Shown in pieces: positions 1 to 64,000 of a stretch of DNA of 64,000 nt (position 1 is its first letter; each line of letters starts with the position of its first letter). The notes beneath the pieces are model-generated. The model was not told the DNA's origin and made no database searches. It saw only the letters and a program-made list of their open reading frames with translations. This DNA comes from a virus: IMG/VR virus record IMGVR_UViG_3300032289_002472, positions 49,068 through 113,067 of that record, one strand, 5' to 3'. The position numbers and the translations under genes are program-made.

Positions 1-57
1 AGTTTATTTTATATTTTACCATCATAGTTTTGTTGTTGTTTATGTGTTGTTGTTGAG

Positions 58-128
58 AGCGGGATGACGGAATCGAACCGACGTCTCCTGTTTGGAAGAC
101 AGGGGTTTTACCATTAAACTAATCCCGC
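58..128 (-). tRNA. tRNA-Gly(TCC)
   Basis: Reverse complement GCGGGATTAGTTTAATGGTAAAACCCCTGTCTTCCAAACAGG...GGTTCGATTCC...ATCCCGCT; cloverleaf with anticodon TCC. Confidence 0.95.
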
Positions 129-328
129 AAGTTTTGTGGCTCGAATGCTGACTGTTACACCACGGGCCACATTAAAATCCTAAAAGTCTCTTTAACAAAA
201 AAATCATTACCCATCCCATAAAAAAGAACCATCCCATTACCCATACAAAAAGAGTAATGTACACAGCTCTTACTATTAATAAGTCTTTCTTGTTTAGTTT
301 TCCACTAGAATTCATTTTTTATATTAAA

Positions 329-406
329 TGGTCGGGATGGCGGGATTTGAACCCACAGTCTTTCGCTCCCAAAGCGAACGCGATAACCAAGTTACGCTAC
401 ATCCCG
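329..406 (-). tRNA. tRNA-Pro(TGG), encoded CCA
   Basis: CGGGATGTAGCGTAACTTGG...TTCGCTTTGGGAGCGAA...GGTTCAAATCC...CATCCCGACCA. Confidence 0.95.
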
Positions 407-507
407 TTTATTTTATTATAGTGTACTTTTCTGTGGCAATTTGCACACAAAAATAAAATTAAATGACTTGGTCAATACTATTTGATCCCAAGTCATTGTT
501 GTTTAAA

Positions 508-1197
508 CTATTTTAATGCATCAACATACATCTGCTTCAAAGACCTTAAAACACTAATTTCAATATTTTTCCTGAATCTGGAATCTTCGACCTTATCTTG
601 CATATATGCTTGAATCTCGTCATCAACTACTCGGGCAGCATACCCCATCTCCATTACGTTTTTCTTGAGCTGCTTATATTGAGCGGGTAAACCTTTTTTA
701 ATTCTTTTTGTTACCCCATCAACAAGCTTCCTGTATTTTAGGTCAGTATAGTATTTGGCATGGCGAATCTCGTGATTGAATAGATCGCCCTCTGTCTTGT
801 CAGTTCCTATAATATATCCATTCAGGCAGTTATGATATCCGACCTCAATAGTTATATCTGCAAGAATATTAGACAATACTTCGTCGTAAGGGGTCTCATA
901 GGTCTCAGTATTCTGTAATGGCATCCAGTGTTCACTGTAACACTTCACAATAACTTCTACCGGAATATTGAATCCTGACCAGTCACCAGGATAACTAAAT
1001 TTACTGTGATGATTTTTAGCGTACCAATCCATGTAGTCCCAAATTGAAAAACCTTTATCCCTAAATTTACGATTTGGAGATTCGTAAAATTCTTGAACAC
1101 GGCAAAACGTCATACCGCGCTCATATTGATCTTTAATTACTACCGCAAATATACGGGGTTCGATAATGCTGATAGTATAATTAACCAAGTGTTTCAT
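508..1197 (-). CDS. hypothetical phage protein with HExxH (possible zincin) motif
   Basis: 229 aa ORF, HEIRH motif plus downstream DEIQAY; abuts RNA ligase gene. Confidence 0.55.
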   Translation of the reverse strand: MKHLVNYTISIIEPRIFAVVIKDQYERGMTFCRVQEFYESPNRKFRDKGFSIWDYMDWYAKNHHSKFSYPGDWSGFNIPVEVIVKCYSEHWMPLQNTETYETPYDEVLSNILADITIEVGYHNCLNGYIIGTDKTEGDLFNHEIRHAKYYTDLKYRKLVDGVTKRIKKGLPAQYKQLKKNVMEMGYAARVVDDEIQAYMQDKVEDSRFRKNIEISVLRSLKQMYVDALK

Positions 1198-2195
1198 TAG
1201 TCTTTATAGTTTCTGTTAATTATTTTAAAGCTGAGGGGACGACCATTTCCTGAGGTTTTGTAGGTTACTGGACGAACTACAATACCTTCTGCTGGCGTTC
1301 CATGAAGCGTAACAGTTGAGTCTGCCAGCTCTTGAAGAGATTCAATACCAGACTGTACACCATCAAGGGTTTTGAACCCTATCAATGGCACCATATTCAT
1401 TCTGTTGTTAATACAGAAGTCGGCCATCTCATTGAAGTCGTAATACTCATAGTCTTTTTCTTTGACCTGAAATACATACAACGTTGGCTGCATCAGCTTG
1501 AGTTGATTGCCCTGAATTCCAGGACCCATTAACTCTCCCTGAATATATCCACTCCAATCTTCTTGTATTTCGAGCTTCTTGGCAGCAATCCAAAATGCAT
1601 TTGTATCACTCTCTTTTAAAGAAAGCCTTCTGCTGCAAACCTGTGTTATTTTCCCCTTTTCAATAATGATTGTACAAGAGCTACCATCTAATTTTTGAGT
1701 AATAGTGACTCCACCCTCATTAACTTTGAGGATTTCTTCAACTATATCAAAGTTAGAGAGACCATTGTCTTCGTCAGTAGAGGAAATTAAATAGCTAGGA
1801 AAAGGTCCTAGCACCTCTCCAGACAAGCAGGCAGGGATCTCTTTTTCGTATTTCTTAATTCCTAAAGCTCCACCTACGTCTGCTCCTATGTGCCAAGACT
1901 GAACATTCTCTGGTAGAACACTCAGTGGCAACAATAAGCCTTGAGAGTATTGGCCACGCAACTTTATTGTTTTGAGCCTAATCGATTTTTCTGGATCGTT
2001 CTTGTGCGCCAAAAACTCAGACCAATCAGCTGCTGGGAGAATGGTGTCAATAACGACAAAGACAACCTTATCCCCCACTTTAAATTCGTTTTTTTTAACT
2101 ATCGACTGCCATCCCAATACTTTAGCTATCTCTAAACTATCAGCATTGTTGTGTGGCACTATTTCTTTGACTACTTCAATTGAGGCAAGTTTCAT
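1197..2195 (-). CDS. RNA ligase, Rnl2/DRB0094 family
   Basis: N-terminal MKLASI...NADSLE..KV.GW OB-like domain; nucleotidyltransferase motifs QKLDGSS, QGELMG, EGIVVR, FKIIN. Confidence 0.9.
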   Translation of the reverse strand: MKLASIEVVKEIVPHNNADSLEIAKVLGWQSIVKKNEFKVGDKVVFVVIDTILPAADWSEFLAHKNDPEKSIRLKTIKLRGQYSQGLLLPLSVLPENVQSWHIGADVGGALGIKKYEKEIPACLSGEVLGPFPSYLISSTDEDNGLSNFDIVEEILKVNEGGVTITQKLDGSSCTIIIEKGKITQVCSRRLSLKESDTNAFWIAAKKLEIQEDWSGYIQGELMGPGIQGNQLKLMQPTLYVFQVKEKDYEYYDFNEMADFCINNRMNMVPLIGFKTLDGVQSGIESLQELADSTVTLHGTPAEGIVVRPVTYKTSGNGRPLSFKIINRNYKD

Positions 2196-2401
2196 TTCTT
2201 GTGTGTTTCCGTATTTATATTAAAGGTAGCATTCTTCCAGATTTTGATCTGTTCGCTAGTGAAGTGTTTAATGTGCCCTCCATCTTCTAATACAACCGCA
2301 AAGATGTCGTTTTCCCACATTCCACCATCTTTTACATAAAGAACGTATCCAGGACCAATAGGAGTTACCACTGGGATTGGATTCCTGAACTCGTAGATCA
2401 T
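2192..2401 (-). CDS. hypothetical protein
   Basis: 69 aa ORF, ATGA overlap with ligase start. Confidence 0.7.
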   Translation of the reverse strand: MIYEFRNPIPVVTPIGPGYVLYVKDGGMWENDIFAVVLEDGGHIKHFTSEQIKIWKNATFNINTETHKK

Positions 2402-2414
2402 TGACGAAATCTAC

Positions 2415-2678
2415 CTAATTCAGTAAGTTTCGTCCAGCAGAAGAATCGGGCATCATAAAGCCACTGATAACCATGTTATGCTGGTGGGCATACCCATGGG
2501 CATCATTCCAATTATGAGCCCAAATTGTCACATTCCATAGTGCATCATTAAATGTGTAATATGCATTAAATGGTTTTATCTTATCGTGTGGCCCCTCTTT
2601 AATGTCTTCGAGGTTTTCTTCGTCCTCAGTTCCATCATATCCAAAGTGACCATATAGTCGGTTTGTGTTAATATTCAT
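2415..2678 (-). CDS. hypothetical protein
   Basis: 87 aa ORF in gene-dense run. Confidence 0.6.
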   Translation of the reverse strand: MNINTNRLYGHFGYDGTEDEENLEDIKEGPHDKIKPFNAYYTFNDALWNVTIWAHNWNDAHGYAHQHNMVISGFMMPDSSAGRNLLN

Positions 2679-2804
2679 AAATGTTTGAAGATGTTAAAGA
2701 TATTGTAAAAGGGATTAGATCATTCGGCAGTCGACGAATACTAATATACAAGAATTTCACTTTTGATATTGCAAAAGACGCCAACAATACTGAAAAATAG
2801 ATAC

Positions 2805-3470
2805 ATGATACTTGTCATTTCTGACATTCATTTAGGTGCTCCAGTTTGCCAAGCAGAGTTAACTCTAAAGCTTCTTGAAGAAGAAGAGTACGACACACTG
2901 ATTATATGTGGCGATTTACTGGACAGCTATCACCTACACAGGCTTTGCAAGAAGCAATGGAAGGTGCTTTCCACACTTAGAAAGATTTCAAAGAATAAAG
3001 AGTGTATCTTCATCAAAGGCAACCACGACCAGCACATAGAGACAATCACTGCGCTGCTAGGTTTTGAATTCTATGAAGAATTCATTAAGACCATAGGAGA
3101 TAAAAAGATTCTTTTTGTCCATGGTGATAGATGGGATCATTTTGTGATGGCAAAACCAATATTGACAAGCATAGCCTCCTTTTTTTATCATCTGCTCCAA
3201 TTATTTGACAGCAAACAAAAGCTAAGCAGGAAATTAAAAAGAATCATTAAAACTTGGCACAATTCAGCCGATACACTCATGGAGCGTATCTCTAAGTATT
3301 GCGTCGAACACAAATATAATGCAGTATGCTTTGGTCATTCACACATCCCTAAAAAACATTTTTATCACGGCATAGAATGCGTAAACTTAGGATCTCAGTG
3401 CGATCTTCCAGTTACATATGCTGTGATAGATCATATAGGAAACATAATTCTTAAAAACAAAGATTATTAA
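2805..3470 (+). CDS. calcineurin-like metallophosphoesterase (LpxH/UDP-2,3-diacylglucosamine hydrolase-like)
   Basis: SDIHLG, GDLLD, GNHD, HGD, FGHSH motifs; ATG at 2805 preferred. Confidence 0.85.
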
Positions 3471-3475
3471 TTAAA

Positions 3476-3563
3476 GGATAGGTGGCAGAGTGGTCTATTG
3501 CATCGGTCTTGAAAACCGAAGGGCTGAAAGGCTCCGTGGGTTCGAATCCTACCCTATCCGCCA
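3476..3563 (+). tRNA. tRNA-Ser(TGA), encoded CCA
   Basis: GGATAGGTGGCAGAGTGG...TCGGTCTTGAAAACCGA, long variable arm, GGTTCGAATCC, CCTATCCGCCA. Confidence 0.95.
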
Positions 3564-3574
3564 CTTTAAAAAAT

Positions 3575-3647
3575 GCCCGTATAGCTCAGTTGGTAGAGCA
3601 CCTCACTTGTAATGAGGATGTCGTTGGTTCGAATCCGACTGCGGGCT
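3575..3647 (+). tRNA. tRNA-Thr(TGT)
   Basis: GCCCGTATAGCTCAGTTGGTAGAGC..CCTCACTTGTAATGAGG..GGTTCGAATCC..TGCGGGCT. Confidence 0.95.
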
Positions 3648-3664
3648 CTTTTTTAAATAAAAAG

Positions 3665-3810
3665 TACGGCTGCTTCTCATACAACCTTGCGGGTGAGAAA
3701 GCTAACGCGAGCCGTTCACGGGTCGATGGTGACCATCCCCCTTATTACAGGCATGACCTGCTTCTTTTCATCAGTGGGTTCTGACTAGCGGCTCATTACG
3801 CCACAGCAAC
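3665..3810 (-). ncRNA. unidentified multi-stem structured RNA (~145 nt)
   Basis: Nested pairings on minus strand: GAGCCG/CGGCTC enclosing TCAG/CTGA, CAGG/CCTG and GATGG/CCATC stems; TTCTCA/TGAGAA with CC-GCAA-GG; GC-rich intergenic. Confidence 0.55.
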
Positions 3811-3815
3811 TTTTT

Positions 3816-4676
3816 CTACTCAGCGGAAATCTTTGTAGAACACTTTCCTCCACAGCATTTCTTTCCCTTGCTCTCTTTGTCAATTTCCAATATAGCAGCA
3901 ACGTGATTTTTTTGGACGTCAATACCTCCGCGCACAAGAGCATCTGTTAATTCACAGACGGAAGGGCATCTACCAAGCTTTTCTTCAAGCTCCTCTGCTC
4001 CAAAGATAATGTTTTGAACACGTTGATGAAAGTTAAGGTTGATCATACCTTCTTCGGTTGGATCCTCCTCTTGGTTTTTCATTTCAACAACTGCTCTTAC
4101 CTGGTTCTCAGAAAATGAAGAGCCGTAGCTGATGCTTAAAAACTCTGCCATCGTACGTAAGTTAGGTTCAGTTCTAAATCCTAACGTCTGTTTTCTTGAG
4201 TTATATTCACTAATGATTCTTTCAAGCTTTGTGTAAACATTCATAGGAATGAAAGCTAATCCTTCATCAAACTCATCATTGGATTCATCATCAAAATCGC
4301 TTAAATCTTCGTTTGAATCTTCAGGAGTTTGATAGTCATCAAAATCTTCCTCGTCTTCGTCAATGAATTCACCATCACGAGTGTATCCATTAATTTCTAA
4401 GAACTCTGCCAAGACGTCGTTGATGACTTCATTAACACTTACATCTTTCTCACAAGAAACTTTGATGAGATGTTCAAGAATGTCCCTGGGCCATTCTTCT
4501 GTCTCAAGCTCCAGAGTAACGAACTTTTCGAGAAGAATAGATCCGTCATTTTGATGATAAACGCTAAATTTATCTCCCTGATTCAATCCTAGGACTCCTA
4601 ACTCCTCTTCCGTAAAGGAAATTAAAAGGTCTGTGGATTGTTGCAATTTCTTTGTAATAGTCTGTCGTTTGTTCAT
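3816..4676 (-). CDS. hypothetical protein with N-terminal AbrB/MazE-like domain and acidic linker
   Basis: DLLISFTEEELGVLGLNQGDKF resembles swapped-hairpin AbrB fold; ATG at 4676 preferred. Confidence 0.55.
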   Translation of the reverse strand: MNKRQTITKKLQQSTDLLISFTEEELGVLGLNQGDKFSVYHQNDGSILLEKFVTLELETEEWPRDILEHLIKVSCEKDVSVNEVINDVLAEFLEINGYTRDGEFIDEDEEDFDDYQTPEDSNEDLSDFDDESNDEFDEGLAFIPMNVYTKLERIISEYNSRKQTLGFRTEPNLRTMAEFLSISYGSSFSENQVRAVVEMKNQEEDPTEEGMINLNFHQRVQNIIFGAEELEEKLGRCPSVCELTDALVRGGIDVQKNHVAAILEIDKESKGKKCCGGKCSTKISAE

Positions 4677-4938
4677 ATTTTTGCTTTTCGTATTGGTTGT
4701 ATATTTCTTCCGCCTCAACAACCTCTGGTGAGAGCGGAATCCAGCAAGATGACAGAGAAGGAACGTGAGCGCCAGTTATTTTTTCGATATAGGCATGGTC
4801 CTCCTCCTCAATAGTTACTCTATTAAGAGCTTTAATTACTTGGGAGTTTTTAATTTTTACTTTTAGCATATTTTGGTTTGTCAAAAAAAGTAGTTGAATG
4901 GTGCCTTGAAATATGCAAAATGCATCATTGAAAGTAAA

Positions 4939-5011
4939 GGGGGTTTAGCTCATTTGGTAGAGCGTCTGCTTTGCAAGCAGAGGGTGAGGAGTTCGAATCT
5001 CCTAACCTCCA
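4939..5011 (+). tRNA. tRNA-Ala(TGC)
   Basis: GGGGGTT/AACCTCC acceptor with G3:U70; CTGCTTTGCAAGCAG anticodon arm. Confidence 0.95.
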
Positions 5012-5031
5012 AACTAAAACACAAACACAAA

Positions 5032-5604
5032 ATGAGCGAAAAAGTACTAAAAAAAGTAATGTCTCCAAAAGACTTCATTGAACATAAAATCACTCTCGAT
5101 CAATACAATTTAATTGAAGAATACGAGAAACACTTAAGAAGAGAAATTGGTAATAGGAATACTCTATTTACTGATGAAAAAGATGACGCAAAACTTAAGG
5201 GTGCCGCCGTTGAGGTTATCTTAAGTTTATATGAAAATATGGTGTTTGGTGATGGGCAAGATTGTGATCTTTATTACAAGGGGTGGGGAGTAGAAGTGAA
5301 AGGTCAAGGATGCAACTCTAAACCAAGCATAGACTTTGAAGTTTGGATGAAGAAATCCCAATCAATTATTACTCCTGCAAAACTATTGGTTGCTGCAAGG
5401 GTTTTAAATAGAAAGAACGAGAACGAAAGGCTTCACACAGCTTGGATATGTGGAATTATTCCAATGGAAGAATTTATATCAATTGCAGACTATATTCCAA
5501 AAGGAACAATGAAAAACTATGGCCCTGTCAAGATAGATAAAATTGAAACGCCGTATAAAAATTTATACGCCCCTAAACAATTTTTTAGAGCGCGGTTAGC
5601 TTAG
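5032..5604 (+). CDS. putative PD-(D/E)xK nuclease-like protein
   Basis: GAAVE...DCDL..KGWGVEVKG pattern; ATG at 5032 after tRNA-Ala. Confidence 0.5.
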   Translation: MSEKVLKKVMSPKDFIEHKITLDQYNLIEEYEKHLRREIGNRNTLFTDEKDDAKLKGAAVEVILSLYENMVFGDGQDCDLYYKGWGVEVKGQGCNSKPSIDFEVWMKKSQSIITPAKLLVAARVLNRKNENERLHTAWICGIIPMEEFISIADYIPKGTMKNYGPVKIDKIETPYKNLYAPKQFFRARLA

Positions 5605-5661
5605 CGGTAGAGCAGGTCCTTTACACGGACAAGGTCGGGGGTTCGATCCCCTCACCGCGCA
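5590..5661 (+). tRNA. tRNA-Val(TAC)
   Basis: GCGCGGT/ACCGCGC acceptor; GTCCTTTACACGGAC anticodon arm; GGTTCGATCCC. Confidence 0.95.
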
Positions 5662-5662
5662 T

Positions 5663-5884
5663 TTAATTTGAAGCTAAAGCAGAAACTTGCTTTGAGGCCT
5701 CAAGCTCTTTAACTCTTTTTAAGTAAGTATATGGACTACTAGCAAAAACTCCATGAGTAGGACGAGTAAACAAATCCTTAATCTTTCTCTTGATTAAGCC
5801 GTATGCTGATTGATTACTTTCCCCCTCAGCATTTGCAATCTTAGAGGAAAGCTCAATCAAGTATGTTTCAGCATACTTATTCAT
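5663..5884 (-). CDS. hypothetical protein, MNKY-leader family
   Basis: Starts MNKYAETYLIELSSKIA at ATG 5884. Confidence 0.65.
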   Translation of the reverse strand: MNKYAETYLIELSSKIANAEGESNQSAYGLIKRKIKDLFTRPTHGVFASSPYTYLKRVKELEASKQVSALASN

Positions 5885-5885
5885 T

Positions 5886-6614
5886 TTAGCCCCCAACTGG
5901 ATATAGTGGTGGTGGTGGTGGAACGGCTTTTCCTGTGTTGGGATCAATTTTATAGAAATTTTGTTTCATTTTATTTCCCAATGGCGTTACTGCATTGGGA
6001 CCCGATACAGAGCCTGGGCCATAATTTGCTAAATCCATCTGCCCCTCATTAATCATTTGCTGTTCTGAAGGCATGATCATTTGACCATTTGGAATTTTTT
6101 CAACCCTCAATTGAGGTAAACTATCCTTTAATCTCATTTGAGGTGCGGATGAATTAATGCTTTTAGCTGCGTTTTCAACCCTCAATTGAGGTAAACTATC
6201 CTTTAATCTCATTTGAGGCGCGGATGAATTAATGCTTTTAGCTGCGCTCCCAATGCCTCCAAACATGGCCCCCAGGCCACCTCCAATAGCGCTTCCAGCT
6301 GCACCCAGAGCGGCTGCAGGATTAACCATAGGATTAGTTGCCAAACCTTTTATGTTCCCAAAAGCAGAACTTACCTGGTTGCCAATTGAATTTGCAACAG
6401 AGCCTAAAATACTGGGCTGTGAATTACCCATATAATTACCTCTTCTGCTTGGAGGAACACCACGAGAAACTGTTTTAGGGTTAAGCAACCCACCTCTTCC
6501 AACTAAGCCGCCTCTATTGCTATAGGGGACTCCCATAACAGTAGGAGGAGTATAAGGATCGGCTGCAGTCTTTTGGCTCAGCTCATTTAAATAGGTTTTT
6601 GTATATTTATTCAT
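5886..6614 (-). CDS. Gly/Ala/Pro-rich protein, MNKY-leader family (possible virion protein)
   Basis: MNKYTKTYLNELSQKTAA; GAAGSAIGGGLG segment; internal 25-aa duplication. Confidence 0.7.
   Translation of the reverse strand: MNKYTKTYLNELSQKTAADPYTPPTVMGVPYSNRGGLVGRGGLLNPKTVSRGVPPSRRGNYMGNSQPSILGSVANSIGNQVSSAFGNIKGLATNPMVNPAAALGAAGSAIGGGLGAMFGGIGSAAKSINSSAPQMRLKDSLPQLRVENAAKSINSSAPQMRLKDSLPQLRVEKIPNGQMIMPSEQQMINEGQMDLANYGPGSVSGPNAVTPLGNKMKQNFYKIDPNTGKAVPPPPPLYPVGG
6097..6246. repeat. 75-bp tandem duplication (2 copies, 1 mismatch)
   Basis: 6097-6171 vs 6172-6246; encodes AAKSINSSAPQMRLKDSLPQLRVE twice. Confidence 0.95.
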
Positions 6615-6626
6615 AGCTCAAATTAT

Positions 6627-6845
6627 TCAGTTTACAGAAGTCCCCTGTGTTATAGCGCTAGCACTAACTTGTGGAATGTTTTTGGTCGGGTCCATTGTAG
6701 CTCCTAGGCCACGTGCTTCTCTACGCTCTTTTCGATAATCTGCGACCATTGTCATTAGCTTATCAAAGTTAGGAATTACTTTGGAAAGCAACCCATCTTG
6801 AGCAGCTTTAAGGTGTCCAAAATAAATATCTGCGTATTTATTCAT
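6627..6845 (-). CDS. hypothetical protein, MNKY-leader family
   Basis: MNKYADIYFGHLKAAQ. Confidence 0.65.
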   Translation of the reverse strand: MNKYADIYFGHLKAAQDGLLSKVIPNFDKLMTMVADYRKERREARGLGATMDPTKNIPQVSASAITQGTSVN

Positions 6846-7619
6846 TTAATAAAGTTTAACAGATAAGACCCCATCGTCAACAACTCCATAATGCTTTTCT
6901 GTGTCCAAACACCAAGATTCATGTGCCTCACCTTGAGCATATATCTCTGGATCAACAAAGGTTGTGTGACCAAAGATTTGCTTACCAATATGCTTTGAAG
7001 GAGTAAACTCATGTCTTCCATCCAGCCAAAGAAGCCCACCTATTTGAGCGCTTCCATATCTGCATCGGCCCACATCGGTAATGAAGTAATTACGATTATG
7101 AGAAAAATTTCTAAAGTTTGACCAAACATCTGGCAATACTTTATCAATTAATTCATCAATTGATTCATTAAAATTAAGATGGTCGGGCATTATTCCAGCA
7201 TGTGAATAAATAATACCCTGAGACTTGTAAGCTAATTTTATATTTTTTGCGAAGAATTCATCTCTCAAGTTGTTATCAAAAAACACCTTACGAAATTGCT
7301 TGGCTTTATTTTTGGTAAAGCCTGAACAATAGTATTCTCTGACTGGAACAATATTAGTGTGGGAGTGAGCCTTGTTTAAATAGATATATTGTACGTCATG
7401 GTTGCCCAACAAGAACACGAACTTGTCCCTTTCGGGATGATCCGTCATTAGGTCTCGCAAGAATAGACAGGTATCTAAAAAAGACGCGACATGCGGAGGT
7501 TCAAAAAAGGAGTCAAACCAGTCACCCAGAAAGACTACCTCATCATAGCTTTCTTTTTTAAGCACATCCTCAACCAAAACAACTCTTTGATGTATATCAG
7601 GGATTATTAAAGTTTTCAT
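6846..7619 (-). CDS. calcineurin-like metallophosphoesterase
   Basis: PDIH, LGDWFD, LGNHD, HAG, FGHT motifs; ATG at 7619. Confidence 0.88.
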   Translation of the reverse strand: MKTLIIPDIHQRVVLVEDVLKKESYDEVVFLGDWFDSFFEPPHVASFLDTCLFLRDLMTDHPERDKFVFLLGNHDVQYIYLNKAHSHTNIVPVREYYCSGFTKNKAKQFRKVFFDNNLRDEFFAKNIKLAYKSQGIIYSHAGIMPDHLNFNESIDELIDKVLPDVWSNFRNFSHNRNYFITDVGRCRYGSAQIGGLLWLDGRHEFTPSKHIGKQIFGHTTFVDPEIYAQGEAHESWCLDTEKHYGVVDDGVLSVKLY

Positions 7620-7624
7620 AAAAA

Positions 7625-8215
7625 ATCGGCTGTCGTGTCTCAAGGTCTACGACGAATACTTTCGAACAGATAGGTCTATAGTTAGCGCCCTATCCTAGGT
7701 ATATCAACTCGCCTCGCCTGAAGAAAGTCAAATGAATGACTTTCTAACTCTCGGTGGCCGTCACCGTGCTTATGGTTACAACACCCCATTTTTGCGGAAA
7801 CCATCCGCTTCTATCGTGAGTAGGATCTCACTAGAAGGCTAGTTATGCCCTCACGAATTAATTGAATGGCCCTAAACTATAACGGCGTCGGCTTGCGCTA
7901 CTAACCTCTTTTTCTAGACTATGGTTAGTAGACCATTCAAAGTAAAGAGACGGAAGGCCGTGTACTGTGGCACTCTATACTATAGGTATAGCGCCAAACC
8001 AGCTTCCCGAAATATATTTCGGGAACCCCGAAGCACCGCAACCTTCACCCATTTGGGCAGCTCGGTCTGCCGAATACTCAGCAGCATCTCAAAGTATCTG
8101 TAACAAATTCATTCGGAACCCATAATGTCTGCAAAGTATCTTCATGATAATAGCAAACACAGCTTTGAGTATCACCTTTATCTAAGATAGATTGTAGCTG
8201 AAATTCTGTATAATC
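7625..8215 (-). ncRNA. large structured non-coding RNA (~590 nt), family unidentified
   Basis: No credible ORF; many stems (AGAAAGTCA/TGACTTTCT, TTCCCGAAA/TTTCGGGAA, CTACTAACC/GGTTAGTAG, TTGAATGG/CCATTCAA, CGGTG/CACCG, GTCGT/ACGAC); G-U pairs favour the minus strand. Confidence 0.7.
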
Positions 8216-8264
8216 AGGAAATATACAAAACTTTTTAATTTGTGTATTTGTATTCATTTTAAAA

Positions 8265-8342
8265 TGGAGGTGGTCGGAATCGAACCGACGTTATGAGAAC
8301 TATTGATTTGTGTCAACACTCATACGAAGCCAATGCACCCCC
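8265..8342 (-). ncRNA. tmRNA-like tRNA-like domain only (mini-tmRNA), Ala identity
   Basis: GGGGGTG/CACCTCC-A acceptor with G3:U70, stemless D-loop CATTGGCTTCG, long irregular stem instead of anticodon arm, canonical T-arm GTCGG-TTCGATT-CCGAC. Confidence 0.7.
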
Positions 8343-8347
8343 CTAAA

Positions 8348-8902
8348 TTAGTCTTCTTCGGGCACAGGAGTATAATCTAACTCTTTTGCCTTTTCGGAGC
8401 AAAGAGTTTTAAACCACCCACCCCTAGAGTGCAAGCTTCCAGGAGCTCCTGTCACTTCACACGTTCTGCCAGAAATATATTCGGCAAAGTCTACAGCGCT
8501 TTGAATTCTTTGATCCAATTGCCAGTAGTATGCTTCTACTTTATCTAAGTCTAATTTTTCCCTTCCAGGAAAGTCTTGTTGCATTGCCTTTATGTAAAAA
8601 TAGACCCTAAGAGTAGCATACTTTTCTTTTATCTGTGTGAATATGACCTCAGGAGCTGGAAGATAAACTATATTATCTTCCCAGTGCTCTTTGTCTTTTT
8701 TATAAAACTCATCTTTGACCCCCATGGTATGATTACTTGTAACCATGCGCTTTATATATCCACAAAGGTCATCAAGTATTTTATACCAACCATCGTCGCA
8801 TTCGCACCCAAAACACATTAATGATTCTGTGGGTGGAAGTTTATGTCCTTGAAAAAACTCGGGGTATTTTTCAGTTAGTGACTTTTTTAGCTCTTCTTTC
8901 AT
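8348..8902 (-). CDS. conserved phage hypothetical protein
   Basis: GWY.IL...QIKEKYATLRVY...TCEVTGAPG pattern seen in a common phage family. Confidence 0.7.
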   Translation of the reverse strand: MKEELKKSLTEKYPEFFQGHKLPPTESLMCFGCECDDGWYKILDDLCGYIKRMVTSNHTMGVKDEFYKKDKEHWEDNIVYLPAPEVIFTQIKEKYATLRVYFYIKAMQQDFPGREKLDLDKVEAYYWQLDQRIQSAVDFAEYISGRTCEVTGAPGSLHSRGGWFKTLCSEKAKELDYTPVPEED

Positions 8903-9147
8903 TTTTTCGAAGAATGGTTATTAGCAGACTTTTGCCAAACTTCATAATGTATTCCTACACACCCCTTCTTTTTTCTCTTTTTAATTCGTTGAACTAAAGC
9001 CGCATGTCGACAATTTCGTTTAACTTCGTCCATGATTTTGTAAGCCATGGTCATCTCTCCTTCAAGAAAGGGACCAGCTAAAATGTGAAAACCATTAGAC
9101 CTAGCCTCTTTTTCTGTAATGTATTTGTGATTAATTAATTCGCTCAT
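8899..9147 (-). CDS. hypothetical protein
   Basis: ATG at 9147 downstream of tRNA-Leu; ATGA overlap with next gene. Confidence 0.65.
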   Translation of the reverse strand: MSELINHKYITEKEARSNGFHILAGPFLEGEMTMAYKIMDEVKRNCRHAALVQRIKKRKKKGCVGIHYEVWQKSANNHSSKK

Positions 9148-9168
9148 GTTGTTGTTCTTTAAAATAAA

Positions 9169-9249
9169 TAGCGTAGGAGGGACTCGAACCCTCAAGACTT
9201 TCGTCGACAGATTTTAAGTCTGTTGTGTATGCCATTCCACCACTACGCC
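9169..9249 (-). tRNA. tRNA-Leu(TAA)
   Basis: GGCGTAGTGGTGGAATGG..ACAGACTTAAAATCTGT..variable arm..GGTTCGAGTCCC. Confidence 0.92.
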
Positions 9250-9257
9250 CAAATTTA

Positions 9258-9398
9258 CTATTTAGCTATGCCCCGCTTTTGTAATCTCTTGAGTCTTGCC
9301 TTGCGAGCATATTTGCTCTCGTGCATTGGATCCTCTTCAAGCATTTTGCGACGACGTTCTTCTTTTTCTTTTTGTATCTGTTCTCGTTTCTTAGACAT
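9258..9398 (-). CDS. small basic protein (46 aa), not in ORF track
   Basis: MSKKREQIQKEKEERRRKMLEEDPMHESKYARKARLKRLQKRGIAK fills the gap. Confidence 0.6.
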   Translation of the reverse strand: MSKKREQIQKEKEERRRKMLEEDPMHESKYARKARLKRLQKRGIAK

Positions 9399-9400
9399 GT

Positions 9401-10201
9401 TTAAAACATACGTGTAAAGGCGAGCGTCCCCATTGGTATTTGAGGTACTCCATTGCCATAATTTCTCGATCCGTAATAGATGTGTGGGCTGTGAATATAA
9501 AAATGCCCAGCCTTGTTATTTGAGTTTGTCTCTGCCATTTGCCTGATCTCTAAAGCTAGTGCTTTTAATATATTTTTTGTGTTGGGGGAATAAGTATTCT
9601 TATCCACCCTTTTCCACATGTGATCATCATCAACTTGTATATCCTTGAAGGTCGGTGTGTGCTCCCATTTACGAATTAAGTCCGCACAGAAATAAACAGA
9701 ATTTCTAGACTTTAATCCAAGGGTTAACATCAAAACTGAACGAGGACCACTATTTATATCTTTAGACAAAATAGCGTTTATATCATTCATGACAGAAGGA
9801 CAAACATAACCCAAATAATCAGCATAAATAATATCAAAATGATGATCACTAGGAATACCTGTCTGTGGGCTTCTGATTAAAGCTTCTGACAGGTGTCCAT
9901 GCTGATGGGTCATGTTGAATGTAGCTCTACCCCCATAATCGTTTGACAACTGTTCAGCCACAGAAGTAGCCATAGAATGAATACTAGGATTGTTTTCGCA
10001 TCCCCAAAAACAAAATCTGTTCTCAGGAAAACTTTCAACAATGCTTCTTTCATGTGCCCACTCTTGGGCTGGTAGTGTCAGAAAATTAACTGTCTGTCCC
10101 TTTTCAAGGGCTGAAGCTAGTAAGGGAGCGATAAATCTATTACTGTAATCTTGATCCAATCTTTTATTACGATTCTTTTCTGGGCATGATACAAATGACA
10201 T
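9401..10201 (-). CDS. SAM-dependent methyltransferase-like protein
   Basis: FLTLPA..WAHE / WGCENN / FDIIYADYLG pattern of class I MTase strands; ATG at 10201 preferred. Confidence 0.5.
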   Translation of the reverse strand: MSFVSCPEKNRNKRLDQDYSNRFIAPLLASALEKGQTVNFLTLPAQEWAHERSIVESFPENRFCFWGCENNPSIHSMATSVAEQLSNDYGGRATFNMTHQHGHLSEALIRSPQTGIPSDHHFDIIYADYLGYVCPSVMNDINAILSKDINSGPRSVLMLTLGLKSRNSVYFCADLIRKWEHTPTFKDIQVDDDHMWKRVDKNTYSPNTKNILKALALEIRQMAETNSNNKAGHFYIHSPHIYYGSRNYGNGVPQIPMGTLAFTRMF

Positions 10202-10616
10202 GTTTCTTTGAAATAGACTTGATGCATTTTTCAATTTCTTTCCAGCTACACCCTTGAAGACTGCACCCAAGCTTGTATGGAAAATAAAGATTAATATTAG
10301 GAAATGCTTCGACGATCTTTGATAAAGATTGCTTAAATGCTAAATATTCAAACTTGTTTTGATTGTTATTGGGCATCAAACAATAAATATTAGCGACACT
10401 AAGCTCATCAGTTACACGAACAACAGAAGACTGACCCAACACATCCAATGGAGATCTCTTGAGTGTAGTTTCAATATGTTCCTGCAAAACCTTAGGGAAT
10501 TTTTTGGTAACCTGGAAAGAAAACCCGCCTGACATTTGATCACCGCAGCTCACGGGGTGAACAATCACCCCAGAGCTAACGGTAAGAACGTCTTTTACTA
10601 CTGTAGCCATGGTCAC
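10167..10616 (-). CDS. macro domain protein (Poa1p/TARG1/DarG-like), divergent
   Basis: VIVHPVSC..MSGGF...KKFP, VANIY, FPYKLGCSLQGCSW..I..CI. Confidence 0.7.
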   Translation of the reverse strand: MTMATVVKDVLTVSSGVIVHPVSCGDQMSGGFSFQVTKKFPKVLQEHIETTLKRSPLDVLGQSSVVRVTDELSVANIYCLMPNNNQNKFEYLAFKQSLSKIVEAFPNINLYFPYKLGCSLQGCSWKEIEKCIKSISKKHVICIMPRKES

Positions 10617-10984
10617 ATAGCTCCAACAGTTTTGATTAGATCTTTCTGTTTGCCATAAGTGTAAACAGCATCCAGAGGAATAACTCCATTCTCAAGACCC
10701 TTTACCATGGCATTGAACCCTGTCGATTCGCGCAGTCTTTCATAAGCTAAAATCCAGATCTCTCTGGGCGTAAGCCTTTTTTGAAGCGCTATTGTTTTGA
10801 TCATTTTGTTAAGTCGTTTGCGGTCAGAGTTGGTCTTCTCAGACACTAGCTTCTTAGCAATCTTCTTTTGTTGTTTAGGCAAATTAGATTGATAAATTAA
10901 CTGCAGTGAATCAACAACCTCAGTCGAGGCATCAGAAAATTTTTTAATAGAATTATTTAAGTCTAGTAGTAGTTGTTCAGGCAT
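10613..10984 (-). CDS. hypothetical protein
   Basis: 123 aa ORF with ACACA-rich leader. Confidence 0.7.
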   Translation of the reverse strand: MPEQLLLDLNNSIKKFSDASTEVVDSLQLIYQSNLPKQQKKIAKKLVSEKTNSDRKRLNKMIKTIALQKRLTPREIWILAYERLRESTGFNAMVKGLENGVIPLDAVYTYGKQKDLIKTVGAM

Positions 10985-11045
10985 AATGTGTGTTTTTGTT
11001 TATTGTGTAGAAATTAGATCTTGGCGATAAGTCACCAATAAAATT

Positions 11046-11498
11046 TTAAAAACACCCAACAATTTGGTTAGATATTTTAGGTATCTTTGTTGGATGAAGC
11101 TTTAAAGAAATCGATATTGGAGATTTCCTAGAAATAGCTGTAGATATACTTGGACTAATTTTTAGTCCGGTTGGGCAAGTGACAATAAGGTCTTGGTTGC
11201 TATTCCAAAAACCTTGAGATAAAAAATTAATAATTAACTTAGCCTTAGACTGATTAAAAAGCTCTGCCTCAGGATAATCAAAGGGATCTCCATCAAAGCA
11301 GTTAATGCTCAAAATTTCTCTAGGACTAATCTTAAAAGCTTTCTGCAAAAGATCTGCATTGTAAAAATGTGAAGACCTCCAGCCTATTTCGCTTGAAGAA
11401 ACAAAAACCACCCATGGGGGTTTCCCATGGGTGGCATTAGAATCTTGAATCGCACGATTTAGACCTTGATAACAGATAGCCTGAATCGTTCTATTCAT
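11046..11498 (-). CDS. protein-tyrosine-phosphatase-like fold, likely inactive
   Basis: LIVTCPTGLKISPSI resembles HCxxGxSRS but lacks the Arg. Confidence 0.4.
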   Translation of the reverse strand: MNRTIQAICYQGLNRAIQDSNATHGKPPWVVFVSSSEIGWRSSHFYNADLLQKAFKISPREILSINCFDGDPFDYPEAELFNQSKAKLIINFLSQGFWNSNQDLIVTCPTGLKISPSISTAISRKSPISISLKLHPTKIPKISNQIVGCF

Positions 11499-11499
11499 C

Positions 11500-12513
11500 T
11501 TAGTAGTTAGACAATATATGATTTAGCAGAGAGTTAGATTCCGACTCATCCATCCTATGCATTGGAATAACATAGAACTGTGTCGTGGTGTCCACCTCGG
11601 GATTGTCTTGGCAATTTGGGAAGATAAAGAAATCTCCCTTCATCTCTACCTGACAATAGTTTTCGTGATTTAGAGCGTCCTTAGATTCTGCAAGCAGAAC
11701 CATGTCGTTTGTCTCACAAAGCCAATGATCATGTGAAACCCCCAACAACTCTCCAGATTCATATAGCGTGAAGTCCTCGCCAAGTCTGATTGGCTCTAAA
11801 TTTAATTTAAGAGTAACACCTTCATTGGGTCCGACCTTCAATGATCCAGCTGACTGATTCAAAATATGGCGAGTTGCCAAAGTTTTGAAATCATCAAGCT
11901 TTTCTTGAATTACTTCCTGAACAGTTATTGAAAGATCAGAAGTCTCAATGAAATCTAAGTACTTTTCTTTAATCTGTTCTTTCTGTTCAGATGTCAGCGT
12001 AAAACCCTTGTGCCTCAATTCAACAATAACATTTTCCCAAGGATTAAACATGCCGTAAACAATTGAATCAGGGTAGCCATCTTCAATTTCTTTGATCTTA
12101 TTGTCAAATGCTTGAGATTCTGAAATATCTACTAGATCGGACCACTTGATTGGTTTAATCTCAAGATTTTCATCCAAATTCTCATGGACTGATTTTGACG
12201 AAATGAGATGTGTCCTAAAGTTGTCAGCAATCTGTGAAAGATCTGTGGTAAAAACCATCAACGACTTTTCAAAAGCTTCAGTAAGTTTAAAGTCACAAAG
12301 ATTCTGTAACGAAATAATAATTCCTGATTCAGCTAATTTAGTGCTGATAACTGCTACAGTAGAAAGAGAAACTTCAGGAAATAATTGCTCAAATTTTTTG
12401 CTGTCAATTTCTTGCTCAAGAAATTCACTTTTAATTTCCACTTCATAAGGAAGTATGTCTCTGGTTGTGTTCCAAAGCTGATTAAAAAGATAGTGTTTAA
12501 TATTTGTTCTCAT
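11500..12513 (-). CDS. hypothetical protein
   Basis: Long acidic ORF; ATG at 12513. Confidence 0.7.
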   Translation of the reverse strand: MRTNIKHYLFNQLWNTTRDILPYEVEIKSEFLEQEIDSKKFEQLFPEVSLSTVAVISTKLAESGIIISLQNLCDFKLTEAFEKSLMVFTTDLSQIADNFRTHLISSKSVHENLDENLEIKPIKWSDLVDISESQAFDNKIKEIEDGYPDSIVYGMFNPWENVIVELRHKGFTLTSEQKEQIKEKYLDFIETSDLSITVQEVIQEKLDDFKTLATRHILNQSAGSLKVGPNEGVTLKLNLEPIRLGEDFTLYESGELLGVSHDHWLCETNDMVLLAESKDALNHENYCQVEMKGDFFIFPNCQDNPEVDTTTQFYVIPMHRMDESESNSLLNHILSNY

Positions 12514-12518
12514 TTTGT

Positions 12519-12554
12519 AAAAGAAAAGGGAGGGGGACAAATGCCCCCCTCCCC
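12519..12554 (-). terminator. intrinsic terminator-like hairpin
   Basis: GGGAGGGGG/CCCCCTCCC stem followed by T-run on the minus strand. Confidence 0.6.
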
Positions 12555-12577
12555 ATTAGTTAATCTTAATATTAAGA

Positions 12578-12781
12578 TTATTCGGCCATTTCAGCTCCGC
12601 TCGGCTTTTTGCCTGGAAGCTTCATTTGAGCCCTTTTTAAAGGCTCAAAAATTCCGACCTTAACTTTTTCGATAATCTCATCAGAGATATCGTTCGCTTC
12701 GGCGGAATTAATTAATTCTTCGACGCCAGTCAAGGCAAGCTCGACTGAACCTCTAAGACTAGATGTTGATTTTTTTCTCAT
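12578..12781 (-). CDS. hypothetical protein
   Basis: 67 aa ORF directly after JAB gene. Confidence 0.6.
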   Translation of the reverse strand: MRKKSTSSLRGSVELALTGVEELINSAEANDISDEIIEKVKVGIFEPLKRAQMKLPGKKPSGAEMAE

Positions 12782-12787
12782 ATTTTT

Positions 12788-13981
12788 CTAATAGTAGCCG
12801 TACATTCCGTCATAGCTTCGAGCCATTAAATACTTGCGCTCGTTAATCCACGACTCAATTGTATCGGCAAGTTTCTCTTTTGAGATGCCCCATGTAGCTA
12901 AAATATTAGCGTCCACAGCGGTAAGCACCTCAAGTTTCGTTTCATCTAACTGATGGTCGAAAGTAGTCAAAATGTCACATAGCTCAGCTTGTGTCATCCT
13001 AAAGTTTCGACATATTTTATCTACTGACGGCTCCAATAGGTCTTTAGTTTGTTCCTCCCCAAGACCTAAAGAACCCTGATGGGGGCTTTGGGAATATCCC
13101 ACCTTTTTCTTTTTTTTGTTTTTTTTTGAGGCTTTTTTGGACTCCCACCACTCCCAGTATGGATTTGTGGATCCAGAAGAATAATTGGAAGCATATTCAG
13201 AAGAACCTCCGTAGTTATTAACTACAGTAAAACTCTTCTTTGGTGGCTCCACTCGATTCTTCATCCATTCTTCAATCAAGCCCTCTTCAGCCAACTCTTC
13301 AGTGTTTTGTTTCACCAAAAAATTAGTTGTATATTCTTGAATAGCTTTAGGAGCCCTAGAACCAATGTAGTCACTGGGAATTTCGATGAAGTCACTCATC
13401 TTAACAGGACAGAAAAAGACTTGAGCTTTTTCTACTGTCTCCTCCCCCTCCTCATTGACGACAATTTTCCCAGGAATAACTACCGTAAAACGAACGTGAA
13501 CATCTACTTCTTTCTCGTCAATTTTACCAATAGTTATGTGAATACCTGGAGAATTTTGCTCATCGTTTTTGTCGGTTCCAGATTGGAATGCGCCCATATT
13601 ACAGTGTGAGTGGCATGTCCCCCACTGATAATATTTACCGCCCTCCAATACCTCATTCATTTGAGCCTGAAAGGTTTCATGGTCTGGCAACTCTTTAGTT
13701 GTCATTCCAGTATCCTTTTCTTGAGGGAAGGCCCAAGCCTTCCACTCTTTGGTAACATCACTATAAAAAAGCCTAACTTGTGCCTCAGCTTTTTCATCTT
13801 TATTTACCTTGCGAAAAAAGGAAGCAATTGTCCTCCATAGAGACAGCTTCATCTTTCCACATCTCAACTCCAATGCTGGATCTTCTTTTATTTCTTCATA
13901 TTCCACAGGAAAAAACCCCGACAACTTATCGTTAATTTCTTTTTTGATTAGTGGCTTACCACTATGAATGAATAATTTCAT
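12788..13981 (-). CDS. JAB/MPN-domain metallopeptidase (prokaryotic deubiquitinase-like)
   Basis: EAQVRL...GTCHSHCNMGAFQSGTD (HSH-x7-S-x2-D) and GIHITIG. Confidence 0.88.
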   Translation of the reverse strand: MKLFIHSGKPLIKKEINDKLSGFFPVEYEEIKEDPALELRCGKMKLSLWRTIASFFRKVNKDEKAEAQVRLFYSDVTKEWKAWAFPQEKDTGMTTKELPDHETFQAQMNEVLEGGKYYQWGTCHSHCNMGAFQSGTDKNDEQNSPGIHITIGKIDEKEVDVHVRFTVVIPGKIVVNEEGEETVEKAQVFFCPVKMSDFIEIPSDYIGSRAPKAIQEYTTNFLVKQNTEELAEEGLIEEWMKNRVEPPKKSFTVVNNYGGSSEYASNYSSGSTNPYWEWWESKKASKKNKKKKKVGYSQSPHQGSLGLGEEQTKDLLEPSVDKICRNFRMTQAELCDILTTFDHQLDETKLEVLTAVDANILATWGISKEKLADTIESWINERKYLMARSYDGMYGYY

Positions 13982-15572
13982 TTACTTTGATACTAGAGAG
14001 GTTGACTAGGATTTTTATTTCACCACTAGAACGAGTTTTTTGATGTGTCATCTCAGATGTCTTTTTGTAGCGATCCAATTGATACTCATGGATGTTTTCG
14101 TTAAAAGAATTGGCAACATACTGTTTCACAGCAGTCTCCCCCTTCCTAATCACAAACTCAGGAACCATGACTGATTGAGTCTCTTTAGGCTCAATTGTGT
14201 ATCTCTGAATAACAGGTCTCTCAACGGTTGCCGAAAAACTCACCGAAACCTTTTTCTGTAAACTATCTTTAACATCGTTGGCGTTTATCCCAAAATGATA
14301 ATGACCATACATGTTAGTAACTGCTGCTGATGAACTAACCTGAAACCCAGCAGCCATCAAAGCCTTTTTGAAATAGCTACTCCACTTGTTGTTTAGCATA
14401 GTGTCGACACCCCAAAATAAAGGAGTGCCATCCTTAGCTGCTGCAACCGCAAACTCTGATAGCCAGTCGGAATGAACCTTGTCCAAAAGAACTGCTACAA
14501 GAGGAGAAGACTTTTTAGCCAAGGCAAGAGCGAACTCACCAAAGGATGACATGTTTTTGTACTCTGTCGATTTTAGTAGGTTCATCTTGTATGGATCTAA
14601 AAACTCAGATTTAAAGTTTTTAGCTATCATACTCAACAGTTGAGATCGTGGTTGAACAGCTACACGATTATTGGTTATTTCAGAAAACGACCTAAAAGCT
14701 ATCCTCAGTTCATCTTGATCCAGAAGCTTTGAGATTCTTTTGTGTACCTCAATTTCTTTGCCATTAATTTCCAATAGACACGTTTTTTCCAGAAGAACCC
14801 CCTGGGAATCTGTGTCAATTTCTGTAAATTTTGTGCAAAAAGAATTTTTAGCCTTGCGACAGAACGTAGTGGAAACTTTAACAGTTTTCCATTTACCGTC
14901 ATGCCACAGCCAAGTGACAGACCCATTCGGCAACAAAACCAAACCAACTTGTTCTGCGGCGGAAAAGGCCTTTACTGGAATAAAAATATTCTGGACACTA
15001 AATCGATCTATAGTCCATCTAGAGTCAAAAACCTTAAACATCTTGGTTGCATTACCCAAAACCTCGATAGCCTCAAAGAATGGAGTTCGAATAGATCCAG
15101 TGCTTTGTAGTGCTTCATTGTTTTCCGGGCCTTGAACCGTACCCACACTAAAATAACTACCATTTGGCAAGATATTTCCTGTTCCAGACAGTGATTTAAT
15201 ATTTTTAATCACACGAAACGGAACTAGTGGAACAGTCGTAAGAAGCTCAATTATTTTTTGATCATAATGCTTAAACCAATGCCCAGCTGGTTGAGTTAAA
15301 TAAAACAACTTTTCGCTAACTTTTGGGTTTATGGGGTAGCCACAAAAAGAAGGGTTTAAACGTTTCCTTTGTGCAGTGTAATTAACGTATGGACGATCAC
15401 ACAGAGTTAAACACTCAACACTATCTTCGACAAAGATGTGTTTTGAGTTTCTGAGATTTAAAGCCTCTTGTATGAAGCTTTTGCGTTCCTCCTGAACATC
15501 ATGGGGTGTTCTGTATGCCAAATTCTCAAAGTATTGACCCTGAGAAAATGGATAGACTGGTTTATTACTCAT
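13962..15572 (-). CDS. hypothetical protein within ubiquitin-like cluster
   Basis: 536 aa ORF overlapping E1 and JAB neighbours. Confidence 0.75.
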   Translation of the reverse strand: MSNKPVYPFSQGQYFENLAYRTPHDVQEERKSFIQEALNLRNSKHIFVEDSVECLTLCDRPYVNYTAQRKRLNPSFCGYPINPKVSEKLFYLTQPAGHWFKHYDQKIIELLTTVPLVPFRVIKNIKSLSGTGNILPNGSYFSVGTVQGPENNEALQSTGSIRTPFFEAIEVLGNATKMFKVFDSRWTIDRFSVQNIFIPVKAFSAAEQVGLVLLPNGSVTWLWHDGKWKTVKVSTTFCRKAKNSFCTKFTEIDTDSQGVLLEKTCLLEINGKEIEVHKRISKLLDQDELRIAFRSFSEITNNRVAVQPRSQLLSMIAKNFKSEFLDPYKMNLLKSTEYKNMSSFGEFALALAKKSSPLVAVLLDKVHSDWLSEFAVAAAKDGTPLFWGVDTMLNNKWSSYFKKALMAAGFQVSSSAAVTNMYGHYHFGINANDVKDSLQKKVSVSFSATVERPVIQRYTIEPKETQSVMVPEFVIRKGETAVKQYVANSFNENIHEYQLDRYKKTSEMTHQKTRSSGEIKILVNLSSIKVNEIIHS

Positions 15573-16275
15573 TTTTTAAGTCTCCTATTGTTATTGTTCC
15601 AAGCTTTGAAAAAGTATTGTTTAATTCAAGAGGCCAGAACTGTAAGGACTGAGTCTCATCTAGAGTCTTAGATTCAATCATCCAAAAATTCCAAAGATGC
15701 AAAGCATGAGAAGCTGCAAACTGATTTGCCAGTGCAGTTTGAGGAACTTCACTCAAACGCTTCTCCGTGTTACACCCATCGGCCCTAATTGGAGAGCCAC
15801 TATCAGTTGTAAGAATTTCAGGATAACGGACCCTAGGATCCAGCGATGTATTTGCCCAAGCTGAGTCATAATAAAATGCTTGAGCACCTATCGTACTGTT
15901 AGCAGCAAAAATAACTTTTGCCTTGTGACGATCTGCAACGGCAAGTAAATCGCGTCGTGCAGGATGATTGTCCACAAACCCCATAATTAAAGACTTGTTC
16001 TCCGGAGAAAACGAATCGTTAATATATTCATTAAGTACATCAATAAAAATACTAGGATGTTGTTGACGATACTGTGATGCCAATGCTTCGGCCTTGTATT
16101 GACCAACAGATTCTTGAGCGAATAGTTGTCGATCAAGATTCTTGGTCTCGAACATGTCGCCATCAACAAGCGTGATTTTACTTTTTTTGAACTGCTTAAG
16201 GTGATTAATGGTTTTAAAGAAGGATGGCAGAAAATAGGTGCAGACTCCGCCGCACCCAACAATGTAATGATTCAT
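15565..16275 (-). CDS. ThiF/E1-like adenylyltransferase
   Basis: VGCGGV, LVDGD..ETKNLDRQ, GQYKAEALA, FVDN, candidate catalytic Cys in DGCN. Confidence 0.9.
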   Translation of the reverse strand: MNHYIVGCGGVCTYFLPSFFKTINHLKQFKKSKITLVDGDMFETKNLDRQLFAQESVGQYKAEALASQYRQQHPSIFIDVLNEYINDSFSPENKSLIMGFVDNHPARRDLLAVADRHKAKVIFAANSTIGAQAFYYDSAWANTSLDPRVRYPEILTTDSGSPIRADGCNTEKRLSEVPQTALANQFAASHALHLWNFWMIESKTLDETQSLQFWPLELNNTFSKLGTITIGDLKNE

Positions 16276-16378
16276 GAATTAATGGTTTGAAATGTGTTTA
16301 AAAAGAAGAAGGGTTAGTTGAGATGAAAAACAAACAAAAACTCTCAACAAAACTACATAGTTCTGTCCCCTCCTAAAG

Positions 16379-16831
16379 TTACCAGTTATTCTCTTGATCG
16401 TCCTCGTCGTCGTCCTCTTCGTTGTCGTCTTCGTCGTCTTCAGGAACTGCATGAGATCGACTTGATGCTGATTCCAATATTTGTTCTTGGGGCTCGAACC
16501 TCTGCCCAACAGAAGCTGGCAGTGTCACGGCGCTTTCAGAACAAAAAATTGGAACCCCAAACGACATAGAGTCTTCCGCTTGAGGATCTATAAAAGATAG
16601 ATATCGTGAAACAAAGCTCTTTAGAGAAAATTCTGCAGGAACTTCTAAAGACTTTTCCTCTATACCTTTAGTTAAGTCTGTGCATCGAAAAAATGACCAC
16701 GTAGACCTGTAAAAAACATAATCATTGTATAATGATAAATGACGCTCTTTTGAGGTGCTGCCAAAAACTGACTCCATTGAGACAGGCAAGGTAGGAGCCT
16801 TCAAAAGATGCTGATACAGCTCTTTACTCAT
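16379..16831 (-). CDS. hypothetical protein with acidic tail
   Basis: 150 aa, ATGA overlap with E2-like gene. Confidence 0.7.
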   Translation of the reverse strand: MSKELYQHLLKAPTLPVSMESVFGSTSKERHLSLYNDYVFYRSTWSFFRCTDLTKGIEEKSLEVPAEFSLKSFVSRYLSFIDPQAEDSMSFGVPIFCSESAVTLPASVGQRFEPQEQILESASSRSHAVPEDDEDDNEEDDDEDDQENNW

Positions 16832-17664
16832 ATTGTTGGCAATCCATCGATGAAGTAGTTACCCACCTTTTTAACAAATGTTTTTTCGTTAATATGAACC
16901 AAAGACCGAACTTGATTCTTGTTGCAGTCCCACCCAAAAATATTGGATGCAATGGGTGCCCTGGAAACCTCAGACTCAAGAAGGTCTCTATTCATTTTGG
17001 ATTCAAAGAACCAAGTAACCGCTCTTTGAATGTTTTTATCAATTTGATTGTCTGAAATACTGGCGTCAAAGTTATGCCCCATACAAATACTTCCATCATT
17101 GTAGATGTTAGGCAGACAAGGCAAATAGTTACCTAGAAGTTTATTTTCCCTAGCGTTAATCACTTGAAAAAGCAGATGACACTTCATACTGAATCCCCTT
17201 GAGTTAATCCCAGCTCGTTTAGCTCCTGAAGAGCCTCTGTGATTAATCAAAACGGCAAACAACATTTTCATCACAATATCAGACGCACTCAGTGTGTTTT
17301 GTGTGTCAACACTCCAATAAAGTTTGTCGCTAATAGAGTCTGGATTCGACCCAGACAAGTCTGTGATTATCCTGGTTTGACTACCGTGCTCAACTAGGGA
17401 GAACTTCGTGTCAAAAATTAATCCAGGAATATGAGACCAATAAATACAGTCTCCATTATTTGAAAGAGAAAAGTGAAAGGGATGCATGGCATAAGATATT
17501 TCGCCGCGCTGGCATCCAACAGCTACATTGTATTGAGCATAATTATCAATACTGGCAAATTTTTGATTGGCAATTTTTTGAATGACGTCGTCAACATTGT
17601 AAATAGCACTAGGGTCTAGTCGATAAACAATGTTATCTTCGCCAAGGACGATAAGAGGATTCAT
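16828..17664 (-). CDS. prokaryotic E2-like protein (Prok-E2 family D-like)
   Basis: LPNIYNDGSICMG catalytic-Cys motif followed by WFFESKMNRDL. Confidence 0.75.
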   Translation of the reverse strand: MNPLIVLGEDNIVYRLDPSAIYNVDDVIQKIANQKFASIDNYAQYNVAVGCQRGEISYAMHPFHFSLSNNGDCIYWSHIPGLIFDTKFSLVEHGSQTRIITDLSGSNPDSISDKLYWSVDTQNTLSASDIVMKMLFAVLINHRGSSGAKRAGINSRGFSMKCHLLFQVINARENKLLGNYLPCLPNIYNDGSICMGHNFDASISDNQIDKNIQRAVTWFFESKMNRDLLESEVSRAPIASNIFGWDCNKNQVRSLVHINEKTFVKKVGNYFIDGLPTI

Positions 17665-17684
17665 GTGATGTTATTGAATTGTTG

Positions 17685-17730
17685 AAAAAAAGAGCCCCCA
17701 AGCTCGGCGCATCGAGCTTGGGGGCAAAAA
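17685..17730 (-). terminator. strong hairpin between Ubl and E2 genes
   Basis: 13-bp GCCCCCAAGCTCG/CGAGCTTGGGGGC stem followed by T-run on the minus strand. Confidence 0.7.
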
Positions 17731-17765
17731 ATTAATTATGAGAAATAAACTTCTCTAGATACAAA

Positions 17766-17993
17766 TTAGGCGAGAGCCTTTTCGTGGGAACGATTCTGGA
17801 CAGAAACCAGATCGCCCTCCGAAAGAACCACGTCATCGGAAGCAATGCTTCCATTGACAATGTACTGGACATTGTCAGAGCTGTAGCCGAGGGCTGCAGC
17901 GATGTTGCGGTTGTTACGAAGGCAGCCGAGGTTGCTTCCATTGGGAAGCTCCAAGGTCATGCTATTACCAGCGAAGCCAATATTAACTTGCAT
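17766..17993 (-). CDS. ubiquitin-like beta-grasp (ThiS/MoaD-like) protein
   Basis: 75 aa; YIVNGSIASDDVVLSEGDLVSV pattern; first gene before E2/E1/JAB. Confidence 0.8.
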   Translation of the reverse strand: MQVNIGFAGNSMTLELPNGSNLGCLRNNRNIAAALGYSSDNVQYIVNGSIASDDVVLSEGDLVSVQNRSHEKALA

Positions 17994-18133
17994 GATGTTA
18001 TATAGTTTTGCTTTGAACGCCAAAGCGAACGGAAGTTTTGTACTGGATCTTCAACCAAGCAGCCCCACTTTGAAACTGCTGGGCAAGTATTCGCTATTTG
18101 CGAATAGCGAATACTTGCAATAGCAATCTCAAA

Positions 18134-18385
18134 TTAGTGCGTGAACTCCAACTTAATGCCATACTTTTTGATGGCTTGCCTTAATGTCATTTTATTAACC
18201 CCTGGTTCTATTTCGGACTTATGAGTGAGGAAAAATTTGATGTGTTTACGTTCCTTTGCAGGAATAGAAGAAAGAAAAGTGGTGTAATTGGCGGAACCAG
18301 CTATGACGGCTAAAGGCTGAATAGTAACTTTAACGTTTTGCTTCGATAGTATTTTATAAACAAACGCTTTTTCAGGCTTAGCCAT
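18134..18385 (-). CDS. hypothetical protein
   Basis: 83 aa ORF, overlapping neighbour. Confidence 0.6.
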   Translation of the reverse strand: MAKPEKAFVYKILSKQNVKVTIQPLAVIAGSANYTTFLSSIPAKERKHIKFFLTHKSEIEPGVNKMTLRQAIKKYGIKLEFTH

Positions 18386-18845
18386 TTTCGTTGTTTGTCG
18401 TAATTGGCAAGTTCAAAGACTTCAAAACTAAAGCGCTTTCCTTGGTGTATATTTTCCTAGGAAACATATCGCAATGTTTTTTGGGTTTTAGTGTATCAAA
18501 GGTTTCGCCAAGCCTTCTGATATGAGAAGATCGACGCTTTGATTGATTATTAAAATCTCTGGCCTTTTGAATCAAGTGAGGGATTAAAGTATTGTGATCA
18601 GTTTCTGTGTCAATTTGAACAGTGAAAGCTGAAAGCTCATCTGTATTGATGCTTGATAAAGTTTCTTCTGAACCCATCAAAATAGTAACGTTGCGAGTCT
18701 CAGGACGAACCTCAGGTTCTACTTCTTGTTCGTCTGTGTCTGTCAAAAACTCTCTAACGGTTTCAATGATACGTCTTCTTGTTGCTTCGTCGTTTAATTG
18801 TTGTGTTAAGATTTGTTCTAAATCTTCTAGTTTTATTTTATTCAT
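18378..18845 (-). CDS. hypothetical protein
   Basis: 155 aa ORF. Confidence 0.7.
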   Translation of the reverse strand: MNKIKLEDLEQILTQQLNDEATRRRIIETVREFLTDTDEQEVEPEVRPETRNVTILMGSEETLSSINTDELSAFTVQIDTETDHNTLIPHLIQKARDFNNQSKRRSSHIRRLGETFDTLKPKKHCDMFPRKIYTKESALVLKSLNLPITTNNENG

Positions 18846-19042
18846 AATAGTTTATCTTCCCATTCTTGGCATTTATCTCTCAATTGTTTTATATTTTCTT
18901 GAGATGGAATTAGCTCTAGCTCAGTGCAAGCCTCAAATAATTGTGCCTGACCAAAATCTCGACATAAATTTGCAGCCTCTACTGATCGAAATGTTTTTCC
19001 ATTTATCCTGAAACCGTCCCACTCAAGTGCAGGGCTATACAT
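18842..19042 (-). CDS. hypothetical protein
   Basis: 66 aa ORF, coupled start/stop. Confidence 0.6.
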   Translation of the reverse strand: MYSPALEWDGFRINGKTFRSVEAANLCRDFGQAQLFEACTELELIPSQENIKQLRDKCQEWEDKLL

Positions 19043-19836
19043 TAGTATGGAGTATCTTCGTATTCTTCAACGTAAAAAACACGTTTATCTTTTCTGCAGT
19101 CTACGATGATTCTCCAAAGTCCACCACGATATCCAATCTCCCAGTCAACATGGGGGGCTTCTTCACCAACAAACTTTTTAATAAATTTGTCGGCGACTTT
19201 TTTGCAATCGCTTCCATGCACAGAAAACTTTATCTGTGGAGAAGAGTCTTCAGATCTTCTTCCCACCCAAGTTCTTGGGGAGTTTTCTATCCTAGCTTTA
19301 CCAAGCCTAATAACTCCCAGCCTAGTCAATAATTCTATTCCCAGCGTAGTCATGTCATCCTCCCACTGTCTTTCTATCACATCACTATCTACATAATGTG
19401 AATAAAACTCAGAAAAGGATTTTAACTGATGTTCAGAAAGTCCATTTAAAATCGTCTGTAAAGATTCTCCTTCTGCCGTCATTACCCAGGTTGAATATTC
19501 TGGCTCAAGGAGTGGGTGAATTAAAAATTGTTCAGCCCAAATTCTGAATGTCTTGGGTTTAACTAAGTTACCTGAAGAAATGTTATTTTTGACCACATTA
19601 AGCTTTGACCAAACTAAAATAGTCTCAAAGCTTTTGTATGTATCTAAAGGAATTTCTTCTTCAAAAGAAATAGGAGACCCATGTATTTTAGCACTTTTAT
19701 CTAACTCAAACTCTGAGTTGTAAAACACTTGCTTTTCTTCTTCTTGAACAAGTTCATTTTCTGATTCTTCAAAAACCTCTTCTTGATTTTCTTTTTTATC
19801 TAATTCTAGATGTAACTGATCTTTTAAGTTTTTCAT
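19042..19836 (-). CDS. hypothetical protein
   Basis: 264 aa ORF. Confidence 0.7.
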   Translation of the reverse strand: MKNLKDQLHLELDKKENQEEVFEESENELVQEEEKQVFYNSEFELDKSAKIHGSPISFEEEIPLDTYKSFETILVWSKLNVVKNNISSGNLVKPKTFRIWAEQFLIHPLLEPEYSTWVMTAEGESLQTILNGLSEHQLKSFSEFYSHYVDSDVIERQWEDDMTTLGIELLTRLGVIRLGKARIENSPRTWVGRRSEDSSPQIKFSVHGSDCKKVADKFIKKFVGEEAPHVDWEIGYRGGLWRIIVDCRKDKRVFYVEEYEDTPY

Positions 19837-20056
19837 TGTTATTTGATTGTTGTACCTGGATTTCGGGAAAAACCATATACACTCTGGCGGTCCCGCTAAT
19901 ACTTGCTGAAAATGCTGCGCTCGCTTCGCTTCGCTTGAATTTTCACCAAGTATTGGCGGTCCCGCAAGCTTCCGCGCCTGCGCGAAGCAGTTTAAGCCTC
20001 CTAAAATTGGCCTTCAAGTATAAACTTACGGTCTTTCTAAAATAGTTTTAAATCAT

Positions 20057-20677
20057 TCATCCAGAAATACCTACAGGGACAAAAGATTTGATTAACTCAG
20101 TAATTTTATTACAAACCGCAGTTGCCTTCATGCTCGGACTAAGACCCAATGGAAAATCCTTGGAACGATAAAATACGTGTACGTCAACCCCCTTATTGAT
20201 AGGATCAAAGGCCATCTTAAGTATTGTATCGTCCTGCACTAAACGAACAATCGGAATATGTATTGAAAGCTTTGGAGTATCTTCTCTGCGCAAAATACGG
20301 TTAATCCCATTCTGTAGTTCTTGTATATGCAGAATTAAATTTTCCCAATCTTTTTGGCAAAAAGCTTTCCAGCATTTTGCATCCCAGTCCGCAAACCATT
20401 CTTCTTGTTTAGAAACATGTTTGCTGTGAGTAAAGAGCTTTCCAACTATGTGGGTTTCGTTTGCAGTTACATAAGAAATAGATTTTGCTTCTTTTGCTTT
20501 TGGCAAAGATTGATTTTTAGGTGGTCTACCCCGTTTTTTAATGAGAGTTGCTGAAGCCTGTTGAATGACAGCTTTGTTTTTGGGAGGTCTTCCCCTTTTT
20601 CTTTTGACGATCACAGGCTCTTGAATTGCTACAACCTTATTCTTGGGGGGTCTGCCCCTCTTGCGTTTGATTGTCAT
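20057..20677 (-). CDS. AT-hook repeat DNA-binding protein
   Basis: Three KRGRPPKN AT-hook motifs. Confidence 0.75.
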   Translation of the reverse strand: MTIKRKRGRPPKNKVVAIQEPVIVKRKRGRPPKNKAVIQQASATLIKKRGRPPKNQSLPKAKEAKSISYVTANETHIVGKLFTHSKHVSKQEEWFADWDAKCWKAFCQKDWENLILHIQELQNGINRILRREDTPKLSIHIPIVRLVQDDTILKMAFDPINKGVDVHVFYRSKDFPLGLSPSMKATAVCNKITELIKSFVPVGISG

Positions 20678-21374
20678 CGATTTGTGTATTGTTATGTTTT
20701 GCTTCTCTTTGTTCTAAATATTTTGGAAACTCTCCATTAGATATCATGTTCAGTTGAAGAGTTTGCCTTATAGTCTCCAAAAGACTTTCTAGCTTTTTTT
20801 TATTTTTGATACCTAACTTAAGTTTTCCGCTATCTTCCTTAAAAGAAGAGAAAAAGTCAATGGCAACAGCCTGTCCATTTCCAGGAGATGTGTTTACAAA
20901 TTCATGTAAGTTAATGCTTACTAAATATTTAGATTTTTTAGATTCGCTTAATTCATACTCTTGAATTAAAGAATTCAATATTTGAGGAACAAAAAAACTA
21001 GTACAAACAATTTTTGTTTTGTCTTCTACAAGCTGTTTTATTTCTTTTGTTTCTTCTGGAAATTGTTCCTCAATGGCTGTCAAAGTTTGAGACAGTCTTT
21101 CGTCAAAACGTTTTCCTCCTGCTTGTCGTTTAACAGAGTTTACAACATTTTTAACTGTTTCAACAGTATCAGACAGGATGTATGGCTGAGAAAAGTCTGT
21201 TTCATAGTCTTCGTCGTTAAAGCTAAGAATAACTTGGGACACCAAGTATGAATGCAACAAGTCTATTTTATCCATTTTGCGAAATGTATCTGAGTCGCAT
21301 TCAAAGCTAAATACTGCGCTAAAGAGTCCTCCCGATTTGTAGTCGGTGGTAATTACATATTTTTTATTTTTCAT
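20637..21374 (-). CDS. hypothetical protein
   Basis: 245 aa ORF. Confidence 0.7.
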   Translation of the reverse strand: MKNKKYVITTDYKSGGLFSAVFSFECDSDTFRKMDKIDLLHSYLVSQVILSFNDEDYETDFSQPYILSDTVETVKNVVNSVKRQAGGKRFDERLSQTLTAIEEQFPEETKEIKQLVEDKTKIVCTSFFVPQILNSLIQEYELSESKKSKYLVSINLHEFVNTSPGNGQAVAIDFFSSFKEDSGKLKLGIKNKKKLESLLETIRQTLQLNMISNGEFPKYLEQREAKHNNTQIDDNQTQEGQTPQE

Positions 21375-21612
21375 AAGTTAAAGTGGCCAGTAGATAAAAA
21401 GATGTCGCACTTTTTATTTTTAAGTTAAATGCTATAACCTCAACACTCAAGTAAGTTTAAGTGTTAAGATTATAGCAAAGTATAATCAACCCTTTTTGCA
21501 GATTTCTTGTATTCTTAAAAAATTTTCTTGAAACACGATAATTTAATAGCAAGAAAAAAGAGGGGGGAAAGAATAAATCTCTCCCCCCTCCAGCTTCCCC
21601 CACAGGAACTAT

Positions 21613-22647
21613 TTATGCAGTAACTTCCATTTCTTGGCAAATATCAGAAGGACTTGTTTTAGAGATCACTTCTTCTGCCTCGAATGGAGAAGTTTTCCAG
21701 GTTAATGGAAACTTCCAATTATTTGGAAGGTCGACCTGCCCCACAACTACAGGACTGCCGACAACTCCAACTGCAAGAGGTGTGTTTACTTCGTCTACGC
21801 TTGCACATCTTTGTAGCTTTATAGGTCCCTCTGCAACGAGGTCCTGATAAAAATCTATTATTCTGTTTAATTTTGCGCCATGATCAGCAAACCATGGAAA
21901 CTTCAGTTTGCCGGATTCATCACACCACCTAGACTGTGCATGCTCAACAATTTGTTGCCTCAAGCCTTCTTGAATTGCTTCAAGCTGGATCGAGGCTTCG
22001 TGGCCAACCATATACTGTTTGAGCTGCTGTCCGCGAACAACGGCATTCCTCCAAGACTGAGACAGAGAGGGATTGTGTCCCCAGAGATTACTCAGAAAAC
22101 GATTTGTCACCAAAAGGCGAAGTTTTTCTGAGTTCATCTCAAACTCTTCTATTGGATTTGGAGCTCCAATTTCATCTACCACCCATATGTCAAATGGGAT
22201 CGAGACTGCGGCAGGCGTCAAAAGATCAGCAAGCTGGACACATGACTTAAGATTTAGGGAGAGCTTTAGAGTGTCAATGCTGATCGTTTTGAGGTTCTTT
22301 AAGGACAGGTAATAACTGCCCTCGTTGAGCTTGCCGGTTGTCGCTCTTTCCAAGGTTCCTTGAAGCCAATTAATTGGGGCCGCATGGTCAGGGAAGGCAA
22401 CTTTAATTCCATTGGCTCCACCACGATAGTAGAACTTAGAAAGACGAGGAATACCATTTATTATTTTGTAAATACCAAACTGTGTTTTAAGTGTCTTTTG
22501 ATTGTGGACGCCAAATCCAACAAAAATATTTTCTTCATTGTGGATCAACGAAGAAGCATTCTTGTCATCTTTTTTGACATCCAAACTGATCGGAGTTTTG
22601 TTCCTTCTGGAGACGATGGTACGAACGGTTGTGCAGTTGTGTGACAT
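21613..22647 (-). CDS. hypothetical protein
   Basis: ATG at 22647 after ACAC-rich leader; putative promoter upstream and G-rich hairpin downstream. Confidence 0.75.
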   Translation of the reverse strand: MSHNCTTVRTIVSRRNKTPISLDVKKDDKNASSLIHNEENIFVGFGVHNQKTLKTQFGIYKIINGIPRLSKFYYRGGANGIKVAFPDHAAPINWLQGTLERATTGKLNEGSYYLSLKNLKTISIDTLKLSLNLKSCVQLADLLTPAAVSIPFDIWVVDEIGAPNPIEEFEMNSEKLRLLVTNRFLSNLWGHNPSLSQSWRNAVVRGQQLKQYMVGHEASIQLEAIQEGLRQQIVEHAQSRWCDESGKLKFPWFADHGAKLNRIIDFYQDLVAEGPIKLQRCASVDEVNTPLAVGVVGSPVVVGQVDLPNNWKFPLTWKTSPFEAEEVISKTSPSDICQEMEVTA

Positions 22648-22732
22648 GGACTTAGTTTGTTTTATGTGTTTTGTTTTTGGGCTTTGGGGATGATGAAAAA
22701 AAACAAGCACTAGCGAGTAATTTAATCACCAA

Positions 22733-22770
22733 TATATTATGGTTAATTTTTTAGAAAAATTATTGACCCC
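22733..22770 (-). promoter_or_regulatory. putative phage promoter GGGG-N20-TTAACCATAATATA
   Basis: 14-bp exact match and same GGGG spacing at 60492-60530. Confidence 0.55.
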
Positions 22771-22771
22771 A

Positions 22772-22804
22772 TAAAAAAACTGGGGGGCAGTTTTGCCCCC
22801 CAGT
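22772..22804 (-). terminator. intrinsic terminator
   Basis: ACTGGGGGGCA/TGCCCCCCAGT stem plus T-run. Confidence 0.7.
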
Positions 22805-22842
22805 AAAATACTAATAATGAAAAATAAACTTAAACGTATGAA

Positions 22843-23352
22843 CTATAGAATTCCCGACGGGTGAAAAAATAATCTTTTTGAATCAGAGATATTTAAACTT
22901 TTGCAAATTTCTGAAATTTGATTGTGAGCGTGTGAAGGAACATTAGATAAGAATTCAACTTCAAGGATTGCACGAGAGGACTCTTTGGGTTGTCCAATTC
23001 TTGCAAAACAATAAGCACTGTTTGCAGCCTTGATTAATACATAAGTAATGTTGTTGCTAACCTTAGCAATTTGAGCGGTTAATCCATTGCCAGATTTTTT
23101 AAACTCAGAATTTAGTGTGTTGGTAAGCTGAGCCATGTTGTCATTGCTGGACTCAGCAACGTACTCATGTACTTGAGTAGGGACCAACAATGGTTCAGGC
23201 TGCGGATCAATAGCAATTGTTTCCTCTGCGGCTGAAGTAATTTCAGTTGTTTGAGCCTCTGCAACTTCTTCTAAACCTTGTGCGGCAGAACTCAGGGAAA
23301 GTTCTGTTTCAGTTACTTCTACTTCTTTTTCTTTTTTCTTTCTTTTGAGCAT
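22843..23352 (-). CDS. hypothetical protein
   Basis: 169 aa ORF. Confidence 0.65.
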   Translation of the reverse strand: MLKRKKKEKEVEVTETELSLSSAAQGLEEVAEAQTTEITSAAEETIAIDPQPEPLLVPTQVHEYVAESSNDNMAQLTNTLNSEFKKSGNGLTAQIAKVSNNITYVLIKAANSAYCFARIGQPKESSRAILEVEFLSNVPSHAHNQISEICKSLNISDSKRLFFHPSGIL

Positions 23353-23373
23353 AATACTTAAGGTGTGTTGGAT

Positions 23374-23715
23374 TTATTCTAAATCAAGATAAAAAGCGAT
23401 AGCTTCATTTACGATATCTTGAACTGCCTTGACTTTATATTCATAGGTTATGGGTGTCAACCCAGATTTTGTGAATTTAAAGATTTCTACATGAAACTCT
23501 ACTTTTTCGTATCCTTCTTCCTTTAGTAATAGCTCGGCATCTTCGTCGATATCTTCGTCGTCTTCAGATTCATCTGGATCAATCACTCCATTAAATTTAA
23601 TTAAATATTGTGGGGATGAAGTATAGAGAATGTATTCATTTTCTTCTTTGTCTACCCCATAAATAAATTGTGGTATTTTAGAAGAAAAAACAGATGTAAC
23701 GACGGTATTATTCAT
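23374..23715 (-). CDS. hypothetical acidic protein
   Basis: 113 aa ORF. Confidence 0.65.
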   Translation of the reverse strand: MNNTVVTSVFSSKIPQFIYGVDKEENEYILYTSSPQYLIKFNGVIDPDESEDDEDIDEDAELLLKEEGYEKVEFHVEIFKFTKSGLTPITYEYKVKAVQDIVNEAIAFYLDLE

Positions 23716-23716
23716 A

Positions 23717-24205
23717 CTAAAAGTTGTTTCTTCTAATATATTCAGCGATCAACAAAGAGTCAGCATCATTTTTAAACTTATCTTGAAGATGTTTAAATAA
23801 TCTTTGTCCAACGGCCAAAGATGCAGTTTTAGTTTCGGGACCCTTTACGCCATTTGGCAACATAACCTTTTGCCATTCTTTAGAGTCAATAAAACGATAA
23901 GACAATTTTAGATCTTCCATTAGACACTCTTGAGCTTCAAGGACTCTAATGCCGGATGCAGTAGCTTTAAACCTTCCTGGGTTGACCATTGGGCGTTCTA
24001 TTGCAATGCATGGCATATAACCATCAATCCACTCCAAGAAAATGTCTTTGGTCTTCTCCCTGTCCAATCTAGAAATGTACGACACTTTTTTTGTGTAGTT
24101 TAAACACTTCTTGATTGGAGTTATCTTATACTCTGCTGGCTTGTCGGGCCATATGGCGCTTATATTACCAATACCGTTATCCCATCCAATCCATACCTTA
24201 TTCAT
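23717..24205 (-). CDS. RuvC-like Holliday junction resolvase
   Basis: WIGWDNG, IAIERP, SKEWQK, DADSLLIA acidic-residue pattern. Confidence 0.75.
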   Translation of the reverse strand: MNKVWIGWDNGIGNISAIWPDKPAEYKITPIKKCLNYTKKVSYISRLDREKTKDIFLEWIDGYMPCIAIERPMVNPGRFKATASGIRVLEAQECLMEDLKLSYRFIDSKEWQKVMLPNGVKGPETKTASLAVGQRLFKHLQDKFKNDADSLLIAEYIRRNNF

Positions 24206-24209
24206 AAAA

Positions 24210-24788
24210 TTATTCCTTAACGCTATCTATAAAATTTTTAAGATTAGCTACAAAAAACTTTTGATGTACGCCAGGAATAACAATATACGGTAGGCCAAAA
24301 GTTTCACAAGGATTGTTTTCGATAGGGCCTGATACGTAAATGACGTCTAGTAAAGTATTTGTATGAACAAATACTATATTTTTTCTAGTATTAAACCTTC
24401 GATATTGATCATTGCACTCTTCAAGTCTCTGGCTCATTAACTTCTCAAAGTCTCTAAAAGGAGACTTTTTAGAAGGAGCAAGAAACTCTGAAACAGACCC
24501 CACAAAGAACAGCTGGGTAGCTGAAGACTCAAATACCAGTTCTGATATATGAAAGTTTTCAGCTAGTATTTCCCAGACATGTTCATTGTGAGCAATCTGA
24601 TAGTTTAGAGTGTAAAATGGATCATTGCTTTCACGTATTAAGCTCGTTGGTATCTGAAGCTTCAGTTGACTCAATAGCTTCAGAACCACTTTCTGTTTCT
24701 TCGCTATCGGTATCTGTTGTTGATCCTCTGGATGGAGTTGACTCTGTTGAAGGTATAGATCCCTCGGATCCAGTTCTTGCGATTTCAT
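24210..24788 (-). CDS. hypothetical protein
   Basis: 192 aa ORF, overlaps recA 3' end; start uncertain. Confidence 0.55.
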   Translation of the reverse strand: MKSQELDPRDLYLQQSQLHPEDQQQIPIAKKQKVVLKLLSQLKLQIPTSLIRESNDPFYTLNYQIAHNEHVWEILAENFHISELVFESSATQLFFVGSVSEFLAPSKKSPFRDFEKLMSQRLEECNDQYRRFNTRKNIVFVHTNTLLDVIYVSGPIENNPCETFGLPYIVIPGVHQKFFVANLKNFIDSVKE

Positions 24789-25890
24789 ATTTTAATACTT
24801 TGTCTTCCATTACTATTCTAAGTTCTTGTTGGCATATTTCATAATACTCTTTGCTGTGAGCTAATTTATAGACTTCTTCCGCTGTTATAGCTTCAGATTT
24901 GTCGATGCCTAGCTCTTCGCTATAGTAACGCCCACCTTTGGCTTCTTTAATTCCTAGTATCTGTGCTAGTGCCAAAAAATTGGCAGTTGACTCACTAAAA
25001 TTAAGTGTGTCTCCCCATTTAACGCCGAAGTGAAAAACTCTCTTAGGTTCTCCTAATTTGTTCTTTTTGAAGATACCCTTAACTTTGAATCCAGAGATTT
25101 CTCCGCCTTCTTTTGTTGATGCGTGTTTCTTTAGCATTAACCAGTAGGTTGCCGCAAATGGAATGGCTCTTCCTCCAGAACCAATCATTTTGTCGTCATC
25201 TGGGATGAGTGCTTGAAAGCCAGTTTGAATTAAGTCTCTGCCTTGGTTTAAGACGACCCAAAGAGTATTGGTCTCTTTGAGCTTATACTTAATTAAGTTG
25301 GTGGCATCTTTGATTACCTTTGCAGATCCGCCAACTTTGGCTTGAACAAAGTTTTCTTCATCTTTTTGTGCTCTAGCATCAGTTGCTCCGGCAAGACTAT
25401 CTAGAATTAATACCTTTGGAATCTTTCCTTGTGGATCTATTTTTAAGAATAGATTTAACTGATCGATAGTCATTTGAAGCGCTTCTTCAATTGACTCAGC
25501 ATGAAAAATCCTGAACTTTTCAGGGCTCTTGAGATAGTTAAGCATGTGCTTAGTGGAGCTAGCCATTTCGGTTTCAACCATTGCTGCAATTCCACCAGAC
25601 TGCATACACAGATTGGCAATCCATAGGGCAAAGCTGCTTTTGCTTGAGCCCTCAAAACCCATTACTTGCATGATTCTTCCTAGTGCAAATCCCTTGCGAC
25701 CAAGAGTCCATTGAAGCCCTAAGTCTGGTACCTCCAAATATTGAATATTGGCATCTTCTTCAAGGGCAGAGCTTACATGGTCACCGCCATATTTTTCTAA
25801 AATGTTCGATCCAGATTGATAAAAATATTGATCAATAGGATTTAAAAACTCTTCGTTTTCTTCTTTTTTTATTTTTCTTGGTCTTGGCAT
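24631..25890 (-). CDS. recA: RecA/UvsX-like recombinase
   Basis: GRIMQVMGFEGSSKSS Walker A-like, VETE, ILDSLA Walker B, VLNQ, GSGGRAIPF, KKNK. Confidence 0.85.
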   Translation of the reverse strand: MPRPRKIKKEENEEFLNPIDQYFYQSGSNILEKYGGDHVSSALEEDANIQYLEVPDLGLQWTLGRKGFALGRIMQVMGFEGSSKSSFALWIANLCMQSGGIAAMVETEMASSTKHMLNYLKSPEKFRIFHAESIEEALQMTIDQLNLFLKIDPQGKIPKVLILDSLAGATDARAQKDEENFVQAKVGGSAKVIKDATNLIKYKLKETNTLWVVLNQGRDLIQTGFQALIPDDDKMIGSGGRAIPFAATYWLMLKKHASTKEGGEISGFKVKGIFKKNKLGEPKRVFHFGVKWGDTLNFSESTANFLALAQILGIKEAKGGRYYSEELGIDKSEAITAEEVYKLAHSKEYYEICQQELRIVMEDKVLKYEIARTGSEGSIPSTESTPSRGSTTDTDSEETESGSEAIESTEASDTNELNT

Positions 25891-26552
25891 AATTTGTAAT
25901 AAATGTTGCTCTTCCATTCAAGTGCTTCAGAAATTACCGGAAACTCTTTTATGAGTATGTCCTGAATTCTGTTTGCAATTTCACGGTGGTCTGTTTGTGT
26001 GTCTTTAGATGTTCTTAGGTCTATGTAGTGGATCCAACTTCTAATTGTTCCACTCATATACAGCGTTGTAGAGGTAGAGAGAGGCAGGACCATTCTTGCA
26101 CATTCTCTTGCTACGCCCTTTTCTAATAGTTTTTTGTATAAGTTTTGGCAAGCTAATTGAAGTGTTCCAATTTCTTCTCCCATCTCTACGTAATCACCAA
26201 AGTCAATTAAATCTTCTCCAACCTGCCTATTGGTTTTTCCCTGTTTACGTAACTCAAATTTTTCAAATTCTGTAGCCATAGAATATCTTTGACTAAATTC
26301 TTGAAAAGAAAAACTTCGATGCCTTAAAATTTGTGCAGCGATTGCTCTTGAGGTTTTTATCTGAAACGTGGCCGATACCATCTCAAATGGAGACCAATGT
26401 TTGTTTTTTATCAGATATTTTATAAGCCTAGGAGCCGTCTCGGTAGACATTTGATTTTCTGGATTCGAGACTCGTGCACAATAACTTATTAAGTCTTCTG
26501 GTGTACTTATTCCTTCAATAACAGGCTTTGTTATAGATACTAATTTTACCAT
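25869..26552 (-). CDS. thyX: flavin-dependent thymidylate synthase
   Basis: HWSPFE, AQILRHRSFSFQEFSQRY, ARMVLP motifs. Confidence 0.96.
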   Translation of the reverse strand: MVKLVSITKPVIEGISTPEDLISYCARVSNPENQMSTETAPRLIKYLIKNKHWSPFEMVSATFQIKTSRAIAAQILRHRSFSFQEFSQRYSMATEFEKFELRKQGKTNRQVGEDLIDFGDYVEMGEEIGTLQLACQNLYKKLLEKGVARECARMVLPLSTSTTLYMSGTIRSWIHYIDLRTSKDTQTDHREIANRIQDILIKEFPVISEALEWKSNIYYKLCQDQEK

Positions 26553-26590
26553 AAAAAAAGAGAGGGAGGGCGAGAATCGCCCTCCCCCTT
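26553..26590 (-). terminator. terminator-like hairpin
   Basis: GGGAGGGCGA/TCGCCCTCCC stem with T-run. Confidence 0.6.
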
Positions 26591-26601
26591 TGTTGTAGAT
26601 A

Positions 26602-27783
26602 TTAATCCATTAAGTCTTTCATGCTCAATTTTTTAGAGCTATCAGACCCAATTTTTTTACGTTTAGGAACAGTGATTTCTTCCTCATCATCATCATCGTC
26701 CAAAGAGGATTGTGAAGATGGAGGTGGAAGATCGTCTTCTTGCGGTGCAAAACTACGATCCTCTTCTGAAGCAGTGTCCCTAGGGGCACGTTTAATTTTA
26801 GGCGCAGATACAAAAGACTCTTCAGATCCGCCATCATCTTCCTCTTCTTCAGACACTTTTGTGCTGTAGACAGCTGTGGCTTTAGAGAGAACCTTGTCGA
26901 TGTTTGGAACCCTAGAGGCAAAAGCTCTACGAAGCAGCTTGGGAACGTCACCAAAGTAATAGATTAATCTGTCAATGATTTCTCCTTCGGAGACTTCATG
27001 AAATATTTCATCCAAGTTATAGCGAGTTTCCAATACAGCTTTGTTGATTGAAACTGGCTCTTCGTCATCAACAGGAACCATGTTGTAAATTGAGATTCCA
27101 CCAGCTGGATTTGGTGTAAGCTTCAAGCAGCACGGGATCATGCCTCTTGGGTCGGTAACGTCTCCCCAATAATAGCTGTCAGCGCCATCGCCTTCAGACT
27201 TTCTGTTCTTTCTTTGAAGTTCAGATAAAAGCCCCCAAGACTGAGCAGAATCTTTGGAAGCTTTTCCACTCTTTCTGAAGGCAGTACCAGGAATCTGCAA
27301 TATGATTGCTTTATCTGCATCAATTTCTCGATCAAATAAAACTAAGGCATTTACTGCATATCCCGACCACTTTGAGTTGAGCCTAACCTCTGGATTTTTG
27401 TACGCATTCAACATGCGTTTTCCATCTGGAGTATAGCCAGCAATGTGACAAAGATCTGGATCAGACTTTGCAACTTTAATGAGATCATCAACAGGGTCAT
27501 ACGCTTCGGGATCGAAAGTATGAGGACTAATGATGTTTTGTTCTTTGTTCACGAAAGGGTGGAACTTTAGTCCAACCGCCCACTTCGTAAAAAGACTTGG
27601 ATTTTCTTCATCTCTGTATTTAAGGTAGCTAGCCTTGTCTTTTGGGTCAGCTATCGCTGGTAAGATACAGGCTACGATCTCTTTGTCTTTAGATGGATAT
27701 CTAATCCTAACTCCATCACGATAGACTAAATGCTTAGATTTGTATGTTTCGTTTTCTAATGTTTCGTTAATTCCTAGTGCCAT
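26602..27783 (-). CDS. putative single-stranded DNA-binding protein
   Basis: Position in replication module and long acidic C-terminal tail; no diagnostic motif. Confidence 0.45.
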   Translation of the reverse strand: MALGINETLENETYKSKHLVYRDGVRIRYPSKDKEIVACILPAIADPKDKASYLKYRDEENPSLFTKWAVGLKFHPFVNKEQNIISPHTFDPEAYDPVDDLIKVAKSDPDLCHIAGYTPDGKRMLNAYKNPEVRLNSKWSGYAVNALVLFDREIDADKAIILQIPGTAFRKSGKASKDSAQSWGLLSELQRKNRKSEGDGADSYYWGDVTDPRGMIPCCLKLTPNPAGGISIYNMVPVDDEEPVSINKAVLETRYNLDEIFHEVSEGEIIDRLIYYFGDVPKLLRRAFASRVPNIDKVLSKATAVYSTKVSEEEEDDGGSEESFVSAPKIKRAPRDTASEEDRSFAPQEDDLPPPSSQSSLDDDDDEEEITVPKRKKIGSDSSKKLSMKDLMD

Positions 27784-27828
27784 AATTTTGTGTTTTGTTT
27801 TATGTTGTGTTATTTGGGTTTTAATAAG

Positions 27829-30582
27829 TTAAATCAAATCATCTACATCGAAAAATTTGATCGATTCTGCGATGACAGATTTGCGATTGTTATATACATT
27901 TATAGTTCCGTTAATTAATACAGCTTTTTCTTCTTTAATTTTTCCAGAAAGCTCCGCATATAATCTAGGGAAACAAGTAATACTGACTTCATGTTCTTTA
28001 TTGGCAATGTCAATAAAGCACATTTCATCATTTTTCTTTGTTTTTATTCTTTTGATCCTGGAAATTATTCCGGCAGTGCAAACATTCATATCAGCACTTA
28101 TTAACATAAGTGATGGAATGTCTTTGCATTCTTTGTAGCCTTTCTCTTGAAAGTATTCGACAACGTTTGGGCTGCCTATACAAAGACTTTTGCTTTCTAA
28201 AATTTCAACCTTTGTTTTTGCTATCTTTTCGGGAGGTTTTTCGCCCCTCATTTTGTGATACAAAAAATTTAATTCATTTCTGATGTCGGAGATTTCGGTT
28301 AATTCACCGCTGTATAATGCATCAAAAGCCCCCGACCAAATCAGTGCAGATACAACCCTCTTGTTGACGGATTTTTTATCAACCCTCTCATAAAAGTCTT
28401 CAAAAGATTTGTATGGCTTGTTGTTAAAAACTTCCGCAGAGGCAGTCTTTACCCCCTTAATCATTGTTAGTGGATAAACAATTTTTTTGTCGTTGTCATC
28501 GATGATGTAAAAGTCAATTGCGCTAACGTTTACATCTGGCTTTTTGACAACGTGACTAAAATATTTTGCATGTGTCTCTAGGTCTTCATGACTAGAGTTT
28601 TGCAAAATAGCTGTCCACCATTCCAATGGATAATGGGACTTAAGCCACATACAAACATATGCCATATAGGAATATGCTACACTGTGGCTTAGGTTAAAGG
28701 CATAGTTACTACTGGATCTGCACAAACTTACAAATGCATTGATCTGTTGAATGTTCCAGCCATTTTTACTCAAACGATCTTTGATGTCGGGCAGGATCTT
28801 GTTCATTTGATCCATTTTCTTTTTACCAATAATCTCTCGAATTTCGTCAGCCTGTTCTGCATTATAGTTGCAGGACTTTTGGAACATGGCAGATATTTGC
28901 TCCTGAAAAAGAACGATGCCATGAGTTGACGACAAAATTTCTTTAAGGTCATCGTGTAAAAATTTGAATCCTTTATTATTTTGTCTTCTCTTAACCCACA
29001 AATTTATAAGTGTAAATTTTTCTCCTTCGTCCTCCATTTCAGCATACATAGTTCCTGGTCTACAGGCTGCTGTAATTGATGCTAAGTCTAGAATGCTTTG
29101 CGGCTTTATGCTTTTGCAAATATTCGTGGGAATAGCGCCATTGAATTGAAAGATCGTCTCAGTTTTACCCTTAGAAAATTCTTCAAAGATTTCGGGTTCT
29201 TCTTCTAGAGAATAAATATCGATATCTATGTTGTGTCTTTGTTTAATTAAATTAATGCAGTTACCAATGTCTTTGAGTGTATTGAGCCCCAGTAAGTCAA
29301 ATTTGACCAACCCCATGGCTTCAACTGCTTCCATAGTAAACTGGGTACAATCCTCTTCATTGATTCTGCAAATTGGAACAACCTCACTCAGTGGAATATC
29401 TGCCAAGCAGTATGCACTTGCATGACGTCCAAGAGACTTGGGAATACCCAATACTTGTTCAACAAGCTCTTGTATTGCAGGGTGTTCTTCAAAGAAGGTT
29501 CTCAGGGCCTGATTAGTTGTTAGCTCGCCAGGATGATTCCCTTCTTCGTCTTCCCATCCATGCAGCCATTTGACCAGGTCACTAAACCCTTGAGGAACGT
29601 TAGATATAGTTTTGCAAACATTATCTACATGTAGTTTTGCCTCTTCGTCGTTTTTGGTATCAAGCAATACCCTGCTGACATCTCTGATGGCGCTTTTGAT
29701 TTTATTTGTTCCCGTGGTACATATTCTTGCAAATTTGTCTCCATGCTTTGCTTTTAAGAACTCAGCAATCCTGTCTGGTTCACTAAAGTCTATGTCGATG
29801 TCAGGAAGTTTTCCACGATTGATACGACCAGAAGATAAAAAGCGCTCAAAAGATAATCCATATTGAATTGGATCAATGTGAGTTATCTTTAGTAAGTAAG
29901 CTAGCAAGCATCCTCCCGCACTGCCTCGACCAGCACCAATCCAAATGTTTAGCTGCCTAGCACTTTCACAGATATCGTGAAGTGCAAAAAAGTAAGGCAA
30001 TAAATTGATTTTTCCATTACTTGCTATAATAGAAATTTCTTTTTTAAGCCTTTCCACATATTGAGGATCGTCAGGCATTCTTCCGTGTTTGTTGATAAGC
30101 TCAAGTGCATAGTGCTTGCACCGTTTATCGAAGGAATCACAAACTTCTATGGTCTCACGAGGAAATGTAACTTCTGGAAGTCTGTATTCTTTTTGAAGTT
30201 CAATTCTTTCGCATAACCCAGCTAAGTTGTGATTGTTTTCAACAGCCTCGACAAACTCAGAAGAATATTCAGTTCCATGAACTTGAAGCCATTTATTCCA
30301 GGCTTCAGGAGTATTCATCTGATAATATTTGGTATAAAATTTTAATCCTTTTTCTTCTGTCCTTCCGTTTTGAAGAAGAAGGTCTTGTACAATCTTCTGA
30401 TCCTTTTCAACAAAGTGAGCGTCAAGAGTCAACAAAAGAGGAACATTTAAGTTTTTGGCAACCTTCATTATAAGCTCGTTGCCAGCTTTTTGAATATCTC
30501 CACTTTTAGCTAATGGTGTACACTCCTTTCGAACAAAAACCCCTGTGTTAACTTGTTGCCAAGTATTCTTATTAACCCTCAT
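27829..30582 (-). CDS. dnaE: DNA polymerase III alpha, C-terminal part (end of PHP + polymerase + OB)
   Basis: DAHF, GAGRGSAGG, LSFERFL, LPDIDIDF, GRHASA, KFDLLGL, FQEQ, YAFNLSHS. Confidence 0.95.
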   Translation of the reverse strand: MRVNKNTWQQVNTGVFVRKECTPLAKSGDIQKAGNELIMKVAKNLNVPLLLTLDAHFVEKDQKIVQDLLLQNGRTEEKGLKFYTKYYQMNTPEAWNKWLQVHGTEYSSEFVEAVENNHNLAGLCERIELQKEYRLPEVTFPRETIEVCDSFDKRCKHYALELINKHGRMPDDPQYVERLKKEISIIASNGKINLLPYFFALHDICESARQLNIWIGAGRGSAGGCLLAYLLKITHIDPIQYGLSFERFLSSGRINRGKLPDIDIDFSEPDRIAEFLKAKHGDKFARICTTGTNKIKSAIRDVSRVLLDTKNDEEAKLHVDNVCKTISNVPQGFSDLVKWLHGWEDEEGNHPGELTTNQALRTFFEEHPAIQELVEQVLGIPKSLGRHASAYCLADIPLSEVVPICRINEEDCTQFTMEAVEAMGLVKFDLLGLNTLKDIGNCINLIKQRHNIDIDIYSLEEEPEIFEEFSKGKTETIFQFNGAIPTNICKSIKPQSILDLASITAACRPGTMYAEMEDEGEKFTLINLWVKRRQNNKGFKFLHDDLKEILSSTHGIVLFQEQISAMFQKSCNYNAEQADEIREIIGKKKMDQMNKILPDIKDRLSKNGWNIQQINAFVSLCRSSSNYAFNLSHSVAYSYMAYVCMWLKSHYPLEWWTAILQNSSHEDLETHAKYFSHVVKKPDVNVSAIDFYIIDDNDKKIVYPLTMIKGVKTASAEVFNNKPYKSFEDFYERVDKKSVNKRVVSALIWSGAFDALYSGELTEISDIRNELNFLYHKMRGEKPPEKIAKTKVEILESKSLCIGSPNVVEYFQEKGYKECKDIPSLMLISADMNVCTAGIISRIKRIKTKKNDEMCFIDIANKEHEVSITCFPRLYAELSGKIKEEKAVLINGTINVYNNRKSVIAESIKFFDVDDLI

Positions 30583-31429
30583 GAATTATACTTCTTTTAA
30601 TTGTTGTTGTGTGAACCTCAGATTCTTCTTCAGAAAGCTCGACTGGAGCATCTATATTACGGCTTGATATTGGGAAATCTTGAGGCCGATTAGTGATCGA
30701 CAAATATATTTCCTCAACCTTCAACTCACAAGCTTCTTTTGCTGTCATCGGGCCTTCTTCGGTTTCTATTAAATCTTTTTCCTTAAAGGTGTATTTGACG
30801 CCATTCTCTCCCTCAACCTGGATTATACCTTTGGTCTCCCAGTCTCTGTCGACTGAGTGCGGCATCACTTCCATGAAGAGTCTATCCCTTTTGCCGAAAA
30901 GATCCATAAGCAACTCTAAGTTGTAGGTTGCCATATCTTTTTCGTTTCTCAGGTAGGGTTTTACTATAGGACCCTCAATGCAGCCGCTTCCACAAATTAT
31001 GCCTTCATTGTATAGGTCTAAGTCTTCCCAAAATACTCTGGGCTTTGGTTGACCAAATTTTTTAACTACTCTTCCAGGACCCCAAGAGGCACTAGAAATT
31101 GCTAAAAGGTTTTTATAGCCAACCTGATTCTGAGCCCAAAGAGTTATGTGAAAATAGTCAAATTTCCTCAGATCATCATTAAATGTGTATTTATCGTGTG
31201 GAGCCAAATAAGCCTCAAGGCCAGGAATGCCTTTGACGCTGGTATCTTTGGTTTTTGTTATTAGGTCATATAGACCCAAAATATATCCGTGGTCTGTACA
31301 GCTACATGCCTCCATGTCGTTTTCTACGCAATATTTAACATACTGCTGAACGTCAGATACTCCATCCATTAAGCTATATGCCGTATGGGTATGAAGAGGC
31401 AAAATTGTTTTTGTTGTTGGAACTTTCAT
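30572..31429 (-). CDS. dnaE: DNA polymerase III alpha, N-terminal PHP part
   Basis: LHTHTAYSLMDG, CTDHG, GLEAY, HITLWAQNQVGYKNL, SGCIEG; ATG at 31429. Confidence 0.9.
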   Translation of the reverse strand: MKVPTTKTILPLHTHTAYSLMDGVSDVQQYVKYCVENDMEACSCTDHGYILGLYDLITKTKDTSVKGIPGLEAYLAPHDKYTFNDDLRKFDYFHITLWAQNQVGYKNLLAISSASWGPGRVVKKFGQPKPRVFWEDLDLYNEGIICGSGCIEGPIVKPYLRNEKDMATYNLELLMDLFGKRDRLFMEVMPHSVDRDWETKGIIQVEGENGVKYTFKEKDLIETEEGPMTAKEACELKVEEIYLSITNRPQDFPISSRNIDAPVELSEEESEVHTTTIKRSIIHEG

Positions 31430-31437
31430 AAGTGTGT

Positions 31438-31723
31438 GATTTCTGCGAACGAATCCTGAATGAAGCCCGCGAGCAGCCGGAGTCTGCTCCGGCAAGCGCG
31501 GGATACATTCAGGAAGAGTGAAGGCCTTTGAATTCTGAATCTCGAGGATGCCCACGGCAGCCTCGAGAGGAAGAAAGGCGCTCGGGATTAGATCTTTCCC
31601 GAAGACATTACGGCGCGTAATGTCTTTGGAAGGACGATCTCCCGAAGCCGGTTCAAAGGACCCCTTTCTCAGTGTTGTTGCATTGAGATAAGCTACCCAT
31701 CGGGTAGCGAAAAGCCAGAAATC
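31438..31723 (-). ncRNA. retron msr/msd-like unit B
   Basis: Closing inverted repeat GATTTCTG/CAGAAATC, then G-CTTT, 7-bp GAT-loop hairpin, branched long stems. Confidence 0.6.
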
Positions 31724-31729
31724 TTTTCA

Positions 31730-32022
31730 AATGTCTTGCGGAAGATAGAGGGAGGGAGCACGTCGTCACAAGAGAATACTTGTGACGACGCTGCGACTGA
31801 GCGATATCGCACCAGCCCCGCCCCTTGAGTTCGGAAGTCTTCTCCCTGGAGGCCCAGAGCTGCTGGGGCCAGCTGAGGGAGTGCGTAGCCGACTGAAGAT
31901 GGACCCAGCAGCTCTGGGCCTCCAGGGAGAAGCCTGAAGAACTCAAAAGAGCAGCGGGGTTCCATTCTCCATGACGTAGCATCCGAAAATGAGCAACATC
32001 GTTGCTCTAAAGCCAAGACATT
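31730..32022 (-). ncRNA. retron msr/msd-like unit A
   Basis: Closing inverted repeat AATGTCTTG/CAAGACATT, then G-CTTT, 7-bp GAT-loop hairpin, 29-bp perfect stem 31839-31867/31904-31932. Confidence 0.6.
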
Positions 32023-32024
32023 AT

Positions 32025-32282
32025 CTAAAACACAGGAAGATCTGTTGGATCAAATTTAATACCTTTGTATAAATTGTTTCCAATCTTCTCTGCCATTCCT
32101 TCGTTACATAAGCGCTGTATAAATCCAAACAGCACTTCGCTATCAATTTCTGTATCAAGCTTTTTCTTTAGCATCCCCGACAGGTCGGCGATGCTAATTC
32201 CATTGCTTGGGTTTGGGATTGAGAGTAGTGATTGATAAATCACATCCTCAAAATCATCGGGATATTTATGGGTGATAGTCAT
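32025..32282 (-). CDS. small winged-helix-like protein
   Basis: ISIADLSG..KKL...IQRLCNEGMAEKIGNNLY pattern. Confidence 0.5.
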   Translation of the reverse strand: MTITHKYPDDFEDVIYQSLLSIPNPSNGISIADLSGMLKKKLDTEIDSEVLFGFIQRLCNEGMAEKIGNNLYKGIKFDPTDLPVF

Positions 32283-33315
32283 TTAGATCTCCAAATTTTT
32301 CTGTTATTTGTTTCCATATTTCTCCTGAAGATGCTTCTCCTGGATCGTCAAATCCATGAAGTTTCATATAATTAAAGTAAACCCCATCGAAAGATTTTTC
32401 AAGCATCTTGAACCAATCTTCTTTTTCGTCAACTTCTCCATCAAGAAGCATCAACACATGCGACCAATTTGAACATAAAATTCTTATTTGGTCTTTCGTT
32501 AATCTCTTTCCGAAGGTTGCAACTGAGTTTTTACCTACCTTTATGCAATCAATTGGTCCTTCAACGACTACAACAAATTTTTTGTTTTTAATTGCTGAAT
32601 CGAAGTTTAATAGAGACCGCGAGCGTTGCATTCCTGGACATGTATAATACTTAGGGACTTCATAGTCTTGATATTTTATATCATTAGTGGAGGTTGTAAT
32701 TTTGGGTACATTCCACCAACCAAAGTCATCCCCTTTCCATACATATCTATTTTTTTTAGTATTCAGCTCAATTTGACGAGCTTGCCATCCAGTCAATTTA
32801 TTGCTCATAAAGACTGGAAAAATTAATCTCCCAGAGGTTGTTCCCATTTTTGATGAAAAATGAAAATAACCATTATGGCAGTATTTTATTCCAAAGTTAT
32901 CTGCTTGATCTGGAGATATGTCTCTTAGCTCTAAGTATTCAACAGCGGGATGATCTAAGGCCAAAGAAGATATTTTTTTAAGTATCCCAGGGCTTGGTAC
33001 TCCATCCTTCCACTCTTTTCGGTGCCTTATAAAGGGCAACCTGCCATTCTGTAAGCTTTGTGTAGTGTCAGATCTGTTAATCTTGAATCCACGAAAAAAT
33101 TGTGCACCAAGATCAAAAAACTCTACAAATGCGTTACCAGTATAGCCACAGTCGTGACAAATAAAAGCTCCCGTATCTCCATTGATAGAAAGCTTATATT
33201 TTCCACCTTTTCTGTGGAATTTGGGACAATTAACAATATATTCTAAATGTCCACTTGATGTTGAAGTTCGAACCTCGGGAAATATCTCAGAAACAGTTTC
33301 TATTTCTAAAGACAT
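32266..33315 (-). CDS. DNA primase (DnaG-like)
   Basis: Zn-binding CP..H / CHDC, GRLIFP, GWQAR, PKY, TOPRIM VEGPID and LLDG. Confidence 0.9.
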   Translation of the reverse strand: MSLEIETVSEIFPEVRTSTSSGHLEYIVNCPKFHRKGGKYKLSINGDTGAFICHDCGYTGNAFVEFFDLGAQFFRGFKINRSDTTQSLQNGRLPFIRHRKEWKDGVPSPGILKKISSLALDHPAVEYLELRDISPDQADNFGIKYCHNGYFHFSSKMGTTSGRLIFPVFMSNKLTGWQARQIELNTKKNRYVWKGDDFGWWNVPKITTSTNDIKYQDYEVPKYYTCPGMQRSRSLLNFDSAIKNKKFVVVVEGPIDCIKVGKNSVATFGKRLTKDQIRILCSNWSHVLMLLDGEVDEKEDWFKMLEKSFDGVYFNYMKLHGFDDPGEASSGEIWKQITEKFGDLNDYHP

Positions 33316-33316
33316 T

Positions 33317-34705
33317 TTAATTTTCAGTATTTCTTTGATTTATTGGTGTGAAGTTAGCTAGCTCGGGAGTTGCATGATCTAGGTCTGGAGGTACGTCCTC
33401 AAAGGTTTGTTTATCAAGCCTAGCTTGAATCTGAGTTTCAAAAACAGCTCCATCTCTCATCTTTGTGGCCTTTACAGTCAGCCTACCGTTTTCACGGTCC
33501 TGGTCTGTTGCGCCTATCCCTAAGAATGCAGAACATCTCCAAGCCTTGCTAAAACCTTCTGCAGCGTTCGACATTCTGATCTGTCTTTTGTTGTCGCCGC
33601 TAGAGTTAGCCTGAGTTGTAGCCCAGAGAGCAATATTGTATTTTTTTGCCAAGTCAGAGCATCCACGAGAATAATTTTGTAGTTGATGCCTTAACTCTCT
33701 AGCAACAAATCCATTATTTCTATCACTAGGATCTGTTTCAAGTGCATCTAGCCAGTCCAAGAATAACATGTCTGGTAATACGCCATTTTTCTGTGCTTCT
33801 GCTAATCTCCTGTCTATATTTTTAAGGGAACAGGGACGATCAGCAAAATCCCAAACGTCAAAGTTAGATTTTGTTTGATATGGAATCTTGGCAAGTGCTT
33901 CTTCAATTTCTCGATTAACTGCTGTCATGTCCCCATTGTCCCCAAACCGCACCCTATTATAATCTATCTGTGCTACCTTTGAATAAACCCTTTCAGATAT
34001 TTTCTTTCCAGGAATTTCCAATGTCACAAGCACCGCCCTATTGTAAGTGGCTGCACCCCAGCAAAAATTAGTAGCTAGAGTAGTTTTTCCAAGCCCAGAT
34101 ATTCCGCAAATTACACCAAACTCTCCCTTACCCAATCCACCATTCATTCTAGAATCAATTGCACTAATACCGCATGGAACAACCTGTACAGGTTTGCTGG
34201 TCAACTGTAAATCGATCAGAGGTTTAAATATAATGGGGCCATCATCTTCTGGTCGGGTAGTTTCAATTACTTGACTAACTTTGCTGGCAAATTCTTGAAC
34301 ATTTCCACCACGATAATTTTTAATTAATTTTTTTATTTTTATTTCAGAAAGATATATGGGCAATATATTTTCGAAGTATGATGGATTTAGATCTATTCCA
34401 TACATCTGATCTACTTCAATGCACAATGCCTGTTTTTCTTCTTGGTAGATCGCTCCAGCATTTAACATGGATTTCAGCTGTAAGGCCAAGATACTCATAG
34501 GTACCCCATGGTCTTCCCCAAAGTCGTGAACCTTGAGAACCTCAAACCCAGCCTGTAAAACCGCCTTATGAATTGGCGAGTCTACGTCGCTTTGGGACAC
34601 CTTCCCTGATCGAAGATGTTGAAGTAGGCTCGGGCAGCGAATCGTGTGAGCCACTATCGATCTTTGAAAGTCTTTGTGGAAATAATCTTTGGTATCTTGA
34701 GACAT
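33317..34705 (-). CDS. replicative DnaB-like helicase
   Basis: GISGLGKT Walker A, TLE, LDWLD Walker B, ATTQAN, KMRDG. Confidence 0.9.
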   Translation of the reverse strand: MSQDTKDYFHKDFQRSIVAHTIRCPSLLQHLRSGKVSQSDVDSPIHKAVLQAGFEVLKVHDFGEDHGVPMSILALQLKSMLNAGAIYQEEKQALCIEVDQMYGIDLNPSYFENILPIYLSEIKIKKLIKNYRGGNVQEFASKVSQVIETTRPEDDGPIIFKPLIDLQLTSKPVQVVPCGISAIDSRMNGGLGKGEFGVICGISGLGKTTLATNFCWGAATYNRAVLVTLEIPGKKISERVYSKVAQIDYNRVRFGDNGDMTAVNREIEEALAKIPYQTKSNFDVWDFADRPCSLKNIDRRLAEAQKNGVLPDMLFLDWLDALETDPSDRNNGFVARELRHQLQNYSRGCSDLAKKYNIALWATTQANSSGDNKRQIRMSNAAEGFSKAWRCSAFLGIGATDQDRENGRLTVKATKMRDGAVFETQIQARLDKQTFEDVPPDLDHATPELANFTPINQRNTEN

Positions 34706-35213
34706 AATTTTCTTTTATATATTTTTCAATAGATGGATTACTTTTTATCTCTGCATACGCCAACTTGCCGTATTTTTGATAAATTTCTGATAACACTTTC
34801 TCTTCACAAAGCAGAACTCTAATATATGCTTTGATCGGTAAAAAATCTAACAGCAAAACTTCATCCAATGAGTTTTCTTTATTTTTTGCGTATATCCTTA
34901 AACTTTCGTGCACAAGCCTAACTTGATGCATAAATTCTTTTTCGCCAACAGTTTGTCCACTATACAAATATTTTTCATATATTTGTCTAGCTCGCGCCGA
35001 ACAGAGTTGATGAGGAAATGGGGTATTACCCCAACCCTCAAATAAAGACTCTAAATAAATAATTGGGCAAGCCTTAGTTGACTCTAAAAGTTTAGATAAT
35101 TTATACCATTCTTCGTCAAACTTGGGCCCACAATAATAACCTGGAGTGCTTTTTTTTCTAAATTTTTCGTAAATCTTTTGAATGTTTCTTGGAGCGTATT
35201 CTGTTGAATTCAC
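34566..35213 (-). CDS. hypothetical protein
   Basis: 215 aa ORF between the two helicases. Confidence 0.65.
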   Translation of the reverse strand: MNSTEYAPRNIQKIYEKFRKKSTPGYYCGPKFDEEWYKLSKLLESTKACPIIYLESLFEGWGNTPFPHQLCSARARQIYEKYLYSGQTVGEKEFMHQVRLVHESLRIYAKNKENSLDEVLLLDFLPIKAYIRVLLCEEKVLSEIYQKYGKLAYAEIKSNPSIEKYIKENYVSRYQRLFPQRLSKIDSGSHDSLPEPTSTSSIREGVPKRRRLANS

Positions 35214-35217
35214 TTTA

Positions 35218-36657
35218 TTATTTTTCTACGAACTTAATGTTGGATGGCGCACAATCTTTAACAACGGTATAACCTTTATTTTTGTAATGTTTAATTCTGT
35301 TATTTGCTTTTCTGGACATTTTTTCATTCCAGCCATCGTTGAAGTCAATTACCACGCCAAAATTTTTACCCTCAGATAATCGTCTATTTCTGCCAGCTTT
35401 CTGAAGGACAGATACATCTGACTGCATCCAGTTGGCATTGATCATAATAAACAGATTGCTAGGGTCCACCCCTTCAGCAAGACAGTCGGTAGAAATAATT
35501 CTTTTAATCGATCCGTCGTTGAAGCCCTTTAAGATTCTATCTTTTTCAGACTTAGTTAACTTACCGTGAAATATCTCAAAGCCTTCTGGCAAGAAGTTTG
35601 ATATCAACTCTTCTAAGTGTGCAAGCGTTCTAACATAAATTATAAGTTGTTGATCGGCTGGGGACATTTCAACGCACTCACGAATTAGCTTGTTCCTGTG
35701 ACGATTGTACCAAACGCCATTTTTTTCCATTGTCAAATCTTGACTTTTTTCTGTGAAGTTTGGTCCGTTTGGAACATCTAACGCATAAACATTTAAAGGG
35801 GTTGCTCGATTCATGGCTTCAAGCTGTTGATCTGTAAGCTCAAAAACAATTGGCCCAAAAATAGCTTCAAGATAATTTTCTATTCCCTTGAAGCCTGTTC
35901 TTATTGTTGCTGACAAACCATATCGCACGGCTTTCTTGAATCTTAAAAGATCCTGAGACCGTACATTGCTTCCAGCCCCGTGTGCTTCATCATAGATGAT
36001 AAAATCAACTTCACTGGCGTTGAATTTCTTAAGTGATGCCGAAGTGATCACCAGTGTCCTTCCTTTCTTTTTGTTGTTAGAAAGATAGACCCCAGGATCA
36101 CATTCCGGTGCAAGCTCTAACAAATCTTTATACAGTTTGTTGGCCACAGATTGTCGGTTAGTGACCACCAAACCCTTGCCTTTGTGATATGCTCTGCATA
36201 GGGCGGCAATAATTCTAGTCTTTCCAGTATTTGTTGCCGCCTCAACCATACATCCCCCATCGTGGGAGATCATTAGCTCTACGGCACAGCGTTGGTCTGG
36301 ATATAGCCCTTCAAAAATACGTTCACTGATTTCTGGAACGGCATAAAAGTCTTCGGGCTCTACAATTTCAAAGTCTATTGAGTTTAGAGACAGGTAATTC
36401 TTAACACGATGAAGCAAGCCATCGTATGTGATAATGGCAGAGTCATCTGCATTGAAGGAGTATAGATTTTTTTTGATGACCCTAAGTGGACCATCCATGA
36501 CTATGTCACGCATCAAACCCGTTCTTCGGTCAAAGATTCTCTTCTTAATCTTGTCTTTAAACCTATAAAAAAATGACAGTTGTTCTAGCAAGTCAGGATA
36601 AATAGGTTCAATTTTTAGCAAACCCGAAGAACGGGTGATGGTGATTTTATGACTCAT
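35218..36657 (-). CDS. superfamily 2 helicase (UvsW-like)
   Basis: ATNTGKT, DEAH, SAT, EGVD, QKAGRNRR. Confidence 0.92.
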   Translation of the reverse strand: MSHKITITRSSGLLKIEPIYPDLLEQLSFFYRFKDKIKKRIFDRRTGLMRDIVMDGPLRVIKKNLYSFNADDSAIITYDGLLHRVKNYLSLNSIDFEIVEPEDFYAVPEISERIFEGLYPDQRCAVELMISHDGGCMVEAATNTGKTRIIAALCRAYHKGKGLVVTNRQSVANKLYKDLLELAPECDPGVYLSNNKKKGRTLVITSASLKKFNASEVDFIIYDEAHGAGSNVRSQDLLRFKKAVRYGLSATIRTGFKGIENYLEAIFGPIVFELTDQQLEAMNRATPLNVYALDVPNGPNFTEKSQDLTMEKNGVWYNRHRNKLIRECVEMSPADQQLIIYVRTLAHLEELISNFLPEGFEIFHGKLTKSEKDRILKGFNDGSIKRIISTDCLAEGVDPSNLFIMINANWMQSDVSVLQKAGRNRRLSEGKNFGVVIDFNDGWNEKMSRKANNRIKHYKNKGYTVVKDCAPSNIKFVEK

Positions 36658-36887
36658 TGAATATCTTCTTCTAGCAAAAATTGAGGTATATCTTTTTGTG
36701 TGGAGCCTGGACTGTCAATTGTTTTTATGCAGTCGTATAGATCGCCATATTTGTAGGCGCTCATTATATCTTCGTAAAAGCACTGCTGTGCTTCTTGTAT
36801 CATCTCGTGATTTTCAGGGTCAACAACATACCCTAGATCTATAACAAGCCTAGCGTATTTTTTTCTTTTTTTTCTTTGTGACTTCAT
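36654..36887 (-). CDS. hypothetical protein
   Basis: 77 aa ORF. Confidence 0.6.
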   Translation of the reverse strand: MKSQRKKRKKYARLVIDLGYVVDPENHEMIQEAQQCFYEDIMSAYKYGDLYDCIKTIDSPGSTQKDIPQFLLEEDIQ

Positions 36888-37206
36888 ATGGCTTTACTAG
36901 TCGAATCCATTCGGACAAGAACCATATTCCCCCCTGAGAGGCTGGGCGGTTGAATGTCTTTTTATTGCATATTTCAACCTCCCACCATTGTCTTCCATTA
37001 TTCGTCAGGTGTGGTGCCAAGGGTGTTTTCATAGTGTGCCAGCCAGGTCTATGCTTAAAACCTTTGGTCTTGTGGTCCTCAGCTTTAAGCCATACGTTAA
37101 CTGGTAACACTTTTTTGTTGTCAATAAAAAGAGAGCTTATTCCCTTTTGTTTTTTTCTAACCTTAAATAATTTATATGCTTTTTTGGGTGGTTCTATTTT
37201 AATCAT
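36850..37206 (-). CDS. hypothetical phage protein
   Basis: 118 aa ORF (RPGWH...P.APHL...SQGG.W). Confidence 0.65.
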   Translation of the reverse strand: MIKIEPPKKAYKLFKVRKKQKGISSLFIDNKKVLPVNVWLKAEDHKTKGFKHRPGWHTMKTPLAPHLTNNGRQWWEVEICNKKTFNRPASQGGIWFLSEWIRLVKPYEVTKKKKKKIR

Positions 37207-38987
37207 TAAAATTCTATAGTTTGTCTAAAATATGGCATCAAAGATCTTTCATGTGTCACAATTAGAACCTGCAAATTTTGACTGTCAGAAAGCTCAGAAA
37301 TACTTTCAATAATTGCTTGAAAGCTGTCTACGGTTTCTTTGTCGAGCCATGTTGTAGGTTCGTCAAGAACGATAAGATTGACTCCCGTCGAAAAAACCTC
37401 ACAGGAAGCAAATCGAAACGCCAGTGAAAGAGTGACCTTTTGTCCACAAGATAGATCGCTGGATGGTCTAATCTTGTCCCCAAAGTCACACATGAATTCA
37501 TTGTCTTCTCCAAGCAAGACTCGGTATGCAGCATTAAAGCTTTGCAAATACTGGTTTATGGAAGAACACATCTGATTCATGCGCTGATTTACGTATCTCC
37601 CACTCACCCCATCATGCCTAAAGATATCTCTAATCCTAGAGATCCTAGATTCATGTATCTTGGTATTGTCAAAAACAGACTTAACTCTTTGAGCAATATC
37701 AATGTCTTTGAAGTGCTTCTCTATTTGTGTATTTAACTGAACGTTATTTTCCTCTAAAGACCTAATCTGTGTCTTTAATAATCTAATGGAAGATTGTGTG
37801 GCCTCAATCTGTTTAATTCCTTCTAAATACCTTTCAGAAGAAAACTGAGGAAATTCAGTCTCGGCCAAAACCCTTTCTATTTCAGATTGCTTCTGTTTGG
37901 CTTGCGTAATATATCCCTCATAGACCAGCAAATTTGAGCTATATTTCTGTAGTTGTCTTTTATCGTTCCTAAGCTGATCCTGTGTCTCACTTATTTCTTT
38001 GTTAATTTTTACAAGTTCTTCTTCTGAAGCACGTTGGCGAGCCAACATATTTTCAATTGAATCCTCATTAAGCTTAGAGTCACAAATTGGACAGGAGCTT
38101 TTGCAGTCTTTTGCTGAATCTAACAATTTAATAATCTTCTGAAAACTTCCAGACAAAGAATTTAATGTATTTAGTTCTTTAGATAATTTATCAATGCTTT
38201 CTTGGTCGACCTTGGGCTTTTCAAGATCTCTAATTGCATCGGAATATCTAATAAGGTCAGTTACGGTAGAATTTAATGAAGAAATTAATCCCTCTTTCTC
38301 AAGAGCCAATTCATAGTTCTTTTTAATTTTTTCGGGAACGATGTTTTGGGTTTCTTCTTCCGTTAAAGACAATTCTTCTAAAATATTTTTTAGGTCTGCA
38401 TTATTCTTTTCAATAATTTTTTCTAAGTTTTCTATGGCACTTCTAGATTGCTGCTCATCTATAATTGCTGGATAGGAAATATTCGACTTCCATTGTCCTA
38501 GTGTCAATTCGAGCTTTGCAGCCTTCTCAAGGCCAAAAAACTTTTGAAGCATCTTGTTTCGCTCAGAGGGCCTACCAAAAAGAATCCCAAGTATGTCGGT
38601 TTGACTAACAAAAACCATGTTTGGCAAAAATGCTTTGTCACAACCCAACATGTCCAAAATCTTAGGATTTACAGAATCTGCACCATCAACTGTCGAGCCA
38701 TCATACTCAAGACTGCAATCGTTTAAATTCAGGGATCTTTTGATTATAAAATTCTTGGAGTTGATAATTCCCTCAACATGTATTTCTCCAGATTTTTCTC
38801 CAAACGTTATGTATTCTTTTTTCTTCTTTTTGCCAAACTCTCCGCTTATCGCTATAGAGATGGCTGAAGCGAAGTTGCTTTTGCCAGAACCATTTCTGCC
38901 AACAATTCCTACAATATTTTCCGTCAAGTATTGATCAACAAATTTATGTTGAGCAAAATTTTTAAGTAAAACTCTAGTTATTTGCAT
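37206..38987 (-). CDS. SbcC/Rad50/gp46-like SMC ATPase
   Basis: GRNGSGKS, coiled coil with CPIC Zn hook, LSCGQ signature, LDEPT, VTH. Confidence 0.93.
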   Translation of the reverse strand: MQITRVLLKNFAQHKFVDQYLTENIVGIVGRNGSGKSNFASAISIAISGEFGKKKKKEYITFGEKSGEIHVEGIINSKNFIIKRSLNLNDCSLEYDGSTVDGADSVNPKILDMLGCDKAFLPNMVFVSQTDILGILFGRPSERNKMLQKFFGLEKAAKLELTLGQWKSNISYPAIIDEQQSRSAIENLEKIIEKNNADLKNILEELSLTEEETQNIVPEKIKKNYELALEKEGLISSLNSTVTDLIRYSDAIRDLEKPKVDQESIDKLSKELNTLNSLSGSFQKIIKLLDSAKDCKSSCPICDSKLNEDSIENMLARQRASEEELVKINKEISETQDQLRNDKRQLQKYSSNLLVYEGYITQAKQKQSEIERVLAETEFPQFSSERYLEGIKQIEATQSSIRLLKTQIRSLEENNVQLNTQIEKHFKDIDIAQRVKSVFDNTKIHESRISRIRDIFRHDGVSGRYVNQRMNQMCSSINQYLQSFNAAYRVLLGEDNEFMCDFGDKIRPSSDLSCGQKVTLSLAFRFASCEVFSTGVNLIVLDEPTTWLDKETVDSFQAIIESISELSDSQNLQVLIVTHERSLMPYFRQTIEF

Positions 38988-40068
38988 TAATTTGGCTTTC
39001 TAAATCTTTTCTCAAAACCTCTTCAACGTTTTCGGTATTTGAGTTGTTCCAAATGTCATTAATCAGATCTACGTCTCTGTCTTCCAAGAATTTTTCTTTC
39101 TTAACCAAAGACATGAAATCTGTGTCTTCATCAACTTCTTGAGTTGAATCATCTTTTGTTGCTTTTACTTTTTCGCGATACAGATGAAAACAAAGATTTG
39201 TGAATTCTTCTTTTAATTTTTCTAGATCTTTATTCAGGACCTCATGATCCTTAGATAAATATCTAAAAATGTAAAATCCTTCTGGATCTTTTAGTATAGT
39301 TTTTCTTAGGTCACTGCTTTCAGAAAATTTTATTACCTGAGTCTTTTGTGTCGGCTCAAATGGTATACTTTTGATTGAAGGATTCTCGTCTTCATTGAAA
39401 TCAATTTCTAAATATTTAAATTCAGAGTATGGGTCACAAAGTCTCAAAAAGTCTATGTTTCCTGGGTAAGCAACAACGTTGTTCTTCGAAACTTTCATGA
39501 CCTTATGTATATGTAAATCTCCAAGAGCAACATATCTTGCCTTTTTGGAAACCAATCCTAAAGACTCTTCGTCAATCTCTGGACGCATAATTGAAGACAT
39601 GAAACCAGCGCAGGATTGATGCATCATTAAAATGTCTGACTCTGGAATCTTTTCTATAACATCTTTTAGGTCTCTACGCTTTACGTGATCCAAGTAGTTT
39701 ACTGTAATATTTTTTACTTTAATAGACCCGTAAAGTTGATTGGATTCATAATGATACCTTTTTGCAATAAATGGGCTTAAGTCAACCCACTGACGGGCTG
39801 AATCATATAGCTTGTCGTGATTTCCTACGCTGACAATTGGTATACATCCTTGAGAGTTTACTATTTCTGTAAACCTGAGCCACAAGGAAATGTCATCGGG
39901 AGAAGGAAACGGAGAATCGAAAACATCTCCAGCAATTAAACATATATCGTATTTTTTTAGTTCAGAAGCTAGCTTCAATAAAGTTTCTTTTTGATTAGCT
40001 TTTCTCAAGCTTAATCCATACTGATTGCTGCCGATATGTAAATCTGCAACGTGAGATATTTTAGGCAT
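38974..40068 (-). CDS. SbcD/Mre11/gp47-like nuclease
   Basis: ADLHIG, AGDVFD, GNHD, MHQ, LGDLH, YPG. Confidence 0.92.
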   Translation of the reverse strand: MPKISHVADLHIGSNQYGLSLRKANQKETLLKLASELKKYDICLIAGDVFDSPFPSPDDISLWLRFTEIVNSQGCIPIVSVGNHDKLYDSARQWVDLSPFIAKRYHYESNQLYGSIKVKNITVNYLDHVKRRDLKDVIEKIPESDILMMHQSCAGFMSSIMRPEIDEESLGLVSKKARYVALGDLHIHKVMKVSKNNVVAYPGNIDFLRLCDPYSEFKYLEIDFNEDENPSIKSIPFEPTQKTQVIKFSESSDLRKTILKDPEGFYIFRYLSKDHEVLNKDLEKLKEEFTNLCFHLYREKVKATKDDSTQEVDEDTDFMSLVKKEKFLEDRDVDLINDIWNNSNTENVEEVLRKDLESQINANN

Positions 40069-40113
40069 AGTAAAAAATCCGACCACAATGCGCTGTGGTC
40101 GGTTTGTTTGATT

Positions 40114-40581
40114 TTAGGCGTTTTCCATGTCAGGAAACATTGGTAATTCCTCGTGGTCCGAGGAGTGTGTAAGGCTTTCGGAGGAAACGGCGTCCACCTT
40201 AAAAACCTGATCCAGTTCAATGTCCCTGTCAATAATTCTGACGTTTATGGGCTCAGTTTTGCCATCTGTGCGCCATAAACCTGTAATAGTCCCGCTAGCA
40301 ATTTCTAGTGTCAATTCCGAACTAATGCCGTTTATAGTTGATGGTATAACAGAAATAATATGAGACTTTGGAAGCTCAACTATTTCTCCAGGAACTATTT
40401 GCGACGGACCCCTAGACAAAACCACAACATCCATAACTTGACAGACAAAATGATCCGCTTTTTTGGATTTCTTGTCTAGTACCCTTACGGAACACGTTGT
40501 GCTTTGTTTTGGTTGGTTTCTTGGAATTCTCATCACCAGAGTATCACCAGGCACTATTTTTATCATGTTTGTACTACTCAT
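40114..40581 (-). CDS. hypothetical protein coupled to RT
   Basis: 155 aa, start overlaps the RT 3' end. Confidence 0.7.
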   Translation of the reverse strand: MSSTNMIKIVPGDTLVMRIPRNQPKQSTTCSVRVLDKKSKKADHFVCQVMDVVVLSRGPSQIVPGEIVELPKSHIISVIPSTINGISSELTLEIASGTITGLWRTDGKTEPINVRIIDRDIELDQVFKVDAVSSESLTHSSDHEELPMFPDMENA

Positions 40582-42091
40582 GATCTAGGCTCACCTCAAT
40601 TCTGCGAGTCTCCGAACCACTCGGAGGACTCAGTGTGTTAAATAAGACCAATAATTTTTGAGCTTTTTCTGGGCAGGCAGATTGTATAAAGCTAATTTTG
40701 CCACGTATACTTTCAAGAGAACTCTGATAATTCAGCAAACTCTTATGTTTAGTGGTGGCACTATTCAGGCTTAATATTTCTTTTCTGACTGCTTCTATGT
40801 ATCTGGAAGACACAGTGGGTTTACCGGAGTTTATGATATACCCGACAATGTCCATTCTACCACCAGTACCCAAGATCCTTGTTTTCTTGTTATTAAGCTC
40901 AAAGCCATGGTTTTTAATAATCCCTTGGATAGAAGAAATAAATATATTTATTCGTTTCTTCCCCATGCGTTCTGTCCATGTGAATGACATGTCGTCCGCA
41001 TAGCGGGAATATATTGCCCCATGCTTTTGCGCAAATCCAGTCAACCTATAGTCCATTCTTTTAACGGCAATGTTACTTAGTGTTGGACTGGTTGGAGATC
41101 CTTGCGGTAGAAATCTGTGGCCTGGTTTTATCTGACTTCCTAAATTTAATAGGTCTTTAAAAGCATCAAAAACAGATGATTTATCTATCCATTTGTTTTT
41201 AATGGCTATCTCTATGATCCAACAAATATATTTTGAGAGAAAAGATTTAAAAACAGTACTACTTGTAAGTACCGAATTACCTCTCATATACACCGGAAGC
41301 TGAGCTACCATTTGTTGACTAAAAAAATTGTGTACGTAATTCCAACTTAAAAGAGAAAAACATGCATCAACCATCAGTTTGATGGCATTTTTTTGTGTAA
41401 ATAGAATGGTTGAATTATGTAAAATATATTTTGTATTATCTTTGTCAAAGCCATGAGCTGACAGAGCATTAGTTAGATCACTGCTCAAAACACTTCCGAA
41501 AAAGTTTTTAATGTCTAGGTTCACTAACAATTCTATTTTTTTTTCGTGACCCAATAAATGAAAATTAGCACAGTCAAAAGCAGACCTATTTATTGCAAAT
41601 CCAAATGCGCTTGAATGTACATTAATATAGCTTAGGTCTCTTTGTATCTTAGACTGAACGGCTTTTAGCTCATTAAAAGGAGCTAAAATTATCCTGCAAT
41701 TTTCAGTTTGCTCTTTTGCTTTAGATAAAAATCCAAATACACTAGAACAAATTTCATACAATTCTTTTTCAGTAGTTTTGTTTTTATCTGCCTTTAGCGC
41801 TTTGCTTAGTTTTTGTCTAAACGAAACAAACAGCTTTTCGGCAATGTGTTTATCTATCTTTTCTTTTTCATAGACATTTGTCGTTAAGTCTCTTTTGGCT
41901 AGCTCCTCTATCCTCCATATTGAATACAGAGAATTGTTAAGATGGGAAACAAACCTTGGATAAAAACTTTTGCCAACGAACAAAGATCCTATCAATAGCT
42001 CAGACAAAGATGTGGGAGACGCTGTGCGTCTCCCACTCTTGGGCAAAGAAAAAACCCTATAATTTAAGTTGTTTTCATTATGCGTCGACAT
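40574..42091 (-). CDS. retron-like reverse transcriptase
   Basis: RIILAP..ELK.VQ, SAFGF, CANFH (region X-like), LDIKNFF, LPQGSPTSPTLSN, YSRYADD, LNNKKT, IVG (region Y-like). Confidence 0.92.
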   Translation of the reverse strand: MSTHNENNLNYRVFSLPKSGRRTASPTSLSELLIGSLFVGKSFYPRFVSHLNNSLYSIWRIEELAKRDLTTNVYEKEKIDKHIAEKLFVSFRQKLSKALKADKNKTTEKELYEICSSVFGFLSKAKEQTENCRIILAPFNELKAVQSKIQRDLSYINVHSSAFGFAINRSAFDCANFHLLGHEKKIELLVNLDIKNFFGSVLSSDLTNALSAHGFDKDNTKYILHNSTILFTQKNAIKLMVDACFSLLSWNYVHNFFSQQMVAQLPVYMRGNSVLTSSTVFKSFLSKYICWIIEIAIKNKWIDKSSVFDAFKDLLNLGSQIKPGHRFLPQGSPTSPTLSNIAVKRMDYRLTGFAQKHGAIYSRYADDMSFTWTERMGKKRINIFISSIQGIIKNHGFELNNKKTRILGTGGRMDIVGYIINSGKPTVSSRYIEAVRKEILSLNSATTKHKSLLNYQSSLESIRGKISFIQSACPEKAQKLLVLFNTLSPPSGSETRRIEVSLDHE

Positions 42092-43091
42092 TGAGAAGGC
42101 GTGTTACAGTTGAGGTTACTTCATCCCCGTCATCCTCCTCGACATCACTGGTCATGATGGCTCGCTTGAAGACAAGGAGCTCTTCTGGATTTTTCTCAAT
42201 TTCGTTCACTTCATTTCTAAGGCTGCGAACCAAGTCACTTAATTTAGACTCGATATCTGTCTCATCAACATCCTCTTTTTTCCAGCTGGAAATAGAAGTA
42301 AGAGACCTTTCGGCTCCGCTTAAGATATTGTTGATCTCAGGGTCGGCAAATAAGTTAAGTTGCTTTAATTGATTCATTCTCTGCGTAAAAGCATTAACTG
42401 CTTTTATGTTAACGGTATTTTTTCCGTTTTTGATCGCAGAAACAATAGACTCAGTAGCATCAATGATGTGGCGACGAATTTGTAATCCTGATTGATAGAT
42501 AAGTTCCGTAGAACGTTCTATCAATTTAGATTTAGCGTCAGCCGCAATTTCGGCTATTTCAGTGTGAGACCAAGAATATGGAGTCCAAGCATAAGAAAAC
42601 TTTCCGTGCAGCTCTCTCACCGTTGGATACAATGTATTCATTGTTCCAGCATGATCGGGATATCTTGCATCAAACTTTTCTATCTGCTCTTTGATGAGGC
42701 TTGGGTATTTTTCTAGGAATCTATCTCTTTGTTTAAAGAATTCTGTCTTCTCAGACTCTACGAAGTTTTTGATACTTTCATAAGCATTCTTTGGCACAAA
42801 CCTAGACCCACGCATTCCAGGTACCGGATAAGAAAATCGATCCATGGCTGTGTTTAGCCTAGAACGATACCTTCTAAAGGGACGAGTATGAATTGGAGGA
42901 ATAAGCCACTTGAACCCTGGAGCATAAATATCGTTGTCGATATCTGCATTCAATACTTCAACATCTTGAGAGGTTTGATGAACTTTTCCCTCCCAAAAGC
43001 CTATTGTTACGTTTATTAATGCTCCTTGCTTAAAGATATCTGTAGACAGCTTTTGTGCCCAGGGCAATTCAGATACGTTTGTTTTATCCAT
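42078..43091 (-). CDS. DUF3150-like protein
   Basis: Resembles the family usually found with DUF2997/DUF1257/AAA genes (GSRFVP, F.EKYP, YPT..EL..KF). Confidence 0.55.
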   Translation of the reverse strand: MDKTNVSELPWAQKLSTDIFKQGALINVTIGFWEGKVHQTSQDVEVLNADIDNDIYAPGFKWLIPPIHTRPFRRYRSRLNTAMDRFSYPVPGMRGSRFVPKNAYESIKNFVESEKTEFFKQRDRFLEKYPSLIKEQIEKFDARYPDHAGTMNTLYPTVRELHGKFSYAWTPYSWSHTEIAEIAADAKSKLIERSTELIYQSGLQIRRHIIDATESIVSAIKNGKNTVNIKAVNAFTQRMNQLKQLNLFADPEINNILSGAERSLTSISSWKKEDVDETDIESKLSDLVRSLRNEVNEIEKNPEELLVFKRAIMTSDVEEDDGDEVTSTVTRLLNVDA

Positions 43092-43521
43092 CTTTTTTTG
43101 TTGTATGTAAATTTTTTGAAGCTTGATTAAGAAATTCCGTAAAAGCTACAAACTTTCTGATTTCAGGAGGAATTACCCCATAAACATTTTTTTTGTGGGT
43201 CATTTGCTCAACAGGAGATTTCTTTTCCTGAAGTCTGCGCATGGCGATTTTTCTCATTTTTCCTTGTAAGTCTAAGCCTATAACGAAATCTTTCCCTTGG
43301 CCTTTAAAATGATCCACTGGCTTTTTAGAAGCACGACTGAGTTTTTTCTTTTTCTCAGTTAAGGATCTTTTAACGCCCCTTAATTTATCGGGGTTTAATT
43401 GGGAAAACATTTTAATGATTTCATAGTTGTCATTGACTTCATTTTGTATGAATACATTGACGACTTCACACAATATTCTTTGATTTTCTTTTTTGCTTAG
43501 TTTTTTAATTTTTTGTTTCAT
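43084..43521 (-). CDS. hypothetical basic protein
   Basis: 145 aa ORF. Confidence 0.65.
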   Translation of the reverse strand: MKQKIKKLSKKENQRILCEVVNVFIQNEVNDNYEIIKMFSQLNPDKLRGVKRSLTEKKKKLSRASKKPVDHFKGQGKDFVIGLDLQGKMRKIAMRRLQEKKSPVEQMTHKKNVYGVIPPEIRKFVAFTEFLNQASKNLHTTKKDG

Positions 43522-43804
43522 ATGGTTTTATGTCCTTTCCTTGAAAAAGCATTTCTTGAACTATCCTTGCTTCTTCGTTTAGTACGTCTTCACGTTTTTT
43601 GCCCGTAGCGATTATTTCTCCCGTCTTAATTAGTTTCGCTACCCACTGTTGATTTTCGTTATCAAACTCTACATCAGTAACACGATTTACCACCATCTTA
43701 CCGATCAACTTTCCATCACGATCAAAAACGTCGTCATGGTAAATGGAAGATATGGTTCCATCAGGCAGAAAAACTACAGAACGTTGGTTATTTTTTTTAT
43801 CCAT
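43505..43804 (-). CDS. hypothetical protein of DUF2997/DUF1257 cluster
   Basis: PDGTI..IY.D...RVTDVE.D...W pattern. Confidence 0.65.
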   Translation of the reverse strand: MDKKNNQRSVVFLPDGTISSIYHDDVFDRDGKLIGKMVVNRVTDVEFDNENQQWVAKLIKTGEIIATGKKREDVLNEEARIVQEMLFQGKDIKPYETKN

Positions 43805-43994
43805 TTAGTTTGATGTCTGAACCACAAGATGCACCTTCGTAAAGCTCAGGCTTTTCTTGATAGTCGATAGTATTTGAATAAATTTTTTCAAACACTTTGG
43901 TTGCATCCTTACAGCTTTCACCTTTGAATCCTTCAGCTTCGATAGAAGCCTCTCCTTTTTGTGTAATTGTGATTTTTACGATTTTTTCGCTCAT
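43797..43994 (-). CDS. DUF2997-like protein
   Basis: ITITQKGEASIEAEGFKGESC..AT...E...KPELY. Confidence 0.75.
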   Translation of the reverse strand: MSEKIVKITITQKGEASIEAEGFKGESCKDATKVFEKIYSNTIDYQEKPELYEGASCGSDIKLNG

Positions 43995-44050
43995 AAAAGA
44001 AAAAGGGGGAAGACAGTTTCCTGCCTTCCCCCTCATTGTGGTAGAAGTTT

Positions 44051-44437
44051 CTAAATTTTAACTTTCAGTTCGATATTGCCATTAGAGGGATTTACTCTTT
44101 CTCCAATGATTTCATATCCTTTTTCTCTAGCAATCTTGCGATGCATTTCAATTTGATAAGCTTGACTTAGCTTTCCGGCGTTGTTGCCGACAATTTCCCT
44201 AAGTCTAGAATCATAAAGATCTGCTTGAATTTCATAATTGTTGCCCTTTTTGAGGACGGCAATTTCATATGTACTCTCATTAGAAGAGATGACTGCATCA
44301 CACTGGAGGTTTTGCCCAGCATAATACTTAGCCTGCTTTTTATTGAGGTCCAATTTAAGTCCTATTCTTTTGCATGCCTTTTCCAAGACCTTAAGGTCTG
44401 TGATTTCTGGCATACTCATTACTACCATATGTGACAT
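44051..44437 (-). CDS. DUF1257/Ycf35-like protein
   Basis: MSH....I.DL..L.KA..RIG...YEI..ADLY...L.QAY. Confidence 0.75.
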   Translation of the reverse strand: MSHMVVMSMPEITDLKVLEKACKRIGLKLDLNKKQAKYYAGQNLQCDAVISSNESTYEIAVLKKGNNYEIQADLYDSRLREIVGNNAGKLSQAYQIEMHRKIAREKGYEIIGERVNPSNGNIELKVKI

Positions 44438-44438
44438 A

Positions 44439-44621
44439 TTAGTTTTTGCAGATTTCTGCTATCTCCTGTTGAATTTCTTTTTTTGTTTTTAGCCTATAAT
44501 ATCCCTTTGGTTTTTCGACAACCATTCCTTCGGAAATGAAATAATCTAAGACCGCTTGGATATCTTGACGTTGTTCTTGATCTTCTTTTGAAGAACTTAA
44601 TTTATTAAATTTCCGACTCAT
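44439..44621 (-). CDS. hypothetical protein
   Basis: 60 aa ORF. Confidence 0.55.
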   Translation of the reverse strand: MSRKFNKLSSSKEDQEQRQDIQAVLDYFISEGMVVEKPKGYYRLKTKKEIQQEIAEICKN

Positions 44622-46341
44622 CTATTGATATCTTTCTTCCAGTCTCTATCTTACCCGAGACATTGAGAATTGGGGTAGACTTAGGCTTAGGCTTAGTCGC
44701 ACTATCGTCATCTTTGTTTGCCATCATGACTTTATGGCTTTTAGCCCAATCATAGAGGCTTTTCGCCTCTTCAGGATTGAGCTCTGCCATAATTTTAACA
44801 TCATCAATCGCGGCAACAAGATGCTTGCTCTGAATTGGAAACTTTTTTCCGAATCCAAGTTCTTTGCCTTTCCTTATCAACCCTTCAATAACAATTTGCT
44901 CTATTTCAGATCCAGTTCGATGTGGTGTCTTTTGAGCTAGGGTAGTGATATCTAATTTATATTCGTTTGGATCCCATCCCCTCTTTTTGAGGTGAATAGA
45001 GAATATTTCTTCACGTTGAGACAGTCCAGGTAATCCAACATACATAACTTCATCAAACCTGCCCTTACGAAGAGCGGGAGCGGGAATATTTTGTATGTTG
45101 TTTGTGGTAGCTACGACGAACACGTCACTTTTTTTGGATTGGGTCCAGGTAAGCCATGTTCCGTACATTCGTTGGAATGTACCACCGTCAGTTACACTTC
45201 CGTTAGCTCCAGCAAATAGTTTCTCGAACTCGTCGACAAAGAGAATACAAGGAGACTGTGCTTCGGCATCTTTGAGCGCTTTTATAAGCTTTCCCTCAGA
45301 CTCACCAAGTAGACTGCCCATGCATGCACCAATGTCTAAGCGTAATACTGTGCGGTCCCACTCTTTTCCAAGAGCTTGTGCCACCCAACTTTTTCCTGTA
45401 CCACCAGGGCCGACAACACACAAACCTTTGGGTAGGTCGATTCCATCTTCTCTTGCCTCATGCTTGAATATAAGGGATCGATCCTTAGCCCAATCTTTTA
45501 GGTTTTCCATGCCACCGACTTGGTCCATTCCCCAGCTGCAATCAACGATTTGAAGAACGCCAGATTTTTGAATTAATCTAGATTTCTCACGTCGTATGAC
45601 CTCATTCTTAAAAGTACGATTACTTTCTTCTGGTTTTTTAAGATAGTCCAAAATGTTTTCTCTGTTTGCCAAAGACAAGACATTCTCAGCCTGTAACTGT
45701 GTTAGACCTGTAAGCTGCTGAGCAATAACATCCAATTCATCTTCTGTAAGAGACATCTTAGGAATGTTTTCTCCGACAATAGATGTTTGACTACCCTTAG
45801 CGATAGACTTCATCTTTTTTACATCGGGAAGCTTATGCTCAACGTATGTAACAATATGTTCCAACTCAATTGGAATGTCTGGATGGTGATTAACAAATAC
45901 AATACTCTTGCCTTGTTGTATAAGGCTAGGCATTGAATTCTTAATACACCTCGTTAGACGGGCATTGGTATGCTTGATTTTGCTTGGATCCGTCATATAG
46001 AACGGAGCATCCAACATAATCATCACAGACTTTTGTGGAAAGCCATGCTCATTAATATCCCAGGTTGACTGTCCATCAATTACAAACTCCTCAAACTTAT
46101 AATTTGAGTTTTTTGTGAAAAGTTGTATTGCGTCAACTGGAGAATCAATCTCTATTAATTGATTATCTTTGCGTTCAATGTCTGCTATTTGATTGGTAGC
46201 ATCATAAACGTAAACTTTATTTCTCATTCTTTTAGACAGAAGAATGCTCGACTCTTCGTTGAGCAACCTGTCCTCTTCAATGCTGTAAACCCAAATAATC
46301 GGTATGCCTGAGGAAATGAATTCCCTAAGTATTGATGCCAT
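44605..46341 (-). CDS. Ycf46-like AAA+ ATPase
   Basis: VGGMENLKDW, GPGGTGKS, LFVDEFEK, ATTNN, LRKGRFDE. Confidence 0.9.
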   Translation of the reverse strand: MASILREFISSGIPIIWVYSIEEDRLLNEESSILLSKRMRNKVYVYDATNQIADIERKDNQLIEIDSPVDAIQLFTKNSNYKFEEFVIDGQSTWDINEHGFPQKSVMIMLDAPFYMTDPSKIKHTNARLTRCIKNSMPSLIQQGKSIVFVNHHPDIPIELEHIVTYVEHKLPDVKKMKSIAKGSQTSIVGENIPKMSLTEDELDVIAQQLTGLTQLQAENVLSLANRENILDYLKKPEESNRTFKNEVIRREKSRLIQKSGVLQIVDCSWGMDQVGGMENLKDWAKDRSLIFKHEAREDGIDLPKGLCVVGPGGTGKSWVAQALGKEWDRTVLRLDIGACMGSLLGESEGKLIKALKDAEAQSPCILFVDEFEKLFAGANGSVTDGGTFQRMYGTWLTWTQSKKSDVFVVATTNNIQNIPAPALRKGRFDEVMYVGLPGLSQREEIFSIHLKKRGWDPNEYKLDITTLAQKTPHRTGSEIEQIVIEGLIRKGKELGFGKKFPIQSKHLVAAIDDVKIMAELNPEEAKSLYDWAKSHKVMMANKDDDSATKPKPKSTPILNVSGKIETGRKISIDESEI

Positions 46342-46343
46342 TT

Positions 46344-46736
46344 TTATTGTGCTTGTCTTGGTTCAAAATGTCCGTCTTCAAAAATTTGCATAGATCTGTT
46401 TTTGAATACTCCAGCTGTCCTAGAAAATTCTAGGGCTGCGAGCATAGTAGATTTAGCATTGTTTAGCGCTAATTCATTTGCCTCTTCTTCAGACGACTTT
46501 TGTGTAGGAATTTGATAGAAGGGAAAAGTGCAACTAAATTTGTCGTCAACAATTACAGTTAGAGCAGCAAAAGATATTTTGCCTGCCATGATTTCTCGCG
46601 CTATTGCGGGTGAAATTGCGGCAGCCAGTCTGCCAGCAATCTGTCCCTGAGGTGATGCATTTTCCAGACCAGGCGGTAAATTACCATCCGCTGGAATATT
46701 AGTTTCTTCGTTGTTTGATTCTTTTTCTTTTGCCAT
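46344..46736 (-). CDS. hypothetical protein
   Basis: 130 aa ORF. Confidence 0.65.
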   Translation of the reverse strand: MAKEKESNNEETNIPADGNLPPGLENASPQGQIAGRLAAAISPAIAREIMAGKISFAALTVIVDDKFSCTFPFYQIPTQKSSEEEANELALNNAKSTMLAALEFSRTAGVFKNRSMQIFEDGHFEPRQAQ

Positions 46737-46740
46737 AATT

Positions 46741-47190
46741 TTATTTTTCGTATCCGTGATCGATGTTTTTTGCGTTTCTTAGGGCGCTAGTTGCTAGCTT
46801 ATCGCATTCTTCGTTTTCGTAGTGTCCAAAATGCCCCCTAATCCAATACAGTTCAATTTTGTGTTTTTTGTACAAATGCAAAAACTTTTTCCATAAATCA
46901 GAGTTTTTAACTCCGATAAAGTTTGTCTTTACCCACTTATCTATCCAGCGCTGATTTATAGCATCTGTTAAATATTTACTGTCAGAGAATAAAGAAATAT
47001 CATGTTTCTCACCCTCGATTTTAGAGATGGCAAATATTGCTGCCATTAACTCCATCCTGTTGTTTGTGGTAAGCCTATACCCCTTGGAATATGTTTTGGT
47101 AATTTTTTTGTTAATCTTTACTATTACTCCGAAGCCGCCAGGACCAGGATTGCCACTGCAGGCTCCATCCGTATATATTTCAATTTCCAT
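46741..47190 (-). CDS. rnhA: ribonuclease HI
   Basis: YTDGACSGNPGPGG, TTNNRMEL, SDSKY, W..GH.G..ENE.CD. Confidence 0.96.
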   Translation of the reverse strand: MEIEIYTDGACSGNPGPGGFGVIVKINKKITKTYSKGYRLTTNNRMELMAAIFAISKIEGEKHDISLFSDSKYLTDAINQRWIDKWVKTNFIGVKNSDLWKKFLHLYKKHKIELYWIRGHFGHYENEECDKLATSALRNAKNIDHGYEK

Positions 47191-47632
47191 TACTTTCTAT
47201 ATAGTTAGAATAGGTTTCATCAAAGGCACCAGAACAAATTCTTAAAAAGTCGAATTTGAGGAGCTCTTTTTTTTCTAGTGTTTTTTCCTCTTCGCTTTCT
47301 TGAAGGAAATTTTCTATAGATTTTTTGATAATGCTCCCTAGTCCAGTAGAGCTTATAGGAGATTTTTTTAATAGGTTTCTCAACTTTATGTTATCTTCAA
47401 GGCTGGAAAAGAGTTGGGCTAAAAACACTTTTTCGTTTTTTGAATTAACATCTCCAGCAACAATTTTAGCAAGTTCTGTTAAAATATAGTTTCCAGACAT
47501 AGGGCAAGAAACCACTATCTCTTCCATTTGCATTGAGCTTGTAGAGTAAATATATGTTTTAAACTCTATGTTTGCCCCCTTTTCTTCAAGCTCTTGGATG
47601 AGCTCACATTCTTGAAGCATTTGTAAATCCAT
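47180..47632 (-). CDS. hypothetical protein
   Basis: 150 aa ORF. Confidence 0.65.
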   Translation of the reverse strand: MDLQMLQECELIQELEEKGANIEFKTYIYSTSSMQMEEIVVSCPMSGNYILTELAKIVAGDVNSKNEKVFLAQLFSSLEDNIKLRNLLKKSPISSTGLGSIIKKSIENFLQESEEEKTLEKKELLKFDFLRICSGAFDETYSNYIESNGN

Positions 47633-47638
47633 AATAAA

Positions 47639-47974
47639 TTAATGCTCCATCTTCCTAAGCTCAACTATTTTTCTGCCAATCATCGTAAGATATAAAAATA
47701 CGCCAAGCGTCAATGAGACAATCCAGTGTATTTGAAGATAAAAACAAACTCCTATATACATGATAGTAAGAAAAAGTCCTATCCAATAAGATAGGCAATA
47801 GGGACAATTAATTAAATATTCTAATTTTGTTCCAGTATACCTTACTTCAATGTATCCACGAATCTTAGAGCTTATTTCGGCGTCTTGTATCAAGTAAAGC
47901 ATTGAAGTTATGGCATCTTTGCCAAAAAAGGCAAAAATGAGCCACAACAACAAAACGAGAACAAAGTTGTCCAT
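47639..47974 (-). CDS. membrane protein, DUF1360-like
   Basis: Hydrophobic helices and CPYCLSYW motif. Confidence 0.55.
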   Translation of the reverse strand: MDNFVLVLLLWLIFAFFGKDAITSMLYLIQDAEISSKIRGYIEVRYTGTKLEYLINCPYCLSYWIGLFLTIMYIGVCFYLQIHWIVSLTLGVFLYLTMIGRKIVELRKMEH

Positions 47975-47980
47975 ATTAAA

Positions 47981-48226
47981 TTATATCAACAATAATATGC
48001 CTAGAACCAAGGAAAATATACCAACCGTTGCAACTGTCTTAACCTCTTCGCTACCCAAGAGATAACTGTCAGTGAGAAGCCTTGACATTTTCCAGCCAGA
48101 ACAAATCCATATTATAAACATTAATGGACCCCAAAAGGCTCCAAGGATAAACAAACAAAATATTAAATATAATACTACAAATAATCCTATAAGTTGATAT
48201 TTGGTGGAATCATTGTCCTGACTCAT
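47981..48226 (-). CDS. small membrane protein
   Basis: Hydrophobic segments. Confidence 0.6.
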   Translation of the reverse strand: MSQDNDSTKYQLIGLFVVLYLIFCLFILGAFWGPLMFIIWICSGWKMSRLLTDSYLLGSEEVKTVATVGIFSLVLGILLLI

Positions 48227-48548
48227 CGGATGCTTCTATGGATTTTTCTATTTTCTGTAATTTATTAAATTTTTCAAGAGCACTTAAGCGCTCTTTGTTT
48301 CTCATAAATGCCGTAACCAAAAAACAAATAATTGAGAACATTATTAAAAAAATGCCCTCGTTCATTTTATTCTGCCCTCCTAGGGAGATGACTGACCGTC
48401 TTGCTTCTTAATTTTATTTTCATGTTGCTGTTGTTTTTGTTCAGTTGTTGGTAATTGAGAGAACACTGGGGAACGAGAAGGTTGAAATTTACTGAAAGAA
48501 AGTGTTTTATCTTTCTTCATGTATTTTTTGGGATTTTTTGATCTCATT

Positions 48549-48935
48549 TTATTCTTCCTCCTCGTCCCCAGCATCCTGTTTTTTAACGTAAGTTTCGATT
48601 GATTCGTGCCCAACTATTAAATTCTCTGTTTTCTTATTTTTTGTGTCGGGGTCGTATTCGTCTGTTTCGTCGACATCCGTTCCAAATCTTTCTTTTTCCC
48701 ACACCCTTGTGTTGTCGATGCGGTTACAAATAAACTCAGTTCCGATGTCGTCTACTACGATAAGTTTTTTAGGGCGGTGTAGATGATTAGAGCCATTAAT
48801 GCTGGTAAGCTGATGCTCGGGCACGTTTTCTTTGAGTAAATACTCTACTCTGCTAGGTGGAATAATTTCTTGGGTTATACAGCAATAAAACTTTTTGCTT
48901 TTGCTATATTGTTTTAAATTTGTATTTTTATCCAT
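48549..48935 (-). CDS. hypothetical protein, weak TraR/DksA-like N-terminus
   Basis: YCCITQEIIPPSRVEYL resembles C..CG..IP..RLE. Confidence 0.4.
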   Translation of the reverse strand: MDKNTNLKQYSKSKKFYCCITQEIIPPSRVEYLLKENVPEHQLTSINGSNHLHRPKKLIVVDDIGTEFICNRIDNTRVWEKERFGTDVDETDEYDPDTKNKKTENLIVGHESIETYVKKQDAGDEEEE

Positions 48936-49164
48936 GAAATTATTGTCCTACCCTAAGATAGTTTTATAGAAACCATCTTCCCTGGTATTTGTCAGGGTTT
49001 GTATAAAACTCTTCATAGGTAGGTGCTTGCTTATCCTTATCTATTCTAGTAGGAATATTTGCAAGCACTATTTTCTTACCTATTGTTTCCATTGAATTAT
49101 ACAAGAATTGTATTGCTAAACTATACATATATTTTATTTTACCTTTCAACTTAATTTTTAGTTT

Positions 49165-50883
49165 GTGAGCAACATTCAAGTCCCAGTATCAGATACCGAG
49201 TTACAAGATATATATGCTCGTATGGCACATAAGATGGATCTAGTCCATTTAGTGCCCTCTTCGATTACTTTTCAGGGTAAGCCTTTAAACATTCTTCATC
49301 GTAGGCCGATGTTTAAGCGAATGTTTGAGAAGGACAGACCCGTACTCAGGGATGTTTATATTTGTGGACGTCAGTTAGGAAAAACTGTGTCCATAAGCAG
49401 TTCTATATTAATGCATTGTTGGTGGCGTCAATTTTTTAGAATGCTGTATGTAGCTCCAATGTCGATCTACACAACTCGTTTGCATAGTATGTTTATGCAG
49501 CCGATGATTCAGGGAAAAATTTTGCCATGGTCAATAATGGATAATAAGACCTGTATTAATAACGTTAATGAAAAAAGCTTTTTGACTGGAAGTAGGTATG
49601 TAGGAATTTCTTGTTATAATAATGCTTCTAATGCTTTGGGTTTGAGTATTGATTGGGCGATATTTGATGAGGTTCAGGATTTGAATTATGATTTTATTCC
49701 ACAGATTCGTGAGGTTGTTGGAACTTCGGATTATAGATATGAAAGTTATTTTGGTACTGCTCGTGGAATAGACAATACGCTTACTACGCTTTACGAAGGT
49801 TCTACACAAAACGTCTGGAAGATGATCTGTGATAAGTGCAAACACGCTAATTATCCAACTCTTCATGGAAACGTATTAGACATGATTCAAAAAGAGGGAA
49901 TTTGTTGCGTAAAGTGCAAGGCCTTGCTTGATGTAGATAGGGGGGAGTGGGAACGAAGTTTTGAGTTCGACGTTACCGGAAGAAACTCTGAAGGGTATCA
50001 CGTTCCTCAGATCATTGTAAAAGACCGTATCACGCCTCACGCAAGATACATTGATACAATTTACAATAAGCTGCATGGATCAGCTGCGTACTCGGAAGCA
50101 AGATTCTTGCAGGAAGTCTTAGGAATTCCTACCTCACAAGGTGGAGTTCCTATAACCCAGCAGGATATAAAAGCTGTTAGCACCTTAGACGTTCCTCAAG
50201 ATGGAGGGTGGAATGCTCAACAATACCACAGAGTAGCTGGTGGGGTTGACTGGGGTGGAGCAGAAATTGTCAGCTTTACCGTAGGAACTTTGGTGGGCTA
50301 TAGAGATGGAATGTTCGACTGCTTTGCTGCCTTAAGACCTACAGGGCTACCAGACGAACAAAGACACTACGTTATTGGAGACTTCTTAAAAAGAGCTAGC
50401 TCTAGCAGACTTGAGATTGTGGGGGCGGATGCTGGATTCGTTGGTTCTGTGCAAAACCCTAATTTGGCGCTTCACATGCATGTTCCGGTTGGGTCGATTG
50501 CTTATGGCACCACTAAAAAGTTTTTTATTCCGCAGACAAACAATTGTTTTACCGTAGACAGAACAACCTTGATTTATATTGTTCTTACCTTGATTAAAAG
50601 TGGAAGAATAAGATTCCCTAAAGGTGCATGGTTTGAGCAATATAGCAGAGACTTGTTAGCGATTTACACCGAAGACAATGTAAACACTCATGGGATTACA
50701 GTAAGAAGATATAGTCGATACAAAGATCGTCCAGACGACTTTTTACATGCCCTAGGATATGCAATTTTTATGGCATCTCTTGGAATTACAGATTTACCTA
50801 GCATGGCAGGAATGCCGCATGATATGTCCGTAAATGCGCCCTATATAAATGATATTGGCGAAGAAAGAGGATCTTTTTATTAA
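49165..50883 (+). CDS. terminase large subunit (GpA-like)
   Basis: GRQLGKT Walker A, FDEVQD Walker B, CxxC pairs, GVDWG nuclease motif, PDDFLHA. Confidence 0.85.
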   Translation: MSNIQVPVSDTELQDIYARMAHKMDLVHLVPSSITFQGKPLNILHRRPMFKRMFEKDRPVLRDVYICGRQLGKTVSISSSILMHCWWRQFFRMLYVAPMSIYTTRLHSMFMQPMIQGKILPWSIMDNKTCINNVNEKSFLTGSRYVGISCYNNASNALGLSIDWAIFDEVQDLNYDFIPQIREVVGTSDYRYESYFGTARGIDNTLTTLYEGSTQNVWKMICDKCKHANYPTLHGNVLDMIQKEGICCVKCKALLDVDRGEWERSFEFDVTGRNSEGYHVPQIIVKDRITPHARYIDTIYNKLHGSAAYSEARFLQEVLGIPTSQGGVPITQQDIKAVSTLDVPQDGGWNAQQYHRVAGGVDWGGAEIVSFTVGTLVGYRDGMFDCFAALRPTGLPDEQRHYVIGDFLKRASSSRLEIVGADAGFVGSVQNPNLALHMHVPVGSIAYGTTKKFFIPQTNNCFTVDRTTLIYIVLTLIKSGRIRFPKGAWFEQYSRDLLAIYTEDNVNTHGITVRRYSRYKDRPDDFLHALGYAIFMASLGITDLPSMAGMPHDMSVNAPYINDIGEERGSFY

Positions 50884-50914
50884 GAATTCTTTTCTATAAA
50901 CCGTTGAAAGGATG

Positions 50915-50988
50915 TGTATCCACCTGGGATTGAACCAGGAACCTACAGCTTAGAAGGCTGTTGCTCTATCCAGTTGAGCTATGGATAC
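50915..50988 (-). tRNA. tRNA-Arg(TCT)
   Basis: GTATCCATAGCTCAACTGGATAGAGC..CAGCCTTCTAAGCTG..GGTTCAATCCC..TGGATACA. Confidence 0.95.
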
Positions 50989-50994
50989 AAAAAT

Positions 50995-51213
50995 TTATTT
51001 ATTCCAATACTTCATTAATTTTTCGATGAATCCCTCATCCTCTAAATACTTCTCAAATGCTGCATACTCTTCAGGATCTGGTGTTTCACCCTTTGGAAAG
51101 CTTGCTACAGCATCCCACAAACTATCATCGCCATCCCCATATGTAGATGGATATACTTGTATGCGATATTCTCTACCACAATATTCTATGGCAATTTTAT
51201 TGTCTTTAATCAT
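50995..51213 (-). CDS. hypothetical protein
   Basis: 72 aa ORF. Confidence 0.6.
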   Translation of the reverse strand: MIKDNKIAIEYCGREYRIQVYPSTYGDGDDSLWDAVASFPKGETPDPEEYAAFEKYLEDEGFIEKLMKYWNK

Positions 51214-51524
51214 TGTCTTCTGTGGAAAAACTTTCTTCTTCCTTTGATTTTTTCTTAGACCAACTAATTAGTTCGTAATTACTTCTGTAATCATCCGAGA
51301 AACAGTTTCTAGGTCTGTCGCCCTTTCCTGCTTCATTCTTTAGATAAGATCCTCTGGTTTTTAGGTCGTCCATAGTTACTAAAATAAATAATTTGCAACA
51401 AAACACAAACCAATAATAACTAATGCAATCACTGATCCAACTAGTGTTATGTCTATAATATCCAAACTATATTTTTTCATATTTTAAGGGTGGGGGACCG
51501 GAAGAATCTTCCGGTCCCCACAAA

Positions 51525-52079
51525 TTATTCCTCTAGATCGTTACGATCAATTTTAGGAAATTCAGTTAAATTTATTTTTTTAATTCCGCACCTATCCCAC
51601 TCAGGGGTATATAACTTGTAAGCATATTCCATTGGAAACGACATAGATGTAGCAAAACTTGTAACTACTGCAGTGTAGTTGTGCCACATCATTCCTCCAT
51701 GAAATACAACCCACGAAGACTCTTCGTAGGTCATCCTTACAGAAGCTATAACAACGTGAGCGTCACTCACTATTTTCCCTTCATTAAGTAATCCATATAA
51801 ATATTCTTTGGTTATCTCTTGTGTGTCGAATCCCAACTGCACAAAGTGATTAGACATAACAATAGCAGATAAGCCAGATTGATTTTTATAGATTTTTCTA
51901 AGAAGAAATGGATCCTCTCCGGTAAGAATAGATATCGCCGTATAAGGGCATCCAGCTAGCTTTGCCGTATTTAGATCCCAGGGAAAATAAAGTGGAAGAA
52001 CTTTTACCGCACTTGATTTATTAGAGCTAGGCTTCGACTCTGGCGAATCCAGGCTTAAATACCGAGGTAGGTTTTTCAA
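51525..52079 (-). CDS. hypothetical protein (possible C39-peptidase-like fold)
   Basis: GCPYTAISILTG N-terminal motif; catalytic His not evident. Confidence 0.4.
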   Translation of the reverse strand: MKNLPRYLSLDSPESKPSSNKSSAVKVLPLYFPWDLNTAKLAGCPYTAISILTGEDPFLLRKIYKNQSGLSAIVMSNHFVQLGFDTQEITKEYLYGLLNEGKIVSDAHVVIASVRMTYEESSWVVFHGGMMWHNYTAVVTSFATSMSFPMEYAYKLYTPEWDRCGIKKINLTEFPKIDRNDLEE

Positions 52080-52215
52080 CTTTTTTAGTGCTGACTTTTT
52101 TATCTGTGTTCGGCTTCTTTGAGGCGGCTTTTTTGGCTGGAGCCTTTTTGGATGTAGCCTTCTTAGCAGATGTTTTAGGTGCCAATTTTTTAGCAGGTTT
52201 CTTTTTCTGTGCCAT
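52027..52215 (-). CDS. histone H1-like Lys/Ala-rich protein
   Basis: KKPAKK..KKATSKKAPAKKAASKK repeats. Confidence 0.7.
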   Translation of the reverse strand: MAQKKKPAKKLAPKTSAKKATSKKAPAKKAASKKPNTDKKVSTKKVEKPTSVFKPGFARVEA

Positions 52216-52246
52216 TGTAGTTTATGTGTTTTATGTTTTGTGTTTA

Positions 52247-52320
52247 CGGAGTCAACGAGGCTCGAACTCGCAACCCCCGCCGTGACAGGGCGGTGCTCTA
52301 ACCAGTTGAGCTATGACTCC
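52247..52320 (-). tRNA. tRNA-Asp(GTC)
   Basis: GGAGTCATAGCTCAACTGGTTAGAGC..CCGCCCTGTCACGGCGG..AGTTCGAGCC..TGACTCCG. Confidence 0.95.
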
Positions 52321-52583
52321 AGGTTAAGTGGTATTGATGGATTTTGTCCTAGGTTTTGTTCCATCACTAAACGTAACGTCCGCGATACGCAGACCCAATT
52401 ACGTCCATAGTTTGTGTTGTGTCAATGCTTGGGATCGTGACTTTCGCAGCTTCGCTCCCCCAGCCCAGATGTTTTCCCCAACTTCACCAACAAACAAAGG
52501 AAAACTTCCTAGCGCGGTGATTGACTGCTACCGCGCTGTTAATAAGGGGTTTCCCCCCTCAAATTTCAAAGAACTAGCTGATA

Positions 52584-52946
52584 TTATGTATCAGCCATAA
52601 AAGGATCAACTTCTTTTTCAATTTTCTTTGGAGTACCCATCCAAGCAGCAGGTTTTATGTTTACAAACCAATCTTGAATACTGGGTATTCTTCCAAGGTC
52701 TTCAACAACGTGTTGTTCCGCGACCCATCGAGTCGGGATAGTCCTGCCACTAGAAAGTTTGAGTATTACCCCAAACTCTCGCTCGCACTGAAAAACCCCT
52801 TCAGAGTGATGACGTAAAGCTCTGTGCCTAAAGTCGGCAAACATTTCTTTACTTGCATCAAACCAGTTATGAATCTTTAAATAATCATCGATCTCTCCTC
52901 CCCATTTCTTGACGGAAGAAAGGCTGTGATGATATGGATGACTCAT
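52584..52946 (-). CDS. DUF6915-like protein
   Basis: MSHPYHHSLSSVKKWGG..DY..IH.WFD..RHRALRHH..EQHV.EDLG. Confidence 0.75.
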   Translation of the reverse strand: MSHPYHHSLSSVKKWGGEIDDYLKIHNWFDASKEMFADFRHRALRHHSEGVFQCEREFGVILKLSSGRTIPTRWVAEQHVVEDLGRIPSIQDWFVNIKPAAWMGTPKKIEKEVDPFMADT

Positions 52947-53407
52947 ATATTGTGTTCGGTAGTTTCTGTGCTCTCAATTACATCGTGATGGTGCCAATTG
53001 ATAGAGCTTTCTGGAACCGAAAAAATAAATTCTCCACTAGATCCAGAATTAATCTCCCAGCCACCATGATGTTCTTCTAGCAAATCATAGCACATATCTT
53101 TTATTATAGATTTTATATTTGAAGTTGATGGTACGTCTACATATGACCTTGTATGCTGAAAGCGTCCATCAATCATGTTATATGCTAGGTTACACTTCTT
53201 AAGGCCAGATATAATTAAACCATTAGTTAATTTATCAATATCGATGCTCTTTTTCGATGAACGGAAGAAACAAACAGAATCAATCTGTCCACTATCTCCG
53301 TAGCCATTGTAGTCAACCGTGACTTTTTTAATTTTTAAGGCTTTTAATGTTTTAAATATTATTTGCTTATTTGAATTTAATACTTGTTGGTATTCTGTAT
53401 CACTCAT
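52943..53407 (-). CDS. DUF6878-like protein
   Basis: YNGYGDSGQID ... GWEINSGSSG; usual partner of the previous gene. Confidence 0.7.
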   Translation of the reverse strand: MSDTEYQQVLNSNKQIIFKTLKALKIKKVTVDYNGYGDSGQIDSVCFFRSSKKSIDIDKLTNGLIISGLKKCNLAYNMIDGRFQHTRSYVDVPSTSNIKSIIKDMCYDLLEEHHGGWEINSGSSGEFIFSVPESSINWHHHDVIESTETTEHNI

Positions 53408-54608
53408 CTGAGTTTACCTCGTTGTACATTTCTTCTAATAGTTGTTGTTTTGTATATCCTATGATGTGTAACATTTCACAGTCCAAAGCTTCGCCCCAAA
53501 ATTGACCGGACAAAATTTCATAAAATGCAGAATCAAAAGTTGCATCATAGTTCCAATCTTTTATCCACGATATGTCTAATGGTTCATTGTTTTGTTCGTG
53601 AGACAGAACAGTCTTTTCGAAAGAAGTTCTTAGTCTCCTAATCGCTTCCTCAACGTTATCGGCCTTTGACTGAATAAAGGAAACATTGTGATCATACAGT
53701 CCTCTCTTGTAGATACCGGCATTAAACTCTCCAGTATCCATGCCCTCGGTTACAATATAATTAATGTTTTCTGACTCTCCTTGAAGTATTCCAACCAGTC
53801 GAATCATTACGTCTTTACCTAAATCTAGGGCAGGCCAATAAAGTGGCTGCCAAATTGTAGATACTGGAGATATAGAAAGACTAGGATACTTTTCAGGAAT
53901 AATTCCAGAGCTTTTGTTGTAACTGGAATCGATGAATGTGTCTGGACGCCCAAATGCAGCAGAATAAATTCTTATGTTAATTTCTTCTTCTGTAGACTTG
54001 GTACTATCTATGTCCAAGACGGTTTTCTTTCTAAAGTACTCTTCAGATATGCTGCCATCATCATTAACTAAAAATGAATCTCCCTTTCCCATGAGTTGAT
54101 CTTGGGTTGGAAGCCTTTGAGCAGTAAATTTTTTTACAGTATTTCTACCGTCAATTACTATTGCTCTGGCAGCAACAGCAGAAACTCGCTCTAGAAAATT
54201 AAACATTCCAAGTTTAAATGATTTAAATGTTTTATTTATTAAATATTCTGGAATGTTTACTTCTTCATCAAATTCATTTGTTTTGGGAATGAAGCATCTT
54301 GCCGCACCAAATTCTTTATCTATCTGGATTTGATCTGCGCCTGGAAAGCTTTTTTCTCTGGCGATCCCAAAGGAAATGTTTTTTAGGCTACTCTTATGGC
54401 TTGCTGTAAGGTTTAAAAAACTTTCCTGTGTAAGTATAGATTTCAGTATTACATTATCTTTTACGAAATCAATACTTGGCCCAATTCTGCCACACTTTAA
54501 GCAGCACGAATGCTGTTGGCTTATGGCTACTTCTTTGGATCCACATTTTGGACATGGATCATATTTTAGCTCTTCAATTACTGAAGCGAAAGGTGTCTCA
54601 TCTTGCAT
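53400..54608 (-). CDS. hypothetical protein with N-terminal Zn ribbon
   Basis: CPKC...CLKC. Confidence 0.65.
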   Translation of the reverse strand: MQDETPFASVIEELKYDPCPKCGSKEVAISQQHSCCLKCGRIGPSIDFVKDNVILKSILTQESFLNLTASHKSSLKNISFGIAREKSFPGADQIQIDKEFGAARCFIPKTNEFDEEVNIPEYLINKTFKSFKLGMFNFLERVSAVAARAIVIDGRNTVKKFTAQRLPTQDQLMGKGDSFLVNDDGSISEEYFRKKTVLDIDSTKSTEEEINIRIYSAAFGRPDTFIDSSYNKSSGIIPEKYPSLSISPVSTIWQPLYWPALDLGKDVMIRLVGILQGESENINYIVTEGMDTGEFNAGIYKRGLYDHNVSFIQSKADNVEEAIRRLRTSFEKTVLSHEQNNEPLDISWIKDWNYDATFDSAFYEILSGQFWGEALDCEMLHIIGYTKQQLLEEMYNEVNSDE

Positions 54609-56992
54609 TCTTTGTCTTGGTTAATTGTGTTAAAAATATTTGGAGACGCTAATAGTATTCCAGTCTGATGCGTTCCTTTTCTCCTGATGTGTGGATACTT
54701 GGTTGAGTCATGCAACTGTCTTATTTTTCCAATAACGTCCATTTTGTCGAAGCTGTAGCCCATGGTCTTAAGCTCTCGAAAAACTTTAATGTCAATAAAT
54801 GTACTATTATTTTCCTCTACAACAAATTTCTTTAAATTATTATTTTCTTTGATGGAGTCTAAAAATTCATTAATTGTGTGTTCAACTCCACTTATTTTTT
54901 TTCTCATTACCCTAAAATTAGCTATGCGATTTTTTTTCTGTAAAATAGTTTCAATATAGTCAACCGACCTTCCGGAACCCAAAACGAAAACTATTTCACA
55001 AAAAAACAAAAGTAATGTGTCTGCAAACAAAATTAGTTCTTCTTTTGGCGATTGCTTAAAATATATGCAACGGCGATTAGGTGCTGTTCCTACATCGTAA
55101 AGAGATATTGTAGCGCTATGCTTGAGCAATGTTTTATGATTTATTGCTTTATCAACATATTGAATCATGTTGATTGGTATAAACTCTTTCTGTGAGCCAA
55201 GGCCTAATATAGAGGCAACCCCCGAAGCAATACTATGTGGAACCACTAAGTGTGCCCTTCCACGATCATTCAAGTGGCAGATCATTTCTAGTGCGCAAAC
55301 GACACACGCTGCACCAAATTGAGTTTCACATAGTGATCTTAAAGCTTCTTTTGAAACCTCTCGATATTTTGAGAGATCATTTAAATAGTTTGGGTGTTTT
55401 ATTTGTTGTTGAATGTCGCCCACAAATCCATCCCTAACTTTAATTCCTTGCTGTGAACATATATATTTATCTGTACTAATCTCTTTGCCACGGAATCCAT
55501 AATCATCTTTTTTATGAAATGAATGAGATTCTCCAGAAAGCCCTCTTACTATTTGAGGTAAAAACGTTTGAACAGTCTTTGTAGAGTTCCACATTGGACA
55601 TTCAAGACCATTCAATAGAGCCACAGAAGTCAATTTTCTCAGAAATCTCAATGAAGAGGAAAAAGTTTTATGATCAATATAAAACTCCTTGGACGAGGCT
55701 CCTATGTGTAAGCAAACAAAATACTGAACATCTTTTTTTCCATCTGAAATAATATGCTTTATTTCAACCCAAAAATTACTCAAACATGAATAAGTAAGGT
55801 CTGGCTGTCTTTGGAAATATTTGCCATGAGATAACTTAAAGGTTTTTCCTCCTATAACAAACTCAGAGAAGCCTATGCTATAGTTCTTGATAGCAGATCT
55901 TACATCTTCGATGCTCTCTTTAGATGCTGAGCAATAATCTTGAGTAATTTCTTCACGTAATACAGAAGAGCTATATCCAAGTTTTGACATGGATTTTATC
56001 AAGTCTGGAATAGTAAGATTTTTTCTCTGAACTAAAGATGACACTAAGCAACGAGACAAAGTCTGTGGCTTTATTCTAGAAAGCTCTTCTTCAAGTTTTC
56101 TGCTTATCCCAAAGCCAGTCTGTAGGGTACCTGGAAGCTTGTACACAGATATAGGCGACGTATTTCCATGAAAGGAAACACACAGTCCAGGTTCTTCATT
56201 GTCGGCCAAAATCAAAGAAACCACAGGATGAACCCTTGAAAAATATTTGGCAGTAGATTTTACAGCAAACGGCATCAAAACAGGGTAATCAAAGGTTTTA
56301 TTATCCCCTGAAATAGATTTAGAAAGTATTTGTGCCAATGCGGGATCCTGAGCCAGTACTAGTTTAGACTGCCAGGAGACAAAATCAGACCATCTTTCTG
56401 CGACACTGAATATATTCCCAGAGGGAATCGGATACTGAACTTCCCCCACGAAAGACCCTAGCATAGTATAAATATACCCCATTCCTGGAATTCCGTTTTC
56501 ATCCCTGAGGGTTAGAACAGTATATTTGGACTTAGGGTTTACTTTAGTGGTACTTTTTCTAAAAAATAAATCGTTAATCTCTAGCCCTGAGGCTTCTGCC
56601 CAGTCTCCATATTTCTTGTGCCGTCTGTCATCTGCCTCAAGTCTCTCTCTATATAGTATCCGTCCCTTTTCCAGTAACTTCATTAAACGAAGGTACTTCA
56701 TAGCTCTGTAAATCATTGCATTTGCATCTGCACCAGAAACTTCTGACATCAATAAGTTTTCATAAACTTGCTCTTGACCAAGACCAAGCTTTTTAATCAT
56801 ATAGGAGGTGGCGCAAAGAGAATCACCACAAGTAAGACACCTAAAAATTGGTTCTGATCCATCTAATAAAATATCCATGCTATGCTCATCTTGCATTTTT
56901 AGATGGCATGCACATGGCGAGGATAATATAATGGATGATGAAGGAAGAACCTTGCAACAGGCCAATAACTTCGCTACATTAAGAGAAAACAT
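54578..56992 (-). CDS. large hypothetical protein with N-terminal Cys cluster
   Basis: 804 aa ORF; CACH..CLTC; start uncertain. Confidence 0.7.
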   Translation of the reverse strand: MFSLNVAKLLACCKVLPSSSIILSSPCACHLKMQDEHSMDILLDGSEPIFRCLTCGDSLCATSYMIKKLGLGQEQVYENLLMSEVSGADANAMIYRAMKYLRLMKLLEKGRILYRERLEADDRRHKKYGDWAEASGLEINDLFFRKSTTKVNPKSKYTVLTLRDENGIPGMGYIYTMLGSFVGEVQYPIPSGNIFSVAERWSDFVSWQSKLVLAQDPALAQILSKSISGDNKTFDYPVLMPFAVKSTAKYFSRVHPVVSLILADNEEPGLCVSFHGNTSPISVYKLPGTLQTGFGISRKLEEELSRIKPQTLSRCLVSSLVQRKNLTIPDLIKSMSKLGYSSSVLREEITQDYCSASKESIEDVRSAIKNYSIGFSEFVIGGKTFKLSHGKYFQRQPDLTYSCLSNFWVEIKHIISDGKKDVQYFVCLHIGASSKEFYIDHKTFSSSLRFLRKLTSVALLNGLECPMWNSTKTVQTFLPQIVRGLSGESHSFHKKDDYGFRGKEISTDKYICSQQGIKVRDGFVGDIQQQIKHPNYLNDLSKYREVSKEALRSLCETQFGAACVVCALEMICHLNDRGRAHLVVPHSIASGVASILGLGSQKEFIPINMIQYVDKAINHKTLLKHSATISLYDVGTAPNRRCIYFKQSPKEELILFADTLLLFFCEIVFVLGSGRSVDYIETILQKKNRIANFRVMRKKISGVEHTINEFLDSIKENNNLKKFVVEENNSTFIDIKVFRELKTMGYSFDKMDVIGKIRQLHDSTKYPHIRRKGTHQTGILLASPNIFNTINQDKECKMRHLSLQ

Positions 56993-56994
56993 AT

Positions 56995-57996
56995 ATGAAA
57001 GACTTTTATCAAGATTTTGGACACAATTTTATCAAATTGTTTAAAGACAAAGAAGTTCCTTCTTTTGTTAAAGAAGCAGAAATGCTCGAACCAGAAACAT
57101 TAGATAGTTTGCCAGCTTCGGCATTCGCCTGTGTAGAAACCAAAAGTTTGCCCATAAATGATGCTGCAAATACTTACGTAAGTGCGGCTTATTATTACGG
57201 TGCTAATTCTAAAAATGCAAGCGTAGAAGAAAGAATTTTAAAAGCTGCCGAGCTTTTTGAAATCTTGGACAACGTCAAAAACCTCTCAGAATTAGCAAAC
57301 CATGAAAAGCAGGCTGAGGAAGAGAAAGGCTGGGAAATTTCAATCAACACCGAAAATGGAACAAAATCCTTTTCTGGAAAAAGTCCTACAAGCATTAAAA
57401 AGTTTGCAGAATTTTATGTTAATGAGCTTTTCGATAAACTTAATTTTAATGAAAAAGTAGAGTGCGCTCAAAAAATTGCAGAAGTTTTTTCTCAAAACAA
57501 CCTTGAAGCTCCAGAAAGAATTTTGCAAGTTTCAGGTCAATATTTGCCAAATGTAGAAAAATTGGCAGAACAAGTTAGAGCTAGAGCGGTCAGAGTTTTT
57601 GAAGACGACAAAAAAGCTCAATTGTGTCAAATGGCAAACGATCTTTTGCATTCAGAAGAAAAAAGCTTAAAGGGTATGCACAAGATTGCTGAAATCTTGG
57701 ACACTATCGACAGGCAAAATTATCTCACTCGTTTTTACGGAAAATCTATCTTGGACCCTTTTGAAAGCGTTTTTAATACTCCAAAAGAAGAAGCTGCAAA
57801 GTTGGCAACCGTTGTCTCTATTGGTGAAAAAGACTATTCTTTTGATGAGCTTCAAGATATCTCTGTTGATATTCTAAAGTTGGCTCTTTCGCCAGACTCA
57901 TGTGAAAGAATTGGTTTATTCAACGACACATACAATCCAAGCAAACTGGCAGAGCTTGACTCAGACGAAAGAGACTTGTTAGCTTCTTATTTATAA
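56995..57996 (+). CDS. hypothetical protein (possible virion/assembly)
   Basis: 333 aa, same strand as terminase; several KxA motifs. Confidence 0.65.
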   Translation: MKDFYQDFGHNFIKLFKDKEVPSFVKEAEMLEPETLDSLPASAFACVETKSLPINDAANTYVSAAYYYGANSKNASVEERILKAAELFEILDNVKNLSELANHEKQAEEEKGWEISINTENGTKSFSGKSPTSIKKFAEFYVNELFDKLNFNEKVECAQKIAEVFSQNNLEAPERILQVSGQYLPNVEKLAEQVRARAVRVFEDDKKAQLCQMANDLLHSEEKSLKGMHKIAEILDTIDRQNYLTRFYGKSILDPFESVFNTPKEEAAKLATVVSIGEKDYSFDELQDISVDILKLALSPDSCERIGLFNDTYNPSKLAELDSDERDLLASYL

Positions 57997-57997
57997 G

Positions 57998-58702
57998 ATG
58001 CTACCATATAAAACTAAAGACCAAGAAGTTGCCGGTAGAATAATGGCAACACCTGGGACACTTGCTACAGTTTCTCACGCAATTGCTTTGCACTTTTTTA
58101 GCGAAGAAATTTATACATGGGAACCTGAAACTCTGTCTCTTGAATTAGCAGATATATTGGATATTAAAATTGATGAAGATAATTTAGATCGTCTTCATGC
58201 AATAATTGCCGCTATTACTAGCAACAGTTTTTACAAGGATTGGGCAGCATTTACTGCAATATGTTCTGCCTTGAGCGGAGAGAATGACCCAACAGAAGTT
58301 GCTGAAATGACTGTAGCAGAGTTTGTGTGGGGAGTAATTGAAGTATCTCTAAACGATGGAGATGATGAGCCACAATTGTTTTCTCCAGATGTTGCATCAC
58401 TGGTTGGTGTCGTTTTAGATGAAGAAGGTTTTACCGCACCACCAGAACCAGTTTCTTTTGCCATAATGCCAGAGAGATATATGGGAAGCACCTTTGGGGC
58501 AGAACAAGACCAAGCTGATGCACAGTCAGATTATCATCTTGGTCTATTGTCTGAATACATTAGAGATCAATCACTTCTTCTGTATAAACAAATTTCTTTA
58601 TTACCTTGGATTTCTTCTGAAGACCTTGAAACAATTTCAGAGGATCTATCAAAAGAAATTAGCCCAGTAGCTAAGAAAAACGTAGGCGACCCCGTTTACT
58701 AA
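57998..58702 (+). CDS. hypothetical acidic protein
   Basis: 234 aa, coupled to previous gene. Confidence 0.7.
   Translation: MLPYKTKDQEVAGRIMATPGTLATVSHAIALHFFSEEIYTWEPETLSLELADILDIKIDEDNLDRLHAIIAAITSNSFYKDWAAFTAICSALSGENDPTEVAEMTVAEFVWGVIEVSLNDGDDEPQLFSPDVASLVGVVLDEEGFTAPPEPVSFAIMPERYMGSTFGAEQDQADAQSDYHLGLLSEYIRDQSLLLYKQISLLPWISSEDLETISEDLSKEISPVAKKNVGDPVY

Positions 58703-64000: not shown

Follow-up and report, generated by a model that had tools for sequence, protein, structure and literature searches.

What is a 78-nt RNA gene that resembles the tRNA-like head of a tmRNA doing in the genome of a large phage, and is it a working gene or a leftover? Trans-translation is the main ribosome-rescue and quality-control pathway of bacteria as well as an antibiotic target. 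The gene lies in the terminal 64 kb of a 113-kb IMG/VR virus record (CheckV completeness 72%), and this whole stretch of analysed DNA is referred to as the window. The record belongs to a large, tRNA-rich freshwater phage with a GC content of 38%.

Architecture and identity of the RNA

An earlier note, made from the DNA letters alone, had described the locus as a mini-tmRNA with a tRNA-like domain (TLD) and no mRNA-like domain. Its coordinates (Table 1) were right, and the minus strand was the sole addition needed to its description. The alanine acceptor with G3:U70 and discriminator A that it had pointed out is seen in the sequence, where GGGGGUG pairs with CACCUCC at all seven positions, and the alanine identity elements G3:U70, A73, G1:C72 and G2:C71 are all present. 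The tmRNA-style stemless D-loop (GGCTTCG in the DNA) is present as described and aligns to the D region of the tmRNA consensus, and the T-arm is canonical, with 5 bp around UUCGAUU. Both acceptor strands are contiguous and in the standard (unpermuted) order within the 78 nt. The closed long stem that was said to replace the tag-coding region was recovered in the centroid fold as a hairpin of 6 bp, a 3-nt bulge, 6 bp and a 6-nt loop, and the fold energy z-score of the RNA was -2.63. A D-stem and an anticodon arm with an alanine anticodon are absent from the window RNA.

Table 1 Features of the mini-tmRNA gene and its surroundings, and of two phage records that carry both RNA forms. Positions are those of the window unless another record is named.
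Feature	Positions	Strand	Remarks
Whole mini-tmRNA gene	8265..8342	minus	78 nt; G1 = 8342, discriminator A = 8265; CCA unencoded
Acceptor stem, 5' strand (RNA positions 1-7; G of G3:U70)	8336..8342	minus	7/7 paired with 8266-8272
4-nt linker CAUU and stemless D-loop GGCUUCG (positions 8-18)	8325..8335	minus	alignment to tmRNA consensus D region
Closed P2-like hairpin, 33 nt (positions 19-51), replacing the mRNA-like domain	8292..8324	minus	centroid fold
AC dinucleotide before the T-arm (positions 52-53), counterpart of conserved 'GGAC'	8290..8291	minus	class alignment
T-arm (positions 54-70): 5-bp stem, loop UUCGAUU	8273..8289	minus	Rfam and R1 alignments
Acceptor stem, 3' strand (positions 71-77; U70)	8266..8272	minus	sequence pairing
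Upstream ORF, 184 aa	8348..8902	minus	co-oriented; stop codon 5 nt before the RNA
Downstream ORF, putative, 59 aa, Cys-rich	8078..8257	minus	co-oriented; ATG 8 nt past the discriminator
Terminator-like hairpin, candidate end of the transcription unit	8018..8032	minus	consensus scan only
tRNA-Ala(UGC)	4939..5011	plus	ARAGORN; CCA unencoded
RNA ligase, PHA02142 OB domain	1197-2195		Pfam/PHROG matches
Calcineurin-type metallophosphoesterase	6846-7643		PHROG hits include RNA-ligase family
Phosphatase-like ORF	10167-10616
Full-length tmRNA, record G001 (L009 contig)	88065-88440
Mini-tmRNA, record G001 (L009 contig)	41861-41933
Full-length tmRNA, record G032 (L145 contig)	77588-77979
Mini-tmRNA, record G032 (L145 contig)	46486-46567

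That only the tRNA-like domain is left was borne out by the Rfam tmRNA model RF00023, which matched the RNA at 48.8 bits (gathering score 47; E 3e-16 in the 64-kb window) in an alignment that spans model positions 1-374 and reduces 314 internal positions to 23 nt; the score comes from the TLD alone. The highest RF00023 score among the ordinary tRNAs of the record was 17.6 bits. The earlier note had suggested ARAGORN and a comparison of the tmRNA with the mitochondrial tmRNA model as checks. ARAGORN called neither a tRNA nor a tmRNA at the locus and nine tRNAs elsewhere in the window, among them the separate, normal tRNA-Ala that the note had mentioned. In the Rfam clan competition the tRNA model was beaten by tmRNA, and RF00023 rather than the mitochondrial model came out on top of the clan; the tmRNA_permuted model gave 11.4 bits. 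A second tmRNA piece, also raised there, was sought throughout the 113-kb record, and neither another tmRNA nor a permuted tmRNA piece was found at Rfam gathering scores. A micro tag frame within the hairpin (five codons followed by UAG) was considered and rejected, as it is buried in a stable helix and starts without an alanine resume codon, and as the loops of the shortest listed members of the class described below (about 4-8 nt) leave no room for any frame.

We are highly confident that the gene is a phage tmRNA reduced to its TLD and a capped P2-type hairpin, of the 'TLD only' family of phage DS6A, and it is a divergent addition to this known but poorly charted kind of tmRNA. With standard tmRNA (SsrA, RF00023) it shares the TLD, that is G3:U70, A73, the GG-UUCG D-loop and the T-arm, whereas standard tmRNAs are 350-395 nt long and contain a resume codon, a tag frame and pseudoknots, none of which was found in the 78 nt of the window RNA. 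Organellar tmRNAs without a coding sequence (CDS) are similar in that only the tRNA-like part is left, and their SmpB is supplied by another genome; unlike the window RNA with its standard order, they are mostly circularly permuted. Such CDS-less tmRNAs persist alongside SmpB in jakobid mitochondria (RF02544; PMC11915505), and two CDS-less genes of about 65 bp are reported from Mallomonadaceae plastids (PMC11915505). Full-length phage tmRNAs, as in the mycobacteriophage Bxz1 group, Bacillus phage G, Melnitz and pelagimyophages (PMC4131195, PMC9004378), are likewise phage-borne parts of trans-translation that rely on host SmpB, but they encode a tag and the window RNA does not. A two-piece (permuted) tmRNA has a permuted order and a separate coding piece, neither of which is in the window record.

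Mini-tmRNAs as a class and the subtype of the window RNA

Hudson, Lau and Williams (2014) list 'Mycobacterium phage DS6A (TLD only)' (PMC4131195), and the 2025 tmRNA database holds nine 'Standard, no CDS' sequences in total (PMC11915505); we found no description of phage mini-tmRNAs as widespread in the literature. IMG/VR was scanned with a degenerate pattern (acceptor, D-loop, 20-50 nt, T-arm, acceptor) that left two acceptor pairs free. At least 120 contigs matched, and the matches listed gave 90 unique sequences of 61-86 nt, all with 7/7 acceptor pairs. RNAalifold applied to these 90 listed sequences returned a 7-bp P2-type stem, six pairs of which had compensatory changes in 40-49 of the 90 sequences and the seventh in 21. 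A covariance model (R1) was then seeded with 32 main-class sequences from the listed matches, with the window excluded, and recovered all 90 listed unique sequences. In the model-guided alignment of the listed sequences, 97.7% of the base-pair cells were paired (67.5% when shuffled, 42-54% in slid controls), and the covariation score was 0.67, compared to 0.13 for shuffles and at most 0.10 for slid controls. Two-sided changes were seen at all eight P2 pairs and at the free acceptor and T-stem pairs of this alignment; the T-stem pairs were 100% paired, with compensatory changes, among the listed class sequences. The column of A52, in the dinucleotide that precedes the T-arm, is nearly invariant (A at least 90% conserved among the class sequences listed; alignment A1). 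The earlier note had allowed that relatives might reveal a decayed ordinary tRNA; instead, the relatives keep the fold through compensatory changes, and R1 scored the window RNA at 53.5 bits (E 1e-10), while the tRNAs of the window reached 20.4 bits at most. Since ARAGORN was silent at 114 of the 120 loci among the matches listed, while the Rfam tmRNA model passed 36 of the 37 minis tested (scores 45 to 81), mini-tmRNAs usually go unannotated.

The DS6A mini-tmRNA (JN698994 28478-28557; L136 979-1058) scored 59.6 bits with R1 and has the main-class architecture, and because it fits the same model, the window RNA belongs to the DS6A-type family. Both are phage-encoded, about 80 nt long, in standard order and unannotated, and both have an alanine acceptor, a stemless D-loop, a T-arm and a closed hairpin that replaces the mRNA-like domain. 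They differ in the junction at the base of P2, which reads UUCGAC...G(G/C)AC in DS6A and UUCGU...AAC in the window RNA, and in the hairpin itself, as DS6A has P2 plus an inner CCGCACGCGG-type hairpin and the window RNA a plain, bulged 12-bp helix. Host lineage and phage type differ as well. The DS6A gene, which is unannotated in GenBank, sits between gp33 and the DNA polymerase III gene gp34, directly upstream of the latter, whereas the window gene lies in an island of tRNA and RNA-repair genes, 20 kb from dnaE.

Within the class, the window RNA is among the weakest members: it ranks 84th of the 90 listed by R1 score, and its 48.8 bits with the Rfam model compare with 45 to 81 for the 37 other minis. 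The consensus junction UUCGAC ... GGAC forms a C-G pair and two sheared G-A pairs; in the window RNA (UUCGU ... AAC), one G-A pair is retained and the other is replaced by U-A, next to the elbow that faces SmpB. Also missing is the inner UAAA/CCGCAUGCGG-type hairpin that the main class has in common with DS6A; a plain distal helix of similar total length stands in for it. The same junction was found at loci L226, L042, L053 and L131, which argues for a subtype difference and not for decay. Over metagenomes, the strict pattern gave no match and a looser pattern a single relative, L226, a metagenome contig with a GC content of 33.5% whose RNA (R1 50.6 bits) is of the same subtype as the window RNA. 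Its 5' 19 nt are identical to those of the window RNA at 18 of 19 positions, and three P2 pairs and two T-stem pairs have changed on both sides; the contig had no proteins in common with the window (tblastn with all window ORFs). From these sequence comparisons, the variant looks like a subtype rather than a product of decay.

Searches for a closely related phage were negative. When the region and the RNA were compared by megablast and blastn with 50,697 isolate phage records, no relative emerged, and the only matches were to tRNA-Leu or short and confined to the T-arm. Two of the short ones, in Klebsiella phage KpS110 and in Prochlorococcus phage P-SSP3, were looked at further, and neither phage bears a mini-tmRNA. 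No relative was found in IMG/VR with the upstream 184-aa ORF, nor did tblastn with every window ORF detect a related phage among about 180 mini-bearing loci. A conserved protein partner beside the minis was also sought by clustering 4,180 neighbouring ORFs, which returned lineage-specific synteny only, and none of the clusters included a window ORF. One high-GC phage lineage (L007 6339-10692 and about 25 related loci) carries its mini inside a late structural operon, where it lies downstream of the portal and is flanked by the prohead protease (PF04586) on one side and the major capsid protein (PF05065) on the other. The annotated 'tmRNA SsrA' of Stenotrophomonas phage Yut3 (PV130724 67691-68064; L003 1144-1517) overlaps tRNA-Thr and tRNA-Leu and is probably a gene-caller artefact that bridges the two tRNAs. 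Klebsiella phage vB_KpnM_KpS110 has an unannotated match (L124 2668-2881; 48.7 bits, gathering score 47) to STnc100, a gammaproteobacterial sRNA family.

Genomic setting and a lead to the origin

The gene lies between two co-oriented ORFs (Table 1). The upstream ORF had no Pfam, PHROG or SmpB match and is grouped by the Atlas with viral hypothetical proteins; that it could be a hidden SmpB analogue, in line with the smpB-ssrA gene order, was rejected on these grounds. The downstream ORF had no family match in Pfam or PHROG. No promoter signal was found above background (10 promoter-like sites, 13.6 expected). Given the co-oriented neighbours and the lack of a distinct promoter, the RNA is most likely cut out of a polycistronic transcript by the enzymes that process tRNAs. 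The missing CCA is normal for this phage, as seven of the nine tRNA genes in the window, tRNA-Ala included, do not encode it either. In its first six base pairs (GGGGGU with ACCUCC), the acceptor stem of tRNA-Ala is identical to that of the mini-tmRNA.

The surroundings include, within 9.3 kb, seven tRNA genes, an RNA ligase and a phosphoesterase. By appearance, window positions 1-10700 form an island for translation and RNA repair, and the set of genes resembles heal-and-seal tRNA repair systems. At the contig end (window positions 60001-64000), the GC content jumps from about 0.38 to 0.52, and the dominant feature there is an 853-aa ORF without a Pfam match (61097-63658, minus strand). Neither SmpB nor a tyrosine integrase nor a CCA-adding enzyme was found in the 113-kb record. 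SmpB was also absent from another 37 long viral records that bear a mini, of which 15 are at least 90% complete, so any SmpB partner would be the host's.

Of about 185,000 species genomes, no more than 29 contained an exact match to the 3' 22 nt of the mini-tmRNA. Where the contig was long enough upstream (27 of the 29), the match was the end of a full-length tmRNA gene of 350-395 nt; the contigs of the other two end within 85 nt. Most of the 29 belong to Acidobacteriota/Blastocatellia (loci with 45-60% GC) or to the Bdellovibrionota classes Bacteriovoracia and Oligoflexia (32-39% GC). The first 13 nt of the window RNA are the same or nearly the same in full-length tmRNAs of these phyla, with an exact match in seven of them, and its rare GGCUUCG D-loop is common to one Bacteriovoracaceae tmRNA. 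This suggests that the ends may have been captured from, or may mimic, the tmRNA of such a host, with the body lost afterwards, and the identity with Acidobacteriota and Bdellovibrionota ends provides a lead to a host or donor, short of a host assignment. To our knowledge, the DS6A mini is not identical to the tmRNA ends of its own host.

A possible competitor of host tmRNA and the alternatives

What the RNA may do was approached through its alanine identity. A second scan, keyed on internal TLD features and with the acceptor left unconstrained, returned at least 103 unique sequences. Among the 103 listed, 99 had a perfect 7-bp acceptor; G3:U70 and A73 were each present in 99 of 100 listed sequences, and G1:C72 and G2:C71 in 99-100 of 100. 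Pairs 4:69 to 6:67 were variable in both scan sets. Because the alanine identity is near-invariant although the search did not require it, chargeability by alanyl-tRNA synthetase (AlaRS) appears to be under selection. Two IMG/VR phage records (Table 1) carry a full-length tmRNA together with an unrelated mini that has different acceptor and T-stems, and in G001 the tag encoded by the full-length tmRNA has 21 residues, the last of them ALAA. As both RNAs coexist and are unrelated in these records, the mini is neither a substitute for a phage tmRNA nor its broken copy, and as each of these phages carries one of each, one form cannot stand in for the other. In vitro, a tmRNA that consists of the TLD alone can act as acceptor in peptidyl transfer (Shimizu and Ueda 2006, as cited in PMC3895274). 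The near-invariant alanine identity, the lack of a phage SmpB, peptidyl transfer and coexistence favour a charged RNA that engages SmpB and ribosomes against the host tmRNA, and they suit blocked rescue and tag-free rescue alike.

We lean mildly towards the reading that the RNA acts as a charged competitor which would use host SmpB and thereby uncouple or block ssrA tagging. It would be co-transcribed with its neighbours, excised like a tRNA by host RNase P and 3' processing enzymes, given its CCA by the host enzyme and charged with alanine by host AlaRS through G3:U70 and A73. The mini-tmRNA would then bind host SmpB, as the phage encodes none, and compete for SmpB, EF-Tu and stalled ribosomes against the full-length tmRNA that the host makes. 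Since it has no resume codon or tag frame, ssrA tagging and the ensuing degradation would be lowered or blocked, and phage proteins and non-stop phage mRNAs could be protected late in infection or under attack by host RNases. The experimental precedent is Mao et al. 2009 (RNA Biol 6:355). As reported in PMC11915505, endogenous tmRNA of E. coli is inhibited by the DS6A form; PMC4131195 reports strong inhibition by a DS6A-like molecule whether or not it can be charged, with titration of SmpB as a possible cause. Inhibition in E. coli by a TLD-only RNA of this type speaks for the competitor (PMC4131195, PMC11915505), but that it did not need chargeability, as stated in PMC4131195, fits the near-invariant alanine identity poorly. 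An outright block of rescue would also strand ribosomes that the phage needs, and the presence of a full-length tmRNA and a mini in two records is hard to square with a pure shutdown of trans-translation. Furthermore, the window RNA itself is weak-scoring, with an altered junction beside the SmpB-facing elbow and no inner hairpin.

Rescue could instead be productive and tag-free, a reading that we consider rather unlikely. Here, the alanine-charged mini-tmRNA with host SmpB and EF-Tu would enter an empty A site and accept the nascent chain, and the complex would be resolved by drop-off and peptidyl-tRNA hydrolase, by ArfB-type factors or in another round; released proteins would have an extra alanine and no degradation tag, so that the phage would add to its rescue capacity and keep its proteins. 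It would account for an alanine identity that is near-invariant among the listed sequences without being required by the search, and it agrees with the in vitro peptidyl transfer to a TLD-only RNA (PMC3895274), with the jakobid mitochondria that keep CDS-less tmRNAs alongside SmpB (PMC11915505), with phages that keep both a full-length tmRNA and a mini, and with the island of seven tRNA genes, RNA ligase and metallophosphoesterase, which suggests upkeep of translation under RNA damage. However, no release mechanism is known after peptidyl transfer to a TLD-only RNA, and the sole experiment reported on this RNA type gave inhibition and not rescue (PMC4131195, PMC11915505). A more elaborate version, which we regard as unlikely, would have an active, alanine-charged rescue RNA work with host SmpB and free stalled ribosomes while leaving the product untagged, as part of a 'translation maintenance' island of tRNAs, RNA ligase and phosphoesterase directed against RNA-cleaving host defences; its ends would be tuned to the tmRNA of the host lineage, which by end identity would be Bdellovibrionota or Acidobacteriota.

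T-elements are tRNA-like processing signals in plant mitochondria, and like the window RNA they are tRNA-like folds between coding regions that are likely cut by RNase P and RNase Z. As such a signal, the RNA would merely separate the messages of two ORFs and play no part on the ribosome, which would suit its position between co-oriented ORFs, 5 nt past a stop codon and 8 nt before an ATG, and the lack of an evident promoter of its own (10 promoter-like sites, 13.6 expected). Cutting needs neither aminoacylation identity nor a tmRNA-type D-loop, yet G3:U70, A73 and this D-loop are kept in 99% of the listed class and in the window RNA, and the contexts of most listed class members are varied; we therefore judge a t-element improbable. 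A non-functional remnant, either a decayed tRNA-Ala or a captured host tmRNA that is drifting after an internal deletion, seems very improbable to us. The RNA is in the lowest-scoring tier of its class, no close phage relative was found to show conserved synteny, and both of its ends resemble those of full-length tmRNAs from Acidobacteriota and Bdellovibrionota, in keeping with capture and a later deletion; however, its four helices are intact with zero mismatches, L226, an unrelated contig, shares the subtype and shows compensatory changes, and tRNA models score below tmRNA, the Rfam clan winner, while ARAGORN sees no tRNA. The identity of the 3' 22 nt with the 3' ends of full-length tmRNA genes, found in the 29 matched bacterial species genomes, could also come from a relic of an attachment site, part of an attP that mimics the 3' end of host ssrA. 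This is extremely improbable, as attP cores copy the 3' part of ssrA only, whereas the window has the 5' acceptor strand and the D-loop at tRNA spacing, and no tyrosine integrase was found in the 113-kb record. The charged competitor remains the reading that we favour.

Overall, a phage RNA that imitates tmRNA in nothing but its tRNA-like head would be a natural inhibitor or a by-pass of trans-translation. The published record has one example of a phage TLD-only RNA, DS6A. The window instance adds to the evidence that mini-tmRNAs are widespread in phages, structurally conserved and missed by ARAGORN, and that they are selected for alanine identity and dependent on host SmpB. Its own contributions are a divergent subtype, in which the G-A junction is altered and the helix is long and plain, a setting among the tRNA and RNA-repair genes of a large phage, and identity at both ends with the tmRNAs of particular bacterial phyla. 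If it is true that the ends of minis are tuned to the tmRNA of the host, mini genes would be markers for host prediction.
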